NCBI GenBank assembly: GCA_013416795.1
Contig: RQSC01000016.1
Location: 101,610 to 130,582, forward strand
Origin: Prasinococcaceae sp. CCMP 1430
Lineage: Eukaryota > Plantae > Prasinodermophyta
Direction: 5' to 3'
Length of the DNA stretch: 28,973 nucleotides
This document shows positions 1-28,973 of the stretch, piece after piece. A program made the translations under genes and the position numbers. Each line of letters opens with the position of its first letter. Positions within the stretch are counted from its first letter, which is position 1. The notes beneath the pieces were generated by a model that saw only the letters and a list, made by a program, of their open reading frames with translations, was not told the origin of the DNA and did no database searches.

Positions 1-1
1 G

Positions 2-1807
2 AGTGGACGCGCCGCCAAAGTGGTCGCGCTCGCCAAGTCCCAGCAACGCAAGCTGCGCATGCACGTCCACCCTGACAGGCTCACCGCTGCCCGCAAGGAG
101 GCGCTTGGCAACGCCCTCCTCGACAAGATCGCCGACGTCAACTGCGTCCTCGATGCGGCTCTGCTCACCGTGGGCGACGGCAAGGCGGTGGTCGCCTACC
201 TCGACTCCCTTCCCCCCGACCCCCGCACCTCCACCGCCGGATGCGCGCCAGGGGCGGTTCAAGGCGTTGTCGTCGTGGGCTTCCCGCTCGGCACCAAGGA
301 CTTCGTTGCAGGGGCTCTCGCGAAGAAGGACGCGGTGTACTACCGCAAGCTCACCGCCTGCAACCAGTTCTCCGCGTGGGGACACAACAGCGCAGCGCTC
401 TTGCTGCTCCGTATGTGCGTCCACCCCATCAGCGACTACCTCCTGCGCGGCCTCTTCCCGGGCGGCAGGGGCGAACAGGACAGGTACGCTGAGCCAACAC
501 ACTTCCTCGTGAAGCGTCACCACGCCCTGCTTCAGGCCACAGTGGACTGCGCGCTCGGCCAGATCCCGCCAGACGACACTCCGACCCGCACCGAGTCGCT
601 GGCGAAGATCTTCCCCAAGCACGTCGGGCTTCCGATCTCCCAGGGAGGATTCGGTATGCGCGCCCCTTCCACCGTTCGCCTGCCGGCGTGGGTTGGTGCG
701 AGGACTTCAGTCCTTCACCTCGCCACACGCCACCCCCTCGCTTGGCAGTACTTCACCCGCCCCGACACAGCGGGCGCTGCCCTGTACGAGGCCCTGCAGA
801 CCATGCTCAACACCGACCACGACACCAAAGCTCCACCGTTCCCAGCCAATGCCGACCCAGCTTCCATGTCAATCCCGGCGGACGTCTGCCAGAACATCCT
901 GCAGAAAGCCGTCGACGGACTCATCAAGAACGAGCTCCTCACCCTCTCCAACGTCACAACGGAGGACCTCGTTCGCCTCAGCTCCGTCTTGCACAAGGAC
1001 AACTGCATGTATCGCACGTTCAAGCACCCTGTCTACAGACACCGCTTCGCCTCCCCACAAGACCCGCTCATGCCTCGCATCACCGAGCGCGGCTACTGCA
1101 TGGCCTGGTGTCGTCGCTTCGGGCTGCAGTCGAGGCTCGTCTCTCCGGACGCCCCACACGCTCCCTCGTGCCACTCTGCAGCAGGCATCAACGGCGCCCA
1201 CGCCACGGTCTGCTTGTCGACAGCAGGGGAGCGCACCTACCGCCACAACCGCCTCGTGCGCAACTTCGCGAAGGTCGCTCGCCGCACCGGCTACCACGTG
1301 CACACCAACGGCCCCAGCTCCACCAACTCGTTCGAGTACTCGTTCGGTACTGACGAAAATGGCCAGCCCACTGACCTGCGCTCGGACCTAGTCATCACCG
1401 ACACCAACAATGGCAACAGACACTGCCTCGACGTCACCTTCACGGATCCGTCCGCCAAGATCAACATGGCAGGCGCGAACCCGTCCACAGCGGCGGGCCT
1501 GGAGCGCCTCTACAAGGTTCACTGCCAGAAGTACGCGAAGATCTGCTCGCACCACGGCATCCAGTTCCACACGCTGGCGTTCGACACCCTGGGCCGGGCG
1601 CACAGGTCCTCCAGAAGTGCCATCGAGCACCTCTTCACCCACAGGGTCACGGCGACAAACCCAAGCCGCTGGCCGACGGACAAGGTCCTTCGGGTCCTTG
1701 CCGACGGCCTGCACAGTTCATCGTCGGCATGCGTGCTCCGCGCGTGCGGCGTGCACACACACGACCGCCCAAGGCGCAGCTCTCGCAGCCGCGCTACGGG
1801 TGGATAG
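2..1807 (+). CDS. Non-LTR retrotransposon-derived protein (CRE/R2-like type): RT thumb/post-RT region, C-terminal Cys/His knuckle and restriction-like endonuclease (RLE); 5' incomplete
   Basis: Motifs GVVVVGFPLG (RT domain 7-like), AALLLLRMC..SDYLLR, LPISQGGFG, C..HA..C followed by RHN (1241-1249), RSDL..DVT (1379-1438, PD-D type), K..QKY and F..LAFDTLG. Frame is open from position 2, with TAG at 1805-1807. Confidence 0.85.
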   Translation, partial: SGRAAKVVALAKSQQRKLRMHVHPDRLTAARKEALGNALLDKIADVNCVLDAALLTVGDGKAVVAYLDSLPPDPRTSTAGCAPGAVQGVVVVGFPLGTKDFVAGALAKKDAVYYRKLTACNQFSAWGHNSAALLLLRMCVHPISDYLLRGLFPGGRGEQDRYAEPTHFLVKRHHALLQATVDCALGQIPPDDTPTRTESLAKIFPKHVGLPISQGGFGMRAPSTVRLPAWVGARTSVLHLATRHPLAWQYFTRPDTAGAALYEALQTMLNTDHDTKAPPFPANADPASMSIPADVCQNILQKAVDGLIKNELLTLSNVTTEDLVRLSSVLHKDNCMYRTFKHPVYRHRFASPQDPLMPRITERGYCMAWCRRFGLQSRLVSPDAPHAPSCHSAAGINGAHATVCLSTAGERTYRHNRLVRNFAKVARRTGYHVHTNGPSSTNSFEYSFGTDENGQPTDLRSDLVITDTNNGNRHCLDVTFTDPSAKINMAGANPSTAAGLERLYKVHCQKYAKICSHHGIQFHTLAFDTLGRAHRSSRSAIEHLFTHRVTATNPSRWPTDKVLRVLADGLHSSSSACVLRACGVHTHDRPRRSSRSRATGG

Positions 1808-1878
1808 CTCGCTCTCACACATGCACCTAGATCTTACACACGCGCGCTACGCAACCTTGCGCTTGCGTCTTCTCGTAT

Positions 1879-1883
1879 TGTAA
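1879..1883 (+). promoter_or_regulatory. TGTAA green-algal-type polyadenylation signal of the left arm (mirror at 3277-3281 on the minus strand)
   Basis: TGTAA lies in the 92-nt 3' UTR, 16 nt before the arm end. UGUAA is the known near-upstream poly(A) signal of chlorophytes. Confidence 0.5.
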
Positions 1884-1899
1884 TCGCACCCTACACTAC

Positions 1900-2436
1900 C
1901 TCTCGACGCTCGTCCTGGACAAGCTCCACGCCAGGATGCCCAACACTCCCACCCTGGACATGGCTACCAGGCACGACCTGTTCGCCGCACTCCAGGCGAT
2001 CGCCGCACAGCTGCGTCCTCCGGCGCGCCCACGGCGCTCTCCACATCGTCAGGGAACCCCACCAGTAGCGCCAAGGCCACCCCCAGCCGCACAGGGTGCG
2101 TTCACTCCGGTGCCAACACCGACCGCCGCCGTCGCCGCCATGGCCGACGCTCCGGCCGCCGACGCAGGCGCCCCCGAAGCAGGGGACCACGACTCCGACG
2201 ACATCCACTTCCTGCCCGAAGCCGACCTCGCCGCCGTCGACTCCCGCCCGCTGCATACCAATTACAGCGGGTGTCACGGCTGCGGCTCCAAGAAGCACCG
2301 CTGGCGCGACTGCCCTCTGAACGACGGCACGCTCACCCTCCAGCAGGCCAAGCGCCGCTTCCAGCAGTCGGTCGCTGCAATGTCGCACACCGCTCTGCCC
2401 GAGCACACCGCTCCGCCAGAGCCGACCGACGCCTGA
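1900..2436 (+). CDS. Gag C-terminal part with CCHC zinc knuckle
   Basis: C-H-G-C-G-S-K-K-H-R-W-R-D-C (C-x2-C-x4-H-x4-C) at 2272-2313. The frame is open from the 1900 junction (LSTLVLDKLHARMPNTPT...), with TGA at 2434-2436. Confidence 0.85.
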   Translation, partial: LSTLVLDKLHARMPNTPTLDMATRHDLFAALQAIAAQLRPPARPRRSPHRQGTPPVAPRPPPAAQGAFTPVPTPTAAVAAMADAPAADAGAPEAGDHDSDDIHFLPEADLAAVDSRPLHTNYSGCHGCGSKKHRWRDCPLNDGTLTLQQAKRRFQQSVAAMSHTALPEHTAPPEPTDA

Positions 2437-3260
2437 CTACGCTCGGGCGAGCCAGTAGTCAGTAGTCCCCCTAGCGAACCCACCGCCGTCCGGCTGGCTG
2501 CAGTGGGTAAGACCCTCCCCACCTTCTACGCTGCACTCAACGACCGGCGCGTCACCGTGCTGGCCGATACGGGCGCCAGCCTTAGCTTCATCTCCAAGAC
2601 CAAGGCGCAGGAGTTGGGTCTGACGACTGACGTGTGCCCACCCATCCAGGTGGTGCACAGCAACCAGTCCACGGAGCGCTCAACCAAGCTGGTCCGAGCT
2701 GCACACCTCAAGCTGGGCCCTGGCTGGGGCGCGCCCATCGACCTGCACGTGCTCGACCACCTGGGCCCACACCAGCAGATCATCATGGGCCAGTCGTTCA
2801 TGCGCCCCCGGAACGCGCACCTGAAGATGAATCGCGATGGCACGACCTGCCTGGAGATGACGCTCGGCCCACGCCGCGTCGAACTCGTGGCCGACGTGCC
2901 CAACGAGACATACCTCGAGGCGAACGCCGCGCTCACTGCCATCTCCGCCACCACCCAGGCCGAGACCCTCACCACCTGGCGCGATCGCATCCAGGCCATG
3001 CCGATTGAGGAGCAATACGACCTGACGCTTCACCAACAAGCGCGCCTCGACTCGCTTCAACACCGCTTCCCCAGGGTGTACGAAGACCCCACGTACGACA
3101 CGCACGTTGATCACCCTCTGGGCGAACAACAGCTGGTAGTTCAGGCCGGCGCCGCACTTCCGAAAGGACGGCCAGCGCGCCCGCTCTCCAAGGCGAAAGC
3201 AGAGGCCCTTCTCGACATTCTCAACAAGCTCATGACGAAGAACTACATCGCGAAGTCGAA
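1900..3260 (+). mobile_element. Internal fragment of a Ty3/Gypsy LTR retrotransposon (gag C-terminus, aspartic protease, start of RT), truncated on both sides by the inverted arms
   Basis: CCHC knuckle, DTGAS protease motif and a typical pre-RT segment in gag-pro-RT order. No integrase lies between protease and RT, which fits Gypsy rather than Copia. Confidence 0.85.
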
Positions 3261-3264
3261 GTAG
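2437..3264 (+). CDS. Pol fragment: retropepsin aspartic protease plus N-terminal start of reverse transcriptase (truncated)
   Basis: VTVLADTGASLSFIS (Asp at 2566-2568), IIMGQSFM flap, then FPRVYEDP...RPARPLSKAKAEALLDILNKLMTKNYIAKSK, the segment that normally precedes SPW/Y in Gypsy RT. Same frame as gag. The final stop is supplied by the right arm. Confidence 0.88.
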   Translation, partial: LRSGEPVVSSPPSEPTAVRLAAVGKTLPTFYAALNDRRVTVLADTGASLSFISKTKAQELGLTTDVCPPIQVVHSNQSTERSTKLVRAAHLKLGPGWGAPIDLHVLDHLGPHQQIIMGQSFMRPRNAHLKMNRDGTTCLEMTLGPRRVELVADVPNETYLEANAALTAISATTQAETLTTWRDRIQAMPIEEQYDLTLHQQARLDSLQHRFPRVYEDPTYDTHVDHPLGEQQLVVQAGAALPKGRPARPLSKAKAEALLDILNKLMTKNYIAKSK

Positions 3265-5159
3265 TGTAGGGTGCGATTACAATACGAGAAGACGCAAGCG
3301 CAAGGTTGCGTAGCGCGCGTGTGTAAGATCTAGGTGCATGTGTGAGAGCGAGCTATCCACCCGTAGCGCGGCTGCGAGAGCTGCGCCTTGGGCGGTCGTG
3401 TGTGTGCACGCCGCACGCGCGGAGCACGCATGCCGACGATGAACTGTGCAGGCCGTCGGCAAGGACCCGAAGGACCTTGTCCGTCGGCCAGCGGCTTGGG
3501 TTTGTCGCCGTGACCCTGTGGGTGAAGAGGTGCTCGATGGCACTTCTGGAGGACCTGTGCGCCCGGCCCAGGGTGTCGAACGCCAGCGTGTGGAACTGGA
3601 TGCCGTGGTGCGAGCAGATCTTCGCGTACTTCTGGCAGTGAACCTTGTAGAGGCGCTCCAGGCCCGCCGCTGTGGACGGGTTCGCGCCTGCCATGTTGAT
3701 CTTGGCGGACGGATCCGTGAAGGTGACGTCGAGGCAGTGTCTGTTGCCATTGTTGGTGTCGGTGATGACTAGGTCCGAGCGCAGGTCAGTGGGCTGGCCA
3801 TTTTCGTCAGTACCGAACGAGTACTCGAACGAGTTGGTGGAGCTGGGGCCGTTGGTGTGCACGTGGTAGCCGGTGCGGCGAGCGACCTTCGCGAAGTTGC
3901 GCACGAGGCGGTTGTGGCGGTAGGTGCGCTCCCCTGCTGTCGACAAGCAGACCGTGGCGTGGGCGCCGTTGATGCCTGCTGCAGAGTGGCACGAGGGAGC
4001 GTGTGGGGCGTCCGGAGAGACGAGCCTCGACTGCAGCCCGAAGCGACGACACCAGGCCATGCAGTAGCCGCGCTCGGTGATGCGAGGCATGAGCGGGTCT
4101 TGTGGGGAGGCGAAGCGGTGTCTGTAGACAGGGTGCTTGAACGTGCGATACATGCAGTTGTCCTTGTGCAAGACGGAGCTGAGGCGAACGAGGTCCTCCG
4201 TTGTGACGTTGGAGAGGGTGAGGAGCTCGTTCTTGATGAGTCCGTCGACGGCTTTCTGCAGGATGTTCTGGCAGACGTCCGCCGGGATTGACATGGAAGC
4301 TGGGTCGGCATTGGCTGGGAACGGTGGAGCTTTGGTGTCGTGGTCGGTGTTGAGCATGGTCTGCAGGGCCTCGTACAGGGCAGCGCCCGCTGTGTCGGGG
4401 CGGGTGAAGTACTGCCAAGCGAGGGGGTGGCGTGTGGCGAGGTGAAGGACTGAAGTCCTCGCACCAACCCACGCCGGCAGGCGAACGGTGGAAGGGGCGC
4501 GCATACCGAATCCTCCCTGGGAGATCGGAAGCCCGACGTGCTTGGGGAAGATCTTCGCCAGCGACTCGGTGCGGGTCGGAGTGTCGTCTGGCGGGATCTG
4601 GCCGAGCGCGCAGTCCACTGTGGCCTGAAGCAGGGCGTGGTGACGCTTCACGAGGAAGTGTGTTGGCTCAGCGTACCTGTCCTGTTCGCCCCTGCCGCCC
4701 GGGAAGAGGCCGCGCAGGAGGTAGTCGCTGATGGGGTGGACGCACATACGGAGCAGCAAGAGCGCTGCGCTGTTGTGTCCCCACGCGGAGAACTGGTTGC
4801 AGGCGGTGAGCTTGCGGTAGTACACCGCGTCCTTCTTCGCGAGAGCCCCTGCAACGAAGTCCTTGGTGCCGAGCGGGAAGCCCACGACGACAACGCCTTG
4901 AACCGCCCCTGGCGCGCATCCGGCGGTGGAGGTGCGGGGGTCGGGGGGAAGGGAGTCGAGGTAGGCGACCACCGCCTTGCCGTCGCCCACGGTGAGCAGA
5001 GCCGCATCGAGGACGCAGTTGACGTCGGCGATCTTGTCGAGGAGGGCGTTGCCAAGCGCCTCCTTGCGGGCAGCGGTGAGCCTGTCAGGGTGGACGTGCA
5101 TGCGCAGCTTGCGTTGCTGGGACTTGGCGAGCGCGACCACTTTGGCGGCGCGTCCACTC
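3261..5159 (-). repeat. Right arm of the long inverted repeat (outer boundary may extend beyond 5159)
   Basis: Mirror of 1-1899. The outer limit cannot be fixed because the left arm is cut by the window edge. Confidence 0.97.
3353..5140 (-). CDS. Second, identical copy of the RLE-type non-LTR ORF
   Basis: Identical 595-aa translation. The frame stays open without an ATG up to a TGA at 5359-5357. Confidence 0.85.
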   Translation of the reverse strand: MVALAKSQQRKLRMHVHPDRLTAARKEALGNALLDKIADVNCVLDAALLTVGDGKAVVAYLDSLPPDPRTSTAGCAPGAVQGVVVVGFPLGTKDFVAGALAKKDAVYYRKLTACNQFSAWGHNSAALLLLRMCVHPISDYLLRGLFPGGRGEQDRYAEPTHFLVKRHHALLQATVDCALGQIPPDDTPTRTESLAKIFPKHVGLPISQGGFGMRAPSTVRLPAWVGARTSVLHLATRHPLAWQYFTRPDTAGAALYEALQTMLNTDHDTKAPPFPANADPASMSIPADVCQNILQKAVDGLIKNELLTLSNVTTEDLVRLSSVLHKDNCMYRTFKHPVYRHRFASPQDPLMPRITERGYCMAWCRRFGLQSRLVSPDAPHAPSCHSAAGINGAHATVCLSTAGERTYRHNRLVRNFAKVARRTGYHVHTNGPSSTNSFEYSFGTDENGQPTDLRSDLVITDTNNGNRHCLDVTFTDPSAKINMAGANPSTAAGLERLYKVHCQKYAKICSHHGIQFHTLAFDTLGRAHRSSRSAIEHLFTHRVTATNPSRWPTDKVLRVLADGLHSSSSACVLRACGVHTHDRPRRSSRSRATGG

Positions 5160-5357
5160 GCCCCGTTGACAGACGCGAAGCGAGATGAAGGCCCGAAGTT
5201 CTTCGACGGAAGGCTTGGTCGGGATGGTGGAGAGTGGAGGAGGGGGTAGCGCGGTCGACTCTTTGCCGTGGAAGGCGGAGTGGGGGCGGAAGGTGTCGAT
5301 GATGGAGAGGACCATGGCGTCGGGGTCCAGCTTGCGGATCTCGGTGACGTACTGCAT
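5085..5357 (-). other. Short ORF with TE-like codon usage (MQYVTEIRKLDPDAMVLSIIDTF...) immediately upstream of and overlapping the right-arm ORF in another frame
   Basis: ATG at 5357-5355, with C/G-ending codons like the neighbouring TE ORFs. Offset by one nucleotide from the 595-aa frame. Identity unresolved. Confidence 0.35.
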
Positions 5358-5643
5358 CAGTGGCTCGCGAGAGACCAGGCAGTGCTGGGGTAGGTCATCA
5401 GGTAAATGACTGTCTAGACTGACCACGGGAGACTAGGTGAGGACGATACATTATGTAGCATGCGAGCTACATATCATCACAACACTTGAGACGTTCCACA
5501 GCACTCCTTGTGTCACCCCCTCCCCTCTAGCGCGCTCTAGAGGCACCTTACTCCCCTCATTGTCATCTCGTCTCGCGGCGCCACCCAAGGATCGAGCAAT
5601 ACTGCCTGTCGCCCCACTCACCCTCGCCGTCGCCGCACTGGCT

Positions 5644-5697
5644 CCGCGCGGCACACCCGCGCCGCGCGGCACACCCGCGCCGCGCGGCACACCCGCG
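5644..5697. repeat. Tandem repeat, 3 x 18 bp (CCGCGCGGCACACCCGCG)
   Basis: Three exact units read directly. Confidence 0.92.
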
Positions 5698-5838
5698 CCT
5701 TGTAAGGGAGCTCGGGATGAGGGGGAGCACCCTCTCAGAACCCTTCGCGTGCACGCCTGCGTCGCCGCCGCGCCGCACCCACCGCGCGTGCGCGGGTCGC
5801 GCGTCACAGTGCCTCCGCAGTTCTTACATTGTCTCGCC

Positions 5839-8800
5839 TCACGCACTCGCTGGAGCGCCGGCGCTGCCATCGCCGAACTGCCCCCCACTGGCGTCGACCA
5901 TGGCGCGATATGCGCCGTTCTTCTTCGCGAGGAGCTTGCGCGGCTCGCCGAGCTCGACGCACGTGCCCTCTTGAAGCACCATGACCTTGTCGCAGTCGGC
6001 GATGGTCGCCATGCGGTGTGCGACGGTGAGCACCGTTGAGCGCTCGAAGGCGCGCCTGAAGACGCGCTGGAGCAGAGCATCAGTCTGGGCGTCGCAGCTT
6101 GCGGTTGCTTCATCGAGCACAACTATGCGCGCGCCCCTCAACAACGCGCGGGCGGTACAGAGTAGCTGGCGCTGGCCGTGCGAGAAATTGACGCCGCCTC
6201 CCTCCACCGCAGTATCGAGGATCCCGCCAGCGTCGCAGCGTGTGCCGCTCCCCAACTCGACTCTCAATGCCCCTCCGCCGCCAACGGAGGCCGACAGCAA
6301 ACGAGCGGCGACATCTCGCCGCATACCCACGCGGTCGAGCGCGTCCATGAGAACGTGGTCCTCGTGCTCGCCAAGCGGATCGAGGTTGAAGCGCAGCGTC
6401 CCGCTGTACAGAAGCGGGTCCTGCGGGATGACAGCGCACGCGCGGCCGCGGATACCCAGCAGACCCACGCTGCGGAGGTCGACGCCATCGACCAGGATCC
6501 TCCCCGAGGCAAGCTCGGTCAGTCTGAAGAGCGCGACGGCGAGCGTGGACTTGCCGCTACCCGTTCGCCCGCAGACGCCCACCTTCTCGCCCGCAGCGAT
6601 GCTAACGCTGAGGCCACGCAGCGCGAGCGGCAAGCCTGGGCGGTAGCGAAGCGACACGTCCTCGAAGGTCAGCGCCCCATGGAGCGGCCAGCCGTCCCCC
6701 CGCGACGCCTTCGCGTCCTCACCGCGGCGCGGGGGCTCCTCGTCCAGGCACGTGTACTGTAGGATGCGATGCATCGACACGCCCTTGCTCTCCATCTCGC
6801 TGAAGGACAGAACCAGGAAGTTCAGCGTAATGGAAAAGTTGAACGCCCATGTGATGGCGAGGCCTGCGAAGGACGGGCTCAGAGAGCCCCTGAGGGCCCA
6901 TGACGCGATCCCTACAGCAAACGTGACGCAGGCACCAAGCATCTCCACGCGCACTGCAAGCCACCTCCCGAGGATCATCCAAAGCAGCATCGTGCGGGTG
7001 GAGTAGTCGATGAGCGCGAAGGCCTCGGCATTGAATCGCCCGACGCTGCGTAGAGCGCGCACGTGCGCCGCGCCAACGGCGATTTCGCCGAGGTGCGACT
7101 GCAACGGGCTGCGGCTCGAGGCGAAGAGCTGCTGCGCCTGCACGCCAGCGCGAATGTACGACGAGTGCAGCAAGTAGTACAAGCCCATCACCGGTGCGAG
7201 CGCCAATAAGATCCACGGGATGGTCGCCGCCATGACACCCACGCCGCTTATCCACCAGAAGACCGACGCGACTGCCTGCAACCCCTTCTGGAGAAGCACG
7301 CCGTCCATCACCTCGACATCGAATGTCAGTCGATTAGTCACAGCACCCATCGGCGTTGTCTCAAACAGCGCCATGGGAGCACGGAAGACCTTGTGTAGCA
7401 GCTTGTCGAACAGATTCTTTGCGGCGATCACGCCGCCGCGGATGAACCATGCCGTCCGCGCGTATGCGCCGCCAACGTTGGCCAGGACAATCAGACAATA
7501 CCAGCGCAGGTTGGACTTGGCGTCGGCGCGCCCCGTGGCAGCGTCTTCGGTCCAAACGGCGAGATAGACGTCCCCTCCAATGTATGCCGCGCGCTCCCAC
7601 AGGAAGAACACAAACAGCAGCAAGCAGAACGAGGGCCCGCCCGCAGCGCGCAGCCACGCGAGCGCGGTACCGAGGCCGAGGGTTTCGTCATCGTCCGAGA
7701 CGCGCGAGCCTGCGTCCCCTTTGGCGTCGCTGGCGTTTGCTGCTGCCATGAATAGATCGCGGCCGAATGCCTCCTTGGCCCTCTGCGCCATGGATCGCTG
7801 ACGCGCGTCCGCGTAGCGGTCCTCGTCCAGCCGCAGGTCATCGTCGGCAGGGGGCATCCATTTGTTTAGCGACCGTCCGAGCGCGACCCCGTCGGACGTA
7901 GTGAAGATGGCCTCACTGTCGCTGCTCAGAGTGGCCAAGAGGTCCGCCAGCGGCGCGGTCACGCTCGGCACTCGAGCGAGGTCTTGTCCGCCGTGTACCT
8001 CCAACAACTCGCGCGGAGCTCCACACGCCGCCACGCGCCCTTGGTCGAGCAGCAGCACGCGATCCGCGAAACGGAGCAGCGAGGTGGCGTGAGTGGAGAG
8101 GATGGTCGCCGCGTTGCCGCACATGCCCTCGGGACCGATGAGCCTCTCGAACACCTGACGCTGCGTCTGCGCATCGAGCGCCGAAAGTGGGTCGTCTAGT
8201 AGCAGGACATCCGGCCGGGCATAGGCAGCCCGGGCGAGCGCCACTCGCTGTTTCTGGCCGCCACTGAGGGTGACGCCCCGCTCGCCGATGACGGTATTAT
8301 CCGCATCGGGAAGTGCGGCAATGTCAGGCCAGAGGCATGCCGCGCTCAGCGCTGCGCGGTACACACCCGAACGCATCGGACGGCCGAACAACACGTTCTC
8401 TCGCAGCGAGCCGTTTTGAATCCACGGCGTCTGTGCCGCAAGGGCGACCGAGCCGCTCACGGTCACGATCGACGGCCCGCTGGAGCCATCACTCGCACCG
8501 CGCTCGCTCTCACCGAGGAGGCCGTTGATGAAAGTGCTCTTGCCACTGCCCACAGGGCCAATCACCATCAGCAGCTCACCGGCGGCCACCTTCAGGTCGA
8601 CGCCAGTGACGCGAAACCCATCTTTTTGCTGCCACCAGAAGTCAGTTCCACGACACACGACACGGGGCACCGGCACTGGCACCGGATCCGACGCGGCTGC
8701 GACGAGCGCATCGGCCGCGCCGCCGCCGGTATTTGCCGCGCTCTCATCCATGCCCCTTGCACTACCATCAGCGTCATGTCCCTCGCCCGTGCAGCTGTCG

Positions 8801-10116
8801 CCGCCGCTCGCACCCTTACCGTGTGCGCCGCCATTGCCCTCGCCCGCGCCACCGTCAGCTACGCCAATCCCGCTGCCTCCACCACCCCCGCCACCATCTT
8901 CCATGAGGAGGAGTGGGCTGGAAACCGAGTCTGGTGTCGACAAAAACGCTTCGAGCCTGCCAGACGACACCCACGTCTGCGTGGCCTGGCCCAGCACGTC
9001 GCTGAGATACATGATGGGGAAGCGCACGACTGAGAAGACGCTGAGCACCGGCCAGGCCGTGTCGGCCAGCAGCTGGCGCTCCGAGTCCGCTAACAGGTAC
9101 GCGGCGAAAGCAACGAGCGTGGCCACTGGCGGTAGGACGATTGTGGCTGTGATTTGCTGCGCGAAAACGGCGGCTTCGGTGTTGACGAAGGGCATCTCTC
9201 TCGCGCGTGCCGCGCGCACCTTGTTCTCGAAGGCCTCATCGAGGCCATTTAGCTTGAGCACGCGCATACCGTGAACAGACTCTGTCGTCAGGCGCACGCG
9301 CGCGTCGGTGGCCGGTAGGTGCGCCCGCCTGGCGCTGATGAGCCGACGGGTGAGGATTGCGTTGAGCGGCACGGCGACCAGCAGCACGCCCACGCCCGCC
9401 AACGCCTCCCAGCCCATGAGGTGCACGAGCATCCCCGCGCCGGCGATGATCTGCGCGGGCGCCGCCCAGAGGAGGTGCACGAGGGGCATGAGGTCGAGCC
9501 ACTTCTGCGCGTCGCTCGACATGAGGTTGCTCACATCGTGCGGGACGCGAGCGGCGTCGACCTGTGAGAGCCTCAGCCACTTGCGAAACACGAGCGCGGT
9601 GGAGACGGCGCGCAGCCTGCCGCCCACAGCATGGTTCGCGGCGAGGGCATTCTCCTTGGCGACGCTGCCGGTGACGGCGGCGAGCGCAACGGCTGCAGCG
9701 TAGGCGGCGCCCGCATCGGTGCGGTCACGCACCGACTCGACCAGCCCTCGGATCAGCAGCGGCTGCGCGAGCTGTGAGGCCGCATAGTATGCGAATAGCA
9801 CGCCTGACCCGAGCAGGCGGCCTGCGGCGAGCTGCCACATGCGCCGCCGGTAGCCCTCCTCGCGAGGGGCAGTGGAGGGGGGCGGAGCGGAGGGTGCTGA
9901 CGCGGCGCCATTTGGAACATCGCGCCCTCCGCGGGCGCCACTGCCGCGGCTTAGCGCGTCGTAGCGACGCAGGAGCTCCTCGACGCCCTCGCCCTCGGCA
10001 AGGGCGTGGCAATCATCGCCGCGCAGCGGCCGCCGCCAGCCGTCAGCGACGACCGGCGCCGCGCTCGCGAACGCCCACTCGAGCGCGGCGGCCGCGCAGC
10101 CCGCCGGACGCTTCAT
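5839..10116 (-). CDS. ABC transporter subfamily C (MRP-like), TMD1-NBD1-TMD2-NBD2, apparently intronless, about 1425 aa
   Basis: NBD1 has GPVGSGKS, LSGGQKQR and LLLDDPLSALD. NBD2 has GRTGSGKS, FSHGQRQL and VVLDEATA. Two hydrophobic TM bundles. Preferred start is the ATG at 10116 (MKRPAG...); the 43 upstream codons look like UTR. Confidence 0.95.
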   Translation of the reverse strand: MKRPAGCAAAALEWAFASAAPVVADGWRRPLRGDDCHALAEGEGVEELLRRYDALSRGSGARGGRDVPNGAASAPSAPPPSTAPREEGYRRRMWQLAAGRLLGSGVLFAYYAASQLAQPLLIRGLVESVRDRTDAGAAYAAAVALAAVTGSVAKENALAANHAVGGRLRAVSTALVFRKWLRLSQVDAARVPHDVSNLMSSDAQKWLDLMPLVHLLWAAPAQIIAGAGMLVHLMGWEALAGVGVLLVAVPLNAILTRRLISARRAHLPATDARVRLTTESVHGMRVLKLNGLDEAFENKVRAARAREMPFVNTEAAVFAQQITATIVLPPVATLVAFAAYLLADSERQLLADTAWPVLSVFSVVRFPIMYLSDVLGQATQTWVSSGRLEAFLSTPDSVSSPLLLMEDGGGGGGGSGIGVADGGAGEGNGGAHGKGASGGDSCTGEGHDADGSARGMDESAANTGGGAADALVAAASDPVPVPVPRVVCRGTDFWWQQKDGFRVTGVDLKVAAGELLMVIGPVGSGKSTFINGLLGESERGASDGSSGPSIVTVSGSVALAAQTPWIQNGSLRENVLFGRPMRSGVYRAALSAACLWPDIAALPDADNTVIGERGVTLSGGQKQRVALARAAYARPDVLLLDDPLSALDAQTQRQVFERLIGPEGMCGNAATILSTHATSLLRFADRVLLLDQGRVAACGAPRELLEVHGGQDLARVPSVTAPLADLLATLSSDSEAIFTTSDGVALGRSLNKWMPPADDDLRLDEDRYADARQRSMAQRAKEAFGRDLFMAAANASDAKGDAGSRVSDDDETLGLGTALAWLRAAGGPSFCLLLFVFFLWERAAYIGGDVYLAVWTEDAATGRADAKSNLRWYCLIVLANVGGAYARTAWFIRGGVIAAKNLFDKLLHKVFRAPMALFETTPMGAVTNRLTFDVEVMDGVLLQKGLQAVASVFWWISGVGVMAATIPWILLALAPVMGLYYLLHSSYIRAGVQAQQLFASSRSPLQSHLGEIAVGAAHVRALRSVGRFNAEAFALIDYSTRTMLLWMILGRWLAVRVEMLGACVTFAVGIASWALRGSLSPSFAGLAITWAFNFSITLNFLVLSFSEMESKGVSMHRILQYTCLDEEPPRRGEDAKASRGDGWPLHGALTFEDVSLRYRPGLPLALRGLSVSIAAGEKVGVCGRTGSGKSTLAVALFRLTELASGRILVDGVDLRSVGLLGIRGRACAVIPQDPLLYSGTLRFNLDPLGEHEDHVLMDALDRVGMRRDVAARLLSASVGGGGALRVELGSGTRCDAGGILDTAVEGGGVNFSHGQRQLLCTARALLRGARIVVLDEATASCDAQTDALLQRVFRRAFERSTVLTVAHRMATIADCDKVMVLQEGTCVELGEPRKLLAKKNGAYRAMVDASGGQFGDGSAGAPASA

Positions 10117-10528
10117 TACTCGCCTCCCCGCGCGCGCGCTTGTCCACACTCGCCGCCGCCGCGACGGTGTGGCGCGCTCCCTCGCGACCACACACTTCCC
10201 CCCCGAATACCCGCCCGCCCGCCCGCCATCCACACGGGCGTGCACACTCGCACTCGTAGCGCGCTCGCACGCGTGGCGCCGCGCACTCGCCCGAGAGGTC
10301 CTCGGGGAACGACGCCAGAAGGAGGGAATTCGGGTTGAGATTAAGGTTTGAGTGTAGGGTTGCTCTCGGCGCTTTCACCGGCGGCCGACTGGGCGGCGCC
10401 TATGCATGGCGCGTGCACGTGCGGGCAGGGCGCAGGCAGCGCGCAGGCGGGCGATTAATGCAGCGTCGCTCTGTTGGCGCGGGTGAGCGCGAGTTACATC
10501 GTGCGTGCGCGCTCGTGCCCTCTCTGTC

Positions 10529-12118
10529 TCACGCGCGCTGCTGTCCCTGCTGGAAGTCCACGCCGTCGCTGGGAGTGTACATGTCGCCACGCAACACCAT
10601 GCTGTCACTGCTGCCGACGACGCCACCGGTGGCACCCCCCTGCTCCATGTCCCCGCCGGCGACCGCGTCGGGATCCGTGGTGTCATTATCGTCTAGGACC
10701 GCATAGCCAAGATGCGAGTAGAGATCGCCCACCCTCCTGAGATAGTCACTGGGCAGACCCTCCTCCGCCCTTCGCGCGAGCATGAACATGATGGCGCAGC
10801 ACACCACACCTGTGGCTAGAAACGTGCCCACAGCGGCACCGCCGCCAAGCAGGCCAAACCAGAGAGGGTATCCGTACAAGAATGCGCCTCGCACGATCAC
10901 AGGTGCTCTCATCGCCTCCCATGGGCGGCACGCCTCCGACCGCGACGCCTTCGCGGCGACAACAACGCCCTGGTAATACGACGTCAGCATATGGAGCGGG
11001 ATGCCTGCTGCGAACACGATGGCCGCAACCGTGAGGATCTCGGCGTAATCAACGCGCATTTCTTCCTCCTCCTGCACGCGCTCGCCTGACATGAACGACG
11101 TGAGCAGGACACCCTGGTTCGTGGCAAAGCCCAGGGCGAGCGCCATGCTACCCATGACGTGCGTTGATGTGTCCGACGCCAAGTCCGGGCGCGCGCGCCG
11201 CGCCACGCGCTGCATGTGGAACTTCAAGCCTTCCTCGAATCCTGCCAGCACAACGAACTGGCAGATGGCCATGGCGAGCAACCACGGCACCGGCTGCAGC
11301 CGGCGCACCTCCACGAACCCGCTGTCGTCGTAGTCGCCGTGCTCGTAGGCATCGCCCCCATGGCTGTCCCCGCCGCTGCCACTGCCCCTGCCCGGCGCAG
11401 GGGGTGGCGAGGGAGGCGCGGGGGGGAGGGCCCAGCCGGCCCCAGGTGGCGGCATGGTCTTCACACATTGTCCTTCCTCGTTGCACCATTCCGGTACGCC
11501 GAGCAGGCTCGCCAGCAGCACCACCACTAGCGCGCACACGACGAGCTCAGTGAAGACGATGCCGCACGCCCAACAAAAGCCAGCGCCCCACTGCGCTGCG
11601 ACCGACGAGGTGTCCAGCTTGTACTTCCGCCTCCAAATGATGAGCGCGAAGAGCGCTGTGGGGATGAAGAAGAGCGGGTAGCACAGCGCAAGCTCGCCCG
11701 AGTGCAGAAAGTACACAACCACCCACAAGACGAGGGCAAGCATGACGTTGATGAAGGTGACACGCGACATCTTGATCGCGCAGCGACCGCAGCCAATTTG
11801 CACATGCGACGTTGGGGGCCGCCGCATTTGCGGCGGCGGCGGCGCGGTGGGCATCGCCATCGTCGCGTTGGCGCCGAGGTACGGCGCGGGTGCGGCCATC
11901 TGCGCGGCCATCTGCGCCGCGGCCTCGGGTGCCACGGGAGGCAGGCCGACGGGGCGCGGCGGGGCCCCGCCCTCGTCCTCTTGCTGCGCGTCGTCATATG
12001 TCCCGTCCTCGTACGCCTCTTCGAAGCCCACGGGCACGGCGTACGGCTCGCCCCTCCCCTCTGCTTCGTGTGGTGAGGCGTCCGCCGCGGCGAGCGAGGA
12101 TTGTCCCGCTGGGAGCAT
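10529..12118 (-). CDS. Multi-pass membrane protein, PrsW-like (glutamic intramembrane protease fold), 529 aa
   Basis: About 8-9 hydrophobic segments. LAGFEEGLK (EExxK), LALGFATNQ and PLH match PrsW motif order. N-terminus is acidic and Pro-rich. Confidence 0.7.
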   Translation of the reverse strand: MLPAGQSSLAAADASPHEAEGRGEPYAVPVGFEEAYEDGTYDDAQQEDEGGAPPRPVGLPPVAPEAAAQMAAQMAAPAPYLGANATMAMPTAPPPPQMRRPPTSHVQIGCGRCAIKMSRVTFINVMLALVLWVVVYFLHSGELALCYPLFFIPTALFALIIWRRKYKLDTSSVAAQWGAGFCWACGIVFTELVVCALVVVLLASLLGVPEWCNEEGQCVKTMPPPGAGWALPPAPPSPPPAPGRGSGSGGDSHGGDAYEHGDYDDSGFVEVRRLQPVPWLLAMAICQFVVLAGFEEGLKFHMQRVARRARPDLASDTSTHVMGSMALALGFATNQGVLLTSFMSGERVQEEEEMRVDYAEILTVAAIVFAAGIPLHMLTSYYQGVVVAAKASRSEACRPWEAMRAPVIVRGAFLYGYPLWFGLLGGGAAVGTFLATGVVCCAIMFMLARRAEEGLPSDYLRRVGDLYSHLGYAVLDDNDTTDPDAVAGGDMEQGGATGGVVGSSDSMVLRGDMYTPSDGVDFQQGQQRA

Positions 12119-12359
12119 GCTCCCTCACCCGTGAGGGAGCGGCGCGCTGCGCGCGCGCTGTGGAGCGCGCGGATGCTATGCTGCGCCCGCAAGACGCGCA
12201 CACTGCATCGATTTTTTCGAACGCGTTTTTCTTCGCTCCTTTTCTGTCAATAAATGGGCCTTCTTTTCATTTAGATTGATATACCAATTACAAAAATAAA
12301 AATCGGGCGTTCCCCGCAAGCTCGCTCCCGCGCAGACTCGAGCGCACAGACGGCGGCGC

Positions 12360-12383
12360 GAGCGAGCGAGCGAGCGAGCGAGC
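12360..12383. repeat. Microsatellite (GAGC)6
   Basis: Read directly. Confidence 0.9.
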
Positions 12384-12480
12384 ACGTGCACTCACTTGAG
12401 CATGCAAGCTTGATTATGTGATGATGATCGAATGTGTGACTGTAGTAGAGCGACGGGCGCCCGCGGTAGTCGCGCGCGCT

Positions 12481-14395
12481 TCAGTGTTCCGTATGCAAGA
12501 CGGTCCCGAACATGAGCTGGCAGCTCGTGAGACGCGGCTCTTCGGTCGAGCGCACGTCGGAGTAGTCGAGCTCGAGGCGCACTACTCCACAGTTGTCCAC
12601 CTTTCCTTTGGTGAGCTTCTCGGCCGTGGCGTCGTCCCCCGGCCCGCGCTCGCGCACGAGCCGCCGCAGAAGTTGCCGAATGAAGAGCGAGTGACCCACG
12701 CTGATGACCACCTCCGATCCGCAGTGCCTCACGCTCTGCATAAAGTCCTGGTCGGGCACGCGCCGTCACATCGGTCAGAAATTGCAGGTGGCGCAGACAG
12801 AGGCTGTCAGCGCGCCTTACAAGTGTGTACAGCGGCGATGCGAGGCATCAGTCGCGCTGGCGTCTTTCAGCCGCCAGCATCTATTCGCGCACCTCGAGAC
12901 GCTCTTCCATCTCTTTGGAGGAGTCTCTGTCGTCGGTAGTAGTCCACCACTCCGACGAGGCGTCGTTCGGATCAATGATAGTGCCTGGACCGAATGCTGC
13001 CGCCGCCGTTTGTGCACCAGCCACTGCTGCCAGCTTTTTGGCGGCGCGACGCGCGATGTCACTGCCCTTGGCGACGCCGACGGTATCGAGGCCGCCGATG
13101 CCCTTGACCTCCCGCGCGGACGACAACAGAGTGATGCGTCCCTTGAGCGGGTCGACGTTGGGTGCATTGCTTGATTCGTTGGCCCCGGTCGCTACCGCCG
13201 CGTGCGCTGCCGCGTTCCCGCTTCCTTCTTCGGCGTCCTGGATATCCGCCGCAGCCCTTTCACCCCCGGCACAAGCTGCCCCCTCCGCCACCGAGGCCGC
13301 GCGCAGCGCTGCCAGCGTGCTCTCAACCCCCGCATTGGCGCCGAGCAGCTCAGCTGGGGCGCCGCCGCCGTCGCCCTCGCCGATGCCCGGTGGTACCGAC
13401 TGCAGCGCCTCTGTACTCCCCTCGACAGATGTGCGAACCGTCGGCGCCTCGAGGCCGCCCGGCGTCGCGCTGACGCTATGCACGGAGAGCGCCGGGTGAC
13501 CCGCAAGGGCCACGGCAGCTGTCTGCAGCGCGCGTGTGAGCGGCGAGCTAAAAATGGCTCCCGCCTCGACGAACTCGCGCACCTCCGACAGGCTCTTTCG
13601 CTCGGCATCCGTCGCTTCACTCAGCCAGCGATCACGCAGCGCCTCGGCCTGCTGCGTGCCGCGCATTGTGAGGGGATGGTCGTAGCTCATCATGGCGAGC
13701 ACGTTTTTCTCGCGCTTCGCCTCGTTCCACGCCGACTCGCCGTGACGCACAAGGTAGAGCACCGTGCGCAGCGGGCTGGGCGGTGGCGGCACGCGCTCTA
13801 CTAGCAGTGAGCACCCGGGCAGCAGCAGCACGCCTCGCCGCAGCTCGAGCACAGCGCGGCTGCCCACCGACGGCAGCTGCGAGCCACTCACCGACGCCTG
13901 CGCGAGCGCTCGCCCACCGTACCCATTGCGGCCACCCGAGCCGCGCACCACCACGAGCAGCACATCCTCAGATTGGATGTTCACGCCGAGGTCGCGCGTC
14001 GAGTTCCAAACCAGCGTCTCCGAGGCGGCCCTCTTTTTGGAGGATCCTGACGCAGAGAGCGGCCCGCACCGCCTCTCCGGCAGCAGCAGCGGTCGCGACT
14101 TGGGCTTCCCGCAAGCGTCCAGGAGGCGCATCTCTATGCACAACGCGCCGCCTGTGGCGCGGCTGCCTCCACCAGAGACGCCGTCGAGCAGGGGCGCGGC
14201 GACGACCAGCGCGGCGACGCGTACGAGCGCCAGGTTGGGCTTAGCGGAGGGGCTGAGCTCTGCCTCGCGGTCGAAGTGCAGCCCCTCACACGCCACCTCG
14301 CCGCCTTCATAACCCAGGTCATCGGCGGCGGCGGGGCTGCCCTTGTCGGCGAAGGCGTCCTTCACACCGCGCAGCCCACGCTTGAGCGCGTTCAT
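12481..14395 (-). CDS. Histidine phosphatase (phosphoglycerate mutase-like) superfamily protein with N-terminal C2-like region; exons 14395-12893 and 12747-12481
   Basis: LYLVRHGESAWN, IFSSPLTRALQTA and VISVGHS motifs. A GT...CAG intron at 12892-12748 with a CTGAC branch candidate joins EERLE to DFMQSVR in frame. ATG at 14395 (MNALKRG). Confidence 0.88.
12748..12892 (-). other. Spliceosomal intron, 145 bp
   Basis: GAG|GTGCGC donor and GACCAG|GAC acceptor. Removing it restores the reading frame and the second His motif. Confidence 0.85.
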
Positions 14396-15140
14396 GGCCG
14401 CGCCGCCGCGCCCTTCCCCGACCCGCCCGCGCCCGCGCTCGCGCCCGAGCCCGGGCGCTCGGGCCCGGGCGCCTGCCGGCGGTGTGGCGGCAGTTCCCCC
14501 GCGGCGACGCTGCCGCCACGCGCACACGCCGAGGCAAAAAAAAAAATGCGTGGACCCTTTTTCGTTTCCGCGGGGCGATTCGCCCTCAATGGGAATCCGC
14601 GCGCGATGCAATGGGTTGCAAAATATATCATTCGCGGGCGACGGGGTTTGGGTTTGGGCCTGCGAGTTTTGGCCCCCCGCAGCAGCGGCCGCTGCCCTAG
14701 ACGGTCAAACCGCGCGCGTTTTTTTTTTTCGTTTGATGGCAATTCGAATATATTTGAGTTTTTTTTTTTCAAAAAATGGGAACCCACTGCAGGTGTCTGG
14801 TACGCATACCCCCAAACCGTCCTTTGCGGCGCCGGCTGGGGCAGCGGAGGGAGGTGGGGAGGGGGGAGGCGACCAAGGTATGGCGGAGGTGTGTGTGTGT
14901 GTGTGTTGCGACGTGTGTGTGAGGTGGGGGGAGATGGGATGCCGAGAAGCATACATTCGCGCGCCGGGCGGGGTGGCAGAGGCCTCGCGCTCCGTGCCCT
15001 GCGCCCCGCGCCTGACGCACTGGGCGCCTCTCGCGAGCGCTCTCGAGCACCGCGCAGGGCCCCGCCTGCAGCGCGGCAGCGCGGGGCGCCTGCGCGCCCG
15101 CGCACCTGCACAGCTGCTCTACCTGTCGCGCCGTTGGGCC

Positions 15141-18100
15141 ATGCAGGACGCGGCGGCGGAGGGAAGCGATCTGGAGCATGCGCTCGACGATGCATCCACA
15201 GAAGAGGGAAGCGAGCCGGAGGCTGAAGGAGCCGGCGACTGGTTGTACGCCGAATCTAGCGCCGAAGTGGACGCTGGCGCGCGTGACGGCAGCCAGGCGG
15301 AGGGCACGCGTGCGGAGGCGGCGGACGCGCTGGTGCGGGCTTTGGCACAGGCTGCGCCACGCTCACCCTCACTGGAGCCGACAGGAGATAGCAGCGTCGC
15401 AGAGGTCGGCCTGACCGAGTGGCGTGCTGAAGATGGGACAGACAGCGGCCAAGCATCTGCCACAGAGGCCGAGCTCGTAGCCGAGGGCGGGTCAGACGCC
15501 AGCGCACGGGGGCCGGGCGCTCCTGACGCGGGCGACGCCGCTGGCGCTGCGCAACAGAGCAGTGGGGGGGCCGTTGACGGTTTTGACGAGTCGAGCTCGG
15601 GCTCCGAAGAGTCCGAGCGTGCTGAAGAAGCGACAGACAGCGGCCAAGCATCTGCCACAGAGGCCGAGCTCGTAGCCGAGGGCGGGTCAGACGCCAGCGC
15701 ACGGGGGCCGGGCGCTCCTGACGCGGGCGACGCCGCTGGCGCTGCGCAACAGAGCAGTGGGGGGGCCGTTGACGGTTTTGACGAGTCGAGCTCGGGCTCC
15801 GAAGAGTCCGAGGATCTCGATGAGAGCGCATTCGACGACTTCGTGCAGGATGATGACGACTCTGGAGAGGACGAGGATGAGGACGGCGAAGCAGACGACA
15901 TCGACGCAAAGATTGCCCACGCATACGCCGAACATATGAAGGCGCTGAGCGCCCGCCGCGCGGAGCTGCCGCCCAGGCCCGGCAGCGCAGTCCGCCCCCA
16001 AAGCCCAACGACTGCCACCCGGCGCATTCGCGTGGCGGAGCAGCGCGCGCAGCCACGCTCAGCCGACCTGACGGCCTTCCCCGCCGCGGCCGCGGAGGCT
16101 GAAGCGCGCACCGAGTTCGTGTCGACTAATGTGCACTTCAAGCAAATCCGAGAGGAGGAGGAGTTTGCCCCCCCAGACTCGCCCCCAAAGGCGATCGTCA
16201 AGCCAGTTGGTGACAACGACTCGCCGCATGCAAGCATTCCGCGAAAGAGACCCGCATCGGCGGCCGCAGGTGCCGCCAGGAGAAAGCTGGTGCGCGCTAC
16301 TCCCACCGAGCAGCAGCAGGATGACGCGCAGTCGCCGCGACAGACACAGACACAGCCACCGACGCCACAGTCCCAGCCGCAGCTGAGCTCTGACGAGGAC
16401 CTTTTCGCTCCCGGTGACGACGCCGAGGGGGAATTGTTCTCGGCATTGGAGCTCGAGAATGAGGACTGCTGGTATGAAGTTCATCCGCACACGGCAGAAG
16501 GCCCAAGCGAAGACCGTGCAGACGAGAGCGAGGAAATCCACCAGCGCCGCTTAGCGGAGCTCAGGGAGATGGAGCGGCGCGTGCGAGAGCAGATACAGCA
16601 CCAGCGCCGCTTGGCGGAGCTCAGGGAAGCGGAGCGGCGGGTGCGAGAGCAGATACAGCTTCTGAGACAGCTGCAAGGCGACAGTCAATTGACAGAAGAG
16701 GGCGAGAATATCGTCACGGCGCACGCGACGGGTGGCGTCCACGACGACCTCTGCGATGACCATGCTGCGTACACATCCGTGTCTCCCTGGCCCAGTGAAG
16801 ACGGCGACGAGGGGCGTTCGGAAGCGGCGGTTGCGGCCGAGGAGGCCGCTGCTCGAGCTGCGGCGGCCGCCGAGGAGGAGGCAGCGGCTCGAGCTGCGGC
16901 GGCCGCCGAGGAGGAGGCTGCGGCTCGAGCTGCGGCGGCCGCCGAGGAGGAGGCAGCGGCAGCGGAGGTCCGCCGCCTGGAGGCTGCCGAGCGCCGCCGC
17001 GCGGCTCGCGAGGCTGTCGCGGCAGAGCGCGCACTAGCCGCCGCCGAGGCACGCGCCGCGGCCGCCGAGGAGCGCGCGCGCGACGAGGCTAAGGCCCGCA
17101 CCCGCGCGGAGCGCGCCGAGGCGCGCTTATACGCTGCGCGCGCACAACGCGGCGGCTTCATCGGCTGGACAAAGGCTGCCAGCGGGCAAACACTCAGCGA
17201 GGTCCAGCGCACGGCGTTGCGCATTGCCGAGACGCAAGCGACGGCTTCCGGGACAGGCGCGTCGTCCCGCACCGCGCAGCCGCCCGCGTCGAAGTTTGGT
17301 CCGGGGGGCAGCTCTGGCACGGCCGCGAGCGTCGGCAGTGCCCCTCGGAGGCGCAGACGTCTTCGTCGTACCAGCGCCGCAAGCACCGCCAGCACGTCAT
17401 CGAGGCCAGCCTCGATGCATTCCCGCAGCCTTGATCGAAGTGACACCTCTGCTGCCCGCAAGGCGCTCGAGGCAGCGCGTCGCGCACCACGGCAGCCCGC
17501 GTGGATGCCGTCTTCGAGCAAGCCCGTCATCGTGCCCGTGGAAGAGATGAGCGCCAGCAGCCGTGGCGCGCCCCCCTCGTCTGGCGCCCGACGCGTGCGT
17601 AGGGCGAATCGGAGGGCCGCGCATGGCAAGGGCGCCCCCGTAGCGGGGACAGGCGTGACTGAGGACGGGGACACTTCCGCGGGCCCTCCTGGCCCTGCGT
17701 CGGCTTTCGGCCGCGCCGCCCTTGCGCCGCGTCGCCCGAAGAGTGCCCCCCCGCGCAGGCCCCGTGCCCGCGACGCTCGCGTCAGGCCACCTTCTGCGGC
17801 GCGTGTGCACATGCGCGGCCAGGTGACGGTGGAGACTGTGCAGCAGCGCCCTGCTACACCGGTCGGGGCGGCGACAGCGATGCCAGCGCCTGCGTGGCGG
17901 CAGCGCCCTGCCACCGCGGCTGGGACGGCCACCGCGACGCCAGCGTCCGCACCGCACGCGTCTGTGGACCCTCCCCTGGACCCATCGGACTTGCTGGCGC
18001 AAGTGATGGAAGTGAACGCCGCGTGCCGCGTGCTCGGTCTGGGCGAGCGCTATCGCGTAGCGCCCGGTGGCAGGCGCAACGAGCTCGTCGTGGAGGTGCA

Positions 18101-18436
18101 CAAGCGCCTACCACGCATGCTCGGCGACGAGGAGGGCCCTGGACCCGCCACCGTGCGGCGAGCACGCGGGGCGGGCGGCTCAGGCGCGTGGTCGCCGCCG
18201 CCGCCGCTTCGCCGGATTAGCGTGGACGTATTCGCGTCCACGCACCACCGCCTGACGACGCATGCGCGGCGCGCCGCGATGAAGAGCCGCGCGACCGGAG
18301 CGTCGGTGCGCAGCAGCGATCCGTCCTCGCGGCGGTCGGCGCGCACTTCCGGCGGCGGGGACGACGGCGGTGGGGGCAGCGCCGACGGGGATGCGCCCGC
18401 CCACTTTCCGCCGCGGCCGTCGCGCGCGCGCTTGGC
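15141..18436 (+). CDS. Large low-complexity, largely disordered protein (acidic N-terminus, Ala/Glu/Arg helical repeats, multiple RP[GAKP]SA / RPAT motifs); 3' end lost in the N gap
   Basis: Open frame of about 1100 codons from ATG 15141 (MQDAAAEGSDLE) with typical host codon usage. No family recognised. Confidence 0.7.
15422..15812. repeat. In-frame tandem duplication, 2 x 195 bp (65 aa), near-identical
   Basis: GACAGACAGCGGCC at 15437 and 15632. The copies differ only around GAAGATGG vs GAAGAAGC. Confidence 0.93.
16539..16659. repeat. In-frame tandem repeat, 2 x 60 bp (HQRRLAELRE[M/A]ERRVREQIQ)
   Basis: CCAGCGCCGC at 16541 and 16601. Confidence 0.9.
16851..16958. repeat. In-frame tandem repeat, 3 x 36 bp (ARAAAAAEEEAA)
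   Basis: GCTCGAGCTG at 16851, 16887 and 16923. Confidence 0.9.
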
Positions 18437-19236
18437 NNNNNNNNNNNNNNNNNNNNNNNNNNNNNNNNNNNNNNNNNNNNNNNNNNNNNNNNNNNNNNNN
18501 NNNNNNNNNNNNNNNNNNNNNNNNNNNNNNNNNNNNNNNNNNNNNNNNNNNNNNNNNNNNNNNNNNNNNNNNNNNNNNNNNNNNNNNNNNNNNNNNNNNN
18601 NNNNNNNNNNNNNNNNNNNNNNNNNNNNNNNNNNNNNNNNNNNNNNNNNNNNNNNNNNNNNNNNNNNNNNNNNNNNNNNNNNNNNNNNNNNNNNNNNNNN
18701 NNNNNNNNNNNNNNNNNNNNNNNNNNNNNNNNNNNNNNNNNNNNNNNNNNNNNNNNNNNNNNNNNNNNNNNNNNNNNNNNNNNNNNNNNNNNNNNNNNNN
18801 NNNNNNNNNNNNNNNNNNNNNNNNNNNNNNNNNNNNNNNNNNNNNNNNNNNNNNNNNNNNNNNNNNNNNNNNNNNNNNNNNNNNNNNNNNNNNNNNNNNN
18901 NNNNNNNNNNNNNNNNNNNNNNNNNNNNNNNNNNNNNNNNNNNNNNNNNNNNNNNNNNNNNNNNNNNNNNNNNNNNNNNNNNNNNNNNNNNNNNNNNNNN
19001 NNNNNNNNNNNNNNNNNNNNNNNNNNNNNNNNNNNNNNNNNNNNNNNNNNNNNNNNNNNNNNNNNNNNNNNNNNNNNNNNNNNNNNNNNNNNNNNNNNNN
19101 NNNNNNNNNNNNNNNNNNNNNNNNNNNNNNNNNNNNNNNNNNNNNNNNNNNNNNNNNNNNNNNNNNNNNNNNNNNNNNNNNNNNNNNNNNNNNNNNNNNN
19201 NNNNNNNNNNNNNNNNNNNNNNNNNNNNNNNNNNNN
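18437..19236. other. Assembly gap (800 N)
   Basis: Run of N. Confidence 1.
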
Positions 19237-19318
19237 GGCGCGCCGCGCGCGCGCGCGCACGGGGCGAGCGCGTGCTGACAGCTCGCCCGCCCGCGTCGCC
19301 GCCGCCGATGCCCTGCAG

Positions 19319-19984
19319 GCCAAGTCCACCAACCATACCGCGCACAACCAGGCCTACAAGAACCACCGCAACGGCATCAAGAAGGTCAAGCAGCACAAGT
19401 ACAAGTCGCTCAAGGGCGTACGTCGCGCGCGAGAAGCGCGGCTGGGCGGCGCTGCGCTCGCGGTGGGCGGCGTGGCGCGAGTGCCCGCGCGCGTGCGTCG
19501 GGGGGGTTGCTCGGGAGAGGCTGGGCGCGGGAGCGCTCGCGCGCCGAGGCCACCAGCGGCCTCTGGCGCAACTGGGCAGCGCCGCCTGCGGACGGACGCC
19601 TGCGGGAAAAGCCCCTGGCATCGTGCTCGCACGGTGGCGGCGGCCGCCGCTGTGCCGCGCCAAGGGCGCCCACCGAGCGGGCCGAAGAGGAGGCCGCGTG
19701 CGCGCATCCGCGTTTGGTGGGGTTGGATGGGGATCCCGGGCGCGCGAGAGCGCGCGTTGCGCCCATCGGGGTGTGCGTGAGAGAGGGTGGGCGCTTGGCC
19801 GGCGGCTTTGCCGACAAGAGGTGCTGACACTGCCGCGCTACCTGTGCCCACGGCATCCCTTCTATGTGCGCCGCCCGTTTCTCTCCGCCTCCCTCCGGCG
19901 GACTCGCAGATGGACCCCAAGTTCCTGCGCAACCAGCGCTACGCGAAGAAGCACAACGCTGTGAAGGGCAAGAAGGACGCGTAA
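19319..19984 (+). CDS. RPL29: 60S ribosomal protein L29 (eL29); exons 19319-19417 and 19910-19984, initiator ATG exon presumably in the gap
   Basis: AKSTNHTAHNQAYKNHRNGIKKVKQHKYKSLKG + MDPKFLRNQRYAKKHN match the eL29 signature. Acceptor CTGCAG| at 19318, intron GTACGT...CGCAG at 19418-19909, GCTGAC branch-like motifs before both acceptors. Confidence 0.96.
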
Positions 19985-20191
19985 GCGCGCCTTCGCTGCC
20001 GATGCAGCCGCTGCCTGGGGGTAACACGCCGTTGCGCGCGCGCATGCGCCGCCCGGCATCATAATTTGCGCGCACGCGCAGACTTACACACATGGCGGGC
20101 GTCATCGTCGCGAGCCTCGCGCCGCGCCGCGCCGCCCCGCCTGCTCGCCGCCAGTGAGGTCACGTCGGGGCGCGCCACGCGCGCGCGGCCG

Positions 20192-21556
20192 CTACGCCGC
20201 CGACGGGGCTGCATCCGGCTCCTCCGCCAGGGGCGCGCCGTACGCTCGCACCACGTCGAGCACGGGCGCTCGGCACATCGGGCAGCGCGGACCGCCGCGC
20301 TGCAAGCGGCCGCGCGCCATGATTTGCGTCGCGCAGCCCGTGCACGTGCACATGTGGCCGCAGCGGTAGAGCAGGCAGTCGATGGGCGCCGCGCAGCACA
20401 CCGCGCACGTGCCCGCGCGCACCAGCTCCCACCGCCGCAGCGCGGGCGGCGCGCTGCTTGCGACCTCCGCCTCGCCGTTGTTCCTCGCGAGCGCCGCTGC
20501 GACCTCCTGGCTGAGCATCCGCCGCATCTCGAGGGTCATGTCCATCTGCAATCGCACAGTCGCGCCAAGCTCCGCCACCGTGCGCGCGAGGTCCGACACG
20601 CTCACCAGGCGCTCATCCTCGGCCGTGCGCAGCTCGGCCTCCTCGGTGTTCGGGCGGAAGGCACCGCGCTGCTCCCGCTGCCGCGTGTGCGGTGTCTGCG
20701 AGCCTGCGTCGGCAAGCACGCCCATGCGCGCCCGCCGCCCGCCAGCCGCACGGTTTGCGTTTCTGGCAAACCAGCCCGCGGGCTGGCGTTGGTGCACACC
20801 GAACGCGTGATCCTCGCCTGGTGGGTGCTCGGCGAACATGCCGCGAACGAGCGAGTCGAGCTCGCTCGCGAACGCCGAGCGGAGCATCGACGACACCAGG
20901 CGCAGGGAATGGAGCTCCTCGACGCCGTTGACGGCTGTCGACGCAGCGCTCGGTGCACGCAAGCGCGCTCGGCGCACTCGCGCGCGCGGCCCCTCGACAT
21001 CGTCGACGGATGTCGATGCCGTGACATCGGCCACGGATGGCGCGCCATCGGGGGGCGCACCGGTGCTTGGCGAGTCGCTCGCCTCGACCGCGGTGTCCGC
21101 GGGACCTGCGTCGCCCTCTTCGTCTCGCGCCGCCGAGGCTGCGAGCGCCTCTTCGCGGGCGGAAGCGGCCGGCCCGTCGTCGGTGGCGGTGGTAGCGCCG
21201 TTGCTGCCGAGACGTGCACCCTGGCTTCGCTCGGCGGCGCGTCGGACAGCCTCCTCGAAGCTGGCGCGGACGCTCGCGGCGAGGCCACTCACACGCCGCC
21301 TCGCACGCAGCGAGCGCACGTCGTCCGGGGGGCCAAGCGCCGCGGGACTGCGTTGGGCGTGGCCCTCGAGCGAGCGCGCGAATCGGCGCACCGCACCGCC
21401 CGAGACGGGGGCACGCGCTCGCAGCGCGTCAACCTCTCGCTGGCGCTGGCCCGCCAGCGCCTCGAGCGCCCGCGCGCCCGCATCGAGCGCGCTGAGCGCG
21501 AGCGCGCGCTCGCACACCGAGCGCAGCGCATCATTGCCCGGTTGTGCCGCCGCCAC
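20192..21556 (-). CDS. RING-HC (C3HC4_3) E3 ubiquitin ligase-like protein resembling the plant EDA18/At2g27950-type family; start codon uncertain
   Basis: C-terminal CAVC...LLYRCGHMCTCTGC...CPMCRAPVLDVVRAY, preceded by LQMDMTLEMRRMLSQEVAAAL and EL..LRLVSSMLRSAF..ELDSLV. These recall the conserved blocks of that plant family (from memory, not searched). Confidence 0.85.
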   Translation of the reverse strand: MAAAQPGNDALRSVCERALALSALDAGARALEALAGQRQREVDALRARAPVSGGAVRRFARSLEGHAQRSPAALGPPDDVRSLRARRRVSGLAASVRASFEEAVRRAAERSQGARLGSNGATTATDDGPAASAREEALAASAARDEEGDAGPADTAVEASDSPSTGAPPDGAPSVADVTASTSVDDVEGPRARVRRARLRAPSAASTAVNGVEELHSLRLVSSMLRSAFASELDSLVRGMFAEHPPGEDHAFGVHQRQPAGWFARNANRAAGGRRARMGVLADAGSQTPHTRQREQRGAFRPNTEEAELRTAEDERLVSVSDLARTVAELGATVRLQMDMTLEMRRMLSQEVAAALARNNGEAEVASSAPPALRRWELVRAGTCAVCCAAPIDCLLYRCGHMCTCTGCATQIMARGRLQRGGPRCPMCRAPVLDVVRAYGAPLAEEPDAAPSAA

Positions 21557-22540
21557 CCGACGCCGACGCGCCCGGCGTCGGCGCGGCCATGAGCGCCGCT
21601 GTCAACGCGCGGATAAAAGCACGCCGGCGACGCGCTCGCGCGCACAGCGCGCGCCGCGTGCGGGCGCGCGAGAGAGAGAGCGTGTGTGTGGCGGCCCCGC
21701 GGCTCTCGGCGCGCCGGCACGCGCCAGGGACAGGAGGGGCGCACCGAGGGAGGCAGGACCGCGCGGCCGTCCGCTCCCCCCCGCCCCGGCCCCTGACCCC
21801 TATGCCACCGCCCCCTTGCCCGCCCGCATGTAACGGCCGCCGCGCGCGCTCTTTTTGCTCGCGCGCACCGACGGAATCCATTCTGTATTCAACGCTCAAA
21901 CGCAGTATCCAAATGACCCATTATAGATTATATAACATACTTATAGCATAATTGGATACTGCAATAATAGACATACTTGCCATATGATTCCATGTCATGC
22001 GCACGCCCCCCTGCGCCGCGGTCCTCCAGTGACGTTGATATTGAATCCGCGGTTTACATGTAAGTGCATGTATGGAGTGATATGATGTCAAAATGCATGC
22101 GAGCGAGGGGTTGAGGGCCGGCGTGGGGCGAGGCGAGCGCTGGCGGGCGTGGGCGCGCACACAGCGCGCGTCACAAGGCATCCCCACCCACCACCACCCC
22201 CGCCCCCCTCCCTTCCGGGCCGCGCGGCGGCGGCAGGATCCCCCGTCCCCGCCATCGCCGCGCGCCTCGACCCGTCGCTTCGGTCCGGCGGCGGGCGCCG
22301 GCGCCGGCGGCGCGACAGACGCGGGCGGGTTTGTGCCGGCCGGTGTCATTCATTTGCGCTCGCTCATTGCAGGCGGTGGGCAAAGGCGCCGGGGCGGCCA
22401 GGCGGCTGGCGCCCCGGGGGCGCTCGGAGTGGCGACAAGGGCGCGGTCGGCGCGGCTCGCCGGGCCAGCGATCGAAATCTGGAGCTCGGGCCGGTGGGAA
22501 GGATGTCCGCGGCGCCCGACGCGGGCGGCGGCGGCGCGCT

Positions 22541-23635
22541 ATGTACGCCGCCGCGAGCGCGCCCACCGCGGCCGCGCACGGCGGCCACGAGGGCGCGGCC
22601 GCGGGCGAAGGCTCCTCCGCCGACGCCGGCACCAACGGCGACCCAATGCCCGCTGCGGTCGACTGGGGTGATAAGGAGGCGCGCCTGCGCGAGCTTCTCT
22701 CGTGCGGCGTGTGCAAGGACGTGCTGCACGAGGCCGTCACCATCGCGGAGTGCATGCACTCCTTCTGCCGGAAGTGTATCGAGGGCGTCTTCACGCAGCA
22801 GGGGGCACTCAAGAGGCGCGGCCACCACTGTCCGACGTGCAATCAAGCGCTTCCCAACGCGTTCGACATCACGCACATCGACGAGTCGCTCGAGAAGATC
22901 GCCGCAGCCGTCTTCCCGGCGAGGTACGCCGAGCGAGCGGCGGCCGCGCGCGCGGCGGCCGCGCAGAACACCGCCGAGGCCGCCGCCGCGTGGGCGGCGG
23001 CGGCCATGCCGCACTCAGTCGGCGTCAAGGGCAGATTCGCTGTGCCGACTGTGCTCGCTCCCAGTCAGCGCAACAAGCGCCCGGCGCCAGCGGCCAGGCC
23101 CAGAGGGAATAGGAGCTCGAAACGCCGGGTGACCGATGGCGATCCGCACACCAGTTGGGCCGGGGCAGGCCTTGGCGGCGAAGCGGGCTCATATGCGCAA
23201 GCTCGACCAGTGGCGCTGCCGCCGGCTGTGCCACCAAGCGCGACACGCGGCGGGGGCGTCAAGGTCGAGGTTCCCGCGCCATCGCCACCCACCCGCCCGA
23301 GGCCGGTTGTCGAAACGATGACCACCGCGTCCTCGCTCATCTTGCGCGTGAGGGGCGTACACGTGCCGGCTGTGGCCGCTCGGGAGGGTAAGGCGGCGAC
23401 AGGCCCAAGCTCGACGAGCTCGGGCGCGGGCGGATCCAAGAGCAACGAGACCCTAGTCGAAACCGCGCCCGGCCCCACAGCTGGGCCCGCTGGCGAGCAA
23501 GCGGCCAATGGCCAGCCTGCCGCCAGGACGGCGCAGCCGCCTGCCACGCACGCAGGCGTTGCGGGTGGCACGGCGGAGCAGCCGCAGGCACTCAGTCGCT
23601 CGTTGTTGGAGCTCTTTCCTACGGGCAGGTCCTGA
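22541..23635 (+). CDS. RING finger protein of the PCGF/BMI1/DRIP type
   Basis: CGVCKDVLHEAVTIAECMHSFCRKCI...CPTC followed by IDESLEKIAAAVFP, matching the PCGF/DRIP RING and its downstream helix. ATG at 22541; C-terminus uncertain. Confidence 0.82.
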   Translation: MYAAASAPTAAAHGGHEGAAAGEGSSADAGTNGDPMPAAVDWGDKEARLRELLSCGVCKDVLHEAVTIAECMHSFCRKCIEGVFTQQGALKRRGHHCPTCNQALPNAFDITHIDESLEKIAAAVFPARYAERAAAARAAAAQNTAEAAAAWAAAAMPHSVGVKGRFAVPTVLAPSQRNKRPAPAARPRGNRSSKRRVTDGDPHTSWAGAGLGGEAGSYAQARPVALPPAVPPSATRGGGVKVEVPAPSPPTRPRPVVETMTTASSLILRVRGVHVPAVAAREGKAATGPSSTSSGAGGSKSNETLVETAPGPTAGPAGEQAANGQPAARTAQPPATHAGVAGGTAEQPQALSRSLLELFPTGRS

Positions 23636-23731
23636 TGTACCCGCCCCCCATTTCCAGAAGCACGCCTCTAAGGTGAAGCGACCGCGCAGCGATGCCACCA
23701 TGCCTCGCATAATACGACTTGATCGACATAG

Positions 23732-23780
23732 GCGCACGCACGCGCGCACGCGCGCACGCGCGCACGCGCGCACGCGCGCA
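23732..23780. repeat. Alternating purine-pyrimidine tract, (GCGCACGC)n-like, 49 bp
   Basis: Uninterrupted RY alternation read directly. Confidence 0.9.
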
Positions 23781-23980
23781 ATCGCGCCTCCGCACCGCCG
23801 TTCCGCACGTACGGACAAAATTACTGGCGCGACGCAGCGATCCAAAGGGCTTCGCACCTGCCGTCGACGGGGCTTTGCAGGCCCCGGCCGTCCCCCCTCC
23901 CCCCAGCAGTGCGCCGCACTTCGCGGCCGCCAGCCGCCTTCCACGCAGCGACGGCGGCGGCCATACGCCTCGACACCCTC

Positions 23981-25609
23981 CTAGCCTCCGATGTCGACGT
24001 CTACGTGTTTGAGAGTCGGGAACTTGTCCTTGAGCGCGGCCTCGATGCCCATCGCCATGGGTGCGGGACCCTCGAATTCGATGGCTACGCTGTCCCCTCC
24101 CGCCGACACGCTCACCACGCGGCAGCTGCCTCCGTACTTCTCGACTGTCGGGCGCAGCACCTCGAGGTGTGCCTCGACAGATGCGATCGTCACGCCTGAG
24201 AGCGCACCGGGCGAGGTATCGACAGGGGCGCCGCCGCCGTCTACCTGCACGACTTCCTGAACCTGCTCGCCGAAAGTCGCACGCAGCGCTTTCTCGAGGC
24301 CCATCGACATCGTGGCAGCAGAGCTGGGGCACGTGCCGCACGCGCCGGTGAGGCGGAGCAGCACCACGCCGCCGGCGACGCCAACCACCTCGACGTTGCC
24401 GCCGTCCGCCACCAGGTATGGCCGAACGGCGTCAAGGCATTCGTCAGCGGTCGACATGCTCAGAGCGGGCTGCTGCGGCTGTGACTGCGGGTCTGGAGCG
24501 CCGCCGGTAGCGGCACCATGGCCGTCGTCGCCATCGGTGCCCACGGCGGCGGCGGTAGCCTCCCCAGCACCGCCCGCGCTGAAGGGGCTTGCGATTGGAG
24601 CGCCGCCCGTGTCGCTCCCCCCCGCCTGCTCTCGCTGCCCCCCCGGATCTTCAAGCCCCACCGCCTCCGCCGTCTGCTCGCCAATAACCTCGCTCCAATC
24701 GTCTCCGTGCACCGCGCTGAGCATTGCCAGCCTGCGCTCGCGCAGCGAAGCGCTCTCGCCGGCCTCGGCGTCGGCCAGGTTCTCGCCCATGGCACGGCGC
24801 AGGCGCAGGCGATTGTCCTCGTAGCTCGCCAGCGCGGCGCCGGAGAGCGCGGTGGCGCTGTCGTGGCCGCGCCATCGCGAGGCGTCCTCCCCTTGCGCGT
24901 TCCCCGGAGGCACGTGCGGGAGCTCCTCGCGCAGCCACGCGTCCGCAAGCGCGTTGAGCTCCTCCCTGCGCGCCATGCTCGCGGCGAAGATGCGCGCGCG
25001 GACCGCGGCGACATGGCGCGGCCCGAGACGCCCGCGCAGCGCGCGCACCGACGCAACCACGTCGCGCGCGTACGACACGAACTGCGTGTCCCCGCGCGCG
25101 TCGCTCACTGCGAACACGCCGGCGAGCTTCGCGCCGTCGCGAGCGGCGAGCCACGCATCTGCGCGCACGCACGATCGGCCGTCGTCCTCGGGCGCCGCGC
25201 CACTGAGCGCCGGATCCGCCGGACCGCATCCCTCGCCGGCCACCGCGGCGGCGGCACGCGCCTCTCCGCCGTGAACGTCGCCGCCGGCTTCGCCGTACAG
25301 GAAGTCATGCAGGCCACGGTGCGCCTCGGGGACGTTATCGTCGGTCGCGACCCCCTGCGTCGTCGGCGCCGGCGTCGGGACGCCCCCCGCGCCGCTCGCA
25401 GCCGCCACCGACGACGATGCGCCGCGACGAGCCCCCCGCACGCGCGCGAGTGGTACGCCGTCAGTGGCGGGGCGGGGCCACGGCGAGGGCGAGGGCAAAG
25501 CGGGCTGCAGGCGCCGGCCGCCCGCACAGTGGCGCGCGCGGCCCCCAACAAGCCACTTGGCACTTATCCAGATCCACACGGCGACGACGCGGTGACGTGG
25601 CGCGGACAT
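23981..25609 (-). CDS. NFU1: Plastid-type NFU iron-sulfur cluster carrier with an N-terminal degenerate GIY-YIG-like domain, 542 aa
   Basis: VRPYLVADGGNVEVV...LTGACGTCPSSAATM (NifU CxxC at 24329-24340), then a second NifU-like domain without CxxC. Upstream are HRGLHDFLYG, GVFAV...TQFVSYARDV and W...VPPGN, typical of plastid/cyanobacterial GIY-YIG-like domains. N-terminus resembles a transit peptide. Confidence 0.88.
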   Translation of the reverse strand: MSAPRHRVVAVWIWISAKWLVGGRARHCAGGRRLQPALPSPSPWPRPATDGVPLARVRGARRGASSSVAAASGAGGVPTPAPTTQGVATDDNVPEAHRGLHDFLYGEAGGDVHGGEARAAAAVAGEGCGPADPALSGAAPEDDGRSCVRADAWLAARDGAKLAGVFAVSDARGDTQFVSYARDVVASVRALRGRLGPRHVAAVRARIFAASMARREELNALADAWLREELPHVPPGNAQGEDASRWRGHDSATALSGAALASYEDNRLRLRRAMGENLADAEAGESASLRERRLAMLSAVHGDDWSEVIGEQTAEAVGLEDPGGQREQAGGSDTGGAPIASPFSAGGAGEATAAAVGTDGDDGHGAATGGAPDPQSQPQQPALSMSTADECLDAVRPYLVADGGNVEVVGVAGGVVLLRLTGACGTCPSSAATMSMGLEKALRATFGEQVQEVVQVDGGGAPVDTSPGALSGVTIASVEAHLEVLRPTVEKYGGSCRVVSVSAGGDSVAIEFEGPAPMAMGIEAALKDKFPTLKHVDVDIGG

Positions 25610-25651
25610 TTCAAACCATCAAAACGCATTCACGCGCGAGCGCGAGCTAAA

Positions 25652-25659
25652 TAGGGTTT
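25652..25659 (-). promoter_or_regulatory. Telo-box (AAACCCTA) in the NFU/arylsulfatase divergent promoter
   Basis: Exact TAGGGTTT on the plus strand, 43 nt upstream of the NFU ATG. Confidence 0.4.
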
Positions 25660-25896
25660 GTTGTATGATGTGTGTGACATTTTGAAAGCATCTTCGTCCG
25701 TCTGAAACCTTAATTCAGGTTTGGGTTTTCACCGGCGCCCGCGCGGGCGCGCGCCACCGCGGTGGCACTGGCTGCGCGCGGGGCGCGCGCGTGGCGCGCA
25801 GCGCGGCAGGTGGGGGGGAGGTGGGAGGGGGGACCGGGGCGACCAGAGGGGGGTTCCCTGCATCGTGGGACCGTGATCGGTGCCAGCAACAGCGGC

Positions 25897-27990
25897 ATGG
25901 CCGACGGGGCGCCCTGCGGTCGCCAGCGGCGCGCGCGCGCAGTGTCGCCGCGGCGCACACGTACCCGCAGGGCGGTGCCAGGCAGCGCGGTGGCACTCGC
26001 CCACGCGCTCGCCTTCCCGCTCGTGCTCCTCCTGTCTCCGGCGCGCGCGCGCGCGGTGGCGGGTGCCGACGCTGCTGCACCGCGCACGCCCTTGCCCGCT
26101 AAGCGCCCGCACGTCGTGTTCGTCCTCGTCGACGACCTTGGCCGCGGCAACGCCGGCTGGACGCACATGCTCGCAGGCGCCCAGCCGCCCCCCTGGGTGA
26201 AAACGCCGCGGCTGAATGACCTGGCCATGCGCGAGGGGCGAGTGCTGCAGCGCCACTACGTGCACTACGTGTGCACGCCCACGCGCAGCGCCCTGCAGAC
26301 CGGCCGTTTCCCTGTGCACGTCACGACGAACCTGTACAATCCGGAGAACCCCGCCGCGGGCATCCCGCGCAACATGACGGGCGTCGCCGAGAAACTGCGC
26401 GACGGTGGGTATGCCACGGCCTTCGTTGGCAAGGTGCGAAGCGACGAGACCCTGCTCGCCTCTGTAGCTGCACGCAACGCGCACAAAGTGCGCGCGCTCA
26501 AGTCGCCGCGCGCTCGTGCGCGTGCGCGGCGCGTGCGTGTTCCTGGCCGCCATTAACGCCCTCCCCCGCCCTCTCCCCAACGCGCGCGCGCTCAGTGGGA
26601 TGCTGGCATGGCAACGCCTGATCACACTCCGCGCGGGCGCGGCTACGAGAGCGCACTGGGGTACTTCTCGCACAAGAATGACTACTGGAGTGACGTCAGC
26701 CTGCAGACAGAGTGCTCCGACGCGCACAAACTCACACTAAAGGACCTGTGGCGGGACGACGGGCCGGCGCGGGAGGAGGTGGCCGCGGGCGGGTACGAGG
26801 AGGAGGTCTTTCTCAAGGAGGCGCTGCGCGTGCTGGACGCACATTCGACGCGCGCGGACGAGCAGCCGCTGCTGCTATTTTACTCGGCGCACGTCGCGCA
26901 CTGCCCCCTGCAGGTTCCCGAGCCCAAGCTACGCGAGTTCGCGGCGCTCACGCGCGGCACGGACGAGGCGCGCTGCGCCGCGCAGACGGCGCACGTGTTC
27001 CCGGGGAGCACGGCGGCGGATCTCGCGTGCCGCGCGCAGTACAGCGCGATGGCCAACATCCTCGACGACACCGTAGGCGCCATCGTCGACAAGCTCAAGG
27101 CGGCCGGCATGTGGGAGGACACACTGCTCGTGCTCAGCGGCGACAACGGCGGCCCGCTCATCCTTGAGGAGAGCGGCGCCACCAACTGGCCGCTGCGCGG
27201 CGGCAAGTACACGCCCTGGGAGGGCGGCGTGCGGGCGGCTGCCTTCGTCTCTGGCGGCGCAATCCCCGCGGGGGTTCGTGGCACGCCCGTGGAGGTGCCC
27301 ATCCACGCGGCCGATTGGTACGCCACGCTCTGCGCGCTCGCCGGGGTCGACCCCGCCGACGCGCGCGCGGCGGAGTCAGGGCTGCCGCCCGTGGACGGCG
27401 TCGACCAGTGGGAGGCCCTCACCACCACCCCGCTAGCATCGGCACAAGAGGTCGCCCGCGGCATGACACTGTCCGAAGGGCGCGTTGAGGCCGCGTCCGC
27501 ACGCGCGTCCGCGGCCGCGGCGCGGCGCGTGCTGTCCCAGGTGGCGGGTGACCGCGTCGGCTGCAGCAGCGACGAGATGCTCCTGGCTTCGCTGGCGGCC
27601 TCGCGCGAGATCCCGCTGGACGCCGACTCGCTGCTGGTGGGCGACCTGAAGCTCATCAACGCCACCGAGGTCAAGTTTGCGGTGGTGGCGCCGAAGAGCT
27701 TCCCGAACAGCACGTCGAAGGAGGTGCGAAACATCGCGCGGGCGTGCGCGGCCAAAGGCGGATGCCTGTACGACGTGGCCGCCGACCCCAGCGAGGGCGA
27801 CGACATCGCCGAGGCGCACCCGCACACGGTGGCGGCGATGATGGACCGCCTCGCCTCGGCGCGGGCGGGATTCTACAGTAACGACGAGACGGGCGTGGAC
27901 GACTGCCCCGGCGACACGGGCGGCCTGCCGTGCGCGTGCTGGACGGCCGTGCACAGGTACGGCGGCTTCATGGGGCCTTACCAGAAGTGA
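25897..27990 (+). CDS. Secreted arylsulfatase (S1 family, ARSB-like); exons 25897-26433 and 26596-27990
   Basis: Hydrophobic signal-like segment, PHVVFVLVDDLG, CTPTRSALQTGR (CxPxR formylglycine motif), SGDNGG and NWPLRGGKY..WEGGVR. A GT...CAG intron at 26434-26595 joins FVGK to WDAGMATPDHTP. Confidence 0.93.
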
Positions 27991-28150
27991 GCGGTGAGGC
28001 GCTGGGCCGAGGTGGCCGGCGCAGAGACGTGGGGCCGTGCACACGCGGGCGCGCGCGCGCGCACACACGCACGCACACAACACTAGCGCTGCCACTGAAG
28101 GCTGGTGACGTTACTGAGCACGCAGCACCCAGCACGCCGCGTGCTGCGTG

Positions 28151-28306
28151 CTATCGAGCTGCGCGTCGAGCGTTTGCGATGCCGATGTAGGCGAGCGCGA
28201 GGGCCCCGGCCGCGATGGCCGCGCGGCGTGGCGGCGCCCACTCCACCGCTGCGTCGACAGCCGCCGCGGCGCGTGCGTCGACATCGGCTCCGAGCGCGCG
28301 CAGCAG
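28151..28306 (-). CDS. C-terminal fragment of an unidentified protein with a hydrophobic tail (possible tail anchor); rest in the gap
   Basis: LLRALGADVDARAAAAVDAAVEWAPPRRAAIAAGALALAYIGIANARRAAR* with host-like codon usage. Confidence 0.5.
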   Translation of the reverse strand: MLRALGADVDARAAAAVDAAVEWAPPRRAAIAAGALALAYIGIANARRAAR

Positions 28307-28406
28307 NNNNNNNNNNNNNNNNNNNNNNNNNNNNNNNNNNNNNNNNNNNNNNNNNNNNNNNNNNNNNNNNNNNNNNNNNNNNNNNNNNNNNNNNNNNNNN
28401 NNNNNN
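28307..28406. other. Assembly gap (100 N, true size probably unknown)
   Basis: Run of N. Confidence 1.
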
Positions 28407-28924
28407 GCGCGCGGCCGCGGGACGCCGCGCGGCGCACGTCGATTCGAAAGCGGAGCGGAAGCGACGGATTGGATTTCGGGCGGGTCCGTTCGCCGCCGCG
28501 CGGCGGCGGGCGGCGGCGATATCGTCCGCGGCCGCGAAAAAAGAAAAAGAAAAAGAAAAAGAGAACGACGCGCGCGCGCGCGCGCGCTTCTCCGCCGTTT
28601 TTTGGCACGGGGGCGGAAGAGCGCAGCGAAAAAGCTGGACCGTCGCTTGCGGTGCTGTAAATGCGATATCAATCGGCGGTAGCGTGTGTCCAAATGTAGA
28701 ATCCGACGCGAAAATGAGCGCTTTCGCGCGCGCTTTCGCGGGCGCTTTCGCGCGCGCGCGGTCTGCCGTGCGGGCAGGGTGCGGGGGTGCGGGTGGGGTG
28801 GGGTGGGGTGTGTGCGTGTGCTTGCGGGGGGATGGGGTGGGGAGGGGAGGGGTGAGAGGGGCGGGGCGGTCGCGCGGGCCACACCGCGTGCGAAGCTCGC
28901 CTTCCACCCCCCCGCTCTGTCAGG

Positions 28925-28973
28925 ATGGCCACCGCCCGCCTCGCCTCGTCGCGCGCCGCCGCCGCGGCCGCGC
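28925..28973 (+). CDS. Possible start of the next gene (MATARLASSRAAAAA..., organellar transit peptide-like)
   Basis: ATG directly after a pyrimidine tract plus CAG (possible 3' splice site at 28923). Only 16 codons are visible. Confidence 0.35.
   Translation, partial: MATARLASSRAAAAAA

Follow-up and report, generated by a model that had tools for sequence, protein, structure and literature searches.

Organization of the locus

At the left end of the window (the whole 28,973-nt stretch that was analysed), an inverted repeat, which is genuine in the Prasinoderma coloniale assembly, encloses a Ty3/Gypsy fragment and is followed by several short repeat pieces and an ABC transporter gene (Table 1). 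The locus is best read as an ordinary transposon nest 3′ of this gene, with no new mobile unit, and the two arms as truncated copies of one young R2-like retrotransposon, which flank the Gypsy fragment with their tails inward.

Table 1. Features assigned at the inverted repeat and in its right flank (window coordinates)
Feature	Position	Strand	Remarks
Left arm, 3′ part of R2-like (RLE) non-LTR element	1..1899	+	ORF 20-1807, 595 aa, open to window start; 3′ UTR 1808-1899
Ty3/Gypsy fragment: C-terminal half of gag, protease, first RT residues	1900..3260	+	Corresponds to ~1188-2548 of the full relative L002
Right arm, same element, 5′-truncated inside RT	3261..5385	-	Motif C region kept at 5295-5384; mirror of left arm over 3261-5159
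Filler, piece of another repeat, 96 nt	5386..5481	.	Adjoins the 5′ junction of the right arm
Gypsy LTR end, last 81 nt (ends ...CTCATTG)	5482..5562	+	Same stretch precedes the PBS in L002
Inverted piece of the arm element, 31 nt (aa VISSRGATQG, L018 283-313)	5562..5592	+	Opposite to right arm
Repeated low-complexity stretch, 18-nt tandem units at 5631-5699	5593..5769	.	Depth 2-5x
Flanking host gene, ABC transporter PRCOL_00005193	5839..10245	-	3′ end faces the transposon nest

The geometry described in the first-pass annotation was reproduced: positions 1-1899 and 3261-5159 are exact reverse complements (i + j = 5160), the core between them has 1361 bp, and both arms end inward at ...CCCTACACTAC. 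The repeat search gave a slightly larger extent (1-1902/3258-5159, scored as 100% complementary); on reading of the sequence, the pair 1900/3260 is a c/a mismatch, and the exact arms therefore end at 1899 and 3261. Their length had been given as at least 1.9 kb, which is indeed a minimum, as the right copy extends to 5385 and the left arm is clipped by the window start and not by a contig end. Other copies of the family differ by ~1.4-6%, so that 0 differences between the arms over 1899 nt can hardly be due to chance. The left arm has 99.7% amino acid identity with a longer copy, P0003.

The core was correctly named Gypsy gag-protease: it matches Asp_protease_2/gag-asp_proteas (E = 2.5e-12) and contains a CCHC knuckle (2272-2313), the ORFs being gag at 1936-2436 and protease at 2503-3264. 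Nucleotide identity with L002, a full-length element from marine metagenomes with the complete order gag-PR-RT-RH-INT, is 74%. Features shared with Ty3/Gypsy elements are gag with its CCHC knuckle, the aspartic protease and the beginning of RT; however, the window keeps only the 1361-bp internal fragment and the 81-nt LTR end, with pol missing. When the X2/X5 Gypsy contig (see below) was sought via the protease ORF, only a related family with 82% amino acid identity was retrieved; exact look-ups with the gag ORF and with the flanking gene PRCOL_00005193 gave no match.

The right arm has two deletions relative to the undeleted copy L018, one of ~115-120 nt at 5294/5295 and one of ~150 nt at 5178-5181, and a branch at 5178 was also seen in the read contigs. 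Beyond its 5′ end, the filler matched neither the arm element nor the Gypsy element, and in all three DNA runs contigs reach 5385 from a different 200-nt left neighbour. Logan contigs L008 and L009, as well as the X2/X5 contig, start 33 nt before the Gypsy LTR end. The 31-nt inverted piece lies, in element coordinates, 19 nt upstream of the start of the right arm (L018 333); the read contigs contain a joint between 5385 and 5592 on opposite strands, with loose ends at 5562 and 5592. An inverted upstream piece on the flank side, with a 19-nt gap, is the topology predicted for the twin priming of L1, and twin priming may thus have formed this end of the arm. However, at 31 nt this piece is very short; between it and the sense part lie 176 nt of foreign sequence (the other repeat and the 81-nt Gypsy LTR end), and the arm element is of the RLE and not the APE type.

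The arm family

Judged from its sequence, the arm family is a dispersed, 5′-truncated non-LTR family that bears an RLE (R2-like). The arm consists of the 3′ part of the element, namely the post-RT linker, zinc knuckle, RLE nuclease and 92-nt UTR, with the motifs H-x3-C-x9-H-x3-C, RHN, RSD, DVT and ERLYK. In agreement with the earlier description of the arms as RLE-encoding, a profile made from the arm ORF and 20 relatives matched the C-terminal zinc-knuckle/endonuclease region of R2 proteins in PDB (9nl3, 9dou and 8gh6; E-values of 5.7e-8, 7.2e-8 and 1.1e-5). RT motifs are present upstream of the arm-equivalent part in P0003, with a weak Pfam RVT_1 match (E = 0.034), and RVT_1 was found N-terminal to the homologous region in seven of the eight long distant relatives scanned (P0053-P0080; E = 8e-10 to 7e-21), the one with no RVT_1 match being P0064. 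A reading of the HPD segment as a J-domain was discarded, there being no Pfam DnaJ match and the RT catalytic motifs lying further upstream in the longer copies.

The 3′ terminus is identical to the base at six junctions with unrelated downstream flanks, and contig L019 terminates exactly at this end. The 5′ truncation point varies among the copies, which together with the common 3′ end is a signature of target-primed reverse transcription, and the depth of the read contigs rises toward the 3′ end, as is typical of 5′-truncated non-LTR families. No common motif was found in the downstream flanks of the six junctions. The sequence TCGAC occurs 1-3 nt past both junctions in the window; it is absent at the four junctions in wild contigs and was regarded as a coincidence. 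Scanning metagenomes with the 20-nt arm tail yielded a single match; the contig concerned has 42% GC and no further similarity, and the match was attributed to chance. In the wild contigs L001, L014, L015 and L016, members of the family are nested in or beside their own copies in both orientations, including tail-to-tail. The family thus accumulates in nests, also beside its own copies.

With R2 and NeSL-type elements, the arm family shares a single ORF in which RT is followed by the linker, the zinc knuckle and a PD-(D/E)XK endonuclease (RHN, E, R-x-D, DVT, E..K), as well as a precise 3′ end without poly(A) and variable 5′ truncation. It differs from them in that no site specificity is seen across the six unrelated flanks, that another residue stands in place of the first knuckle Cys, and that the RVT_1 match of the closest long copy is weak. 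Insertion at one target site is typical of R2, NeSL and CRE, and is not a defining property of all RLE elements. A second (AP) endonuclease, as in Dualen/RandI, may be encoded in the unseen N-terminal part. This apparently young RLE-bearing family is an addition to the transposon inventory of P. coloniale, which among the unicellular members of the earliest-diverging green-plant phylum is the only one sequenced.

Read contigs across the junctions

The read evidence consists of assembled short-read contigs from three DNA runs (X1, X2 and X5). The longest contig has the same size in X2 and X5. JGI usually assigns one BioProject per library. X2 and X5 probably represent mutation-accumulation lines from one strain, CCMP1413, such JGI-sequenced lines having been described (PMC11884799); their interpretation as different natural strains was dropped on this account. 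X1 may be the sample of the assembly itself.

A contig spanning 1898-3289, and hence the junction between core and right arm, was found in X1, X2 and X5, and this junction is therefore real. In X2 and X5, however, the left arm-core junction is absent from the main path: a 2479-nt core contig runs leftward past 1898 into 1054 nt of the gag 5′ half and then 33 nt of the LTR end. The length of this extension agrees with L002, in which the distance from the LTR end to the equivalent point is ~1063 nt. The sole support for the left junction in the reads comes from X1, in which a contig with the same core as the window breaks exactly at 1898, as expected if the core has a second left neighbour (the arm) at this point. 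At 1898-1899, the arm end and the gag sequence overlap by 2 nt (AC).

Five sites (~5 in 1361 nt) differ in the core of X2 and X5. If these two runs are from the same strain, the sites imply at least two core copies differing by ~0.4%. Relative to the unique flank, depth was ~10-15x for the arm 3′ ends, 1-5x for the parts upstream and ~1.45x for the core; the core-to-flank ratio (1.43-1.49 in all three runs) fits neither one nor two copies cleanly. The arm letters at ~238-343 of the window are carried by no contig of the three runs, in which only a variant copy is present. The reference assembly thus disagrees at this locus with independent read sets from the same species, a disagreement of use for the calling of structural variants and transposition in the mutation-accumulation lines.

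Origin of the inverted arms

We favour, with a probability of roughly 0.55, a transposon nest in which a young R2-type family inserted twice, in opposite orientations, into one Ty3/Gypsy copy; among the four options considered in the first-pass annotation, this one is the best supported. We infer the following mechanism and order of events. Each insertion would have occurred by target-primed reverse transcription, in which the exact 3′ end of the element is copied onto the nicked target, which would explain why both arms end toward the Gypsy fragment at one identical base. Junctions at the exact element terminus on both sides are accounted for by reverse transcription and not by DNA-level duplication. 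The right copy would be a dead one (5′-truncated, internally deleted, and with a twin-priming-like 5′ inversion plus filler) whose insertion deleted or replaced the pol region of the Gypsy copy. The left copy, in mid-gag, would be the later event and would be present in only one of the at least two near-identical core versions (paralogue, allele or culture lineage), with the gag 5′ half and the LTR presumably to its left; its outer end and any target-site duplication fall outside the window. Counting against this reading, a bias to transposon-rich sites must be assumed for two hits that lie only 1.36 kb apart; such a bias is seen in the wild contigs. The left copy would be specific to a paralogue, an allele or a lineage, or is possibly misassembled; as a lineage-specific insertion, it would directly document that retrotransposition occurred recently in a genome whose point-mutation rate is very low.

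Misassembly due to repeats, which had also been proposed, is unlikely for the right junction, which occurs in all three runs, and may apply to the left arm. In that case the left arm would be an artefact of assembly or polishing and the actual order at the locus would be LTR - gag - protease - inverted arm; alternatively, the junction would be real and the perfect identity made by short-read polishing of multi-mapped repeats. We consider these two versions, taken together, possible though unlikely. They are consistent with the X2 and X5 core, which passes straight into the gag 5′ half without interruption at 1898, with the absence of the ~238-343 letters from the read contigs, with an 800-N run inside the window, and with the way in which the assembly was made (PacBio CLR reads assembled by NextDenovo and polished with Arrow and NextPolish; PMC7455551). 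However, a junction falling precisely on the 3′ end of the element requires real reads, and base 1898 is exactly where the contig breaks in X1, whose core sequence equals that of the window; moreover, a foldback from a missed adapter would leave no 1.36-kb unique spacer, and the window does not lie at a contig end.

The arms may also have been made identical at the DNA level, the left one being an inverted duplicate of the right one (by fold-back or template switch in the course of replication or repair) or having been overwritten by gene conversion. The 0 differences in the arms against the ~5 variable sites of the core copies and the 1.4-6% divergence of the family point in this direction, as does the AC overlap at 1898-1899; if the core copies are indeed ~0.4% apart, homogenisation or DNA-level copying fits better than two independent insertions. 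Nevertheless, we regard this origin as quite unlikely, as the breakpoint of a duplication must land by chance on the exact 3′ terminus of the element, and gene conversion still requires a prior independent insertion and therefore merges with the explanation by two insertions. For the latter, the 100% identity would reflect the youth of the copies, possibly enhanced by short-read polishing or by gene conversion between the neighbouring inverted repeats.

An origin in a single event is improbable: both 3′-OH ends of a linear Gypsy DNA fragment, or of a doubly broken chromosomal piece, would have been extended by the R2-like RT, one RNA population giving identical tail-inward copies, and the resulting perfect 1.9-kb palindrome, transcribed by read-through from the ABC transporter gene, would be a dsRNA source against two transposon families in an alga for which Dicer has not been reported.

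That the inverted arms serve as a source of hairpin RNA silencing both transposon families, another of the earlier proposals, is highly improbable, although the geometry permits it. The 3′ end of the ABC transporter gene points into the nest, and read-through from this gene is structurally possible, which would yield arm sense - core antisense - arm antisense, that is, a 1.9-kb perfect hairpin. Natural loci with inverted-duplicate transposons that give hairpin RNA are exemplified by Mu killer of maize. The present locus resembles it in the close inverted copies of a transposon part and in the candidate read-through from a neighbour gene. Seawater metatranscriptome contigs (X17) contain arm-family pieces of 95-99% identity; these pieces, however, carry differences and may derive from other copies or from DNA, none of the X17 contigs joins arm and core, and the structure is off the main path in two runs. 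The genome paper, moreover, lists the gain of the Dicer family only after the split of Prasinodermophyta (PMC7455551), and a literature search on RNAi genes in Prasinoderma gave nothing specific beyond this statement.

A composite mobile unit, in which endonuclease-encoding arms move Gag/protease cargo, is scarcely credible and was rejected, and a new kind of mobile element is not established by the locus. Structural symmetry is the sole argument for such a unit. Against it stand the depth of the core (~1.5x, versus ~10-15x at the 3′ ends of the arms) and the lack of the left junction from the main path in X2 and X5. Both arms are dead 5′-truncated fragments, the right one without most of RT and with a frameshifting deletion. 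The arm is also found elsewhere on its own, dispersed and with exactly this 3′ end next to unrelated sequence, which the first-pass annotation had named as counting against a composite unit. A DIRS-like element was likewise rejected, since the arms encode an RLE and not a tyrosine recombinase and the core is a Gypsy gag-protease.

The repeat border next to the ABC transporter gene

The unique flank on the right side is represented by a 6.6-kb read contig that begins at 5770. Two metagenome contigs with the ABC gene (L012 and L013) also end at this repeat border, which lies ~96 nt beyond the stop codon; there they carry a different arm fragment in the opposite orientation.

Inverted repeat, core and arm element

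A single large inverted repeat was found in the window by repeat search and base-by-base reading (see the table below). The base-by-base reading bore out the exact mirror-image arms described in the first-pass annotation and their common inward terminus, ...CCCTACACTAC; the repeat search adds 3 nt to each arm beyond the exact borders, with one mismatch among these 3 nt. The left arm is cut by the window start, which is not the contig end. The core was likewise correctly called a Gypsy gag-protease fragment, as seen from its protease match, its CCHC knuckle and its 74% nucleotide identity to a related full-length element (gag, PR and RT-RH-INT) in contigs L002-L009 from Tara and other marine metagenomes, of which it corresponds to approximately 1188-2548, a stretch that opens in mid-gag and reaches just into RT.

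Features of the arm-core-arm locus and of self-nested arm copies in wild metagenome contigs (window positions unless a contig is named)
Feature	Position	Strand	Evidence
Left arm, exact	1-1899	+	base-by-base reading
Core, 1361 bp	1900-3260	+	base-by-base reading
gag ORF (CCHC knuckle)	1936-2436 (2272-2313)	+	sequence
Aspartic protease ORF	2503-3264	+	Pfam, E 2.5e-12
Right arm, exact mirror part	3261-5159	-	base-by-base reading
Right copy, full extent	3261-5385	-	comparison with L018, P0003
Deletion, ~150 nt, frameshifting	5178-5181	-	versus L018
Deletion, 115-120 nt	5294/5295	-	versus L018
Piece of another repeat, 96 nt	5386-5481		adjoins right-arm 5' end
Gypsy LTR, last 81 nt	5482-5562	+	comparison with related Gypsy element
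Arm-element piece, 31 nt, inverted	5562-5592	+	comparison with L018, P0003
ABC transporter ORF, 1468 aa	5839-10245	-	domain scan, EukProt match
Arm copies in arm copies, tail-to-tail	L015 536-631, 2377-2826; L014 981-2057
Arm copy in arm copy, head-to-tail	L001 1756-1962

The 595-aa arm ORF had no Pfam match, and its nearest relatives were environmental copies (94-99% identity). EukProt P0003 (932 aa), a longer protein copy of the element, is 99.7% identical to it and extends upstream into reverse-transcriptase motifs. Exhaustive search found 62 relatives; when eight long distant ones were scanned, Pfam RVT_1 lay N-terminal to the homologous region in seven, and P0064 gave no RVT_1 match. A 21-sequence profile (consensus C..C...H...C / RHN / E / R.D / DVT / E..K) matched the zinc-knuckle and endonuclease C-terminus of the R2 structures 9nl3, 9dou and 8gh6 (E 6e-8 to 1e-5). 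Since the profile matches the R2 C-terminus and the relatives carry RVT_1, the arms, already annotated as RLE-encoding, represent the 3' portion of a non-LTR retrotransposon of R2-like type with an RLE; the family is a further member of this known kind. Note that the HPD segment (2-300), pointed out in the first-pass annotation, lies between the RT palm motifs, present upstream of it in P0003 and at right-arm 5295-5384, and the RLE, and had no Pfam DnaJ match.

The same precise 3' end was found in six instances, each with an unrelated downstream flank, and a seventh contig terminates exactly there; the 3' ends had no poly(A), and the flanks of the six junctions no common target motif. In the wild contigs L001, L014, L015 and L016, copies of the family lie inside and next to one another, in either orientation, and very short 3'-terminal pieces (50-70 nt) are repeatedly present (L015, L014 and L001). 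Read contigs from further arm copies were approximately 2% different. A variant in X1 and X5, DNA runs of Prasinoderma coloniale, has CCCG in place of 595 nt at 701-1297, indicating deletion derivatives in the same genome.

Right-arm 5' junction

The wild, undeleted copy L018 and P0003 served as references for the right arm. The arm is truncated within RT, immediately upstream of motif C, and its ~150-nt deletion is flanked by short direct repeats (CATCTCG / CATCGCG). The 31-nt inverted piece derives from only 19 nt upstream of the start of the sense part in element coordinates. This is the 5'-inversion topology of L1 twin priming, here with filler separating the inverted and sense parts; the arrangement suggests a twin-priming-like mechanism, and the filler (5386-5562) could come from template jumps of an R2-like RT.

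Origin of the arm-core-arm structure

Read evidence consisted of assembled Logan contigs of three DNA runs (X1, X2 and X5) and one seawater metatranscriptome. The best reading is that the R2-like element inserted twice into one Gypsy copy within a transposon nest: target-primed reverse transcription yields the exact 3' terminus every time and so explain both inner junctions, which DNA-level duplication would produce by coincidence only. Among the four earlier readings, this is the one of opposite insertions into one Gypsy copy; the nesting of the family among its own copies in wild contigs fits it.

Misassembly had also been proposed. For the right junction it is countered by a contig covering 1898-3289 in all three DNA runs, whose extension 29 nt into the right arm indicates that this junction is real. 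For the left arm it may apply. The contig of X1, the best-matching run, agrees with the window without a difference throughout the core and ends exactly at 1898, at an AC dinucleotide common to both sequences; were the arm the sole left neighbour, an extension of approximately 29 nt would be expected, as on the right, so the stop implies two alternative left neighbours. In X2 and X5, the core contig (2479 nt) lacks the left arm at 1899/1900 and continues 1054 nt further left of 1898 (approximately 1063 nt from LTR end to core in L002), followed by 33 nt equal to the LTR end at 5530-5562; the order in these runs is therefore LTR, PBS, 5' half of gag, core, inverted arm. The left junction may be confined to one version of the locus, or it may reflect misassembly. 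Between the two arms not one base differs, against approximately 0.4% among core copies. This pattern suggests that insertion was very recent, that gene conversion has acted between the inverted copies, or that short-read polishing has homogenised them; NextDenovo, Arrow and NextPolish were the tools used to assemble the genome from its PacBio CLR reads (PMC7455551).

Read-through from the ABC transporter gene, whose 3' end is directed into the nest, would give a perfect hairpin RNA, but no transcript across the hairpin was present among the metatranscriptome contigs. Those matching (199-543, 4506-4646 and 5078-5295) were 95-99% identical, and one had 152 letters in place of the window's deletion; from these differences the contigs come from other arm copies. 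Dicer is listed among families gained after the P. coloniale lineage split (PMC7455551). The composite mobile unit, which had been tied to recurrence of its junctions as opposed to a solo arm elsewhere, was rejected: neither inner junction recurs, the arm occurs on its own as a dispersed element, and both arms are dead fragments.

Number of core copies

Depth relative to the unique flank (5770 onward, right of the nest) was approximately 10-15x for arm 3' ends, 1-5x for more 5' arm parts, and 1.43-1.49x for the core in all three DNA runs. JGI usually assigns one BioProject per library, which fits the sixteen 2024 P. coloniale runs, with nearly one study per run, and the equal length of the longest contig in X2 and X5; these two are probably mutation-accumulation lines of CCMP1413. 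Such lines were JGI-sequenced for a 2025 paper, which has ONT data for T0 and for two of the lines, treats the genome as haploid in variant calling and describes chromosome 18 as duplicated (PMC11884799). Five sites (1965, 2183, 2259, 2619 and 2624) distinguish X2 and X5 from the window and from one another. If the two runs are such lines, these differences cannot be new mutations; most simply, they are assembly bubbles, since popped, between two or more near-identical copies of the core. No branch was found at 3260 in the read contigs; thus, every core copy would be followed by an arm 3' end. The copies may be paralogues, chromosome-18 homologues or culture lineages, which the contigs do not tell apart.

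Flanking gene and host genome

The ABC transporter ORF matches EukProt PRCOL_00005193 at 100% identity; this protein is from P. coloniale, whose genome has 69.8% GC (PMC7455551). The 'low-GC island' of the window's composition profile is due solely to exactly 800 N at 18437-19236, an assembly gap or masked stretch within a predicted 1873-aa ORF (14343-19964). In L012 (12241-12295) and L013 (9033-9087), Tara contigs of wild Prasinoderma, another arm-family fragment (arm positions 242-296) lies past the ABC gene, approximately 32 nt beyond the last aligned base and in the orientation opposite to the window; the nest downstream thus varies between populations.
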